A DNA stretch of 32,000 nt from Parasphingorhabdus sp. DH2-15 (GTDB lineage: Bacteria; Pseudomonadota; Alphaproteobacteria; Sphingomonadales; Sphingomonadaceae). Both the position numbers and the translations under genes were made by a program. The notes beneath the pieces were generated by a model, which did not search any database, was not told the DNA's origin, and worked only from the letters and a program-made list of their open reading frames with translations. How positions within the stretch are numbered: the first letter of the stretch is position 1; each line of letters begins with the position of its first letter. The stretch spans positions 872,020 through 904,019 of the forward strand of contig NZ_CP196351.1 in assembly GCF_051668705.1 (NCBI RefSeq), in the 5' to 3' direction. Shown piece after piece: positions 1-32,000 of the stretch.

Positions 1-141
1 AGTCTGATTCAAAAACGTTGTGAATCCGAACCAGTTAATAGCTATATTCATAGCCACAGGTTAGGTGTATTAAAACCCTCAGATAGCAAATGGTTCCAAA
101 AGTTGCACATTTTGCAAATCAAATTGCAATATGTATCAAAT

Positions 142-1683
142 TTACAACGAATTCAAAAAGTTGTTTGCGCGTTTGCGCAACAATTGTTGTTCATCTTCAT
201 CCTTTTTGTCCCAATTGCGATAGGGCATAGCAAGGCGCGGATTGCCTTTTAGTGTATCGATATTGCGATCAAGAAAGTCCCAATACAGCGCGTTGAAGGG
301 GCAGCTATCATCATCGGTGCGGGTCTTCACATTGTAACGACAATGTCCGCAATAATCACTCATCCGGTTAATATAGGCGCCACTAGAGGCGTAGGGTTTG
401 CTCGCCAATATCCCGCCATCGGCATATTGGCTCATGCCCACGACATTGGGTGCTTCCACCCATTCATAAGCATCGACATAAACTTCCAAATACCATTGAT
501 GCACCTGATGGGGGTCAACACCTACCAGCATGGCGAAATTGCCGGTAATCATAAGCCTTTGAATATGATGGGCATAACCATGGTCCAGCGTCTGGCCTAT
601 CGCTTGTGACACACAGTGCATATCGGTGTCGCCAGTATAATAAAAATCGGGCAAGTCGCGCTGCGCATTTAAATGGTTGCGCCGTGTATAGTCCGGGCCT
701 TCCCGCCAATAAATCCCGCGCACATATTCGCGCCAACCGATTATCTGACGGATAAAGCCCTCGGCAGCGTTTAGCGGAGCTTTACCGTCGCGGTAACGCG
801 CTTCAACATCACGGCACAGATCAACCGGGTCCAGCAGGCCAAGATTGATGTAGGGCGACAATATGGAGTGCCATAGAAAAGGCGCATCCGTGACCATAGC
901 GTCTTGATAATCGCCAAAATCGGCCAGTGCATTGTCCAGGAAATTACGCTTTTGCCGCATCGCCTCTTCATGCGTCACGGCAAAATGAAAATTATCCAGC
1001 GTGCCGGGATGATCAGCAAAATTCTCTTCGACCAAAGACAATATTTGCTGGGTTATGTCATCTGCCTGAAAGCGGATTGGCCTCGGCGTTAACAGATCGC
1101 CGCCATCACCGATTGGGGGCGGCTTGCGATTTTCGTTGTCATAATTCCATTTTCCGCCCTCTGGCTTGCCATCATCATCCAATAAGATGCCTGTCTTGCG
1201 GCGCATTTCACGATAGAAAAATTCCATGCGCAGCTGCTTCTTGCCCTCTGCCCAATTGGCAAATTCATCATGGCTACACAAAAACCTGTCATCAGGGCAG
1301 ATGGTGACCTTTTGGTCAAAGCGCTCGCCCCAATTCTCCATTTCGGCCATGACACGCCATTCTCCGGCCTCGGTTACGCGAATATTGTCAATATCGTATC
1401 GCTCCAGCGCGCGGGCAATTTCACCAGTAAAACTGCCGCTATTGCCTTCATCTTTCAGCTTCACATAGTCGACCTGCCATCCACGCTCGCACAATGCATC
1501 TGCATGGTGACGCATAGCGGACAATATTAATGCAATTTTGGCTTTATGGTGCCGCACATAGCTGGTCTCGTCTGCCAGCTCCATCATCAGGATGATACAA
1601 TTGTCAGGGTCTTGGTCGGCCAGAGAACTAATCGATAAGAACAATTGATCGCCCAAAAGGGGGATGAGAGTTTTTGCAGGCAT
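142..1683 (-). CDS. FeS-BCP type cryptochrome/photolyase-family protein (CryB/PhrB-like, 'photolyase-related protein')
   Basis: Track ORF is 142..1752. I place the start at the ATG at 1683 (MPAKTLIPLLGDQLF), since the 23 residues upstream look non-native. Family motifs present: IGWREYVRG, GYAHHIQRLM, EWVEAPNVVGMSQYADGG. A four-Cys set (DMHCVSQ, then YCGHC-x12-C in CGHCRYNVKTRTDDDSCPF) has the spacing I recall for the [4Fe-4S] ligands of this clade. Confidence 0.85.
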   Translation of the reverse strand: MPAKTLIPLLGDQLFLSISSLADQDPDNCIILMMELADETSYVRHHKAKIALILSAMRHHADALCERGWQVDYVKLKDEGNSGSFTGEIARALERYDIDNIRVTEAGEWRVMAEMENWGERFDQKVTICPDDRFLCSHDEFANWAEGKKQLRMEFFYREMRRKTGILLDDDGKPEGGKWNYDNENRKPPPIGDGGDLLTPRPIRFQADDITQQILSLVEENFADHPGTLDNFHFAVTHEEAMRQKRNFLDNALADFGDYQDAMVTDAPFLWHSILSPYINLGLLDPVDLCRDVEARYRDGKAPLNAAEGFIRQIIGWREYVRGIYWREGPDYTRRNHLNAQRDLPDFYYTGDTDMHCVSQAIGQTLDHGYAHHIQRLMITGNFAMLVGVDPHQVHQWYLEVYVDAYEWVEAPNVVGMSQYADGGILASKPYASSGAYINRMSDYCGHCRYNVKTRTDDDSCPFNALYWDFLDRNIDTLKGNPRLAMPYRNWDKKDEDEQQLLRKRANNFLNSL

Positions 1684-1836
1684 TTGGGTCTCAATATGGT
1701 GGCGATAAATGATGATGCGATAAATTACACGGGCGATAACAATATGCGCCATTAACGGTCCGGTCCGCTATTATATCCCCGTGCATGAGAATATTGCAGT
1801 GATGACAGCGCGGCTGATGCTGTTTATGGGGAGGGA

Positions 1837-2334
1837 ATGACCAAAGAAAATGACAATAACCGCTCTCAATCACCCGGTTCGCGCCAAGCGACACCGCAGT
1901 TTTTGGGGCAAGACAGTGCTTTGCCACAAGCGCCTGAAGATGCAGTGCTGGACTATGTGCCCAATCCGCGGCCAGGCTCTCTCTATCTTGTTCGCTTTGC
2001 AGCTCCGGAATTTACTTCGCTGTGCCCAGTTACTGCGCAGCCCGATTTTGCGCATCTGGTCATCGATTATGCGCCGGATAAAACGATTGTTGAATCCAAA
2101 TCGCTCAAGCTGTTCTTTGGCAGCTTTCGCAACCATCAGGCTTTTCATGAAGATTGCACGGTCGGTATTGGCCAAAGACTGTTTGATGAAATGAAACCAA
2201 AGTGGCTGCGTATTGGTGGCTATTGGTATCCGCGTGGCGGCATCCCTATCGATATTTTCTGGCAATCAAGTGCGCCGCCAGAGGGGTTGTGGTTGCCTGA
2301 TCAGGGAGTGGCACCCTATCGCGGCCGAGGATAA
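1837..2334 (+). CDS. queF: NADPH-dependent 7-cyano-7-deazaguanine (preQ0) reductase, type I QueF
   Basis: 165 aa, the single-domain size. Catalytic-Cys context is [14 protein letters not shown]. QueF motif is [15 protein letters not shown], with HEDC and [10 protein letters not shown] downstream. Confidence 0.9.
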
Positions 2335-2395
2335 TTCCTCCTCTAAGGATCAATATAGCTGCTAATCAACCATATGTTCTTCTCTTGATCTTTTT

Positions 2396-3442
2396 TTGTT
2401 CCATGCTATGAAAGTGGAACATTATGAGAATGAAGGGGAGATTCTTATGAATATGGTTATGGCTCCAAAACCTGCAAATTGGCGCAGTTTTGATAGGTTT
2501 TCAGGCAATCAGACGGCGGTGTCGGTCGGTCTTGTCTGCGAATCTCCTGACATGGCGACTCTTATTACAGAAGATATCATCGCCGTTCACGGAACATCTG
2601 CGCCCAGCACGCCTCTATCTGCCCATATTGATATTGTTGGCATGGGTTGGGATGTGCTTGTTCTGCAATGTGATGAACATAGTCATATCGCGCAGCAATT
2701 GTTGGAAAAGCTGGCTCTACAACCTCTAATAAACCGGCCAGTGATTATTTTGCAGATCAGCATTGAGGCATTGGATGATATTTTCCCAGTGGCCGAATCG
2801 CTGGAGGCGGATATTCTCATCGGTGATGTTCGCGCAGAGCGCATCGCTGCATTGCTCAGCACCAGAAGGCGCAGCAATCTGGCGGAACAGGATGAAGACA
2901 CTGCCTTTATGTTGCGCCGCCTTACCGAACAGATGGATGGTTTCGCCAAGCAGTTGGAGCGTCTTTCATCATCTGGCAGCACCGGAAGTAATGAAAGAGG
3001 ACGGGCCAGCGATACGCGGCTTGCTAGCCCCAAAGATGGCTTTCGTGGTAAGAAAGATGATACCCCATGGTTGATAAATGACGGCAAGACAGGTCATTTT
3101 TCCGCTAATGATGTCAGGCGAATTATATCCGCACGGCGCCGGCGGGATAATATTTTTGGCGATGATTTGTTTGCTGACCCAGCATGGGATATTTTGCTCG
3201 ATCTTTATGCAGCCTTTCTGGAAGAGCGTCAGGTCGCGGTTTCCAGCCTGTGCATTGCGGCTGCCGTACCTCCGACAACAGCTCTGCGTTGGCTGAAATT
3301 GATGACCAAATCGGGCTGGTTGGAGCGAGAGGCCGACCCTATCGATCGCCGCCGCGTCTATATGCGTCTTTCGGCTAAGGCTCTAAAAACCATGCAAAGT
3401 TATCTTGATAATATTGCTTTAGATGACGCCTCACTCCTCTAA
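2396..3442 (+). CDS. Regulator with C-terminal MarR-like winged-helix domain and a divergent, possibly receiver-like N-terminal region
   Basis: 348-aa ORF. The C-terminal ~110 aa (ANDVRRIISARRRRDNIFGDDLFADPAWDILLDLYAAFLEERQVAVSSLCIAAAVPPTTALRWLKLMTKSGWLEREADPIDRRRVYMRLSAKALKTM) has a wHTH pattern and is paralogous to ORF 13682..14326. The start is uncertain: TTG at 2396, with ATGs at 2408 and further downstream. Confidence 0.6.
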   Translation: MFHAMKVEHYENEGEILMNMVMAPKPANWRSFDRFSGNQTAVSVGLVCESPDMATLITEDIIAVHGTSAPSTPLSAHIDIVGMGWDVLVLQCDEHSHIAQQLLEKLALQPLINRPVIILQISIEALDDIFPVAESLEADILIGDVRAERIAALLSTRRRSNLAEQDEDTAFMLRRLTEQMDGFAKQLERLSSSGSTGSNERGRASDTRLASPKDGFRGKKDDTPWLINDGKTGHFSANDVRRIISARRRRDNIFGDDLFADPAWDILLDLYAAFLEERQVAVSSLCIAAAVPPTTALRWLKLMTKSGWLEREADPIDRRRVYMRLSAKALKTMQSYLDNIALDDASLL

Positions 3443-3538
3443 GCCTAGCAGCATAAACACGAATAAATGTGGTTTGGGTAAAAACTGGTCTTGATTTTGT
3501 TGGCGGATGGCGTATTTAGCCGCTTCTCCAATGGAAAT

Positions 3539-3614
3539 GGGCGATTAGCTCAGTTGGTAGAGCATCTCGTTTACACCGAGAGGGTCGGCAGTTCGAGCCT
3601 GTCATCGCCCACCA
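3539..3614 (+). tRNA. tRNA-Val (anticodon TAC)
   Basis: 76 nt with a cloverleaf by hand. Acceptor GGGCGAT/ATCGCCC; D arm GCTC-AGTTGGTA-GAGC; anticodon stem TCTCG/CGAGA with loop TTTACAC (anticodon TAC); T arm GGCAG-TTCGAGC-CTGTC. Discriminator A and an encoded CCA follow. Confidence 0.92.
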
Positions 3615-3750
3615 TTTCCAAACCCCCTTATATCTTAAGTTTCGGCCCTTATCGTCAATCAGAACTGTCTTAGTCTCTATTGGCAGTGTACAGCGAATGG
3701 ACAGCACACCATTGATCGGGTTTGTCTAGCACCTTTGGATAATTTATTGG

Positions 3751-4371
3751 TTATGAACCGGCCAATGTATCTTCCATCATGGCCGCAGCGCGCGGACCGT
3801 TCCAGTTCATTCCGCCCAACATGCGCCATACTTCTATGCCTTGCGAATCATATAAAATTGTCGTGGGCATGATTCCTGTAGCGAGAGCAAAGTTCAGACC
3901 ATTTTCAGGGTCAATATAAGGTTTCAGCTTGGTAAATTCCGCCTTTTCAAAAAAGGGCAAAACCTTCGCATTGCCTTCCAGATCTTGCGATACGACCAGA
4001 ACATTTAACCGATCATCTTTTTCGGCCAGCGCATCAAGGGTCGGCATTTCCGCAACGCATGGCGCGCACCATGTTGCCCATAGATTGACCAGCAAGGGCT
4101 TGCCCTTAAAATCAGCCAGCGACACTGCGCTGCCATCAGGCGCAGCAAAAACGGCCTCTGGGGCCGCTGTGCCACGCTTTGATATATCCAATTTCCCACT
4201 AAATGCAGGGTGCGGTGGCGGACCGTCATCAGCAGCAACTGCGCTTTCGCTATTTGTGGCCACATCCGCATCTTGCCCTGTGTCAGAGGATTGCGTATCG
4301 CAGCTAGCAAGCATCAGTGCGGCCGCTGCGATAGACAGGACAGGCAAAGCAGAGGAAAATCGAGAAACCAT
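3751..4371 (-). CDS. TlpA-family periplasmic thiol:disulfide oxidoreductase, lipoprotein
   Basis: The real protein is the C-terminal 206 aa of track ORF 3751..4770, starting [24 protein letters not shown] (lipobox LASC). Thioredoxin active site is WATWCAPC. The longer upstream extension is antisense to argH and Ser/Ala/Arg-rich junk. Confidence 0.85.
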
Positions 4372-4390
4372 GGGTAAAAACTCCAATAAT

Positions 4391-5776
4391 ATGTCAGCCA
4401 ATAATATGTGGGGCGGTCGTTTTGCGGGCGGCCCAGCGGCTATAATGCAAGAGATAAATGCTTCCATACCCTTCGACAAGGCACTTTGGCGACAAGATAT
4501 TACAGGATCGCTAGCGCATGTCGCGATGTTGGGCAAATGTGCAATTATTTCTACCGAAGATATGGCAGCTATAACTGACGGCCTGAACCAGATTGCCGAA
4601 GAGTTTGAGCGTGACGGCATTACCGAAGACTTGGCACTGGAAGATGTGCATATGCATGTTGAAGCGCGGCTGAGAGAGATTGTTGGTGATGTGGCCGGTC
4701 GGCTGCACACAGCGCGCTCACGCAACGACCAGGTAGCGACCGATTTCCGCCTTTGGGTGCGCGATGCCATTGCATCAGTGGATGCGGCATTGCTGCAGTT
4801 TCAGCATATATTGTTGCGCCGTGCAGAAGAGCATCATGACAGCATCATGCCGGGCTTTACCCATTTGCAGACCGCGCAGCCTGTGACATTGGGCCATCAT
4901 TTGCTGGCCTATTTTGAGATGATATCGCGGGACCGTCAGCGCTTTGCCGATGCGTATATGCGGACCAATCAGAGCCCTTTGGGAGCCGCGGCCCTTGCCG
5001 GAACTGGCTTTCCTATAGACCGTCATATGACCAGTGAAGCCCTGGGCTTTGATGCACCCATGGCCAATTCCCTTGATGCCGTGTCGGACCGTGACTTTGC
5101 TCTGGATTTCTTAACTGCTGCATGCCAATGCGCCTTGCACCTTTCGCGGCTTGCCGAAGAAATTATCCTCTGGGCCAGCCAACCTTTTGGATTTCTGCAA
5201 TTGCCGGACAGTTTTTCGACCGGTTCTTCCATCATGCCGCAAAAGCGCAACCCAGATGCCGCCGAGCTTGTGCGCTCTCATGCAGGCAGAATTATTGGCT
5301 GCCAAAATGCCCTAATGATCAGCATGAAGGGGCTTCCCTTGGCGTATTCCAAGGATATGCAGAATGACAAACCGCCAGTATTTGAGGCAGAAAAACTCCT
5401 AGGCCTTTGCATTGCAGCGATGACAGGCTTGGTCGATGAAGCGGTGTTTGTTCCTGCCGCAATGCGCAGTGCCGCAGAACAAGGCTATGCCAGCGCCACC
5501 GATTTGGCTGATTGGCTGGTGCGTCAAGCGGACATTCCATTCCGTGAAGCACATCATATTACCGGCGCTATTGTCCGTATGGCAGAAGAGCAGTCTGTGC
5601 CGCTCGATCAATTGGCTCTAGCGGATATGCAAGCGGTTGATTCGCGTATTGATGAGCGCATTTTTGATGCTCTGTCGCTCGATGCATCTGTACGCAGCCG
5701 AAACAGCTATGGCGGAACCGCACCTGATCAGGTAATGCAGCAAATTCAAGCGGCGCAGCAGCGTCTCGCAGATTAA
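4391..5776 (+). CDS. argH: Argininosuccinate lyase
   Basis: [30 protein letters not shown] is the N-terminus. Fumarate-lyase signatures are [12 protein letters not shown] and [12 protein letters not shown]. Track ORF 3929..5776 is over-extended; an alternative start is the ATG at 4370. Confidence 0.93.
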
Positions 5777-5799
5777 GCCCCATATTGGAGGGAACGGTA

Positions 5800-6054
5800 A
5801 TGGCATCTAAACCATATATATCTGTCATGGCTTTGCTATGTGCTGTGCCGTTACTGGCGTCATGCGGCAATTCCAAACCCTTGGTCGCTAAGGCTGGCGA
5901 TAGTTTGCCGCCTGCGCCTTATGCTGCGAGGGAAACGCCGGATTCAACCAGATTGCTGGAAACATCAACGCAAGCACGGCCCGACAGGAGCGTAGAACTG
6001 CGCCGTCGTTCCGAAGTGCGTGAAGATGATGAATTCGACATGCCGCCAGAATAA
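5800..6054 (+). CDS. Small lipoprotein of unknown function
   Basis: GGAGGG lies 7 nt upstream of the ATG at 5800. Signal peptide plus lipobox: MASKPYISVMALLCAVPLLASCG. It occupies the conserved argH-lysA position and has a low-complexity charged C-terminus. Confidence 0.65.
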   Translation: MASKPYISVMALLCAVPLLASCGNSKPLVAKAGDSLPPAPYAARETPDSTRLLETSTQARPDRSVELRRRSEVREDDEFDMPPE

Positions 6055-6103
6055 TTTTCGTACAGCGATTATCTCTTAAAACAATCAAATTACGAGCCAC
6101 GCT

Positions 6104-7363
6104 ATGGACTTTTTTCAATTAAAAGGCGGCATCATCCATGCCGAAAACCTGCCATTGACCGTATTGGCAGAGACATATGGAACGCCCTGCTATATCTATT
6201 CGGCCGGAACGCTGCGCCGCCATGCGCGTGTGTTTCGTGAAGGCTTATCTGCTTTACCAAAAGTGCATTGCGCGTTTGCCGTAAAGGCCAACCCGAATCT
6301 GGCGATTTTGCGTATCTTGGCAAAAGAAGGCTATGGCGCAGATGTTGTGTCTGGTGGTGAGTTGGCGCGCGCATTGGCCGCAGGCATGGCCGCAGAAGAT
6401 ATTGTTTTTTCCGGCGTTGGTAAAACGGCTGCAGAAATGCGTGATGGCCTTAAGGCTGATATTGGCCAGTTTAATATTGAGTCGATTGAAGAGGGCCATG
6501 AACTGGCGGCCATAGCTGCAGAAATGGGCAAGTGCCCTGCGGTTACGCTGCGCATCAATCCGGATGTTGATGCCGCGACCCACGCCAAAATCTCCACTGG
6601 CAAGGCAGAGAATAAATTTGGCGTCGCCATTGACCATGCCGCGGATATTTTCGCTGAACTGGCGGGGCACTCCTCTCTGAATATGCGCGGTGTTGCGGTG
6701 CATATTGGCAGTCAATTGCTCTCACTCAATCCGTTAAAGATGGCCTTTGAACGGGTCGGTAATCTGGTGCAGCAATTGCGTGAACGCGGCTTGACCATCA
6801 GCCATGTTGACCTAGGCGGCGGCATCGGTGTGCCGTATAAAGACGGTGAAGTGCCGCCAAGTCCGGCAGAATATGGCGCTATGGTGGCAGATGTAACCCG
6901 CAATTGGGATGTGACGTTGATGTTTGAGCCTGGCCGAGTGATTGCCGGTAATGCTGGTGTTATGCTGACCCGTGTCATTCGTGTGAAACAAGGCCATGGC
7001 GACCCGTTCGTGGTGGTCGATGGCGCTATGAATGATTTGGCGCGTCCGGCACTATATGATGCCTATCATGATTTTGTCCCGGTACAGCCTGATGGCACCA
7101 ATATGATGGCCAATATTGTCGGTCCTATTTGCGAAACCGGGGACACATTTGCACGCAATAGGCCCATAGGCGCGGTCAAGGCTGGTGATCTGGCAATTTT
7201 CCGCACCGCAGGGGCATATGGGGCCACAATGGCCAGCACCTATAATAGCCGCGCCTTGGTGCCGGAAATATTGGTAGATGGCGATCAACATGCTTTGGTC
7301 GCGGACCGGATTGACCCCGCTACAATTATGGCAGCGGAGCGCTTGCCGGATTGGCTGGATTAA
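6104..7363 (+). CDS. lysA: Diaminopimelate decarboxylase
   Basis: 419 aa. PLP-Lys context is CAFAVKANPN. Other family motifs: HVDLGGGIGV, MFEPGRVIAG, GPICETGDTF. Confidence 0.93.
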   Translation: MDFFQLKGGIIHAENLPLTVLAETYGTPCYIYSAGTLRRHARVFREGLSALPKVHCAFAVKANPNLAILRILAKEGYGADVVSGGELARALAAGMAAEDIVFSGVGKTAAEMRDGLKADIGQFNIESIEEGHELAAIAAEMGKCPAVTLRINPDVDAATHAKISTGKAENKFGVAIDHAADIFAELAGHSSLNMRGVAVHIGSQLLSLNPLKMAFERVGNLVQQLRERGLTISHVDLGGGIGVPYKDGEVPPSPAEYGAMVADVTRNWDVTLMFEPGRVIAGNAGVMLTRVIRVKQGHGDPFVVVDGAMNDLARPALYDAYHDFVPVQPDGTNMMANIVGPICETGDTFARNRPIGAVKAGDLAIFRTAGAYGATMASTYNSRALVPEILVDGDQHALVADRIDPATIMAAERLPDWLD

Positions 7364-7378
7364 GCGAAAGTCTCACTC

Positions 7379-8176
7379 ATGCGCAGCTTTCCGATCTTTT
7401 TGGAGCTTCAGGCCCAGCCTGTTATCTTGATAGGTGAGGGGCCTGCTGCGGATGCAAAACGGCGTCTTTATCAGCGTGCAGGGGCTATCATTGTTGGCGA
7501 ATTCCACCCCTGCTCAAAGATTGTAGTGATAGCGGAAGAAGATGATGACGCGGCACATGCCGCCGTTGCGCGGTGCAGAGCCCGCGGATTGCTCATCAAT
7601 GTCGTTGACCGTCCGGCACTATGTGATTTTACCACTCCCGCTATTGTTGATCGCAACCCGGTGACTATTGCCATAGGAACTGGCGGGGCCTCTGCAGGTC
7701 TGGCCAAGGCGCTGCGTCAGCGATTGGAAGCGCTATTGCCAGAAACTTTGGGCGCATTGGCGAAAGGTCTGTTCGCTGCACGGCCCGCTATTAAAGACAC
7801 TTGGCCGGATGGTCGTGAGCGGCGGCAAGCCATTGATGCTGCGCTTCAACCCGGCGGACCGCTCGACCCTTTTGGTGATATAAAAAACGATGCAGTTAAT
7901 GACTGGCTGGCAGAAGGCGGGGATAAGCGCCAAATCGGAATTGAACAGATTGATTTGGCCAGCAATGACCCTGATGATCTGACATTAAAGCAAGCACGAC
8001 TGTTAGCCAGTGCTGATTATGTTATAACAATTGGCAGTGTCGGTGCGGCTATTATGGCGCGGATAAGGGCTGATGCCGATATATTGCCCGGCCCAGATCA
8101 TGGCCATGACCGCGATCATGACCTTCCCGCTGACGCTCTGATTATTCGCCTGACTGCGGCCGCAACAGAAAATTGA
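7379..8176 (+). CDS. Siroheme-synthase N-terminal-domain protein (precorrin-2 dehydrogenase / sirohydrochlorin ferrochelatase-like) with a vestigial methyltransferase start
   Basis: FPIFLELQAQPVILIGEGPAADAKRRL (Rossmann-like), INVVDRPALCDFTTPAIVDRNPVTIAIGTGGASAGLAKALRQRLEALLP. The C-terminal 60 aa resemble only the first part of a SUMT domain and lack its GxGxGD loop. Confidence 0.7.
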   Translation: MRSFPIFLELQAQPVILIGEGPAADAKRRLYQRAGAIIVGEFHPCSKIVVIAEEDDDAAHAAVARCRARGLLINVVDRPALCDFTTPAIVDRNPVTIAIGTGGASAGLAKALRQRLEALLPETLGALAKGLFAARPAIKDTWPDGRERRQAIDAALQPGGPLDPFGDIKNDAVNDWLAEGGDKRQIGIEQIDLASNDPDDLTLKQARLLASADYVITIGSVGAAIMARIRADADILPGPDHGHDRDHDLPADALIIRLTAAATEN

Positions 8177-8573
8177 GGCGTGAGGAAGCAATCAGTTTGC
8201 GCCTGTCCATTTGCCAAGCAAAACTCTCTACATTGGCAACGCGCTGTCCCAATCTGGTGACTTGCCCTAGGGCATAAGTTGTATGTTCACGGCCGCCGCG
8301 CATAAAGTCGATAGTAATGTTGACCGGTTTCATCTGGTCGGCGCGTCCGGCATTGGCCAGAACCACCCGCAACGCAGAAAATGCGGCCATTTCCAGCAGC
8401 CCCGACAATGCGCCACCATGCACAAACCCCGGACGGCCCATAACGCCATTGTTAAAATCATAACAAATAACAGGCAGATCATCTTCAAAGCCATGGATGC
8501 GCATACCCATATGATGCGCAAATGGTGGTAATTGGCGGGCTATTGCTTCGACATTGCTATATTCCGTGGTCAT
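8142..8573 (-). CDS. PaaI-family (hotdog-fold) thioesterase
   Basis: 143 aa. GFVHGGALSGLLEMAAFSAL is the typical PaaI/4HBT-II core. It overlaps the upstream paralog by 4 nt (ATGA), and its 3' end overlaps the convergent gene 7379..8176 by 35 nt. Confidence 0.75.
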   Translation of the reverse strand: MTTEYSNVEAIARQLPPFAHHMGMRIHGFEDDLPVICYDFNNGVMGRPGFVHGGALSGLLEMAAFSALRVVLANAGRADQMKPVNITIDFMRGGREHTTYALGQVTRLGQRVANVESFAWQMDRRKLIASSRLNFLLRPQSGE

Positions 8574-9007
8574 GCCGTTACATCCATATTGATAAAAGTT
8601 CCTGCAACATGGGCGATGGGGTCATCCAAATCACCATGATGGGCTATGCCGCGCACAAATGCGATTGATCGTTTGATTTGGTAACATTCGCCGCGCCCGT
8701 ACACGATTTTATTGGGTTCTGCTGCACGCATATAGTCGACGCGCAGATCAAGCGTGACTTGTGGCCGGAATTTACCCAGTCTTGCCCAAACGGAAAGGCT
8801 AGTGGCGTTGTCCATCATGCTGATGATGGGCCCCGATGCTAATATACCGGTCGACTCATCACCGACCAACTCTTTGCGCCAAGGCAGGGCCAATTCCACC
8901 CAGTCATCGCCATGGTCATGATATCCGAAGCCGATATGGCCGCCATGACCATGGCTTGAAATGGCTTCTATCCATTGCTTTGGGTTAAAATTTTCCGTGT
9001 CGGCCAT
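8570..9007 (-). CDS. PaaI-family (hotdog-fold) thioesterase, paralog
   Basis: 145 aa. LPWRKELVGDESTGILASGPIISMMDNATSLSVWA has the hotdog pattern. It is translationally coupled to 8142..8573. Confidence 0.7.
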   Translation of the reverse strand: MADTENFNPKQWIEAISSHGHGGHIGFGYHDHGDDWVELALPWRKELVGDESTGILASGPIISMMDNATSLSVWARLGKFRPQVTLDLRVDYMRAAEPNKIVYGRGECYQIKRSIAFVRGIAHHGDLDDPIAHVAGTFINMDVTA

Positions 9008-9183
9008 GCCGATAATATCCTTTTTATAAGGAGAATTTTATCAAACTCCCCTTCGCATAATATGTTCATTTTTATGTCCCGAACTTCATTAGCGGCTCGG
9101 TCTGTTTCTCCATAACCATGAAGGCGCGAATTCCCAAGAATTTGCACATCGCATCTTAACATGAAGATAAAGGAGAAGACTTT

Positions 9184-9336
9184 ATGAACCTGGCAGACAT
9201 TCCTGAATTGACTGAGAAAGTCGCGAATTTTGGTTCTATGGTGATGGACTCAGCACCCATGATCGCTGGTGACGACCTTTGGCTCATTCTCGCAATTTAT
9301 ATCTTTGAAGCACAAGATCTGGCTCTCGGTTTCTGA
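9184..9336 (+). CDS. Small 50-aa protein, unknown function (below the track's length cutoff)
   Basis: Hand-translated: MNLADIPELTEKVANFGSMVMDSAPMIAGDDLWLILAIYIFEAQDLALGF*. AAGGAG lies 8 nt upstream of the ATG. It ends 20 nt before the next co-directional ORF. Confidence 0.5.
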   Translation: MNLADIPELTEKVANFGSMVMDSAPMIAGDDLWLILAIYIFEAQDLALGF

Positions 9337-9356
9337 TCGTTTATGTGTTTTGAGTA

Positions 9357-10313
9357 ATGCAGATATCTCCGCCCTTGTCCGAATATCGTGCGCAGCCGCA
9401 TCGTCGCGCTCAGGCTATACAGGCCGGTAAAAAAGCATTTGCTGCTTGGCAAAACCATCCGGTTTGGGCGGGGTATCGCGCATTACTTGAGCATGCTGTA
9501 ACCTTGTCTGCCGTTGACGCTATACGCCATTTACGCCCTATCCTTGATGATAATCTCATAGCACCAGCCTTTCTGGAGCATTTCTTATCGGCGATGACGC
9601 ATGATGAACTTGTGCAATTGCAATGCCCGGCAACTTTGTCAGTGCAAAGCACTGTCATCATATTATTGAGGCATGGCCGTATAAATATTGCACTTGTCGC
9701 TTTGCGCAAAAAAGCTGCTGATGCATCTGGTAATGCCATGCATGATAGAATTTGCCTTTCTAATGGGCATAGCGCGCTGCGTCTTATCAACGGTGCGCAG
9801 GCGGATTATCGATTGTTTGCGCGTGACCATGAAGAGCAAGAGGCCATGGTTTTGACTTACAAAGGCCGTGTTGCAAGTGATGCCAGCTTGATAATCGATA
9901 ATAGCCAGCAGGGCTTGCTGATAGATGTGCTGGAACAGCCCGCTCTATTTTTGCGCATAACAGTGGAAGATGACGGCTCATCATCGACCAATGGTGATGA
10001 TTGTTATCGTTATTTTGATGCGCAGACGGGCCGGTTGCTGGGCAAATCTGCGGGTAATATGCAATCAACGCGCCGTCTTATGCTGCTTTCTGCATTGCGT
10101 TCTCTTGGTGCCGCACATCACGCACCTGAGATGCTAGTAGTGACAGAGGAACCCGTGGCGGCTTTGCGGTGGCAGGCTATGCGCGAATGTCTGGCTACCG
10201 ATATGAAAGCAGCCATGCCGCGATTGGCGGATATGGCTAAGGGTGATCCAGATGATGAAATACGCGCACTGGCCCATCAAATCTTGCAACATATTGGGCA
10301 AAAGGCCGCATAA
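9357..10313 (+). CDS. Hypothetical protein, beta-rich core plus HEAT-like C-terminus
   Basis: 318-aa ORF with no family I can name. The C-terminus, PVAALRWQAMRECLATDMKAAMPRLADMAKGDPDDEIRALAHQIL, looks like HEAT/PBS-lyase-type repeats. The stop is 3 nt before the next ORF. Confidence 0.6.
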   Translation: MQISPPLSEYRAQPHRRAQAIQAGKKAFAAWQNHPVWAGYRALLEHAVTLSAVDAIRHLRPILDDNLIAPAFLEHFLSAMTHDELVQLQCPATLSVQSTVIILLRHGRINIALVALRKKAADASGNAMHDRICLSNGHSALRLINGAQADYRLFARDHEEQEAMVLTYKGRVASDASLIIDNSQQGLLIDVLEQPALFLRITVEDDGSSSTNGDDCYRYFDAQTGRLLGKSAGNMQSTRRLMLLSALRSLGAAHHAPEMLVVTEEPVAALRWQAMRECLATDMKAAMPRLADMAKGDPDDEIRALAHQILQHIGQKAA

Positions 10314-10316
10314 ACC

Positions 10317-11219
10317 ATGGCCTTGGATATAGCATATAGAGCGCAGGAACCCCTTTCATTGGATGAGGCGCTTTCTTTGGGCGATGCCAATCTTAAAGGG
10401 CTTGAGCGTGAGCAAGAAAGGGAAAATGCCGCGCATATCTTGGCAGGGCTATATGCCAATCGCGACTTTCTGGCAGATGCGGCCATTGACGCGCTGAAAT
10501 TGACATATGCGGATGAGACGCAGGGTCGCCGCAAATATGGACCGCAAGTCATCACTTTGGGTGCTGCACGTCCGGGTTGGTTTTTACGTGCAAATATCTG
10601 GCCTGGCGCGAATGACTATGTGGTGCGCGCCAGCGGCAAAGACGCGTTCTTTTATGGTTTGCCGCATGATCATAATTTTGACTTCCTTACCATCGGATAT
10701 CACGGTCCTGGTTATATTAGCGATTATTATGAGCAGGATTATGAAGCGATTATTGGCTATAAGGGGGAGCCGGCCGGATTGCGTTTCATTGAACGCTCTG
10801 CGCTATCCGAAGGCCGTATGCTTTACTATCGCAAGCACCGGGATGTGCATTGCCAACATGCCCCCGATGCCCTTTCCATATCGTTGAACATCATGATGAC
10901 AGCGCCCGAACAATATTGGTTTGATCAGTGCCGCTATGATGTGAAACGCAATGTTGTGGAGACTATTCTCTCACAAGGCGCGAATGAGGCGATGTTGCAC
11001 ATTGCTGTAGCGGCTGGTGATGAAAATGGTCGCGATCTGGCGACCGAAATCTTGTGGAATCATCCGTCACAGCGAATGCAGCTGGCAGCGTTGCAGGCGT
11101 TGAGTGAGAACAGCCTATCGCAAATGGAGAAAGATAAGCTTTTTGATCAATGCTGCCGCCATGGTTCTGCGGCTATTGCTGCTGCGGCAAGCCTATATAT
11201 TAATCAGCATGAGCAATAA
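10317..11219 (+). CDS. Hypothetical protein, cupin-like metal-site motif plus HEAT-like C-terminus
   Basis: 300-aa ORF. FFYGLPHDHNFDFLTIGYHGPGY followed by GRMLYYRKHRDVHCQH resembles the two-motif HxH...H cupin signature. C-terminus: HPSQRMQLAALQALSENS...GSAAIAAAASLY. Confidence 0.6.
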   Translation: MALDIAYRAQEPLSLDEALSLGDANLKGLEREQERENAAHILAGLYANRDFLADAAIDALKLTYADETQGRRKYGPQVITLGAARPGWFLRANIWPGANDYVVRASGKDAFFYGLPHDHNFDFLTIGYHGPGYISDYYEQDYEAIIGYKGEPAGLRFIERSALSEGRMLYYRKHRDVHCQHAPDALSISLNIMMTAPEQYWFDQCRYDVKRNVVETILSQGANEAMLHIAVAAGDENGRDLATEILWNHPSQRMQLAALQALSENSLSQMEKDKLFDQCCRHGSAAIAAAASLYINQHEQ

Positions 11220-11282
11220 ATCCGGTAAATAGCCAAGAGAAATATCACTTCCCGCTATGGCCCAGTTTGGGTTAGAGATCAG

Positions 11283-11780
11283 ATGGTCATTTATGGGAAG
11301 GTAAGTTTGATGCCAGAATCAGCGATGGACAGTATGTTTGTCGAGAACATAGCCGCAATCATTCAATTGGCGTTGGCACCGGCCTTTCTGTTGGTAGGTA
11401 TTGGCGGGATGCTGCAGCTTTTTTCCAGCAGACTTGCACGCGTTGTCGATCGGTCAAGAGAGCTGGCAAAGGAACATGGCCAAGTCACTGAAGGGGAACG
11501 CAGGAATATTGTGCGCGAATTGCGTAAGCTCGATCAGCGTATGACGGTTGTCAATCGCTCTATTTTGATGGCGGTATGCGGCGCCATCACTGTCGGCATG
11601 GTTATAACATTGCTGTTTGCGATGGAGCTCGCCGGAATTGATTTATCAGTGGCCGTCGCTGGCGGTTTTATCCTAGCGATGACCTTTATCATGACTGGTC
11701 TGGGGTTCTTCGTGTATGAAGTCCATCTTGCGGACCGCTCAATACATTTGGACAAGGTGTTTTTGAAATGGGACGAGTGA
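11283..11780 (+). CDS. DUF2721-family membrane protein
   Basis: IAAIIQLALAPAFLLVGIGGMLQLFSSRLARVVDRSREL, then RRNIVRELRKLDQRMTVVNRSI, then two TM helices: the typical DUF2721 layout. The start could instead be the ATG at 11310 (MPESAMD). Confidence 0.7.
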   Translation: MVIYGKVSLMPESAMDSMFVENIAAIIQLALAPAFLLVGIGGMLQLFSSRLARVVDRSRELAKEHGQVTEGERRNIVRELRKLDQRMTVVNRSILMAVCGAITVGMVITLLFAMELAGIDLSVAVAGGFILAMTFIMTGLGFFVYEVHLADRSIHLDKVFLKWDE

Positions 11781-11818
11781 GTTTTTACTCGCACCATTCA
11801 AAAAAGATATTTTGCTGA

Positions 11819-12457
11819 TTAGCCTTCGGCGTTTTCTGTACCCTCTGCTGGTGCATCACCTTCTGCAGGAGCATCGCCGTCGGTTGCAGCATCACCACCA
11901 TCGCCACCCGCTGCTGCAAGGGCATCGGCAACATATTGATCAACCCCTAAAGGATTGTCAGAATTTTCATTGAGGTACAATATGACTGCAGCGCGCTCAT
12001 CGCCTTTACTAAGACCAGCAAAGCTCATTTTCGTGCCACTCGCATAGCGTTTCGGCGATTTCAGCCAGGCATCCATCTCTTCAAAGCCCCAATTGCTTGA
12101 GATACTTGAGATAGCTTCAGAATAGCCAAAACCAGCAACAGCGCCGTGCGGCTTACCTAGAATGCCATAAAGATTGGGGCCTACGCCATTGGGGCCCCCT
12201 TTTTCGATAGAGTGACACGCTGTACATTTTTGGAAAACTTTGGCGCCAACGCTTGAATCGGCACTGGCCATCATTACGCCAACAGAATCTTCGGCTTTTT
12301 CTTCGGTTTTTTCAGCACCCTTAATGGCATATCCGGGTTTTTCCGGATGCTCTGGTGAATCAGCGTGAAAGAATTTCCCGCTCAAAATCGAAAAGCCTAA
12401 AGCCGAGGCCATGCCAAACAAAACCCAACCGGCTATTGTATTACTGCGATCATCCAT
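11819..12457 (-). CDS. Membrane-anchored class I c-type cytochrome (CycM / c552-like)
   Basis: N-terminal anchor IAGWVLFGMASALGFSILSG. Heme site CTACH, then GPNLYGILG, then the distal Met in GTKMSFAGL. Acidic low-complexity tail contains GDAPAEGDAPAEG. Confidence 0.85.
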   Translation of the reverse strand: MDDRSNTIAGWVLFGMASALGFSILSGKFFHADSPEHPEKPGYAIKGAEKTEEKAEDSVGVMMASADSSVGAKVFQKCTACHSIEKGGPNGVGPNLYGILGKPHGAVAGFGYSEAISSISSNWGFEEMDAWLKSPKRYASGTKMSFAGLSKGDERAAVILYLNENSDNPLGVDQYVADALAAAGGDGGDAATDGDAPAEGDAPAEGTENAEG

Positions 12458-12749
12458 ATTCTAATGTCCCTAATTTGCCCCTGCTATAGAAGCAACTATC
12501 TAGACTGGCAACGCCATTACGACGATATTCTGTGCGCTCCCTAGCCAGCATAGGAGCACTAGGCAAGGGCTGAAAAGCACCACTACCAAGGAATTTATGA
12601 ACCAATGCGCTGGCATCATTTGTATATCCCGTGATTGATTGAATTTAGTGCAATGCGCATCGTTGATAGTGCAATAATTATTGGTCATTTGCTTCGCGCG
12701 CAGCGTTTGTGCTTGCTTTAACATATGGTAATAATTTAACAGCAAGCAT

Positions 12750-13637
12750 ATGTATAGCTATCCGAAAATTGCGCGTGAACGTGCTGAAAATATGGCCCGT
12801 GCGGCAAAATCAGAGCCTGGACGTGGCCTGGCCTTTCAAGGTGCACCAGGTGCAAACTCCTATCTGGCCGCGCTGGAATATGATCCAAAAGGCCTTCCTT
12901 TGCCATGTTTCTCTTTTTCTGATGCTATCGATGCGGTCAAGCGCGGTGATGCAGACCGGGCAATGATCCCGATTGAAAACTCACAGCATGGCCGGGTTGC
13001 CGATATTCACTTTCTGCTCCCGGAATCAGGGCTGCATATTATTGATGAGTTTTTTATTCCCATACATCACTGCCTGATGAGCAAATCAGATGGCCCCTTT
13101 TCCAGTGTGTTAAGTCATCCGCAAGCGTTGGGGCAATGTCGCCATTATCTTAAGGAACATGGGATTACTCCGGTTTCTTATACAGATACCGCTGGCGCCG
13201 CGGCCGCGGTTGCGATGAGTGATGATACCAATATCGCGGCCATCGCGCCGGCTATTGCTGCTGATATGTACGGTTTGAAGATGATCGCCGAAAATATCGA
13301 GGATGCTGACCATAATATGACACGTTTTGTGGTGTTGGCCCGTGATGCTGTTTTACCGCCTGCTGACATACCGGTAATGACCAGCCTGTTATTTGAAGTG
13401 AAGAATATTCCGGCAGCACTATACAAAGCTATGGGTGGTTTTGCGACCAACGGTGTGAACAGCACCAAGTTGGAAAGCTATATTCGCGGAGATAATTTCT
13501 CTGCTGCGGAATTTTATCTCGATATAATCGGAATGCCTGGCGACCCTGCGGTGGACCGCGCACTGGACGAATTGCGTTTCCATAGCAAATGGGTACGAAT
13601 CTTGGGTAGCTATAAACAATCGCGCGAGAGACATTAG
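12750..13637 (+). CDS. pheA: Prephenate dehydratase
   Basis: LAFQGAPGANSYLAA, IPIENSQHGRVADIH, NMTRFVVLA, and the ACT domain TSLLFEVKNIPAALYKAMGGFATNGVN. An alternative start is the ATG at 12792 (MARAAKSE). Confidence 0.9.
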   Translation: MYSYPKIARERAENMARAAKSEPGRGLAFQGAPGANSYLAALEYDPKGLPLPCFSFSDAIDAVKRGDADRAMIPIENSQHGRVADIHFLLPESGLHIIDEFFIPIHHCLMSKSDGPFSSVLSHPQALGQCRHYLKEHGITPVSYTDTAGAAAAVAMSDDTNIAAIAPAIAADMYGLKMIAENIEDADHNMTRFVVLARDAVLPPADIPVMTSLLFEVKNIPAALYKAMGGFATNGVNSTKLESYIRGDNFSAAEFYLDIIGMPGDPAVDRALDELRFHSKWVRILGSYKQSRERH

Positions 13638-13681
13638 GCTATAATGCCCGCAGCCTAGACGACCTGCAGACATCGCACCGC

Positions 13682-14326
13682 TTAATCAGTAGCTTGTGAG
13701 CTGAACAAAATCGATTTCAGACAGGCGGACATGGTTTTGACTCCCCTGCTAGTGAGAACCAAATATGTTCGGCGTCGATCAACCTTATCAAATTGGCGCT
13801 CAACCAGGTCATTTTTGATAAGCATGTCAATCCAACGCAGAGCGGTTGTTTGTGGCACAGATGCCGCGATGCAGGCGCTAGATATGCTAACATTGCTGCG
13901 TTCTAGCTCAGCAGCATAAAGGTCGAGCAAAATGTCCCAAGCGGGGTCTGCAAAGAGGTTTTCGGTAAAAAAGCTTTCCCTTTTGCGGCGTCTGGCAATC
14001 TCTGCCCGCACATCAGCTGCACTGATTGTCCAATTGGATAGTCGGTCGATCAAAAGTGACATATTGGGATCTTCACCGCAGGAAGCAGCGAATGACTGTT
14101 GCTTAGAGGATTGATGAAACGCCGCTTCATCAGCTTTCAAGGCCAATGTGGCCAAACGATGCGCCATATCCAACAATTCTGTTTTGGGATCGACGACCTG
14201 AACTGACTGCCCATGAAGTTTTTTCTCAAGGCATGTATCAGGCCAAGATAATGAGGGCTTGCTATTGTTTTGTGACATGTCTTCTTTGGCCTTCTTGAGA
14301 AATTTTGGTTTCTTCACAAAGGACAT
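13682..14326 (-). CDS. MarR-like winged-helix regulator, paralog of 2396..3442
   Basis: 214 aa. AADVRAEIARRRKRESFFTENLFADPAWDILLDLYAAELERSNVSISSACIAASVPQTTALRWIDMLIKNDLVERQFDKVDRRRTYLVLTSRGVKTM. Confidence 0.65.
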   Translation of the reverse strand: MSFVKKPKFLKKAKEDMSQNNSKPSLSWPDTCLEKKLHGQSVQVVDPKTELLDMAHRLATLALKADEAAFHQSSKQQSFAASCGEDPNMSLLIDRLSNWTISAADVRAEIARRRKRESFFTENLFADPAWDILLDLYAAELERSNVSISSACIAASVPQTTALRWIDMLIKNDLVERQFDKVDRRRTYLVLTSRGVKTMSACLKSILFSSQATD

Positions 14327-14415
14327 ATTTGCCTGTAAATGTGACTACATTAGATTTTGCACGACACGATAACTTTGCTTATATTTGACATGGAGTCATT
14401 ATACACACCACCATA

Positions 14416-14429
14416 GTTACATTTGTAAC
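14416..14429. promoter_or_regulatory. Perfect inverted repeat GTTAC-ATTT-GTAAC in the AT-rich intergenic region
   Basis: Read directly from the sequence. It lies between the divergent regulator genes 13682..14326 (-) and 14655..15410 (+). Confidence 0.3.
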
Positions 14430-14512
14430 CAGAATAAGTTTCAATTTTTATCAACAGATTCAACATCTAATAGAGATAGTTGAAAATCAATACATAAATT
14501 TGGAACAATTTT

Positions 14513-14524
14513 AGATTTAAATCT
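14513..14524. promoter_or_regulatory. Perfect 12-bp palindrome AGATTTAAATCT
   Basis: Read directly from the sequence, in the same AT-rich intergenic region. Confidence 0.25.
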
Positions 14525-14559
14525 ATTCTTTTATTATTAGTTTTCATGATTAAAGTTAA

Positions 14560-14577
14560 GTCACGTAAGTTCGTGAC
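14560..14577. promoter_or_regulatory. 18-bp dyad GTCACG-N6-CGTGAC, candidate lux-box-like operator
   Basis: Perfect 6-bp arms. Its centre is about 86 bp upstream of the LuxR-family ORF start at 14655. Size and symmetry resemble LuxR-type boxes. Confidence 0.35.
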
Positions 14578-14654
14578 ACAATCGTAACTATCTTTTATCG
14601 TCATCACTCATTAATTATGGCTGAGCGTGAAGGTTCACATTTCAAAGGGTCGCT

Positions 14655-15410
14655 GTGTTAATAGAATCAGATATTGTGGAAGCACCGCCGCAGCAAATGG
14701 CCTTTTGGGAAGGACTGTCCATGTTGCATAGCTATCCAGACATATTAGAATCCGCATATAGATTGCTGACGACAATGGGGGTGAAGATGATGGCATATCA
14801 TTTGGTTCCGCCATTTCATTCGCAAATATCCAAACGGGCGATGATAATAAGTTTTGGCTTTCCCAAACAATGGATTGAGTATTATGCAGACCCTGCAGCA
14901 CGCGCACAAGACCCTGTGCCTGATATTGTTATGGAGCAGTATAGCAGAATGTCATGGGCTGAAGCACTCAAGATATGCCGTGATAAAGACCCTGTAACAG
15001 GTATTCGTCATGCAGTAGAAATAGAAGAGATTCCTTATGCTTTCGGGCTGCCGCTTTATGGCCCGAGCGGACGCGATGCATATTGTGCAATCGTCATGGA
15101 TAATGCTTCGAATGTTACCGATATGTGGAACATGGTTCAAATACAGAATATCATGCAGGCGGTGCATGTGCGCATATCACATCTGACCATTGCCAAAGAT
15201 AATGCGGCGATAAAATTGTCGCATCGTGAGACTGAAGTGCTCAATTGGATTTTGGGCGGCAAGTCGCGCAATGATATTGCAACTATTCTGGGGCTCGCGC
15301 CAGCAACGGTTGATACCTATTTGCGGCGCATTTACGAAAAACTAGGCGTTAATAATCGCATCATGGCCAGCTTACGGGCCCTGTCACAAAATCTGATTAA
15401 GCTTTCTTAA
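14655..15410 (+). CDS. LuxR-family transcriptional regulator with N-terminal autoinducer-binding-type domain (orphan/solo in this window)
   Basis: C-terminal HTH: LSHRETEVLNWILGGKSRNDIATILGLAPATVDTYLRRIYEKLGV. The N-terminal domain has W-x3-Y-x8-DP-x13-W spacing in QWIEYYADPAARAQDPVPDIVMEQYSRMSW. The start is GTG at 14655 or ATG at 14697. Confidence 0.8.
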   Translation: MLIESDIVEAPPQQMAFWEGLSMLHSYPDILESAYRLLTTMGVKMMAYHLVPPFHSQISKRAMIISFGFPKQWIEYYADPAARAQDPVPDIVMEQYSRMSWAEALKICRDKDPVTGIRHAVEIEEIPYAFGLPLYGPSGRDAYCAIVMDNASNVTDMWNMVQIQNIMQAVHVRISHLTIAKDNAAIKLSHRETEVLNWILGGKSRNDIATILGLAPATVDTYLRRIYEKLGVNNRIMASLRALSQNLIKLS

Positions 15411-15440
15411 TCCAAAGTGGTACAAACGGGTCCGACATTT

Positions 15441-18275
15441 TTAATGCGCATCCCCCCAACTTGGGCCTGTACCAATATCTATTTCGAGCGGCACGGTGAG
15501 TTTGACCGCAGGCTCTGCCGCATTGGCCATCACCTGACGAATAACAGCTGATGCTGCTTCAACATCGCTTTTGGGCAGTTCAAACACCAATTCATCATGC
15601 ACTTGCAGGAGCATGCGCACCTTTTCTAACCCTGCTTTGGCAAGGGCTTGCGGCATGCGGGTCATGGCCCGCTTAATGATGTCTGCGCTGGTGCCTTGAA
15701 TAGGGGCGTTGATCGCCGCTCTCTCACTGCCCTGACGTTCGGTCTGATTTTTGGCATTTATGCGCGGAAAGTGCGTTTTGCGGCCAAATAATGTTTCGGT
15801 GTAAAGCCGTTCCTTCGCGCTTTGCAAAGTATCAGAGATATAATGGTTGATGCCCGGAAAACGCTCAAAATAACGACTGATCATATCTTGCGCTTCATCG
15901 GCGGAAACTTCCAACCGACCCGCCAATCCCCAACGGGATATGCCATAAAGGATAGCGAAGTTGATAGTTTTGGCGCGGCCCCGTGTGTCGCGATTGACCT
16001 CGCCAAACAGCTCTTGTGCTGTGCGATTATGGATATCTTCGCCATCAGCAAAGGCCTGACGGAGCGTATCGACATCGGCCATATGTGCGGCCAATCGCAG
16101 TTCAATCTGGCTATAATCGGCAGCCAGTATCACATTGCCGGGTTCCGCAACAAAAGCAAACCGGATCTGACGGCCCATTTCTGTGCGAATGGGGATGTTT
16201 TGCAGATTGGGGTCATTGGATGACAACCGCCCAGTCTGTGCGCCGACCAGGCTATAGCTGGTGTGAACACGTCCGGTTTTCGGATTGATATCATTTTGCA
16301 AAGCATCGGTATAAGTGGATTTCAATTTCGACATTTGCCGCCAGTCGAGCACTTTGCGGGCAATATCGTGACCATCCTGCGCCAGCCGTTCGAGCACAGT
16401 GACATCCGTGGAATATTGGCCGGATTTGCCCTTTTTGCCGCCTTTCAGGCCGAGCTTTCCAAACAGAACCTCACCCAATTGTTTCGGGCTGCCAATGGTA
16501 AAAGGCTCCCCGGCAATGGCGTGGATTTCTTTCTCGCGAGTGGCCATGATCTCGGCAAATTCTGCCGAAAGCCCCGCTAGCCGTTCGCGGTCAACTTTAA
16601 TGCCCTCACGCTCCATTTGTGCAAGAGTGGAGAGAACAGGGCGGTCAACCAGTTCATAGACCTTTGTGCCGCCCTCCGCACTAAGCCGCGGTTTCAAAAT
16701 CTGCCATAGGCGCAGCGTCACATCAGCATCTTCCGCCGCATAGCGCGTAGCCTGATCCAGCGGGACTTGACCAAATCCAATCTGGCTTTTGCCGCTGCCC
16801 GTGACGGATTTATAGCTGATGCAGTCATGATCCAAATGCTCTTTGGCTAGCGCATCCATGCCATGACCACCATGGCCGCCCATGGCTTGGCCTGCATCTA
16901 GTGCAAAGCTCATCACCATTGTGTCATCGACAGGAGCTATCAGAATATCGTGCTGCGCCATGATATTAATATCATATTTGATGTTCTGGCCGATTTTCAG
17001 CACAGCATCATCTTCCAACAACGGTTTGAGCAGCGTCAAAGCGTCTTGCATGGCGATTTGTTGAGGCTTTTCATCCAACAGGTCAGTACCACCATGCGCC
17101 AAGGGCACATAACAGGCTTTGCCCGGCGCGGTGGCCAGGCTGAAACCTACCAATTCGGCGCGCATAGGGTCTAGTGAAGTGGTTTCTGTGTCAAAAGCTA
17201 CACTGCCAATAGCGCGCGCTTCATCCACCCATTTTTGCAAGGTTTCTTCATCGGTAATGCAAACATATGCATCTGGGTCGATCGCTGGCTGTTCGGGCGC
17301 GCGCGGGGCATGTGTGCCGGGACCATTATTGTTTTCACCAGATGTATTGGAGCCAGTGCTTTCTGCTCGACCAGATGTTTCTGGCGCATCGGCACCCAAT
17401 TTGCGCAGCAAGCTGGTAAACCCATGCAATGACAGAAATTCAGCCAAAGGCTCGTGCGGAATGTCTTGTAGTTTGAAATCGTCCAGCGCGACGGGCAATG
17501 GGCAATCATCTTTGAGCGTTACCAAAACGCGTGACAGACGTGCATCGTCCGTAAATTCGATAAGGTTCTCGCGCATCTTAGACTTTTTCATGCCCTGAGC
17601 AGCGGCAAGGACGCCATCCAAATCGCCATGTTCCAAGAGCAACTTTGTCGCAGTTTTGGGGCCGATACCTTTAACCCCGGGGATGTTATCCGCGCTATCG
17701 CCCATAAGAGCCAGCATATCGCCGACCAGTTCAGGGCCAACGCCGAACTTTTCAATAACTTCCTGTTTGCCGACACGCACATTCTTCATCGTGTCCAACA
17801 TGTCGATACGGCTATCATCAACAGGTTCAATCAATTGCATCAGGTCTTTGTCAGAGCTGACAATGGTTACCTTCCAACCTTGCTCGACCGCAGCCACAGC
17901 ATAGCTGGCGATCATATCATCCGCTTCGACATTTTCCTCTTCAATAACGGGTAAGGAAAATGCGCGGGTGGCATCGCGTATAAGCGGGAATTGTGGAACC
18001 AGATCATCGGGCGGCGGCGGCCTGTTGGCTTTATATTGATCATAAAGATCGTTGCGAAAGCTCTTTGATGATTTATCGAGAATGACCGCCATATGTGTCG
18101 GGCCATTGGCCTTGTGCAGGTCATCGGCCAATTTCCACAACATGGTTGTATAACCATAAACCGCGCCAACGGGCGTGCCCTCTGGATTGGTTAAAGGCGG
18201 TAACCGGTGATAGGCACGAAAAATATATGCCGAGGCATCGACAAGATAGAGATGATTCTGTTCAGACATGTTCAT
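15441..18275 (-). CDS. polA: DNA polymerase I
   Basis: 944 aa. 5'-nuclease N-terminus; 3'-5' exonuclease motif FDTETTSLD; polymerase motifs ADYSQIELRLAAH, RGRAKTINFAILYG and LLQVHDELVFE. Confidence 0.97.
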   Translation of the reverse strand: MNMSEQNHLYLVDASAYIFRAYHRLPPLTNPEGTPVGAVYGYTTMLWKLADDLHKANGPTHMAVILDKSSKSFRNDLYDQYKANRPPPPDDLVPQFPLIRDATRAFSLPVIEEENVEADDMIASYAVAAVEQGWKVTIVSSDKDLMQLIEPVDDSRIDMLDTMKNVRVGKQEVIEKFGVGPELVGDMLALMGDSADNIPGVKGIGPKTATKLLLEHGDLDGVLAAAQGMKKSKMRENLIEFTDDARLSRVLVTLKDDCPLPVALDDFKLQDIPHEPLAEFLSLHGFTSLLRKLGADAPETSGRAESTGSNTSGENNNGPGTHAPRAPEQPAIDPDAYVCITDEETLQKWVDEARAIGSVAFDTETTSLDPMRAELVGFSLATAPGKACYVPLAHGGTDLLDEKPQQIAMQDALTLLKPLLEDDAVLKIGQNIKYDINIMAQHDILIAPVDDTMVMSFALDAGQAMGGHGGHGMDALAKEHLDHDCISYKSVTGSGKSQIGFGQVPLDQATRYAAEDADVTLRLWQILKPRLSAEGGTKVYELVDRPVLSTLAQMEREGIKVDRERLAGLSAEFAEIMATREKEIHAIAGEPFTIGSPKQLGEVLFGKLGLKGGKKGKSGQYSTDVTVLERLAQDGHDIARKVLDWRQMSKLKSTYTDALQNDINPKTGRVHTSYSLVGAQTGRLSSNDPNLQNIPIRTEMGRQIRFAFVAEPGNVILAADYSQIELRLAAHMADVDTLRQAFADGEDIHNRTAQELFGEVNRDTRGRAKTINFAILYGISRWGLAGRLEVSADEAQDMISRYFERFPGINHYISDTLQSAKERLYTETLFGRKTHFPRINAKNQTERQGSERAAINAPIQGTSADIIKRAMTRMPQALAKAGLEKVRMLLQVHDELVFELPKSDVEAASAVIRQVMANAAEPAVKLTVPLEIDIGTGPSWGDAH

Positions 18276-18320
18276 CTGTTAGCAGGACAATCGCAGCGCG
18301 TCATCGTAACATTGCACATG

Positions 18321-19616
18321 TCATTGGTTGGGTTGCAAGGCCTCTTCTTTTTTCTCATCGCTAGCCGATTGATTGGTTGGCTTCACACTATTTTGATCGC
18401 TTTTGGGCGCATCATAAATCTGATCAAGCGGCGGGAGGCCCCGAAGATCGCGAATTTGATTTTCGCGCAGCAGCAAATAGGCATCGCGTGTATCACCATA
18501 AAGGTCGGCGCTTTCTTCACGCAGACGGTCAATCTCTGCATCATTGTCCAAACGCTGATTAAGCGCAGATACTGTGCCAGCGGTTATAGCAAAAGCCGGT
18601 TTATTGATGGGTGATCCATAAATCGCAGGGACGAGCAATTGGTCAATAGTATTGCCGATAAGATCACGCGGTGTGGTGGATCCGATCAATGGCAAATAAA
18701 GATAGCGACCGGGTTTTACGCCATAATAGCCCAATGTATTGGCAAAGCCATTATAGCGGTAAGGCAGGTTGATGCCTGGCTTGCCGGCAATATCAATCAG
18801 ACCGCCAATACCAAGGGATGAGTTAATAAGAAAACGCCCTGCCGTTTCCAGAGCTTTGCCTGGCTTGAGTTGTAGCAAGTAATTGAGGAAATTGACGGGC
18901 TCACCCAGATTACGCAGGAAATTCTGACTGGCCTGTCTTACTGGACTGGGAATCGTATCGCGGTAAAAGTCTATCGTTGGCTCAATAACGGCCTGATCGA
19001 TTGCTTCTACAACCTCAAAAGTTTCAAGGCTGAATTGCTCAACAGTATCAAGTTCAATGCCGTCGACCACAATGGGTTCGGGCAATGTCTCACTTGTTCC
19101 CGTCTGGTCTACACCATCCTGACCTTGTGGTCGCAGACCGTTTGGACCAATATCAACGATGATTGGCGCCGGCCATTGCGATGTGCTTGCATCGCTGCGT
19201 TGCTGTAGCCAGTTGTTCTCATCATCCAGAGGGACGTCATAGGGCAAGGGAGCAGCATCGCTCTCTCCAGGCGCGGCAGTAGAAGTTGTTTTATCTTCTG
19301 AGCCATATGTGAATGACAATCTCGTATTGGTGATACGGCGATAATCTAGGTCGTGGTTTAGTGCAGTATTGGCTTGCAGCAGGGTTTTGACCGCTGTTGC
19401 TGGTTGCGCAGAAGCGTCTGTAAGAACAATCTCCGCACGGTTGTCGATAGCATCGACCACCGGAAGTGTGTCTATATTGCTGCTCGCCAGTGACAATAAT
19501 AATAATGGTATGTCTGGTGCAAAACTCAAAACTGGCGTCCTTTCGAGATGCCACAGATTATGTGGCATAGGGCTTTGGTAAATATTGGTTATTGCCTTAC
19601 CGCGAATATATAACAT
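18321..19616 (-). CDS. mlaA: MlaA/VacJ-family protein with a long N-terminal extension
   Basis: VacJ core: PVNFLNYLLQLKPGKALETAGRFLINSSLGIGGLIDIAGKPGINLPYRYNGFANTLGYYGVKPGRYLYLPLIGSTTPRD. The start is uncertain (ATG at 19616 or 19568). Confidence 0.8.
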   Translation of the reverse strand: MLYIRGKAITNIYQSPMPHNLWHLERTPVLSFAPDIPLLLLSLASSNIDTLPVVDAIDNRAEIVLTDASAQPATAVKTLLQANTALNHDLDYRRITNTRLSFTYGSEDKTTSTAAPGESDAAPLPYDVPLDDENNWLQQRSDASTSQWPAPIIVDIGPNGLRPQGQDGVDQTGTSETLPEPIVVDGIELDTVEQFSLETFEVVEAIDQAVIEPTIDFYRDTIPSPVRQASQNFLRNLGEPVNFLNYLLQLKPGKALETAGRFLINSSLGIGGLIDIAGKPGINLPYRYNGFANTLGYYGVKPGRYLYLPLIGSTTPRDLIGNTIDQLLVPAIYGSPINKPAFAITAGTVSALNQRLDNDAEIDRLREESADLYGDTRDAYLLLRENQIRDLRGLPPLDQIYDAPKSDQNSVKPTNQSASDEKKEEALQPNQ

Positions 19617-19784
19617 CGCAACGGCTAATCTATCATAAATACATATCGTTACGATAAACGGACGAAGCCAAAGTCTTTATCTGCATGTTGCATCATGTCG
19701 CCCATTTCGCTGGTTGTCTATTTGTAAGTCCATTTAAGCCCTAGGCCATCAAAAAATTAACTTATACGCAAAGGTCTGGCGCTA

Positions 19785-21665
19785 ATGCATGATCTGCAAA
19801 GCTATATTGCAAATAGGTATATGGGGAGTTTTTTGCACAAAGTCGGTGACACTTTGACTGCTATTTGGCGCAAGGGTGAAGTTACTCCCTGGTTCAACCT
19901 ATGGTCGATTATCGGCTTTTCGGCTGTATTGTGCTTCGGGCTTATAGTTTTGTCATTGGGAGCGATGATGAAACCTGATCGATCAGGCCCTGTTTTCAAT
20001 GTTTCTGAAGGGAGCTGTCTGTTCGCAAGCGACAATATCATCTCTGCACAAGATGCAATTGTAAATGAACATTTTTTTCAATGCCATGACGATAACATTC
20101 CGATCAATACGAAGCAATTCTGGTTTAAACTGCCTTTAGTGGAAGCTGGTCTCACCGCAGACGAGTTAAATCTGGAAGGTGATACCGCGCCGATCGATGC
20201 ATTGCATATTGTGCATCACGACAAGGGCGGGAATATAGTCACGCGCACTATTTTGCCCGATGAAATCATGCAGTTCTGGACGGCAGGAACACGTTTTTCG
20301 GTTCCACTCACCAAAGAGGAAGTAAGTTCGGAGACATTATGGCTGGGCGTAGACAAGCCATGGTCACGGCTTGCGGTAAATGATCTTGAGATAATGTCTC
20401 TAGAACAGGCACGTGAAGAGCGTTTTGATAGGACAATATGGTTTGCCATATTTTGTGGCTTGGGCTTTTTGCCGATCATATACAGCATTTCTTTCTTTGT
20501 GGCGCTGCGATATACGTTTATGGGCTGGCACGCACTGATGTCGCTCTGCTTTCTGATCTACACTTTCAGTTCTTCTGGGTTGATCATGCAATTTCTCCCT
20601 CAGATCGCAATGTGGACCAGAACTTTGCTATCATACACAGCATTAAGTACGGCTTCGGCCTTTGCTGGCTATTTTGTGATAAGCTTTCTTGAAAAAGATG
20701 TCGTACCGCACTGGGTGAAACGTTTTATGGCGATGGCAAGCCATTTGTTGATCGCAAATGCTCTTTTTGTGCTGATCGTCGGCCCATATTTACCTTTCAT
20801 TGCCCGCAACATTTATCATCTGGCATTTCTGCCTGCGATAATTTCATTGTTAATCGGCTCGACTTATGCACTGACCAATAAAAGCAAGGTTGTGTGGTTT
20901 TTGATCGGTGGTTGGTCACTGACAGCCATAGTAGCTCTGGACAGAATTTTTCGCGGCATGGATATTTATATATTGCCGCCGGAGCTTGATTTCTCACTAT
21001 TCCCCTGTCTGGTTTTGGAAGTCATCATCACTGCAGGTGGTGTGGCCTATCGGGTGATGTCCATCCGCTATGAACGCGATGAAGCCAGGATGCGCGAGCG
21101 TGAGCTTGCTCGTCAAGCCACTACCGATCTGCTGACCGGACTTGGCAATCGCCGACAGTTTGAAGAGGATTTTGCACATAGCAAAAATGCTGCATTGGCA
21201 TTGCTTGATATTGATAACTTTAAGCAGGTTAATGACAATTTCGGGCATCAAGTTGGTGATGAGGTTCTGCAAAAGCTGGGTGAAGTCTTGCAGTCATTCT
21301 CAGATCAAGATTGGTGCCAAGGTATATATCGTCTTGGCGGTGAGGAATTTGCTGTGCTGCTCTCGCTGCAAAGTGAAGATGCGGCCGCTATTTGCTGCGA
21401 ACAAATACGCGTGAAATGTGAAAAGATAGTAGAGGCGCAGGTTGATGCCCTCTCTCATGCGATCACTATAAGTATAGGCGTAGCTCTAGGTGCTGATACG
21501 GGTAAGCGGGCATTATATCGCAATGCAGATGTAGCGCTGTATCATGCTAAATCTGAAGGGCGGAACTGTGTTGCAATCGCCAATAAGGCATATGGGCGCA
21601 GTGCCAAACCATTTTTGCAGGTCGCCGTTGGCAGAGGGAACGCGCAAGGCAATGTTCCCGCTTGA
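19785..21665 (+). CDS. Diguanylate cyclase with 7TMR-DISM-type sensor (periplasmic domain + 7 TM + GGDEF)
   Basis: 626 aa. An N-terminal TM helix is followed by an extracytoplasmic ~170-aa domain and seven hydrophobic helices. The GGDEF domain contains DLLTGLGNRRQFEED and YRLGGEEFAVLL. Confidence 0.85.
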   Translation: MHDLQSYIANRYMGSFLHKVGDTLTAIWRKGEVTPWFNLWSIIGFSAVLCFGLIVLSLGAMMKPDRSGPVFNVSEGSCLFASDNIISAQDAIVNEHFFQCHDDNIPINTKQFWFKLPLVEAGLTADELNLEGDTAPIDALHIVHHDKGGNIVTRTILPDEIMQFWTAGTRFSVPLTKEEVSSETLWLGVDKPWSRLAVNDLEIMSLEQAREERFDRTIWFAIFCGLGFLPIIYSISFFVALRYTFMGWHALMSLCFLIYTFSSSGLIMQFLPQIAMWTRTLLSYTALSTASAFAGYFVISFLEKDVVPHWVKRFMAMASHLLIANALFVLIVGPYLPFIARNIYHLAFLPAIISLLIGSTYALTNKSKVVWFLIGGWSLTAIVALDRIFRGMDIYILPPELDFSLFPCLVLEVIITAGGVAYRVMSIRYERDEARMRERELARQATTDLLTGLGNRRQFEEDFAHSKNAALALLDIDNFKQVNDNFGHQVGDEVLQKLGEVLQSFSDQDWCQGIYRLGGEEFAVLLSLQSEDAAAICCEQIRVKCEKIVEAQVDALSHAITISIGVALGADTGKRALYRNADVALYHAKSEGRNCVAIANKAYGRSAKPFLQVAVGRGNAQGNVPA

Positions 21666-21807
21666 TGAAGGGGATGTGACGCTCACCTTCCCCGAAGGGT
21701 TGGCAGAGGATAGCCTGCAGGACTTGAGCGCCTATCTTGATATTTTCCTCAAAAAGGAAATTAAGAAATCGAAGGCTCCGAAAGAAAAGGTAGACCCGCT
21801 GTCATAA
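21652..21807 (+). CDS. Possible small protein (51 aa), unknown function
   Basis: MFPLDEGDVTLTFPEGLAEDSLQDLSAYLDIFLKKEIKKSKAPKEKVDPLS. Its ATG overlaps the last 14 nt of the cyclase gene, suggesting coupling. No strong SD and no family recognised. Confidence 0.35.
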   Translation: MFPLDEGDVTLTFPEGLAEDSLQDLSAYLDIFLKKEIKKSKAPKEKVDPLS

Positions 21808-21844
21808 AACAAGATCGTCCAGCCATCGCGCTAGGTTTTCTTTT

Positions 21845-22141
21845 CTAGCTGCGCGCAATTTTATCGCAGCTAGAACAATAATCGAGGCCCGAATTGTCTT
21901 CGTAGGCTGCTTTAATGGCATCGGTGAGGTCGCGTCTGCTCATACGGTCTGGCAGTTTTATTCGGCCAGCGCTTACTCCAGCGTTAGCAAACTTATAGAC
22001 ATCATCTAAGTCAGCAGAGCTTTGGTAATATGTGCCGGGATGGTGTTCGCATTCTTCTATCGCATCAACCTCTATGCACAGAGCAAGGCCCATCTGAAAA
22101 CGATCTTGCTGTTCTTCCATTGCACGTTTTGCGCCGCCCAT
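21845..22141 (-). CDS. Small Cys/His-containing hypothetical protein (98 aa)
   Basis: AAAGGAG lies 9 nt upstream of the ATG. The sequence runs MGGAKRAMEEQQDRFQMGLALCIEVDAIEECEHHPG...LDYCSSCDK, giving C-x9-C-x-HH and a C-terminal C-x2-C. A possible Zn site. Confidence 0.6.
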   Translation of the reverse strand: MGGAKRAMEEQQDRFQMGLALCIEVDAIEECEHHPGTYYQSSADLDDVYKFANAGVSAGRIKLPDRMSRRDLTDAIKAAYEDNSGLDYCSSCDKIARS

Positions 22142-22299
22142 ATTTAATCTCCTTTAATTCAACATATGATCAAAATCGAGATTCGTCTAGTGGGTCAAGC
22201 AAGTATATAAGCCCCTAAAAAATCTCTTTTTTCTGCATAACAGGAACGAATCTACTGTGGTTTACAAATAATCAACCAGATTAAGGCAAAAGCCAATGG

Positions 22300-24591
22300 T
22301 TGAACCAATTTGAGAACATCATGCTAGAGAAACCGATATCGAAAGACAAAGCATCTCCTGTTGATCAGGAATTTGGTAGCTTTTTTAATCGCATGACAGC
22401 ACGTATCAACGCGCAAGGTCAACAAATTGATGAAAACAAACAATGCATGCAAACGGATCAAGCTTTGTTGCTGCTGCAAAGTTATGAAGAGAGCCGGCAG
22501 GGTTGGTTTTGGTCTACCGATGCAGAAGGTAATATTACCTATTTGACCCAATATATTGCTGCAATGCTGGATGTACCAGTATCTGACTTGCTCGGTACGC
22601 CGTTTGTAAATCTGTTTGCAAAATCGCTTGACCATGAAGCAACGCAGAGATCGCTGCCTTTTGTTCTGACAAAGAAAACCAAGTTCGATGAATTGCGTCT
22701 CAAAATGCATGTCGGTGAAGATGTGCGCTGGTGGTCAGTGTCTGGTCAGCCGCAATACTCCAAATTGGGACATTTCACAGGTTTTCGCGGTAATGGTTCT
22801 GATATAACGGCGCAACTTCGTGCATCGCAAGATACCGAGCAATTGGCGCGTTATGATTCACTAACCGGCTTAGCTAACCGCGCGAATATGCAAGAGAAGC
22901 TGGAAAAAACACTTAAGGCCTTTCAGCCGCAGAATCGGCCCTGTGCTGTTGTTCTGCTTGATCTTGACCGGTTCAAACAGGTCAATGATACATTGGGTCA
23001 CCCCGCGGGCGATGCATTGCTTAAACAGGTTGCTCAGCGACTGAAAAAAGCTGTCGGGCAAAGGGGCGAGGCAGGTCGTCTTGGCGGCGATGAATTTCAG
23101 CTTATCATTCCGGATTGTGAAGATCGGGGTGATCTGGGAGAGCTGGCCGAAAGGATTATTTCCAGCATTTCCCAGCCTTACTCCATCGATGGAAGTCGCT
23201 GTATTATTGGTGCTTCGATTGGCGTGGCGATTAGCCCGTTTGATGGAGAAACAACCGAAGATATAATTCGCAATGCCGATCTGGCGCTTTACGCTGCAAA
23301 AGCAGGCGGACGCGGACGGTTTTGTTTCTATTCGAGTGACCTGCATCAATCTGCTGAAGATCGGCGTCAGCTGGAAGAAGATTTGCGTGACGCTTTGGCC
23401 AATGATCAATTGTCACTATTCTATCAGCCTATCGTCGATGGCAACACGAATATTGTTAAAGGGTTTGAAGCGCTTATGCGCTGGAACCACCCTGATAGAG
23501 GGCCTATTTCCCCAGCGGTTTTCATCCCGATTGCGGAGGAGGCCAATCTTATAAATGCGCTTGGTGAATGGGCAATCCATAAAGCATGTACGGAAGCCTC
23601 TGAATGGGGTGGTAAAGTACGGGTAGCAGTGAATGTATCGCCGGTTCAATTTGCTAATGACAGATTGCCGAACATCGTCGCAACAGCATTGGCCAATACT
23701 GGCCTGGCGCCAGATCGGCTGGAGCTGGAAATTACTGAAGGCGTATTTCTGGCTGAATATGATGAAAATGGCGAAATGTTCGAGCAATTGAAAAATCTTG
23801 GCGTTCGCTTGTCTCTTGACGATTTTGGCACCGGCTATTCGTCCATGAGCTATTTGCAAAATGCGCCATTTGATAAGATCAAAATTGATCAAAGCTTTGT
23901 TCGCGGTGCAACTTTAAAAGGGTCACGCAATAGCGCTATTATCGCTGCAATTGTCGCGTTGGCTGAGGCTCTGGGAATGGAAACCACAGCCGAAGGTATA
24001 GAGACTCTCGATGAGCTGGAGATGATCCGAGATCTAAGGGTCAGCCATATTCAAGGTTATGTTTACAGCCCGGCTGTGGCCAATGAGAAATTGCTGCAGA
24101 ATCTTGCCGATGGTGAGTGGATTATTGAGCCTGTTGGGCCTGCGCATCATCGTGAGGATCGTACCTCCATGTTCCGTAAGGTTTTCGCGATTCATCATAA
24201 CCACCGCTATCAAGTGGTCATCCGCAATCTTTCCGCAACGGGTGCGTTGATTGAAGGCTTGCTTGATGTTCCGGTAGGGACTCACTTTGTAATCGATTTT
24301 GGGGATGGCCAATTGGCCGTATCAACTGTTCGGCGTTCAATGGGCGATAAACAGGGTATCGAGTTTGAAGAAAGATTGGTTGATGATGGCAGTGGTGGGC
24401 TGTGTACTGCGCGTCGTGTTTCCCGTTATTTGATTGCAGCGGTCAGTGCTCAAGAGCAACAATCGCAACAATCGCAACAATCGCAAGTTGGCGGGTGGCA
24501 AGTTCAACATGTCATGAATCCGCAAGAAGGTATGATACCTGTATTTAATAGCAGTATCGAAATGTCCCTCAAAAAACGCACTGCCAATTGA
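22300..24591 (+). CDS. PAS-GGDEF-EAL-PilZ multidomain c-di-GMP signalling protein
   Basis: PAS: GWFWSTDAEGNITYLT...WWSVSGQP. GGDEF: SLTGLANR, RLGGDEFQLII. EAL: FEALMRW, VNVSP, ELEITE, LDDFGTGYSS, KIDQSF, AEGIE, QGY. C-terminal PilZ-like: VVIRNLSATGALIEG...GIEFE. The start is TTG at 22300 or ATG at 22321. Confidence 0.88.
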   Translation: MNQFENIMLEKPISKDKASPVDQEFGSFFNRMTARINAQGQQIDENKQCMQTDQALLLLQSYEESRQGWFWSTDAEGNITYLTQYIAAMLDVPVSDLLGTPFVNLFAKSLDHEATQRSLPFVLTKKTKFDELRLKMHVGEDVRWWSVSGQPQYSKLGHFTGFRGNGSDITAQLRASQDTEQLARYDSLTGLANRANMQEKLEKTLKAFQPQNRPCAVVLLDLDRFKQVNDTLGHPAGDALLKQVAQRLKKAVGQRGEAGRLGGDEFQLIIPDCEDRGDLGELAERIISSISQPYSIDGSRCIIGASIGVAISPFDGETTEDIIRNADLALYAAKAGGRGRFCFYSSDLHQSAEDRRQLEEDLRDALANDQLSLFYQPIVDGNTNIVKGFEALMRWNHPDRGPISPAVFIPIAEEANLINALGEWAIHKACTEASEWGGKVRVAVNVSPVQFANDRLPNIVATALANTGLAPDRLELEITEGVFLAEYDENGEMFEQLKNLGVRLSLDDFGTGYSSMSYLQNAPFDKIKIDQSFVRGATLKGSRNSAIIAAIVALAEALGMETTAEGIETLDELEMIRDLRVSHIQGYVYSPAVANEKLLQNLADGEWIIEPVGPAHHREDRTSMFRKVFAIHHNHRYQVVIRNLSATGALIEGLLDVPVGTHFVIDFGDGQLAVSTVRRSMGDKQGIEFEERLVDDGSGGLCTARRVSRYLIAAVSAQEQQSQQSQQSQVGGWQVQHVMNPQEGMIPVFNSSIEMSLKKRTAN
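24457..24483 (+). repeat. Perfect 3 x 9-bp tandem repeat CAACAATCG, encoding (QQS)3
   Basis: Read directly from the sequence. It lies in the C-terminal tail of ORF 22300..24591, after the PilZ-like domain. Confidence 0.9.
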
Positions 24592-24681
24592 AATATACCA
24601 TTACCGGCTATGCGCTGGTAATGTCATTCATCAAAAGTGCATCCTATTATTCGCGTAAGATAATATTTATAAAACCCAAAG

Positions 24682-24716
24682 AAAAAGGCCGGAGAGTTTC
24701 CTCGCCGGCCTTTTCT
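24682..24716. terminator. Bidirectional rho-independent terminator between convergent genes
   Basis: AAAAA-GGCCGGAGAG-TTTC-CTCGCCGGCC-TTTT: a GC-rich stem with one mismatch, an A-run on one side and a T-run on the other. It lies between the 22300..24591 (+) stop and the groEL (-) stop. Confidence 0.8.
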
Positions 24717-24738
24717 ATTTCTTGTTAAGCGGTTGGGT

Positions 24739-26403
<1,665 letters not shown>

Positions 26404-26436
26404 CTAGCAATTTCAGTTAGGGATTATGCTTCAGTC

Positions 26437-26724
26437 TCAGCCGATAATGCCGAGAATGTCGCTTTCTTTCATGATGATCAGGTCTTCGCCGTCAACTTTG
26501 ACTTCGGTACCGGACCATTTGCCGAACAAAATCGTGTCGCCAGCTTTAACGTCCAGCGCTGTGACTTTGCCGTTATCGTCTTTCAGACCATTTCCAACAG
26601 CGACCACTTCGCCTTCTGAAGGCTTTTCTTTGGCGCTGTCCGGGATGATGATCCCGCCTGCGGTTTTTTCTTCGGCTTCGATGCGGCGCACCAGAACCCG
26701 ATCATGCAACGGACGAAATTTCAT
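26437..26724 (-). CDS. groES: Co-chaperonin GroES
   Basis: 95 aa. [14 protein letters not shown]...AGGIIIPD...GEVVAVGNG. Confidence 0.97.
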
Positions 26725-26776
26725 GCGTTACCCTTTCTACGGTTGGTTATGACAATGTTGTCGTTTGAAATTAGGA

Positions 26777-26803
26777 TTAGCACTCATATCTAATGAGTGC
26801 CAA
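26777..26803 (-). promoter_or_regulatory. CIRCE operator (HrcA site) upstream of groES
   Basis: The minus strand reads TTGGCACTC-N9-GAGTGCTAA, one mismatch to TTAGCACTC-N9-GAGTGCTAA. It starts 53 nt upstream of the groES start codon. Confidence 0.85.
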
Positions 26804-26812
26804 CACAGGCGC

Positions 26813-26841
26813 ATATGGTCGGAGTGCCGCTTTGCGTCAAG
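26813..26841 (-). promoter_or_regulatory. Candidate sigma32/RpoH-type promoter of groESL
   Basis: The minus strand reads CTTGAC-N17-CCATAT immediately upstream of CIRCE. This resembles the alphaproteobacterial heat-shock consensus CTTG-N17-CYTAT. Confidence 0.5.
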
Positions 26842-26890
26842 GATTGCCTATTAATTTTTTTGATGCACGAAATTTATTTCGCAAGCGGAT

Positions 26891-26917
26891 TGTAACCCAA
26901 AGCTCTTATCTGGCGAA
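26891..26917 (+). promoter_or_regulatory. ECF sigmaF-type promoter TGTAACC-N16-CGAA upstream of the DUF2282 precursor gene
   Basis: tGTAACC (26891-26897), exactly 16 nt, then CGAA (26914-26917), about 80 nt upstream of the ATG at 26996. It matches the GTAACC-N16-CGAA motif I recall for Caulobacter sigmaF targets. No other copy with correct spacing was found on either strand of the window. Confidence 0.6.
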
Positions 26918-26926
26918 ATACGAGGT

Positions 26927-26974
26927 GGAACGTGATATTGGACATTCTGTCCGGCACGTCCTTTTGAACTTTTT
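26927..26974 (+). promoter_or_regulatory. Terminator-like compound hairpin in the leader of the precursor gene
   Basis: GGAaCGTG-atatt-GGACA-ttc-TGTCC-gg-CACGTCC, followed by TTTTgaacTTTTT. It begins only about 10 nt after the CGAA -10 element and ends about 20 nt before the ATG. Confidence 0.4.
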
Positions 26975-26995
26975 AAAAGACCAAAGGAAAAATAC

Positions 26996-27280
26996 ATGGC
27001 TAATACGCTTGTAAAAGTTACTGCAGCTGCCGCTGCTCTGGCTGCTGCCGCCTCTCTGGCTTCTGCTCCTGCCGCTGCGCAATCAAAAGAAAAATGCTAT
27101 GGCATTTCTCTCGCTGGTAAAAATGACTGTGCTGCTGGTCCAGGTACAAGCTGTGCCGGTACATCAACCGTTGATTACCAAGGCAATGCTTGGAAATATG
27201 TTGCTAAAGGCAGCTGCGTAAAACAAGGCGGTTCTTTGAAAGCGCGTAAAGGCAACAAAAAGCCAGTCGCAAGCAAATAA
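26996..27280 (+). CDS. DUF2282-family secreted four-Cys peptide, bufferin-type RiPP precursor (BufA-like)
   Basis: 94 aa. Sec-type signal [29 protein letters not shown], then [51 protein letters not shown] (family signature KEKCYG..AGKNDCA...CAG....G.C), then the Lys-rich tail [13 protein letters not shown]. Confidence 0.85.
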
Positions 27281-27301
27281 TTTTTGCGCTAATGAAATCG
27301 G

Positions 27302-28273
27302 ATGACCTCAACTGCTTATCCTGACCACGCCCAATATGGCGAAAAGTCTGCAAACTATATTGGCCAGAATATTGGTAATCGATTGAATGCATTGCCTTTA
27401 TCGGTTGGTATAGGCTTAAAGCCAGTACATTATCATGATGTTCTGGCTAGTGTGGACGATAAGATAGGCGTCATGGCGCCGGGCTGGGTAGAGGTTCATC
27501 CGCAAAATTATTTCGGTGATGGTGGTCCGCCACATAATTGGCTGACTGCCATCGCCGAACATTTTCCTCTCAGTCTTCATAGTGTTGGCCTGTCAATGGG
27601 CTCTGCCGACGGCGTAAGCCGCTATGATCTGGAGAAGATAGCTGCTTTGTGTGCGCGCTATAACCCGGCAAGTGTTTCTGATCATCTGAGCTGGAGCGGT
27701 CAAACAAGTGATCGTTATCCCGACCTTCTACCTATCCCTTATACTCAGGCGTCATTAGATCATTTTGCACGCCAGATTGATATTGTGCAGGAAAGACTGG
27801 GTCGTACTATCTTGGTGGAGAACCCGTCGCGTTATCTGGGTTATAAAGATGATGTGATGGACGAAATTGATTTCATCCATAAAATATGTGCGGCGACGGG
27901 CTGCGGCCTATTGTTCGATATAAATAATGTTGAGGTCAGTAGCACCAATATGTCTGTTATGGACCCAGAGCATCAAATGCCCGACCCAAGAGATTATATT
28001 GACGCGATCGACCCTGCAATTGTTGGGGAAATCCATTTGGCTGGTCATGCGCGCGAAGACCATGACGATGGGCCTTTGCTCATCGACGATCATGGCAGTG
28101 CAGTAAATGATCTGTGCTGGTCTTTATATGAGCGTTTTATCGCCAGATCCGGACCAAAACCAACATTGATTGAGTGGGACACGGATATACCCGATTATGC
28201 GGTTTTGATGGAGCAGGTCGCAATTGCGCGCTTGATCATGGCCAAAGCACTGCCGCATGAAGATGCTGCATAA
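27302..28273 (+). CDS. DUF692 / MNIO (multinuclear non-heme iron oxidative) enzyme, BufB/MbnB-like
   Basis: 323 aa. SVGIGLKPVHYHDVL, WVEVHPQNYFGDGG, LSLHSVGLSMGS, VSDHLSW, ILVENPSRYL, FDINNVEVS, EIHLAGH, TLIEWD: the TIM-barrel DUF692 pattern. A possible alternative start is TTG at 27383. Confidence 0.85.
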   Translation: MTSTAYPDHAQYGEKSANYIGQNIGNRLNALPLSVGIGLKPVHYHDVLASVDDKIGVMAPGWVEVHPQNYFGDGGPPHNWLTAIAEHFPLSLHSVGLSMGSADGVSRYDLEKIAALCARYNPASVSDHLSWSGQTSDRYPDLLPIPYTQASLDHFARQIDIVQERLGRTILVENPSRYLGYKDDVMDEIDFIHKICAATGCGLLFDINNVEVSSTNMSVMDPEHQMPDPRDYIDAIDPAIVGEIHLAGHAREDHDDGPLLIDDHGSAVNDLCWSLYERFIARSGPKPTLIEWDTDIPDYAVLMEQVAIARLIMAKALPHEDAA

Positions 28274-28285
28274 AGCTGATATATA

Positions 28286-29056
28286 GTGACAAAACCCGAA
28301 AGAGATAATGGTGCCGATCTCTTGGCCAGTGGCCAATCCGGCTTTATGGATGCCTTGCAAAAAGGGCCTGACCATTTGCCATCCAATTTGTTCAGTGGTT
28401 CGCGCTATCGTGCCTTTATTGGCGTAAAGGCCCATGCCAATACTATATCCCATGCACGGCTGGTCGCGCTTGAGGATACATATCCCAGACTGCGGGAGCG
28501 CTTGGGCGATGAGGCATTTAATCAACTGAGCCGCGATTATCTGGAATATGGCGATGTTCGCCAAAATGATATGAATGGTTTGGGGCGAGACTTTGCCGAA
28601 TTTATCGATGCGCAAGGTGTAGATAAAGCCAGCAGTGATTTGGCACATATCGAATGGGCCTGGCTAAAAAGCTATCATGCAGCCGATGCAGAAGCCCTTA
28701 ATATGCAGGATATTGCCGCTCTGGATGAAGCAGCATTGATGGAACTGCCCATCGCTTTGCATCCATCTGTACAGCATATCATGCTGCACGCACCATTGGC
28801 GCCGGAATTGGGGTTGGAAGTGCCCGCAGGTGATCATCTGGCTGCCATTGCGATTGTGCGTCAACAAAATGACGTTTTGCTCTTTCCGCAAACCACTGTG
28901 CAAAAAGATATTTTTATTTGCTGCAAAAATTCGGTACTGATGCGTAACCTTTTGGAATCCGCTGTCGAAACTATAGGGGAGACGCACGCTGTAGAACATA
29001 TTTTTGCTCTTGTTGGGGCAGGGTTTCTAAAGCGTTCGAACAAAAAACAAGACTAA
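28286..29056 (+). CDS. DUF2063-family protein, partner subunit of the MNIO enzyme (BufC-like)
   Basis: 256 aa, GTG start 12 nt after the DUF692 stop. FMDALQKG...YRAFIGVKAHANTISHARLVALEDTYPRLRERLGDEAFNQLSRDYL is the typical DUF2063 N-domain. Confidence 0.8.
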   Translation: MTKPERDNGADLLASGQSGFMDALQKGPDHLPSNLFSGSRYRAFIGVKAHANTISHARLVALEDTYPRLRERLGDEAFNQLSRDYLEYGDVRQNDMNGLGRDFAEFIDAQGVDKASSDLAHIEWAWLKSYHAADAEALNMQDIAALDEAALMELPIALHPSVQHIMLHAPLAPELGLEVPAGDHLAAIAIVRQQNDVLLFPQTTVQKDIFICCKNSVLMRNLLESAVETIGETHAVEHIFALVGAGFLKRSNKKQD

Positions 29057-29134
29057 CGATTGCAGCGGCTGATCAGACCATGGCTTCGACTATTTGGGCC
29101 TGCTGTTGGCCAGATTGTAAAATGGGACAATATA

Positions 29135-29590
29135 ATGAAAAATCTAATTTCAAAAATCGAAACTCTGACCGCAAACCCGTTTTTGGTGAGTGTCTTTTTG
29201 CTTCTAACACGGATTACACTAGGTGGCATCTTCTGGCGCTCGGCTACAACCCGCTTCGAAGAGGGTAGCTGGACCACATTGAATGAGAACGCAATTTACC
29301 AGTTTTCCGATGTTCCTTTTAATCAGGTGCCCGTGATTAACGGCGAATTTGGCGCGTATTTCACGACATTCAGTGAATTGGCGGTATCCATTTTATTGTT
29401 CCTTGGCTTCGCGACACGCCTGAGCGCTCTGGCAACCATTGGTATGATGAGTGTAATTCAGATTTTTGTCTTCCCGACTATCCCGCACCTTTGGGGCGTA
29501 GTCTTTATGTGGGCAATCATGGCGATTGTCCTTGTTGCGAAAGGTGGTGGAATGTTCTCAATCGACCGTCTGTTCACCAAAGCAGGATAA
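29135..29590 (+). CDS. DoxX-family inner-membrane protein
   Basis: MKNLISKIETLTANPFLVSVFLLLTRITLGGIFWRSA followed by four hydrophobic helices. The track ORF starts at TTG 29060, but I prefer the ATG at 29135. Confidence 0.75.
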   Translation: MKNLISKIETLTANPFLVSVFLLLTRITLGGIFWRSATTRFEEGSWTTLNENAIYQFSDVPFNQVPVINGEFGAYFTTFSELAVSILLFLGFATRLSALATIGMMSVIQIFVFPTIPHLWGVVFMWAIMAIVLVAKGGGMFSIDRLFTKAG

Positions 29591-29615
29591 TTCCGCTAAC
29601 TGCTTGATTGCAAAG

Positions 29616-29648
29616 TCCGGTTGGTCATCGTGACCCGCCGGATTTTTG
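29616..29648 (+). terminator. Rho-independent terminator after the DoxX gene
   Basis: TCCGG-tt-GGTCA-tcg-TGACC-cg-CCGGA followed by TTTTT. Confidence 0.75.
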
Positions 29649-29765
29649 CTAGAGAAGGAAGTGAATTTTGTTTCTTGCCAATTGTTTCGGGATGATGTGT
29701 AAGCGATAATGTTTTAAAAGGCTGCACATCTTGCAGTAAATAATGGGCATCGGATCACCCCTCTT

Positions 29766-30293
29766 ATGGCAGCAAATGAAGATAGCCTCAGGCATCTTAT
29801 GACTAAGGCGCAACAGGGTGACAAACGCTCTTATGCACTGCTGTTAGAGGAATGCCAAAAATGGTTGAAGCGCTATTATGCGCGCAAAATCCCCCCTGCC
29901 GCACTTGATGATCTGGTGCAAGAGACCTTGATTTCCGTCCATAGAAAATTGTCCAGCTATGACCCTTCAAGGCCTTTCTTGCCTTGGCTGGCGGCTATTG
30001 GCCGCTATCGCTGGATCGATCATTTGCGCAAAGTGTATCGCGCTGACGAAACCGGTTTAGAAGAAGAACTGTTGGCAGACCCTGCTGAAGAGCCGGTTTC
30101 TGCTAAAGTGAGTCTCGACAAATTATTGGATATGCTGCCGGAAAAACAGGCATCTGTTATACGCATGGTGAAAATCCAGGGCCTTTCCATTACGGAGGCA
30201 GCGGCAATGACCGGCCAATCGGAATCTCTTGTGAAGGTGAATGTGCATAGGGGCATAAAAAAAATGAATGTTTTGGTAGAAAATTCTGAGTAA
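29766..30293 (+). CDS. ECF (group IV) RNA polymerase sigma factor, SigF-like
   Basis: 175 aa. Region 2: LDDLVQETLISVHRKLSSYDPSRPFLPWLAAIGRYRWIDHLRK. Region 4: LPEKQASVIRMVKIQGLSITEAAAMTGQSESLVKVNVHRGIKKM. Confidence 0.88.
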   Translation: MAANEDSLRHLMTKAQQGDKRSYALLLEECQKWLKRYYARKIPPAALDDLVQETLISVHRKLSSYDPSRPFLPWLAAIGRYRWIDHLRKVYRADETGLEEELLADPAEEPVSAKVSLDKLLDMLPEKQASVIRMVKIQGLSITEAAAMTGQSESLVKVNVHRGIKKMNVLVENSE

Positions 30294-30441
30294 GTGTAAC
30301 TTTATCAGAATCTGCACGAATATCAGATATAGAATATCCTCTGATTGTGTTTGCAAGATTGGGAAGATGAAAGTTTGAAGCAGCTATTAGGCACTAGATA
30401 TGGCCTTAAAGCCTTGAAAATATGGAATTGAGTAAACGAAT

Positions 30442-31134
30442 ATGACAACATCTCAGGGAAATGGCGGTACCAAACAGCCATTTAGCATTGATGATCTCGT
30501 TGCTGATCTGACACCTGTGAATCCGGTGCGGATCCGTGATGGTATCGCTATGGCACTTGCGTTGACACTGTTTATTAGTGTGGCAATTTCCTTCTATCTC
30601 GGTATCCGTAGCGGCCTTGCTGCAGGAAATTTTGAGACGATTTTTGTCGCACGTACATTCGCGCTTCTGGCGCTTGGCGGTGTTAGCGCTTATGCGGCTA
30701 TGTCGCTTGCTCGTCCCGCTGTAGATACAAATCTGCGAAAAGTTGAAACCATGGCCTCACGCACGGTTTTGGGTATTTCTTCGGTTTTTCCAGTTCTTGC
30801 TTTGATTTATTTCTTTGCAGATATGCCGCGCAGCAGCGTTGAGGCCGTAGCAATTTTTGACCCATCAATTGGCCGTGAATGCCTTACTTATAGTGGCCTT
30901 TCTGCTCTTGCTATTGGTAGTGCCATAACTGTCTGGTTGCGTCGCGGTGCGGTTGTTTCACCTGAGCGTGCTGGTTGGTTGACTGGTCTTGCAGCTGGTG
31001 GCTTTGGTGCAGCAGCCTATAGCTTATTCTGCCCAATGGACAGCGTGGTTTATATCGGCACATGGTTCACAATGGCCGTTGCTATGGCCGCGGTTGCCGG
31101 ACGTTTGGCGGTTCCATCGCTGCTACGCTGGTAA
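30442..31134 (+). CDS. DUF1109 / NrsF-family six-TM anti-sigma factor
   Basis: 230 aa. N-terminus IDDLVADLTPVNPVR, then six hydrophobic helices. Two Cys (GRECLTY, LFCPMD) fall in predicted periplasm-facing loops. Confidence 0.8.
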   Translation: MTTSQGNGGTKQPFSIDDLVADLTPVNPVRIRDGIAMALALTLFISVAISFYLGIRSGLAAGNFETIFVARTFALLALGGVSAYAAMSLARPAVDTNLRKVETMASRTVLGISSVFPVLALIYFFADMPRSSVEAVAIFDPSIGRECLTYSGLSALAIGSAITVWLRRGAVVSPERAGWLTGLAAGGFGAAAYSLFCPMDSVVYIGTWFTMAVAMAAVAGRLAVPSLLRW

Positions 31135-31167
31135 GTATAAACGACCAAAACATCATTATAATCGATT

Positions 31168-31193
31168 AAAGGGGCTGCTATGCCCCTTTTTTC
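31168..31193 (+). terminator. Rho-independent terminator after the anti-sigma gene
   Basis: AAAGGGGC-tgctat-GCCCCTTT followed by TTTC. Confidence 0.8.
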
Positions 31194-31277
31194 TTGCCTA
31201 ACTGTGCAATATATCCCTTATGCGTTATGAAAAGCCTGATCTAGAGAGTGATTGGGGCAATAGGGGTTATTATTAAG

Positions 31278-32000
31278 ATGGCATTTGTCAAAGGCGCTTG
31301 GTCTATTCTGGTGGGCATTAAGGACGCATTGGTTCTTATTTTCATGCTCATATTTTTCGTTGTTTTGCTGAGTGTTTTGTCGAGCAAACCAAATCCTGCA
31401 TCTGTGCAGGAGGGTGCTTTATTATTCACACTAGACGGTGTGATTGTCGAGGAAAAGTCGGATATTGACCCTTTGACGGCCCTAACATCTGGTGCGCAGC
31501 CCATCAAAGAATTTCGTTTGCGAGATGTTGTTCGCGCCCTTGAAGGTGCAGTGGATGATGATGCCGTTAAGGTCGTTGTTTTGGACCTTGACCGTTTCCT
31601 TGGCGGCGGACAGGCCAGTATGGAAAATATCGGTGATGCTATTGCCAAAGTTCGCAAGGCGGGAAAGCCGGTTATGGCCTTTGCGACAGGCTATAGCGAT
31701 AGTGGATATCAGCTTGCCGCCCATGCGAGTGAAATCTGGATGGACCCGCTGGGGGGTGTCGTTGCGGCTGGATCAGGTGGAAACCGGCTTTATTATAAAG
31801 ACCTGATCGACCGGCTGAAAATCACAACTCACATCTATAAGGTTGGAACTTATAAAAGCGCAGTCGAGCCTTATGCGCGTAATGATCAATCGGAAGAAGC
31901 CAAAGAAGCATTGAAGGCGGTATATGATGCATTGTGGGATCGCTATTTGTACGATGTAGAAGAAGCCCGGCCAGCAGCGGGGCTGCGAGAATATACCTTG
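31278..32000 (+). CDS. sppA: Signal peptide peptidase SppA (67K type), 5' partial, running off the window
   Basis: Hand-translated open frame: MAFVKGAWSILVGIKDALVLIFMLIFFVVLLSVL...VKVVVLDLDRFLGGGQASMENIGDAIAKVRKAGKPVMAFATGYSDSGYQLAAHASEIWMDPLGG...YKVGTYKSAVEPY. It is absent from the track because no stop lies in the window. Track ORF 31241..31657 (-) is its antisense shadow. Confidence 0.85.
   Translation, partial: MAFVKGAWSILVGIKDALVLIFMLIFFVVLLSVLSSKPNPASVQEGALLFTLDGVIVEEKSDIDPLTALTSGAQPIKEFRLRDVVRALEGAVDDDAVKVVVLDLDRFLGGGQASMENIGDAIAKVRKAGKPVMAFATGYSDSGYQLAAHASEIWMDPLGGVVAAGSGGNRLYYKDLIDRLKITTHIYKVGTYKSAVEPYARNDQSEEAKEALKAVYDALWDRYLYDVEEARPAAGLREYTL

Follow-up and report, generated by a model that had tools for sequence, protein, structure and literature searches.

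What do the three closely spaced genes at positions 9184 to 11219 of this DNA encode, and do their products work together? The window is the whole stretch that was analyzed, 32,000 nucleotides from Parasphingorhabdus sp. DH2-15. The features of the locus are listed below.

8142-8573 and 8570-9007, minus strand: two 4HBT-superfamily thioesterases (PaaI), flanking the cassette
9170-9175, plus strand: AAGGAG, a Shine-Dalgarno-like motif 8 nt before the ATG of the small ORF, read directly from the sequence
9184-9336, plus strand: small ORF, encoding a 50-aa acidic small protein
9357-10313, plus strand: P2, a 318-aa cupin-fold protein without conserved metal ligands
10317-11219, plus strand: P3, a 300-aa cupin with a conserved His site
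11283-11780: DUF2721 protein (E 4e-31), flanking the cassette

The earlier note on this DNA had described the three ORFs, the gaps of 20 nt (small ORF to P2) and 3 nt (P2 to P3), and the AAGGAG motif; all are present at these positions. Of 78 related loci, 53 had an SD-like motif between −18 and −4 relative to the start of the peptide gene, and the gap between the peptide gene and P2 had a median of approximately 15 nt across related loci. The stop codon of P2 overlapped the start codon of P3 by 4 nt in 34 of 73 loci, with a median spacing of −4. A promoter and terminator scan gave no internal signal above chance, and the region had no RNA family match in Rfam. The three genes likely comprise one translationally coupled operon, which would encode a lineage-specific cytoplasmic protein module.

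The PaaI pair and the DUF2721 gene, which had been described as flanking the cassette, are indeed present. They are not members of the unit, because the same genes are also found at loci without the cassette; we therefore rejected them as module members and assigned them to the chromosomal backbone. The GC content of the cassette was the same as that of its flanks.

The trio was present in 121 of 274 genomes of one GTDB family within Sphingomonadales (approximately 44%) and in 0 of 400 other alphaproteobacterial genomes. All three genes were found wherever enough DNA was available. In two genomes (G006 and G007), all three were absent together and the backbone was otherwise identical. Gains and losses of the trio concern all three genes together and occur at one constant chromosomal position. 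The co-conservation that the earlier note had proposed to check was confirmed. Clustering of the neighbors at 76 loci yielded only backbone genes, namely lysA, a CysG-N-like gene, the two PaaI genes, ruvX, and a lipase-like gene. Within genera, the module occurs patchily. Its site is constant and surrounded by housekeeping genes, and its inheritance looks vertical. The pairwise distances of the three proteins correlated with r = 0.81–0.89, values inflated by shared ancestry. The dN/dS values were 0.10 and 0.025 for the small protein (two close pairs), 0.06 for P3, and 0.30 for P2, and P2 evolves about twice as fast as P3. By these sequence-based measures, all three genes are under purifying selection.

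A profile of the small protein matched at 88 of 92 related loci, in every case on the same strand and immediately upstream, so its synteny is conserved. Three of the four misses lacked upstream DNA, and one had a divergent 35-aa version. Judged from this conservation, the 50-aa ORF is a real gene and more than a chance reading frame. It is single-copy, and no second copy was found in the genome. Fusion of the peptide with P2 was considered and rejected, as inspection of ORF coordinates revealed that long P2 ORFs are out-of-frame extensions in high-GC DNA. Gene callers miss this conserved small protein.

The family comprises 81 distinct sequences of 45–59 aa with a mean net charge of −4.7. They share an N-terminal (L/I)P-x-L, followed by G-x-FG, a variable linker, DD, and a hydrophobic run that closes with [FY]E, and conservation spans the entire length. 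The hydrophobic run looks β-strand-like and, having only 10–12 residues, is too short for a membrane helix. The protein has no signal peptide. Pfam gave no match for the single sequence or the family, and the peptide profile had no match in PDB. Only Pro16, Gly32, and Asp47 (alignment columns) are invariant; such Pro, Gly, and Asp residues are typical of structural or binding positions and not of modification sites, as far as the alignment can tell. The aromatic position can be Y, F, W, H, or M, and the acidic position next to it is also replaceable. Cys is present in just 4 of the 81 sequences, and the N-termini vary (MN, MK, MD, ME, MT, and so on).

P3 had been proposed to carry a 3-His metal site within PHDHNFDF and HRDVHCQH, which are residues 116–123 and 174–181 of the window's protein. 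Among 36 aligned members (alignment A1), H117, H119, and H178 were invariant, and H174 was kept in at least 90%; H174 and H178 are both candidates for the third ligand. Other invariant residues include D, N, and F of H117-D-H119-N-F, as well as D176, Q180, S187, S189, and N191. The AF2 model of P3 (pLDDT 89.6) consists of N-terminal helices (residues 15–64), a barrel (78–219), and a C-terminal helical repeat (222–299). Its top Foldseek matches were mercaptosuccinate, 3-mercaptopropionate, and cysteine dioxygenases (CDO) together with ADO and plant cysteine oxidases (PCO), at E values of 1e-7 to 1e-5. The proposal is supported by the conserved histidines and by this match to the fold of 3-His thiol dioxygenases. 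P3 is single-copy in the genome. Its family forms 900 clusters at 50% identity, and relatives occur in 463 species genomes, Sphingomonadales throughout among the matches listed.

The P2 model (pLDDT 92.2) has the same three-domain layout, with N-terminal helices (residues 5–80), a cupin barrel (92–232), and a C-terminal helical repeat (235–317) in which a conserved LRWQAxREC motif is located. CDO-type cupins were the best PDB matches for both models, and the top Foldseek match of P2 was rat cysteine dioxygenase (E 5e-7, rmsd approximately 3.6 Å over approximately 145 columns). Foldseek probabilities were 1.00 against many cupins for P3 and P2, with target-normalised TM-scores of 0.5–0.6. P3 has the two-motif cupin metal site (HxH in motif 1 and H in motif 2), whereas P2 does not; the family alignment contained no conserved His or acidic residue in the P2 barrel. 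The invariant residues of P2 are R271, W272, L290, and D299. A P2 homolog was found upstream of every P3 homolog with enough flanking DNA, and P2 is single-copy, with no extra copies found. P2 looks like a degenerate paralog of P3, as its modeled architecture and best PDB matches are those of P3 and conserved metal ligands are missing. The earlier suggestion that the two large proteins are distant paralogs is thus supported by shared architecture and structural matches. The C-terminal likeness also noted there was recovered by hhalign, which aligned the motifs of P2 and P3 in register, although weakly (probability 21%, E 1e-3). We also considered an inter-subunit Cys pair between C-[PR]-A in the P2 C-terminus and CxLxEC in the P3 N-terminus. 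The idea was discarded, since the two features are not found together and both are missing from the window's copy.

Curated libraries offered little for these proteins. Pfam, NCBIfam, and PADLOC gave nothing above threshold for any of the three, a Pfam search with the P3 family also gave no usable match, and a sequence search of PDB with the P3 profile (A1) returned nothing relevant. The large proteins therefore belong to no named family in these libraries, as the earlier note had stated, nor do they fall into unrelated known families. Their C-termini had been called HEAT-like. Each model has five C-terminal helices, so the tails are helical, but the sequence matches to HEAT are weak: P2 matched HEAT_2 below threshold (E 0.035, 14.8 bits against a cut-off of 27.7), a P2 homolog (L123) had a weak HEAT_2 match, and the P3 tail of another homolog (P0138) matched HEAT at E 3e-4, below the cut-off.

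We compared P3 with the thiol dioxygenases at the sequence level. The Pfam models CDO_I and PCO_ADO did not match P3 or 36 relatives (E ≤ 1–5). When hhalign was used to compare the P3 alignment A1 with a verified rat CDO, the probability was 1.5%, which was not significant, and P2 against the same CDO was also not significant. As judged from the model, the likeness of P3 to thiol dioxygenases is at the fold level only. PMC10966181 describes a Ser-His-Tyr (SHY) second-sphere motif as defining the thiol dioxygenase family. In a gapless register that has no statistical support, CDO LH140RVENVSHTEPAVS153LH155LY157 corresponds to P3 KH174RDVH178CQHAPDALS187IS189LN191. Ser-His-Tyr thus appears to be replaced in P3 by Ser-Ser-Asn, all three residues being invariant. 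As the hhalign comparison with rat CDO was not significant, we infer this residue mapping from the register.

The trio is a real and previously undescribed module. For its function, we tentatively favor a three-subunit cupin complex with the small acidic protein as a bound partner, to which we assign a probability of roughly 0.45. P3 would be the catalytic subunit, a mononuclear-metal cupin of the CDO/thiol dioxygenase fold with putative oxygenase chemistry, and would most likely use non-heme iron and O2. Its substrate is probably other than those of known thiol dioxygenases, because the second-sphere Ser-His-Tyr appears to be replaced. P2 would have arisen from an ancient duplication of P3, with later loss of the metal site. 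By analogy with bicupins, its most likely role is that of a non-catalytic partner of P3 that provides a scaffold or confers specificity. The 45–59-aa acidic protein would most likely bind to them stoichiometrically and serve as adaptor, lid, or regulator. Docking on both cupin proteins would involve its acidic LPxLD-type motif(s) and DD/β-strand segment, with the Arg-rich conserved helices of the tails, or an added strand at the barrel, as possible contacts.

Peptide-modifying systems, too, have a leading small gene accompanied by an enzyme and a non-catalytic partner, a similarity that counts against the favored complex. In such a system, the small protein would be a substrate, recognized by P2 and modified at a residue by P3, yielding a RiPP-like product, a cofactor derived from the peptide, or a modified regulatory protein. 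The earlier note had suggested this arrangement, and we regard it as possible but doubtful. It is consistent with the tight coupling of a small ORF, a non-catalytic partner, and a metalloenzyme, in that order, and with the bipartite peptide, whose conserved N-module, variable linker, and conserved C-module resemble a leader and a core. The nearest folds include ADO and PCO, which oxidize protein termini, and the divergence of the peptide is slightly closer to that of P2 (partial r 0.41) than to that of P3 (partial r 0.28). However, we found no positive evidence for modification. None of the invariant peptide residues offers a modifiable side chain, the aromatic and following acidic positions are replaceable, and the segment that would serve as the core is a hydrophobic strand of the buried type. 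Because Cys is rare and the N-termini vary, the small proteins do not qualify as ADO/PCO-type protein substrates, which carry Cys at position 2. No co-conserved protease, exporter, immunity, or other RiPP gene was found at the 76 loci, nor a second precursor in the genome, and P2 has no RRE or other domain in Pfam. The fixed site among housekeeping genes and the apparent vertical inheritance also oppose this reading, and the evidence leans against a classical RiPP. Two related proposals, non-thiol modification of the dedicated peptide (at the invariant Asp or the backbone) by a CDO-fold enzyme and its pseudo-enzyme, or a peptide that serves as an O2 or redox switch, are together unlikely.

More improbable is a sensor or signaling unit, or a component of a conflict system, in which the cupin binds O2, a metal, or a ligand and relays this to its partners instead of serving as an enzyme of metabolism. 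On two metagenomic contigs, an in-frame fusion joins a complete P3 module to a TPR-S sensor repeat and an adenylate/guanylate cyclase, and P2 lies immediately upstream; the equivalent slot in Sphingopyxis sp. OPL5 is occupied by a TIR-SH3-YARHG gene. In predicted conflict systems, cyclases with TPRs have links to effectors (10.64898/2026.08.12.744502), and ADO and PCO relatives are described as O2 sensors. The patchy occurrence of the module and the fast evolution of P2 also fit. However, the fusion is a singleton among 375 cyclase relatives, the cyclase homolog in the window's genome lies 90 kb away, and no cyclase was a neighbor at the 76 analyzed loci; a general link to TPR-S/cyclase proteins was rejected as a rule. 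PADLOC gave no match, and neither a defense-island context nor a compositional anomaly was observed. A motif scan upstream of 78 peptide genes found no EcfG, SigF, FixK/Fnr, sigma-32, Fur, or RpoN motif, so that no known regulatory motif is shared.

It is very improbable that P3 is a divergent small-molecule thiol dioxygenase of the CDO/MDO kind, with P2 and the small ORF accessory or irrelevant. The top Foldseek matches and the HDH metal motif, which is like the IHDH of CDO, point this way. Against it, 0 of 36 members matched CDO_I or PCO_ADO, the CDO profile comparison was not significant, Ser-His-Tyr seems to read Ser-Ser-Asn in the gapless register, and P2 and the small ORF show both strict co-conservation with P3 and purifying selection. 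Finally, many NCBI records name P3 homologs "transposase", but the name is the only point in favor of that function, which is practically dismissed by the lack of a transposase, integrase, or HTH match in Pfam and NCBIfam, the cupin fold, the single-copy gene at a fixed syntenic site, and the finding of a flanking repeat at none of the loci inspected.

The module adds three protein families that are missing from curated libraries, one of which, P3, is widely mislabeled. It is a clear natural case in which an enzyme is inherited as a unit with its pseudo-enzyme paralog and a dedicated micro-protein. Should the small protein be the target of the cupin or the means by which it acts, the CDO fold would be extended to new chemistry or to bacterial regulation. 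If the peptide undergoes non-thiol modification or serves as an O2/redox switch, the module would be a bacterial counterpart of protein-directed enzymes of the thiol dioxygenase fold, with new chemistry. Even if the trio is an ordinary metabolic enzyme complex, the corrected name and the added small gene improve the annotation of Sphingomonadales.

Among known systems, the MNIO/DUF2063 bufferin cluster in the same window (26996-29590) is similar in layout, with a small ORF first, an iron-type enzyme, a non-catalytic partner, and a tight operon. The enzyme fold differs, being a TIM barrel in MNIO and a cupin in the cassette. DUF2063 matched neither P2 nor the window's P3; two other members of the P3 family had sub-threshold matches (best E 0.15). 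In contrast to bufferin-type RiPP systems, the cassette peptide lacks a signal peptide, and neither Cys nor another modifiable residue is conserved in it; the cassette has no DoxX-type or export gene.

The thiol dioxygenases (CDO, 3-mercaptopropionate, and mercaptosuccinate dioxygenases, ADO, and plant cysteine oxidases) share with P2 and P3 a cupin barrel after N-terminal helices, and the HxH...H site of P3 with its HDH motif resembles the IHDH of the verified CDO sequence. Unlike these enzymes, P2 and P3 carry an extra C-terminal helical-repeat domain of approximately 80 aa, and P3 is accompanied by an obligatory degenerate paralog and a small protein. The candidate peptide partner has no conserved thiol.

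Bicupins, such as pirins, contain one active and one degenerate barrel. P2 and P3 resemble them in that two barrels appear to be related by duplication and the metal site is kept in one. Here, however, the barrels are separate polypeptides encoded by adjacent genes, each with its own helical N- and C-terminal domains, and a third gene encodes a putative small subunit.

The three open reading frames lie in the window exactly where the earlier note had placed them, and each gene is single-copy in the genome.

9184-9336, plus strand: small ORF, 50 aa
9357-10313, plus strand: P2, 318 aa
10317-11219, plus strand: P3, 300 aa

The intergenic gaps are 20 nt (small ORF to P2) and 3 nt (P2 to P3), and an AAGGAG sequence is located 8 nt 5' of the ATG of the small ORF. 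Two 4HBT-superfamily thioesterases on the minus strand flank the trio on the 5' side and a DUF2721 protein on the 3' side. Pfam, NCBIfam and PADLOC contained no family for the three products, apart from a sub-threshold match of the P2 tail to HEAT_2 (E 0.035).

A small ORF of 43-55 aa, sharing a motif with the window peptide, was found directly 5' of the P2 homolog in the 11 related loci fetched first. A profile built from these peptides matched 88 of 92 loci. The upstream DNA was too short in three of the four missed loci; the fourth, L011, is the most distant relative (P3 approximately 35% identical) and carries its own 35-aa ORF with an RBS, showing the family pattern IEIDDL...DSVIVEIVIFYF. 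The dN/dS of the peptide was low (0.10 between the window and genome G005; 0.025 between the two copies in genome G001). Judged from these sequence comparisons, the small ORF proposed in the earlier note is a real, conserved gene. The 81 distinct peptides (45-59 aa) are acidic, with a mean net charge of -4.7, and comprise an N-module (consensus LPKIDLSxLPDLDxLTGxFGS), a variable linker and a C-module, in which DD is followed by approximately 10 hydrophobic beta-branched residues, an aromatic residue and an acidic residue. Only the second half of the N-module, D-IPELTEKVANFGS, is kept in the window's genus. The peptide family matched no entry of Pfam and no PDB sequence.

P3 is one member of an extensive family, with more than 1000 matches in 90% clusters, 900 clusters at the 50% identity level and 463 species genomes. 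Its AlphaFold2 model was confident (pLDDT 89.6, pTM 0.80) and has a beta barrel (78-219) that stands between N-terminal helices and a set of five C-terminal helices. Foldseek against the PDB placed thiol dioxygenases on top, with mercaptosuccinate dioxygenase (8vni, E 1.4e-7), 3-mercaptopropionate dioxygenase, cysteine dioxygenase (CDO) and the N-terminal cysteine oxidases ADO and PCO among the top matches (target-normalised TM-scores 0.5-0.6). In an alignment of 36 members, H117-D118-H119-N120-F121, D176, H178, Q180, S187, S189, N191 and many further polar residues are invariant, and H174 is retained in at least 90%. Many P3 homologs are named "transposase" by NCBI and UniRef (P0005, P0014, P0029, P0085 and others); since no transposase model matched any of the 36 members and the fold is that of a cupin, the label seems to be an annotation error copied from record to record.

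Profile comparisons of P3 and P2 with rat CDO (reference sequence identical to PDB 2b5h) were not significant, and thus the kinship with CDO holds at the fold level only. CDO motifs IHDHTDSHCF and LH140RVENVSHTEPAVS153LH155LY157 are in gapless register with PHDHNFDFLT and KH174RDVH178CQHAPDALS187IS189LN191 of P3, respectively. This suggests one of two residues of a single strand as the third ligand of P3: H174, to which the cupin motif-2 register points, or H178, which is strictly invariant. A Ser-His-Tyr motif characterises the CDO family (PMC10966181), and its counterpart in P3 appears to be Ser-Ser-Asn. Because we infer this residue register, P3 is not classed in the thiol dioxygenase family.

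P2 has changed far more rapidly than P3, with an identity between genera of 17-25% versus 45-50% and a dN/dS of 0.30 versus 0.06. Its confident model (pLDDT 92.2) has the same three-part layout, and the best PDB matches were cysteine dioxygenase (E 5e-7, rmsd approximately 3.6 Å over approximately 145 columns). The barrel contains no His or acidic residue conserved among the aligned homologs; the invariant residues R271, W272, L290 and D299 sit in the C-terminal helices. A weak profile-profile match between P3 and P2 (probability 21%, E 1e-3) aligned the two proteins over their C-terminal halves and set in register the two motifs that had been matched by eye. From the shared fold and architecture of the models, we conclude that P2 and P3 are probably ancient paralogs and that P3 alone kept the metal site. 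The distant paralogy suggested in the earlier note thus stands on structure, sequence alone being insufficient. Among P2 homologs in loci L018-L092 (e.g. L052:2943-3917), 54 of 74 carry a terminal C-[PR]-A, which places the Cys three residues from the C-terminus. This ending is absent from P2 of the window's genus, the window copy ending in QKAA, and showed no association with the variable CxLxEC pair at the P3 N-terminus.

All three genes were present in every locus with enough DNA, and P2 was intact in 73 of the 80 loci of the genome-collection scan. Two MAG loci (L017 and L053) carry a frameshift in P2, and P3 is split or carries a stop in a few genomes (G270, G187, G228, G409 and G013), reflecting either module decay in progress or assembly error. 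The median gap between peptide and P2 genes is approximately 15 nt, and in 34/73 loci a 4-nt overlap joins the P2 stop to the P3 start. Clustering of neighbours (76 loci) recovered only chromosomal backbone genes: lysA, a CysG-N-like gene and two PaaI-type thioesterases upstream, and ruvX and a lipase-like gene downstream. These neighbours included no co-conserved protease or transporter and no further biosynthetic gene. The CysG-N-like gene adjoins the PaaI pair in approximately 50 of the 76 loci and is backbone, outside the cassette; in the window it is as follows.

7379-8176, plus strand: CysG-N/siroheme-synthase-like gene (NAD_binding_7, weak Sirohm_synth_M match)

The PaaI ortholog is also present in genomes lacking the cassette. 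Genome G006 (L099) retains the CysG-N-like/PaaI/PaaI/DUF2721/cytochrome c order of the window with the trio absent, and G007 (L104) retains PaaI/PaaI/ruvX/lipase-like with none of the three genes. As the same backbones exist empty, the trio is a single insertion/deletion unit at a fixed site; its GC content is in line with that of the flanks. A sample of 401 genomes from the order contained the module in 123 (121/274 in one GTDB family, 1/9 in a second, 0/117 in others) and in 28 of 96 genera, mostly as a single copy, with a small number of two-copy genomes and of broken copies. No copy was detected in a further 400 genomes sampled across more than 200 other alphaproteobacterial families. L011 (G022:C1:66161-69898) is a distant, shorter variant with a 35-aa peptide (MTNNSIEIDDLDVMVAPAGSVDSVIVEIVIFYFLV), a P2-like protein of 264 aa and a P3-like protein of 265 aa; its context differs, the downstream ORF being short-chain-dehydrogenase-like as judged by eye.

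These results fit best with a three-subunit module, in which P3 would be the catalytic cupin with the conserved His site, P2 its non-catalytic paralog and the small acidic protein a bound partner. Mirror-tree correlations among the three proteins (r 0.81-0.89) and partial correlations (peptide-P2 0.41, slightly above peptide-P3 0.28) are inflated by shared ancestry. The small protein could instead be a RiPP-like substrate, as the earlier note had speculated; the order of the genes and the two-part peptide agree with this reading, and protein-directed oxidases are among the closest folds. However, only Pro16, Gly32 and Asp47 (alignment columns) are invariant in the peptide, the aromatic position varies (Y, F, W, H, M), the acidic position is replaceable and Cys occurs in only 4 of 81 peptides. 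Moreover, the C-module resembles a buried strand, RiPP accessory genes are absent from the neighbours of the 76 loci, and the genome holds no extra peptide copies. A bound partner is therefore favoured over a substrate.

A sensor or signalling unit was also considered. P0138 (901 aa), assembled independently in two metagenomic runs with a P2 homolog directly upstream, joins a complete P3 module in-frame to a TPR-S repeat and an adenylate/guanylate cyclase domain, and in Sphingopyxis sp. OPL5 the equivalent slot, before a stand-alone cyclase, holds a TIR_2-SH3_3-YARHG gene.

L123:1041-3746: P0138 fusion, metagenomic
L124:1039-3744: P0138 fusion, metagenomic
L125:3799-6785: recorded together with the fusion loci and the OPL5 slot

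TPR-bearing cyclases occur in predicted conflict systems, according to a preprint (10.64898/2026.08.12.744502). Because the fusion is unique among 375 cyclase relatives and the cyclase homolog lies 90 kb away in the window's genome, signalling is kept as a minor rival only.

The three protein families of the module matched nothing in any curated library searched. Enzyme-plus-partner RiPP operons are among the closest known systems, and the window itself contains a canonical bufferin-type cluster (26996-29590, plus strand).

26996-27280, plus strand: DUF2282 precursor
27302-28273, plus strand: MbnB/TglH/ChrH-family MNIO enzyme (E 6e-88)
28286-29056, plus strand: DUF2063
29060-29590, plus strand: DoxX

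The trio differs from such operons in its fold and in having neither a modifiable core nor accessory genes. P3 shares the fold and His site of thiol dioxygenases, but it lacks sequence membership, its second sphere appears to differ, and its module includes extra domains and partners. Bicupins contain two barrels, one of which is degenerate, whereas the trio encodes its two barrels in separate genes.

Follow-up and report, generated by a model that had tools for sequence, protein, structure and literature searches.

A Buf1-type bufferin gene cluster joined to a SigF-like/NrsF switch in Parasphingorhabdus sp. DH2-15, with a candidate promoter inside bufC

The locus at positions 26891-31134 (+ strand) of the 32,000-nucleotide stretch of Parasphingorhabdus sp. 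DH2-15 DNA analysed here (the whole stretch being hereafter called the window) consists of six co-directional ORFs, in which a bufferin gene cluster of the Buf1 type is coupled to dedicated genes for an ECF16 (SigF-like) sigma factor and its NrsF anti-sigma factor. It is an ordinary, already annotated example of a known copper-binding-peptide cluster equipped with a dedicated stress switch. Its sole unusual feature, as read from the DNA, is that a candidate promoter for the sigma switch is written within one of the cluster's own coding genes, bufC. The overall explanation that we put forward, in which a Buf1 cluster with a SigF/NrsF switch is served by a promoter ahead of bufA (P1), a second one driving a nested unit (P2) and a further site ahead of nrsF (P3), is in our judgement highly probable.

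An identical six-gene layout was found in 74 of 79 related Sphingomonadales loci. BufA1, the bufferin maturase, BufC, DoxX and NrsF are already named in the NCBI annotation of this genome, and the occurrence of sigma factor and NrsF genes within Buf1 clusters is a published feature. The novelty assigned to the locus by an earlier, sequence-only reading, which had ranked it as the least-explored element of the window, was therefore overstated.

Gene content and protein families

The matches of all six proteins to their Pfam models exceeded the curated cut-offs. The first gene, bufA (26996-27280, +), encodes a Buf1 bufferin precursor of 94 aa that matches Pfam DUF2282 (83.6 bits) and the NCBI BufA1 family. 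Its four cysteines (Cys34, 45, 53 and 74) are each retained by 79-80 of 80 sequences, and they are spaced by 11, 8 and 21 residues, exactly as are Cys12, 23, 31 and 52 of Caulobacter Buf1. Heuristic inspection of the N-terminus, which looks signal-like, revealed Lys7, a hydrophobic Ala/Leu stretch (residues 4-28) and several AxA motifs before Gln29.

The second gene, bufB (27302-28273, +), encodes an MNIO (DUF692) maturase of 323 aa, matched by Pfam PF05114 (MbnB_TglH_ChrH, DUF692; 294.9 bits) and scoring 320.5 bits against NCBIfam NF050167 (MNIO_BufB), whose equivalog cut-off is 310. The protein aligns to the DUF692 structure 3BWW with its His/Asp/Glu-containing blocks in register. Assignment to the HvfB-type MNIO enzymes was rejected (BufB on the HvfB model, 186.4 bits for a cut-off of 360; HvfC model, 23 for 142; no EGKCG repeats in the BufA sequence), as was assignment to the methanobactin system MbnABC (BufB, 39.4 bits for an MbnB cut-off of 325; neither MbnA nor MbnC present).

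The third gene, bufC (28286-29056, +), encodes a partner protein of 256 aa with a DUF2063 domain (Pfam, 42.4 bits, residues 17-107) and an RRE-like part. Its AlphaFold2 model (pLDDT 92) comprises two domains, the C-terminal one being built of beta-strands and three helices. Foldseek returned 3DEE (NGO1945) and TglI (8HCI_A) as top matches, RRE matches being weaker. The fourth gene, bufD (29135-29590, +), encodes a DoxX-family membrane protein (Pfam DoxX, 48.2 bits), annotated at NCBI as a DoxX protein of the same 151 aa; DoxX is a frequent core member of Buf1 clusters.

The sigF-like gene (29766-30293, +) encodes an ECF sigma factor of 175 aa with Sigma70_r2 (47.3 bits) and Sigma70_r4_2 (47.2 bits) domains, beyond which no other domain was found with Pfam. 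The NCBI start lies at 29799, which gives a 164-aa form; 14 relatives nevertheless conserve the first 11 residues of the longer version. Starting 148 nt downstream of the sigma gene, nrsF (30442-31134, +) encodes a DUF1109 anti-sigma factor of 230 aa that matches the Pfam NrsF model over its whole length (127.3 bits, positions 1-204 of 204). A heuristic Kyte-Doolittle hydropathy profile of this protein displayed four clear segments together with weaker Ala/Gly-rich ones. Its Cys147 and Cys197 are conserved in all 72 sequences compared and stand 50 residues apart, which is the spacing of C131/C181 in Caulobacter and of C129/C179 in Brucella; in Caulobacter, the two NrsF cysteines are needed for control.

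Most of what the sequence-only reading had proposed about gene content was borne out. All six ORFs are located on the + strand at the places that it gave, and the ORF coordinates yield exactly the gaps of 21, 12 and 78 nt that it reported between bufA, bufB, bufC and bufD. Profile-HMM searches (Pfam, NCBIfam) returned each of the six families that it had named, including DUF2282 for the peptide with four Cys. The literature (PMC11626156, PMC12452194) bears out the links that it had drawn with bufferins, the gig operon and the SigF/NrsF regulon. As for the Caulobacter regulon, the SigF consensus is present upstream of bufA and the two control cysteines of NrsF are conserved.

P1 and the proposed response

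The SigF consensus of Caulobacter, GTAACC-N16-CGAA, was defined experimentally (PMC3511200) and is equivalent to (T/C)GTAAC-N17-CGAA. Exactly two matches to GTAACC-N16-CGAA are present in the window, against 0.03 expected; both are on the + strand, one ahead of bufA and the other ahead of bufD. The former, P1 (TGTAACC-N16-CGAA, 26891-26917, +), is a candidate SigF/ECF16-type promoter located 78 nt upstream of the bufA ATG, and its core (26892-26917) is exact to the Caulobacter consensus. Position 26891, which the sequence-only reading had given as the start of the locus, is the T of TGTAACC. In related loci, P1 is exact in 67 of 76 and carries one mismatch in 8 more (75/76 altogether), with variable spacers; its median distance from the bufA start is 70 nt, and the 67 exact sites include 65 distinct sequences.

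By analogy with Caulobacter, NrsF would hold the sigma factor at the membrane until a periplasmic metal or oxidant stress, probably sensed through NrsF with its conserved Cys147 and Cys197, frees it. The freed sigma factor would then transcribe a bufABCD message from P1. In Caulobacter Buf1, CysII and CysIII are converted into thiooxazoles while CysI and CysIV form a disulfide; thiooxazoles on two central Cys together with copper binding are known only for this peptide. If the parallel holds, BufB, as an iron-dependent MNIO oxidase, and its DUF2063/RRE partner BufC would turn Cys45 and Cys53 of BufA into 5-thiooxazoles. BufA would be exported by the Sec pathway and acquire a Cys34-Cys74 disulfide, and the folded peptide would bind excess periplasmic copper. 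In this way we infer promoter activity, inducing signal and peptide chemistry at this locus. The literature search turned up no transcript, mapped transcription start or metal response, either for this organism or for any sphingomonad.

The same parts could also answer another trigger or fill another role, the sigma factor and NrsF sensing oxidants or reactive chlorine species (or chromate, or cadmium) instead of copper, and the peptide having a broader function in redox or thiol stress. In Brucella and Azospira, ECF16/NrsF systems do react to hypochlorite, and in Bradyrhizobium they react to ROS (PMC4436054); SigF/NrsF of Caulobacter responds to chromate and cadmium (PMC3511200). Moreover, transposon fitness screens in three gammaproteobacteria showed DUF692/DUF2063 operons to be important for resisting chlorite, and DoxX homologues have been linked to oxidative and sulphur stress. 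However, Cu induces buf1 and buf2 of Caulobacter whereas Fe, Zn and Mn do not, the Buf1 peptide binds copper (Kd of ~6e-15 M for Cu(II) and ~7e-20 M for Cu(I)) and protects against it, and BufA shares the four-Cys core of that peptide. We therefore consider a trigger other than copper to be possible but rather unlikely, bearing in mind that the copper and the oxidant/redox readings are not mutually exclusive.

P2 within bufC and the transcription of bufD, sigF and nrsF

The second exact match to GTAACC-N16-CGAA, the candidate promoter P2 (28944-28969, +), is located at the 3' end of bufC, where it covers codons 220-228 (R-N-L-L-E-S-A-V-E); the bufD ATG follows 165 nt further downstream. It is exact in about 75 of 78-79 Sphingomonadales loci, always in identical codon phase. 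The first codon of the motif encodes Gly, Arg or Cys, yet 75 of 76 sequences retain its GT; likewise, the codon before GAA encodes Ile, Leu, Val or Gly, yet 75 of 76 have a C at its third position. Codon choice was compared with a background drawn from the same loci: CTT encodes Leu in 72 of 76 sequences, although it makes up 11.5 % of Leu codons in the background, and AAC encodes Asn in 75 of 76, its background share among Asn codons being 48 %. Of the 229 third codon positions of bufC, no more than 7 are conserved at 95 % or more, five of them within P2 and two in Trp codons, and the longest conserved run in the gene is GTAACCTT.

These patterns point to clear purifying selection on P2 at the DNA level. 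Would they also arise if P2 were no promoter, the motif being kept by a constraint on the BufC protein or by another nucleic-acid role (RNA structure, or the site of another factor)? The motif maps to a helix predicted at residues 219-230, in a BufC domain that is well folded, Asn221, Leu222, Leu223 and Glu228 are nearly invariant among sphingomonad BufC proteins, and it is from sequence that we infer P2 activity. Nevertheless, the conserved bases include synonymous third positions and persist despite amino-acid replacements, and the codon choice is far from the background of the same loci. The DNA motif is absent from all eight outgroup bufC genes, whose proteins read LGxAxxxAxA at that place and so do without the residues encoded by P2. 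In addition, P2 is identical to P1 and to the experimentally defined SigF promoter in all ten specified bases as well as in its 16-nt spacing. We consequently regard a P2 without promoter function as quite improbable, and P2 as a probable SigF-type promoter embedded in the bufC coding sequence.

Taken as a promoter, P2 would drive, in most Sphingomonadales, a nested bufD-sigF-nrsF unit inside the operon, and sigF would therefore be under positive autoregulation. In 63 loci, the gap between bufD and sigF ranges from -3 to 25 nt and nrsF abuts sigF. Three relatives retain P2 without sigF-nrsF downstream; P2 therefore cannot exist for autoregulation alone.

In the window, a 175-nt spacer separates bufD from sigF and a 148-nt spacer separates sigF from nrsF. 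A terminator-like hairpin followed by a U-run (29610-29649, +) begins 20 nt after the bufD stop (-31.7 kcal/mol, z = -4.79; none of 200 shuffles folded as well); it is conserved in one related locus, L001, and not clearly in another, L002. In this lineage, bufD is thus set apart from sigF by the hairpin and the 175-nt spacer. The hairpin may stop P2 transcripts ahead of sigF, in which case P2 would serve only bufD here. No SigF-type site was found directly upstream of sigF, the best one in 29591-29765 having 2 mismatches and overlapping the hairpin, so that the nearest such site upstream is P2 itself, within bufC.

A candidate near-consensus SigF-type site, P3 (TGTAACT-N15-CGAA, 30295-30320, +), has one mismatch and a 15-nt spacer. 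It starts 2 nt past the sigF stop codon, in the first part of the sigF-nrsF spacer. L001 and L002 conserve both of its boxes but differ in the spacer between them. Although about one chance match per window is expected at this stringency (GTAACT, 15-nt spacer), a P3-type site (at most 1 mismatch) was found at the sigF stop codon in 11 of the 12 loci whose sigF-nrsF gap is greater than 60 nt. This weaker site may put nrsF under SigF control, which would amount to negative feedback.

Downstream of nrsF, an intrinsic terminator (31168-31197, +; -16.9 kcal/mol, z = -3.4) has a stem of 8 bp, 5 of them G-C, and then TTTTTTCTT; its hairpin (31168-31189) precedes the T-run. Both terminators announced by the sequence-only reading, i.e. 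the hairpin with U-run after bufD and a clean terminator with T-run after nrsF, were thus recovered. The two terminator-delimited units into which it had divided the locus hold for this window but not for most relatives, where bufD, sigF and nrsF abut without room for a terminator; the two-unit layout is therefore a peculiarity of the lineage. A single simple operon of all six genes, transcribed from P1 alone and in which neither the internal sites nor the hairpin matter, is very improbable: the shared orientation of the genes and the lack of terminator room between the last three in most relatives would fit, but the window has a stable hairpin with U-run after bufD and spacers of 175 and 148 nt between these last three, purifying selection clearly acts on P2 as DNA, and a sigma factor made solely from a promoter that it must itself activate would be unable to launch a response from zero.

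Comparison with known systems

With buf1ABCD (CCNA_03363-03366) and sigF-nrsF of Caulobacter vibrioides (PMC11626156, PMC3511200), the locus shares a DUF2282 precursor whose four Cys are identically spaced, an MNIO enzyme, a DUF2063 protein and DoxX, as well as an adjoining ECF16 sigma factor with a DUF1109 anti-sigma factor bearing two conserved Cys, and an identical promoter consensus upstream of bufA. It differs from the Caulobacter arrangement in that its six genes are co-directional. Furthermore, a SigF-type promoter belonging to the sigF operon itself has been mapped experimentally in Caulobacter, whereas no such site directly precedes sigF here, and no internal bufC1 promoter has been reported in Caulobacter, whereas the present locus has a site in bufC and a near-consensus one before nrsF.

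Homologous four-gene clusters, induced by gold or copper, are gigPABT of Cupriavidus metallidurans and the GIG operon of Legionella pneumophila. As here, an ECF16 pair (rpoQ-rsqA) adjoins gigPABT in C. metallidurans, but it lies on the opposite strand, and gig could not be shown to depend on RpoQ. The ECF16 systems BcrS/AbcS of Brucella, SigF/NrsF of Azospira and EcfF/OsrA of Bradyrhizobium, which occur without bufferins, belong to the sigma family of the present one and share with it the (T/C)GTAAC-N17-CGAA promoter motif and a DUF1109 anti-sigma factor in which two Cys are conserved, theirs having six TM helices. Their targets, however, are methionine-rich peptide and Msr systems, for defence against hypochlorite or ROS, and not an MNIO peptide cluster. 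Finally, in the HvfABC/oxazolin system of Haemophilus and in methanobactin MbnABC, as would be the case here, an MNIO enzyme and a partner protein turn Cys residues of a ribosomal peptide into copper-binding heterocycles; their precursors differ from BufA, having EGKCG repeats or being MbnA, and methanobactins are secreted for copper acquisition rather than for periplasmic buffering.

Gene content and surroundings of the locus

The six plus-strand open reading frames of the locus lie exactly where the sequence-only reading had placed them, with the gaps of 21, 12 and 78 nt that it had claimed within the first four genes. All six proteins matched the proposed families above the curated Pfam cut-offs: the precursor gene bufA (26996-27280; DUF2282, 83.6 bits), the MNIO gene bufB (27302-28273; MbnB_TglH_ChrH/DUF692, 294.9 bits), bufC (28286-29056; DUF2063, 42.4 bits), bufD (29135-29590; DoxX, 48.2 bits), the ECF16-type sigma factor gene sigF (29766-30293; Sigma70_r2 and r4_2, 47 bits each) and the anti-sigma gene nrsF (30442-31134; NrsF, 127.3 bits over the full model). 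BufB additionally passed the NCBIfam bufferin maturase equivalog model (320.5 bits, cut-off 310), scored far under threshold with the HvfB, ApyH and MbnB models, and aligned with the DUF692 structure 3BWW through conserved blocks containing His, Asp and Glu. NCBI names the bufA and bufB products 'BufA1 family periplasmic bufferin-type metallophore' and 'MNIO family bufferin maturase', that of bufC 'HvfC/BufC family peptide modification chaperone', that of bufD 'DoxX family protein', and the last two a sigma-70 family factor and 'NrsF family protein'.

Together with the literature, these matches and names support the bufferin interpretation. The locus, rated initially as little explored, is of low novelty, since it is already annotated and its layout is common across the order. 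By itself it adds little, i.e. one more automatically annotated Buf1 bufferin locus with the usual layout of its lineage; sigma factor and NrsF genes occur in Buf1 clusters according to a later survey (PMC12452194). The literature searched contained nothing relevant on bufferin or DUF2282 work in sphingomonads.

The NCBI call for the sigma factor is a 164-aa protein starting at 29799. As 14 relatives conserve residues 1-11 of the longer, 175-aa form, its ATG at 29766 is the likelier start. An N-terminal BufB extension of about 28 residues (27302-27390) is common only to the window and its two closest relatives (L001 and L002); in other sphingomonad BufB proteins the match begins near residue 29 and the bufA-bufB gap is longer.

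Upstream of bufA lies groESL, with groES on the minus strand (26437-26724). A CIRCE-like inverted repeat, TTAGCACTC-N9-GAGTGCCAA (26777-26803), is located 53 nt upstream of groES, in the intergenic region that also holds the first SigF-type site; it agrees with 17 of 18 bases of the CIRCE consensus and probably serves groESL as its HrcA operator. A signal-peptide-peptidase (SppA)-like open reading frame (31280-32000, plus strand) follows nrsF. One relative (L027, 8267-10138) has the same groESL and sppA flanks and lacks sigF-nrsF, and because these flanks are kept, gain or loss of the pair took place exactly at the junction of bufD and sppA. Elsewhere the window consists of core chromosome, encoding a photolyase-related protein, argininosuccinate lyase, a diaminopimelate-decarboxylase-like protein, DNA polymerase I, MlaA, GGDEF and EAL proteins, and a tRNA-Val (anticodon TAC, about 3539-3614). 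When the complete window was searched with Rfam at gathering thresholds, this tRNA (matched at 3539-3611) was the sole hit, hence no known RNA element was found in the leaders or spacers.

A SigF-type site inside bufC

The experimentally defined SigF promoter reads GTAACC-N16-CGAA (PMC3511200), of which the ECF16 consensus (T/C)GTAAC-N17-CGAA is the equivalent. A Cupriavidus transcription-start study gives the ECF16 consensus as -35 AATTCG and -10 GGTTAC (PMC13492112, Table 4); this is the reverse complement of GTAACC...CGAATT, which might account for that study's failure to find an ECF16 motif at gig or rpoQ.

Two perfect matches to GTAACC-N16-CGAA were found in the window, both on the plus strand, against 0.03 expected. 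The first, P1 (26892-26917, with a T before it at 26891), precedes the bufA ATG by 78 nt; the mapped start site of Caulobacter bufA1 is 61 nt upstream of the gene. The second, P2 (28944-28969), falls within codons 220-228 of bufC and precedes the bufD ATG by 165 nt.

Both sites were followed through 80 Sphingomonadales loci encoding BufB relatives, retrieved by a scan at one genome per species; bufC could be examined in 79 loci, window included, and 74 of these 79 have the co-directional six-gene order of the window. P1, in 76 loci, was exact in 67 (65 distinct sequences) and carried one mismatch in 8. P2 was exact in 75 of 79 loci, always in the identical codon phase, and its ten specified bases are almost invariant despite the divergence of BufC (pairwise identity of about 45%, range 32-94%).

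Conservation of P2 as a protein constraint was rejected on codon analysis and outgroup comparison. The first motif codon encodes Gly (62 loci), Arg (7) or Cys (7), with GT at its positions 2-3 in 75/76; the codon before the final GAA encodes Ile, Leu, Val or Gly, with C as third base in 75/76. Synonymous choice is also skewed: Asn is AAC in 75/76 (48% of Asn codons in the same loci), Leu is CTT in 72/76 (background 11.5%) and Glu is GAA in 75/76 (background 64%). Conservation of 95% or more is reached at only 7 of the 229 third codon positions of bufC, two belonging to Trp codons and five to P2, and the longest highly conserved nucleotide run in all of bufC is GTAACCTT. At the aligned place, BufC of eight outgroup plasmid loci (Paracoccus, Agrobacterium, Paroceanicella, Burkholderia, Aminobacter, Paraburkholderia, Pseudomonas and Ralstonia) reads LGxAxxxAxA, and the P2 DNA motif was found in none of these eight bufC genes; several of the loci carry P1-like sites upstream of bufA. 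The 120 matches listed by a BufC protein search were all of the sphingomonad type.

We infer from these patterns that the near-invariance of the P2 bases is due to selection on DNA, not on protein, and conclude that P2 is a lineage-specific putative SigF-type promoter embedded in coding sequence. In the AlphaFold2 model of BufC (pLDDT 92), an N-terminal helical DUF2063 domain is followed by a C-terminal domain of strands plus three helices, and the P2-encoded residues belong to helix 219-230 of this RRE-like domain. A sequence search of the PDB gave no match for BufC; by fold comparison, used instead, the best matches were NGO1945 (3DEE) and the MNIO partner TglI (8HCI_A), RRE matches being weaker. 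P2 offers a clean natural case of a putative promoter overlapping coding sequence, with a measurable cost in protein sequence.

Several variant loci were also noted. A Paraburkholderia plasmid locus (L087, 3260-7348) has the order sigma factor, DUF1109, DUF2282, DUF692, DUF2063 and a second DUF1109 gene in the usual DoxX position, with an exact GTAACC-N16-CGAA upstream of bufA. On a replicon of Sphingobium sp. V4 (L090, 2376-6205), bufA-doxX diverges from sigF-nrsF, the MNIO gene lies further downstream, and each of three exact sites is intergenic, one of them immediately in front of sigF. Tandem duplicates of bufA upstream of bufB occur in three relatives of Erythrobacteraceae-like lineage (L033, 4774-5390; L059, 5382-5951; L068, 5275-5946).

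Transcription units downstream of P2

Most loci have bufD and sigF 5-25 nt apart or overlapping by 4 nt (the two abut in Parasphingorhabdus flavimaris, for example), and nrsF abuts sigF in 63 relatives, so P2 would transcribe bufD-sigF-nrsF as a nested unit. Such a unit would let sigF activate its own expression, as ECF sigma factors typically do, and suggests that sphingomonads may wire sigma autoregulation through it. Three relatives without sigF-nrsF, in which bufD is directly followed by sppA, still have P2, which shows bufD expression to be its invariant predicted target.

The lineage of the window, L001 and L002 has a 175-nt spacer with a hairpin after bufD. In the window this hairpin, with a U-run, spans 29610-29649 (-31.7 kcal/mol, z = -4.8), and a clean terminator at 31168-31189, then a T-run, follows nrsF, so the initial description of two units, each delimited by a terminator, is right for this window. 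Between bufD and sigF, the best SigF-type candidate has 2 mismatches. Given the spacer, its hairpin and the lack of a SigF-type site before sigF, P2 may here serve mainly bufD. A TTGCCA-N17-TGTAAG pair (29675-29703), conserved in the two closest relatives, is not claimed as the sigF promoter because its -10 box is poor. A sigma-70 promoter scan of 26300-32000 was not informative (14 sites against 9.2 +/- 2.9 in shuffles).

At the head of the 148-nt sigF-nrsF spacer, after the sigF stop, lies P3 (30295-30320, TGTAACT-N15-CGAA), which has one mismatch and lacks one base of the spacer, a chance-level find for such a window when taken alone. L001 and L002 share both boxes but differ in the sequence between them. 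Among loci with a sigF-nrsF gap above 60 nt, 11/12 carry, right at the sigF stop codon, a site that departs from the consensus by no more than one mismatch (chance expectation at this region <0.01); in the Blastomonas group the sigF TAA stop falls within GTAACC. On these grounds P3 is a plausible SigF-dependent promoter for nrsF, providing negative feedback, a role to which we give even chances. The folding of this spacer was no more stable than that of shuffled sequences (z = +0.67), and no structured RNA is therefore proposed for it.

Embedded ECF promoters yielded nothing relevant in the literature searched, and as far as it shows, neither the embedded promoter nor the nested bufD-sigF-nrsF unit has been described; their interest to specialists is moderate. 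For work on ECF16 regulation or marine-sphingomonad bufferins the comparative result provides precise predictions, i.e. three transcription start regions and synonymous knock-outs.

Proposed mechanism and comparison with known systems

Directly observed at the locus are its gene content, its motifs and their conservation. By analogy with Caulobacter and other ECF16 systems, NrsF would sequester the sigma factor until stress sets it free to transcribe bufABCD from P1; BufB and BufC would oxidise BufA Cys45 and Cys53 to thiooxazoles, and BufA would then be exported via Sec, form a Cys34-Cys74 disulfide and chelate periplasmic copper. The inducers of ECF16 systems vary between bacteria and include copper, chromate and cadmium, ROS and hypochlorite, and DUF692/DUF2063 operons show chlorite phenotypes in fitness screens.

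The comparative result gives a testable hint on DoxX, a bufferin-cluster protein of unexplained role. DoxX could be a functional part of the sensing module, e.g. a quinone-linked redox partner resetting the periplasmic cysteines of NrsF, a proposal we regard as improbable. In this reading, the SigF autoregulatory promoter of Sphingomonadales came to lie inside the bufC reading frame, turning the helix LGxAxxxAxA of the RRE-like domain into xNLLxxxxE, so that DoxX would share a transcript, and often translational coupling, with the sigma factor and its anti-sigma factor and not with the biosynthetic enzymes only. A place in sensing would account for the finding that Caulobacter DoxX is dispensable for both modification and copper protection (PMC11626156).

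Caulobacter buf1ABCD adjoins sigF-nrsF and is a member of the SigF regulon; the central two cysteines of Buf1 become 5-thiooxazoles, the outer two form a disulfide, and Cu(II) as well as Cu(I) is bound by the peptide in the periplasm (PMC11626156). The BufA cysteines 34, 45, 53 and 74, present in 79-80 of 80 relatives, have the same spacing (11, 8, 21) as Cys12, 23, 31 and 52 of Caulobacter Buf1. Likewise, NrsF Cys147 and Cys197, 50 residues apart and kept in 72/72 sequences, match the functionally important pairs C131/C181 of Caulobacter NrsF and C129/C179 of Brucella AbcS.

Follow-up and report, generated by a model that had tools for sequence, protein, structure and literature searches.

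The bufferin operon of Parasphingorhabdus sp. DH2-15 is best explained, with a probability of roughly 90%, as being driven by a promoter that is read by the ECF16 sigma factor SigF, two further SigF-type sites being present in the same locus. This promoter, P1, lies on the plus strand at 26891-26917 of the window, the whole stretch of 32,000 nucleotides analyzed here (contig NZ_CP196351.1, positions 872,020 to 904,019), and is composed of a -35 box TGTAACC (26891-26897), a spacer of 16 nt (26898-26913), and a -10 box CGAA (26914-26917). An earlier note on this DNA had placed the motif about 80 nt before the ATG at 26996, and it was found there, the end of CGAA being 78 nt from this start codon of the co-directional gene bufA. 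The gene encoding the predicted reader of the promoter, sigF, is found 2.8 kb downstream of P1.

All six genes of the locus are encoded on the plus strand, co-directional with P1 and with the two additional sites (P2 and P3). The first four are bufA (26996-27280), encoding a DUF2282 bufferin precursor (94 aa; Sec signal; 4 Cys in the core; PF10048, E=1e-23), bufB (27302-28273), encoding an MNIO enzyme (DUF692 / MbnB_TglH_ChrH; PF05114, E=6e-88), bufC (28286-29056), encoding a DUF2063 partner protein (PF09836, E=8e-11), and doxX, or bufD (29135-29590; PF07681). They are followed by sigF (29766-30293), whose product is an ECF sigma factor matching Pfam Sigma70_r2 and r4_2, and by nrsF (30442-31134), encoding a DUF1109 anti-sigma factor with two Cys (PF06532, E=9e-37). 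An intrinsic terminator on the same strand (31168-31199, -16.9 kcal/mol, then a U-run) closes the locus, and groES-groEL are located upstream of it on the opposite strand. The start of doxX was taken as the ATG at 29135; the TTG at 29060 was rejected, as the alignment with relatives begins at residue 1 of the protein translated from the ATG. With matches to all four Pfam families (DUF2282, DUF692, DUF2063, and DoxX) in the Caulobacter order, the cluster corresponds to a buf1-type bufferin cluster as defined at the sequence level. The genome carries a second MNIO cluster (G000:C1:2144500-2150500, L055) with genes for a ferritin-like protein, a 235-aa ORF, DUF692, and DUF2063, in which neither a DUF2282 precursor nor a SigF motif with up to 1 mismatch was found; this lack of a motif suggests that the cluster is probably not SigF-controlled.

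An exact search of both strands of the window for GTAACC-N16-CGAA gave two matches, at 26892-26917 (P1) and 28944-28969 (P2), each on the plus strand, and no exact match was obtained in any of 100 dinucleotide-preserving shuffles of the window. When one mismatch was allowed, the sole extra match was an unrelated site at 22861, and the relaxed pattern GTAAC-N16-CGAA, one base shorter, had a single window match at 30296-30320 (P3). The earlier note had called P1 unique in the window and had stated that no other GTAACC had CGAA at the correct spacing. P2 contradicts both statements: it is a second exact copy on the same strand, and the GTAACC at 28944 is followed by CGAA at the right distance. 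Ten GTAACC sites are present in the window; the inspection by eye behind these statements had covered them in part, leaving out those at 6893 and 28944 and giving 18190 for the site at 18200.

The Caulobacter sigmaF consensus given in the earlier note, on the other hand, is accurate, as the published sigmaF/ECF16 consensus and the mapped promoters agree with it. GTAACC-N16-CGAA is the sigmaF-binding sequence that Kohler et al. (2012) defined with 5'RACE before CC3254-57, an operon with the composition DUF2282-DUF692-DUF2063-DoxX (PMC3511200). Leprevost et al. (2024) gave this operon the name buf1ABCD and showed that its product, a copper-binding peptide, is made under the control of SigF (PMC11626156). 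Li et al. (2021) quote the ECF16 consensus as (T/C)GTAAC-N17-CGAA, and two mapped Brucella promoters have the form TGTAACCTTTTT...GCGAA (PMC8315932). In Sinorhizobium, a similar motif serves the ECF16 sigma factor RpoE7 in the activation of a DUF692/DUF2063 operon (Lang et al. 2018; PMC6180224). The consensus (T/C)GTAAC-N17-CGAA equals GTAACC-N16-CGAA, and the boxes of P1 agree with it exactly. Every defining feature of ECF16 promoters that is open to an in silico test was found in P1. A point against it is that its spacer does not have a T-run after GTAACC, unlike that of P2 and those of the Brucella ECF16 promoters. On the sequence evidence, P1 is very probably a SigF/ECF16-dependent promoter of the bufferin precursor operon.

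Evidence that the motif is functional comes from the genome (one contig, 2.86 Mb, 50.8% G+C). The genome-wide scan that the earlier note had proposed yielded 14 exact GTAACC-N16-CGAA sites, with an excess at spacing 16 only and with most of the sites between genes. The same boxes at spacings 8-15 and 17-29 (21 controls) gave 0-7 sites each, with a mean of ~2, and ~2.4 sites are expected at any one spacing from the box frequencies. Eleven of the 14 N16 sites fall outside ATG-started ORFs of at least 120 aa, which cover 89% of the genome, whereas 39 of the 45 control-spacing sites fall inside such ORFs (Fisher p=1e-5). A reversed-pattern control of this search gave as many matches as the motif itself but was dismissed as uninformative, CCAATG being six times commoner than GTAACC and the reversed pattern showing no spacing preference, and the spacing controls were used in its place.

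The genome contains a single NrsF gene, the nrsF of this locus, and five genes of the sigma-70 family, including sigF. The two largest are read as RpoD and RpoH from their open-frame sizes (710 and 333 aa), the third is FliA-like and adjoins a FlgM-like gene, and the fourth encodes an EcfG-like ECF sigma factor with PhyR-type similarity. SigF and the EcfG-like protein are the only ECF sigmas and, as the remaining sigma factors are RpoD, RpoH, and the FliA-like and EcfG-like proteins, SigF alone qualifies as a plausible reader of the motif. The EcfG consensus is GGAAC-N16-17-CGTT. It is thus very improbable that P1 is read by EcfG, whose consensus differs in both boxes, or by an unrecognised ECF, or that it is a chance match. 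Chance has in its favor that only ten bases are specified, so that a few sites are expected per spacing in a 2.9-Mb genome, and nothing specific besides; it is opposed by the empty window shuffles, by the spacing-specific excess and intergenic bias of the genomic sites, and by the positional conservation of P1 with a free spacer in 73 related loci described below.

Among the products of the genes behind the other sites are a periplasmic MsrA, two small secreted proteins, a MarR regulator, two hydrolases, a radical-SAM/SPASM enzyme, a pyridine-nucleotide disulfide oxidoreductase, and an AMP-ligase. A candidate SigF/NrsF stress regulon of ~11-12 promoters could in this way be obtained without experiment. 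The MsrA site (G000:C1:2750091-2751131, L005 492-1532) is an exact SigF-type motif before a small membrane-protein ORF and the signal-peptide-bearing MsrA, and likely marks a second unit of the regulon, of a type familiar from ECF16 sigmas, among whose targets Msr genes recur (PMC8315932). Elsewhere (G000:C1:2625084-2625723, L006), two exact SigF-type motifs are found on the minus strand, 614 nt apart, each followed after ~50 nt by a small ORF (161 aa with a signal peptide, and 117 aa) for which no Pfam match was obtained. Across 40 genomes, the motif count had a mean of ~9 in the 16 genomes with NrsF and ~3 in the 24 without; this tracking of NrsF presence is only suggestive, base composition and relatedness being confounding factors.

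The position of P1 is conserved in relatives. Among the 40 relatives, DUF692 loci from genomes with NrsF have the motif (up to 1 mismatch) upstream of the precursor gene, and at the same threshold no motif was found before the precursor in the DUF692 loci of seven genomes without NrsF. A scan of species genomes provided 80 Sphingomonadales loci, mainly from Parasphingorhabdus, Sphingorhabdus, Blastomonas, and Erythrobacteraceae, which places the organism of the window among the Sphingomonadaceae. Almost all of these loci have the gene order bufA-bufB-bufC-doxX-sigF-nrsF. Upstream of bufA, P1 was found in 73/79 of them and is exact in 65, with 59-96 nt (median 71) between the end of CGAA and the precursor start in the loci that bear it. 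The information profile of the 73 unique P1 sequences is high only at TGTAACC and CGAA, with the spacer and the upstream flank free, which is the footprint expected of an ECF promoter.

Variations on this arrangement were also observed. In another member of the genus (G003, L039 978-1983), there are three tandem DUF2282 precursor-like genes, with a SigF motif between the second and the third. In two genera of the same family, the cluster is split and carries back-to-back SigF motifs (L044 3678-3702 and L045 3854-3880), bufA-doxX-sigF-nrsF being driven one way and bufB-bufC the other.

The distance from the -10 box of an ECF promoter to the transcription start is usually 6-10 nt, which predicts a start for P1 at 26923-26927 on the plus strand and implies a leader of ~70 nt. 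A stem-loop (26930-26959, plus strand) is folded within the first 40 nt of the predicted transcript and is followed by U-runs. Hairpin and U-runs together could attenuate the output of P1, a point against the P1 model. Relatives have a hairpin at the equivalent place of the leader, with unrelated sequence and with U-runs that are not always present; a role as a stabilising 5' stem-loop or as a regulatory element is more likely for it than one as a simple terminator.

The second exact motif, P2 (28944-28969, plus strand), is embedded in bufC at its 3' end; the distance to the bufC stop codon is 88 nt and that to the doxX ATG 165 nt. P2 was found in 76/77 related loci and is exact in 74. To test whether protein constraint could be the cause of this conservation, codon usage at 66 unique sites was compared with the background. 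The boxes are laid over the codons as xGT-AAC-CTT and xxC-GAA. Asn is encoded by AAC in 66/66 sites (background, 47%), the Leu that follows by CTT in 63/66 (12% of background Leu codons), and Glu by GAA in 66/66 (background, 61%). GT is supplied by GGT, TGT, or CGT, so that the residue varies between G, C, and R and the GT stays constant; before Glu, the codon stands for I, L, V, G, T, D, or C, with C as its third base in every case. Third-position invariance also reaches a local peak at P2 in the within-genus alignment. Protein constraint was therefore ruled out as the reason for the conservation, residues changing while the box bases stay, and the codon evidence indicates that selection maintains P2 as a DNA sequence.

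In most relatives doxX, sigF, and nrsF are separated by 3-46 nt or overlap, the layout of an autoregulated operon behind P2: the doxX-sigF gap is <60 nt in 57/74 loci, and sigF and nrsF overlap or nearly abut in 63/74. No motif was found between doxX and sigF in any of the related loci, and none with up to 1 mismatch was found inside sigF, either in 74 Sphingomonadales sigF genes or in the window. As the genes are tightly packed behind P2 with no motif in between, no promoter other than P2 is visible for doxX-sigF-nrsF in most of the Sphingomonadales relatives, which points to autoregulation.

These observations bear on the earlier note's view that the sigma gene is not autoregulated. That argument rested on the uniqueness of P1 and is left without support, P2 having been missed upstream of and co-directional with doxX-sigF-nrsF. 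The accompanying claim that 29649-29765 has no motif is correct at up to 1 mismatch, but P2 and P3 on either side of this interval had escaped notice. The view itself may hold in part for another reason: a hairpin after doxX and a separate SigF-type site before nrsF make weak or no positive autoregulation possible in this lineage.

The window differs from most relatives around sigF, with a doxX-sigF gap of 175 nt and a sigF-nrsF gap of 148 nt; gaps enlarged in this way were found only in this genus and in the Blastomonas clade. Downstream of doxX lies a terminator-like hairpin (29612-29648, plus strand; -20.7 kcal/mol, z=-4.5) that is flanked by an A-tract on its 5' side and by a U-tract on its 3' side. 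The closest relative has retained this hairpin despite base changes, and other members of the genus have different G+C-rich hairpins at the equivalent place. On the 3' side of the hairpin, a CTTGCC/CTTGAC box is conserved across the genus; no consistent -10 box for it was found in the genus alignment, and a consensus scan of 29649-29765 found no convincing sigma-70 promoter for sigF. In Blastomonas loci a conserved TTGCYG-N17-TAGSTT box, read by eye, is located directly before sigF. In this lineage sigF may have its own promoter. The doxX-sigF gap of some Parasphingorhabdus (L062, L066, L068, and L081) contains a long palindromic insertion (124-145 nt, -61 to -70 kcal/mol) that looks like a repetitive extragenic palindrome.

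The third site, P3 (GTAACT-N15-CGAA, 30296-30320, plus strand), lies two bases downstream of the sigF stop codon, with a distance of 121 nt to the nrsF ATG. The same position holds an exact GTAACC-N16-CGAA in two members of the genus (G002 and G003) and GTAACT-N16-CGAA in a third (G004), and GTAACT-N15-CGAA is shared by the window and its two nearest relatives (G005 and G001), the boxes being retained and the spacers having diverged. Overall, a motif is found in the sigF-nrsF gap of 10/11 loci in which this gap is at least 60 nt, against 1/63 other loci; in relatives with such a gap, the majority of these motifs are exact at N16. P3 is probably a SigF-dependent promoter, at least a candidate one, for the anti-sigma gene alone; whether it is active in this genome is uncertain, given its single mismatch and its spacer shortened by one base. 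Loci of the P3 type occur in two clades, this genus and Blastomonas, that emerge from a polytomy of the tree, and both a single origin and two origins are possible.

Two architectures can be proposed for the window, and they differ in the amount of transcription presumed to pass the doxX hairpin. In the first, P1 and P2 transcripts would read through it into sigF-nrsF, giving positive autoregulation as in most relatives, with P3 having a minor role. The close packing of the three genes across the order, with P2 as the only upstream motif, favors this arrangement, as does the lack of a convincing sigma-70 promoter before sigF. However, the hairpin has the full anatomy of an intrinsic terminator and is kept in the closest relative, and the genus-conserved box past it hints at a separate promoter, so that read-through is a tentative reading, at two chances in five or thereabouts. 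In the second, P1 and P2 transcripts would end after doxX, sigF would be expressed independently of SigF, and SigF would induce only nrsF via P3, resulting in negative feedback without positive autoregulation. The same hairpin argues for this arrangement, together with the enlarged gaps restricted to this genus and the Blastomonas clade, the near confinement of the sigF-nrsF motif to loci with such gaps, and the Blastomonas box before sigF. Against it stand the short spacer of the window P3 and the T at position 6 of its box, as well as the fact that no clear sigma-70 promoter can be named before sigF in the window; we consider it possible, at just under even odds. For the lineage as a whole, a scenario that we hold at slightly below an even chance is that the doxX-sigF-nrsF promoter of Sphingomonadales is embedded in bufC under DNA selection and that this genus and Blastomonas have been rewired by a terminator, an independent sigF promoter, and a new nrsF promoter, negative feedback replacing positive autoregulation.

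The closest known system is sigmaF-NrsF with CC3254-CC3257 of Caulobacter crescentus/vibrioides, which resembles the window in motif, target operon, gene order, and sigma and anti-sigma families. The leaders are also similar, the CC3254 start having been mapped by 5'RACE 61 nt before the start codon (PMC3511200), compared with the ~70 nt predicted here. However, sigF-nrsF of Caulobacter stands apart as a unit beside the operon, and a sigmaF-like promoter of its own immediately precedes sigF, whereas in the window sigF-nrsF is co-directional and downstream of doxX, the second promoter is inside bufC, and the third site precedes nrsF alone. Sinorhizobium meliloti RpoE7-EcfR7 likewise combines an ECF16 sigma factor with an adjacent DUF692/DUF2063 operon (SMb20530-SMb20527) and a GTAAC...CGAA promoter (PMC6180224), but the arrangement is divergent, the motif lies directly before rpoE7, and no embedded promoter was reported. 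The TGTAACCTTTTT...GCGAA promoters of Brucella melitensis BcrS-AbcS (ECF16) have a GTAACCTTTT extension that P2 of the window shares (PMC8315932); there, however, a methionine-rich peptide and MsrPQ are targeted in place of bufferins, and bcrS, which is transcribed from a promoter of its own, was demonstrated to be autoregulated. The wiring of the sigma factor to bufferins is thus already published for Caulobacter and Sinorhizobium, and P1 is nothing new in principle. P2, embedded and strongly constrained, and P3, lineage-specific, are modest additions; neither is described in PMC3511200, PMC11626156, PMC6180224, or PMC8315932.

Following the Caulobacter model, stress by copper, other metals, or oxidants would cause the membrane anti-sigma factor NrsF to release SigF. 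SigF-RNA polymerase would then engage P1 and initiate at about 26923-26927, producing a bufA-bufB-bufC(-doxX) transcript. P2 would act as a second entry point for doxX and, in most Sphingomonadales, as the promoter of doxX-sigF-nrsF, making the system autoregulatory, and through P3 SigF probably induces the inhibitor that acts on it. The bufferin operon of this Sphingomonadaceae bacterium would in this way be assigned to the SigF/NrsF stress regulon. More generally, ECF promoters can occupy coding sequence under measurable DNA-level selection, and the sigma/anti-sigma feedback loop may be rewired between related genera, which could be of some use for studies of ECF signalling and for the engineering of orthogonal ECF circuits.

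Follow-up and report, generated by a model that had tools for sequence, protein, structure and literature searches.

The window analysed here is a stretch of 32,000 nucleotides from the genome of Parasphingorhabdus sp. DH2-15, which is assembled as a single contig of 2.86 Mb (NZ_CP196351.1). Towards its end lies a co-directional series of genes, bufA1, bufB, bufC, bufD, sigF and nrsF, followed by a terminator-like hairpin (Table 1). From its sequence, the ORF at the head of this series is assigned to the Buf1-type bufferins (captophorins) as a BufA1 (DUF2282) precursor. Its product matched DUF2282 (PF10048) in Pfam with an E-value of 9.7e-24, scoring 83.6 bits where the cut-off is 22.4, over residues 31-80, corresponding to positions 1-52 of the 53 of the model. 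Since sequence searches also returned homologues numbering in the thousands, the ORF is not a chance reading frame. The BufA2 model (NCBIfam NF050166) scored the protein at 29.4 bits, under its cut-off of 60, and there are four cysteines, not six or twelve. The best named homologues came from Sphingorhabdus, Parasphingorhabdus and Alterisphingorhabdus, some of them carrying the name 'BufA1 family periplasmic bufferin-type metallophore' in NCBI/UniRef; those so named were 84-89% identical to the window protein across the two-thirds of its length that aligned.

Table 1 Features of the buf locus, with positions counted from the first nucleotide of the window
Feature	Position	Strand	Details
sigmaF-type ECF promoter motif GTAACC-N16-CGAA	26892..26917	+	exact, 5' of bufA1
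Shine-Dalgarno AGGA	26985..26988	+	7 nt 5' of the bufA1 ATG, read from the sequence
bufA1 ORF	26996..27280	+	94 aa; ATG 26996, TAA 27278-27280 (stop included)
Predicted Sec/SPase I signal peptide, aa 1-28	26996..27079	+	rule-based n/h/c regions; cleavage between AAA and Q, alternative after A26
BufA1 core, aa 29-74	27080..27217	+	CysI 27095-27097, CysII 27128-27130, CysIII 27152-27154, CysIV 27215-27217
Proximal tail VKQGGSL, aa 75-81	27218..27238	+	family-wide GG/GSL element; DUF2282 model ends at residue 80
Distal basic tail, aa 82-94	27239..27277	+	class-S motif x-A-[KRH]-x-G-N-x-K-P-V-x-x-[KR]
bufB, MNIO (DUF692) bufferin maturase	27302..28273	+	Pfam MbnB_TglH_ChrH E = 6e-88; NCBIfam MNIO_BufB (NF050167) 320.5 bits, cut-off 310
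bufC, DUF2063 partner protein (PME type 1)	28286..29056	+	Pfam DUF2063 E = 8e-11
Second exact GTAACC-N16-CGAA motif	28944..28969	+	within the bufC 3' end, 112 nt before the bufC stop, upstream of doxX
bufD, DoxX-family membrane protein	29060..29590	+	Pfam DoxX E = 2.7e-12; true start may be ATG 29135
SigF-like ECF sigma factor	29766..30293	+	Sigma70_r2 and r4_2 domains
NrsF-type anti-sigma factor	30442..31134	+	Pfam NrsF E = 9e-37
Terminator-like hairpin and T-run	31168..31189	+	3' of nrsF

An earlier reading of this DNA made from the letters alone (the sequence-only reading) had described the ORF as a bufferin precursor in which a Sec signal replaces the classical leader, and the DUF2282 match, the signal regions and the full buf locus agree with that description. 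The four cysteines lie exactly in the contexts it gave (KEKCYG, NDCAAG, TSCAGT and GSCVKQ, residues 34, 45, 53 and 74), and C34, C45, C53 and C74 did not vary in either of two family alignments, one with 53 members and one with 81. The N-terminus starts with a basic n-region, MANTLVK, and continues with an Ala/Leu h-region of 17 residues (mean Kyte-Doolittle value 1.72) leading to PAAA followed by Q. The Ala-rich signal with AxA-like sites noted earlier was recovered by rule, the best -3/-1 cleavage sites being after A28 or A26; inspection by rule found neither a twin-Arg motif nor a lipobox. The signal peptide is predicted to be of the Sec type by these rules and by homology to Caulobacter BufA1, whose export has been shown experimentally (PMC11626156). 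The features that define a BufA1 precursor and can be read from a sequence are thus all present, the signal peptide by rule only. In characterised bufferins the two central cysteines are reported to be converted into 5-thiooxazoles and the outer pair to form a disulfide (PMC11626156, PMC12452194), as the sequence-only reading had stated. By analogy, thiooxazoles are predicted at CysII and CysIII of the window protein, and a disulfide between CysI and CysIV.

The closest characterised system is reported from Caulobacter, where BufB and BufC modify CysII and CysIII of Buf1, the Sec signal is cleaved, and the small folded peptide chelates periplasmic copper (PMC11626156, PMC12452194). Similarly to Caulobacter vibrioides BufA1 (CCNA_03363 / CC3254; PMC11626156, PMC3511200), the window protein combines a DUF2282 domain with four cysteines at the same spacing and a predicted Sec signal. 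The locus also resembles Caulobacter buf1ABCD-sigF-nrsF in having MNIO, DUF2063 and DoxX genes 3' of the precursor gene, a SigF/NrsF pair and a GTAACC-N16-CGAA promoter; in the window, sigF-nrsF follows directly downstream on the same strand. Judged by these likenesses, bufA-bufB-bufC-bufD-sigF-nrsF is a complete Buf1 locus in one co-directional block, as characterised in C. vibrioides. The two precursors differ at both ends of the mature peptide. In the window protein some 6 residues separate CysI from the predicted start of the mature peptide, compared with 12 in Caulobacter. After CysIV, the window protein has a basic tail of 20 residues of the form GGSLxA[KRH]xGNxKPV, whereas the residue numbering published for Caulobacter gives a tail of about 16 residues there, and because of this length it probably belongs to another tail class. 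Buf2 (BUF_6/12Cys) bufferins and the EGKCG oxazolin/fontiphorin captophorins are likewise Sec-exported, copper-binding thiooxazole peptides modified by MNIO and DUF2063 proteins, but their cysteine number and motifs differ from those of the window protein.

Orthologues were found in Sphingomonadales (Sphingorhabdus arenilitoris, S. lutea, Alterisphingorhabdus coralli, Parasphingorhabdus halotolerans, Sphingopyxis and Blastomonas; loci L003-L018) at 69-94% identity, which for some named records, at 80-89%, extends over about two-thirds of the query only. They share with the window the tail motif, the operon with sigF-nrsF and both promoter motifs. The window protein stands apart from them by lysines at positions 82, 85 and 88, and by a Gln at position 77, where the orthologues usually have Met.

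GTAACC-N16-CGAA is the sigmaF-binding consensus defined on the orthologous Caulobacter operon (PMC3511200). The first exact copy in the window begins 104 nt and ends 79 nt 5' of the bufA1 ATG, where 0.00 copies were expected from shuffled sequences. In 12 of the 18 loci whose precursor carries the same type of tail (class S, described below), an exact copy was found 76-102 nt 5' of bufA. The copy inside bufC was commoner than the one upstream of bufA: 14/18 class-S loci had an exact motif 88-121 nt ahead of the bufC stop. Recurring at the same place in bufC, the motif may be a conserved internal sigmaF promoter that serves doxX and perhaps also sigF-nrsF; in the latter case the sigma factor would be autoregulated.

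The sequence following Cys74 is strongly basic. The last 13 residues contain five Lys, as the sequence-only reading had counted, plus one Arg, and the 20 residues after Cys74 carry a net charge of +7, compared with +2 on the 46-residue core. The predicted mature protein (66-68 residues) has a net charge of +9 and a pI of about 9.7, and the tail holds most of this charge. Four samples of the family were used to place this tail. In each of the 120 closest homologues the tail was 19-25 residues long and followed the pattern C-VK[MQ]-GG[ST]L-x-A-[KRH]-x-GN-x-KPV-x-x-[KR]-[GS]. The second sample consisted of 150 representatives drawn from 50%-identity clusters, 1304 of which match at E <= 0.001. 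The third was made of 77 genes taken from 80 GTDB genome loci; all 77 encoded at least 12 residues 3' of CysIV, with G[STA][LM] in 73 of them. For the fourth, 401 Pseudomonadota genomes were drawn evenly; the family was found in 87 of them, and among 50 genes taken, 49 tails entered the statistics, each of at least 9 residues (median 17). On the results of the four samples, a tail after CysIV is universal in the family. The sequence-only reading had called the tail unusual; an extension at this place is therefore not unusual as such. Its proximal part, a short helix at CysIV and then GG or GSL, is family-wide, the Pfam model itself reaching residue 80.

Sequences beyond GSL fell into discrete conserved classes tracking operon lineage. 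Class S, GGSLxA[KRH]xGNxKPVxx[KR][GS], to which the window protein belongs, accounted for 20 of the 77 genome-derived genes and had a mean charge of +3.5 (+5.3 among the 120 closest homologues). The short class P, TPKGNGSLTP[KI]x, accounted for 16 (mean charge +2.5); it can also be written as TPKGNGSLTPKA. The acidic class R, LPDGRxGSLExLxRDLPA, was the tail of 35 genes (mean charge -2.8), and class F, GFGQLxAFKxK, of 2 (mean charge +1.5). Class P was hosted by Erythrobacter, Burkholderiales and Rhodoplanes, class R by Rhodobacterales, Rhizobiales and gammaproteobacteria, and class F by Pseudomonas and Rhodoferax. The classes resemble one another in core fold, in the Cys pattern and in the GG/GSL element after CysIV, and differ in the sequence, length and charge of what follows GSL. 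A MAFFT register in which G86-N87 fell opposite the G-S of the GSL of other classes was rejected, since intermediates such as C-xxx-GGSL-xP-KKA and C-EKIVGGSLTAKK identify the GGSL that directly follows the CysIV helix as the homologous element.

Many short GGS/GGK-Lys endings were present in beta- and gammaproteobacteria, and Lys-rich endings occurred in several unrelated subfamilies (GGSTKPRKG, GGKVAKVKPAKGMEKS, TPKGNGSLKPIKR). The class-S motif itself was found in 1 of the 49 genes of the even Pseudomonadota sample, and that gene comes from the same taxonomic family as the window. The statement of the sequence-only reading that a basic tail is no general family feature therefore held for the motif, while tails are universal and Lys-rich endings recur. 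The family alignment that it had proposed as a check gave a likewise divided answer: the motif was confined to one operon lineage, and Lys richness, common among unrelated subfamilies, was to that extent uninformative. Some class-S relatives had distal tails rich in Met and/or His (P0124, P0128, P0092 and P0058; loci L015 and L019), for example ending in AHDGAMMPKPMAKK or KADKMMAPEKGMSEAEKMAPKEKM. These recall Cu(I)-binding Met motifs, of which the tail of the window protein has none.

Conservation within class S was counted over 127 distinct tails. G78, G79 and P90 were conserved in 100% of them, L81, G86 and N87 in 97%, a K, R or H at position 84 in 96% (His in 35 of the 127), K89 in 92%, V91 in 88% and A83 in 83%. 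The variable positions were K82 (18%), K85 (51%) and K88 (25%). This pattern indicates that the fixed element is a Gly-Asn / Lys-Pro-Val skeleton, and the lysines of the window protein at the variable positions 82, 85 and 88 place it at the Lys-rich end (net +7). Six or more K and R residues after GSL were found in 25 of the 127 tails. In the 120 closest homologues the tail charge lay between +3 and +8, so that the window protein stands at the high end, and over class S it ranged from -2 to +8, the motif staying constant.

Codon analysis of 19 class-S genes placed the distal tail (amino acid identity 0.54, pN/pS 0.51) near the signal peptide, the least conserved region (0.44 and 0.59), with the GGSL segment (0.68 and 0.42) and the core (0.84 and 0.17) more conserved. 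Constraint on the distal tail is weak overall, at about the rate of the signal peptide, except at the fixed positions. On these values, the distal tail might be an appendix that is tolerated and free to drift, its Lys richness being compositional, an explanation which we regard as decidedly improbable. The wide differences in length and charge after GSL across the family, and the Met- or His-rich versions in some relatives, would fit such drift. It does not account for five to six positions conserved at 92-100% over 127 tails at a synonymous divergence near saturation, nor for the presence of a tail in every member of the 77 and 49 genes examined. The distal motif is thus conserved and apparently not a product of low-complexity drift. 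Among the sequences compared, the tail is clearly the evolvable part of the BufA1 molecule.

We then related tail class to operon lineage. In a BufB tree, 16 sphingomonad class-S operons formed one clade (100/100) with one Erythrobacter operon inside, and the other Erythrobacter operons, of class P, were far from it. Class S was accompanied by bufBCD, sigF and nrsF in 15/18 loci (L003-L024), as opposed to class R, which came with bufBC only in 24/31 and mostly without doxX or sigF/nrsF nearby (L025-L082). The association between tail class and operon architecture is confounded by lineage. Judged from these comparisons, tail class follows the operon and not the host, and the A-[KRH]-x-G-N-x-K-P-V skeleton is confined to a sphingomonad-centred bufABCD-sigF-nrsF operon lineage. 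One locus of this lineage, from a Sphingorhabdus MAG (L006, 1375-2022, plus strand), had two tandem bufA genes 5' of a single bufBCD. The first encodes a soluble-type precursor with a basic tail (+4), the second a precursor with the lipobox LASC and a neutral tail (0), and both keep GGSL..GN.KPVP. In this pair it is apparently the motif rather than the charge that has been retained.

One role that the sequence-only reading had considered for the tail is that of a recognition element for the DUF2063 partner. In a follower-like form of this hypothesis, the RRE of BufC, or BufB, would dock on A-[KRH]-x-G-N-x-K-P-V and so position the Cys loop for oxidation. We consider it unlikely. Tail class does follow the BufB clade, the tandem substrates of one enzyme pair in L006 keep the motif despite their different charge, and the fixed G, N, K, P and V positions resemble an interface; co-inheritance, however, accounts equally well for the tree pattern. 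Charge complementarity was tried and rejected: the net charge and pI of BufB and BufC were the same in operons with basic tails and in those with acidic tails, both proteins being equally acidic (net charge of the C-terminal 130 residues of BufC, -8.8 vs -8.4). In agreement with this, the L006 tails share the motif and not the charge, so the proposed role did not find support. RRE domains usually bind a beta-strand, a form which a segment rich in Gly, Asn and Pro would be unlikely to take. In Caulobacter, C-terminal tags are reported not to block bufferin modification and the Sec signal to be dispensable for it (PMC11626156); the latter implies that recognition lies somewhere in the core peptide. 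There, the far better conserved strands 31-35 and 66-70 would be likelier handles.

A broader form of the hypothesis is that the post-GSL classes (basic GNxKPV, short TPKA and acidic LxRDLPA) are recognition handles by which the cognate BufB/BufC, DoxX or another class-specific partner would pick out precursors that have a Sec signal and no leader. We judge this less probable still; if it were true, tail class would encode pathway specificity wherever a genome holds several DUF2282 precursors and MNIO pairs, as this one does.

The same genome contains an orphan DUF2282 paralog (L002, 1426-1791, minus strand; about 573.9 kb on contig C1), flanked by queA and tgt. Its signal is of the lipoprotein type (lipobox LAAC) and is followed by a long linker rich in Ser, Thr and Glu; the tail is acidic and R-type, ALPDGRTGSLEPLERDNA; at this locus there was no adjoining MNIO gene and no exact sigmaF motif. 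A second MNIO cluster (L083, 622-3215, plus strand; about 2.146-2.149 Mb on C1) encodes a Cys-rich protein of 235 aa in which NDC..G.C motifs recur, followed by an MNIO (343 bits in Pfam) and, at the partner-gene position, an ORF of 267 aa (putative DUF2063). Its Cys-rich substrate is of a type different from DUF2282. A within-genome test, in which one enzyme pair would meet two precursors with opposite tails, was not clean because this second MNIO/putative DUF2063 pair comes with a Cys-rich substrate of its own.

The charge of the tail raises the possibility of an envelope-anchoring element. Under this explanation, a cationic tail would hold the peptide electrostatically on anionic lipids, glycosphingolipids or peptidoglycan and act as a substitute for lipidation. 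The high charge of the mature peptide, located mostly in the tail, is consistent with it, and lipoprotein-type DUF2282 paralogs of the same lineage (L002, the second L006 precursor and L060) lack the basic charge, although such examples amount to a handful. Non-lipidated BufA1 proteins of Rhodobacterales and Rhizobiales, however, have acidic tails, indicating that tail charge is not generally needed, and within class S the charge varies from negative to strongly positive while the motif stays fixed. Electrostatic anchoring is in our view improbable.

The dibasic pairs R84-K85 and K88-K89 could be protease targets. A periplasmic protease trimming at these sites would leave a mature bufferin that ends near GGSL, and the lowest pLDDT values of the tail, in its last 5-6 residues, would be compatible with such trimming. 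By MS, however, mature Caulobacter Buf1 is reported to be as heavy as its entire core without the signal, the C-terminus being retained (PMC11626156), a finding which runs against the processing site that the sequence-only reading had proposed; such retention is shown for Caulobacter Buf1 only. No conserved protease gene was found in the operons of the loci surveyed here (see also PMC12452194). K85 and K88 are variable positions, and trimming leaves the conservation of G86, N87 and P90, past the putative cut, unexplained. We therefore hold processing of the tail to be very improbable.

Structure predictions were made with AF2. With an alignment of 81 sequences, the model contained strands 31-35 and 66-70, a helix at 73-77 and a beta-bridge at residue 80, with pLDDT values of 76 for residues 81-90 and 68 for 91-94; the Cys loop reached 67-68 and the signal peptide 45-53. 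When the mature peptide was modelled from an alignment of class S only, residues 79-88 scored 72 and residues 89-94 scored 58, and bridges appeared at 80 and 88; this second model added little. Tail residues 79-90, at 72-76, were predicted at least as confidently as the Cys loop (39-68 over the AF2 models) and far more so than the signal peptide. The models themselves were only moderately confident (mean pLDDT 67 and 60, pTM < 0.5), and from pLDDT and DSSP we infer that the tail may pack intramolecularly. Sequence searches of the PDB returned no match for BufA or BufC; BufB matched 3BWW, TglH and MbnB only, with no substrate complex among them. A Foldseek search of the PDB with the AF2 model of BufA found no match.

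Taken together, the dispensable Sec signal, the tolerance of C-terminal tags and the retention of the C-terminus in Caulobacter, the AF2 models, the two L006 tails and the charge of BufB and BufC favour a retained, partly ordered extension in which conserved turn residues would make contact with the domain (or with a partner). They disfavour charge-driven docking and a cleavage site. We give an even chance to the reading that the distal segment stays on the mature peptide as a partly ordered extension and is neither a recognition sequence, nor a cleavage site, nor a dedicated membrane anchor. A docking site for BufB/BufC, or for some other partner, would account equally well for the conservation of G-N and K-P-V.

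The retained extension would fit into a pathway that, by homology to Caulobacter Buf1, may run as follows. Metal stress would lead the SigF/NrsF pair to fire the GTAACC-N16-CGAA promoter, and BufB (MNIO) and BufC (DUF2063-RRE) would convert Cys45 and Cys53 into 5-thiooxazoles. The peptide would be exported by Sec and cut by signal peptidase I after about A28, the Cys34-Cys74 disulfide would form, and the resulting strongly cationic peptide of about 66 residues (pI about 9.7) would chelate excess periplasmic copper. In this peptide, residues 75-81, the helix end and GGSL, would be part of the family-wide fold and residues 82-94 a subfamily-specific extension. The G-N / K-P-V turn would lie against the small beta-sheet domain, and the lysines at variable tail positions would only tune surface charge.

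The bufA1 gene of the window is an ordinary BufA1 and adds nothing new at the family level. No passage on the C-terminal tail of BufA1 was met by keyword in PMC11626156, PMC12452194 and the captophorin preprint. Within that scope, two points were not met in the bufferin papers: the universal tail after CysIV with its GG/GSL element, and the few conserved distal classes, each associated with an operon architecture. As a family of periplasmic copper-chelating RiPPs, bufferins are very large and have been defined recently. For this family the tail classes would be of modest, confirmatory value, as a cheap and well-defined set of deletions and swaps with which to study substrate recognition, stability or localisation.
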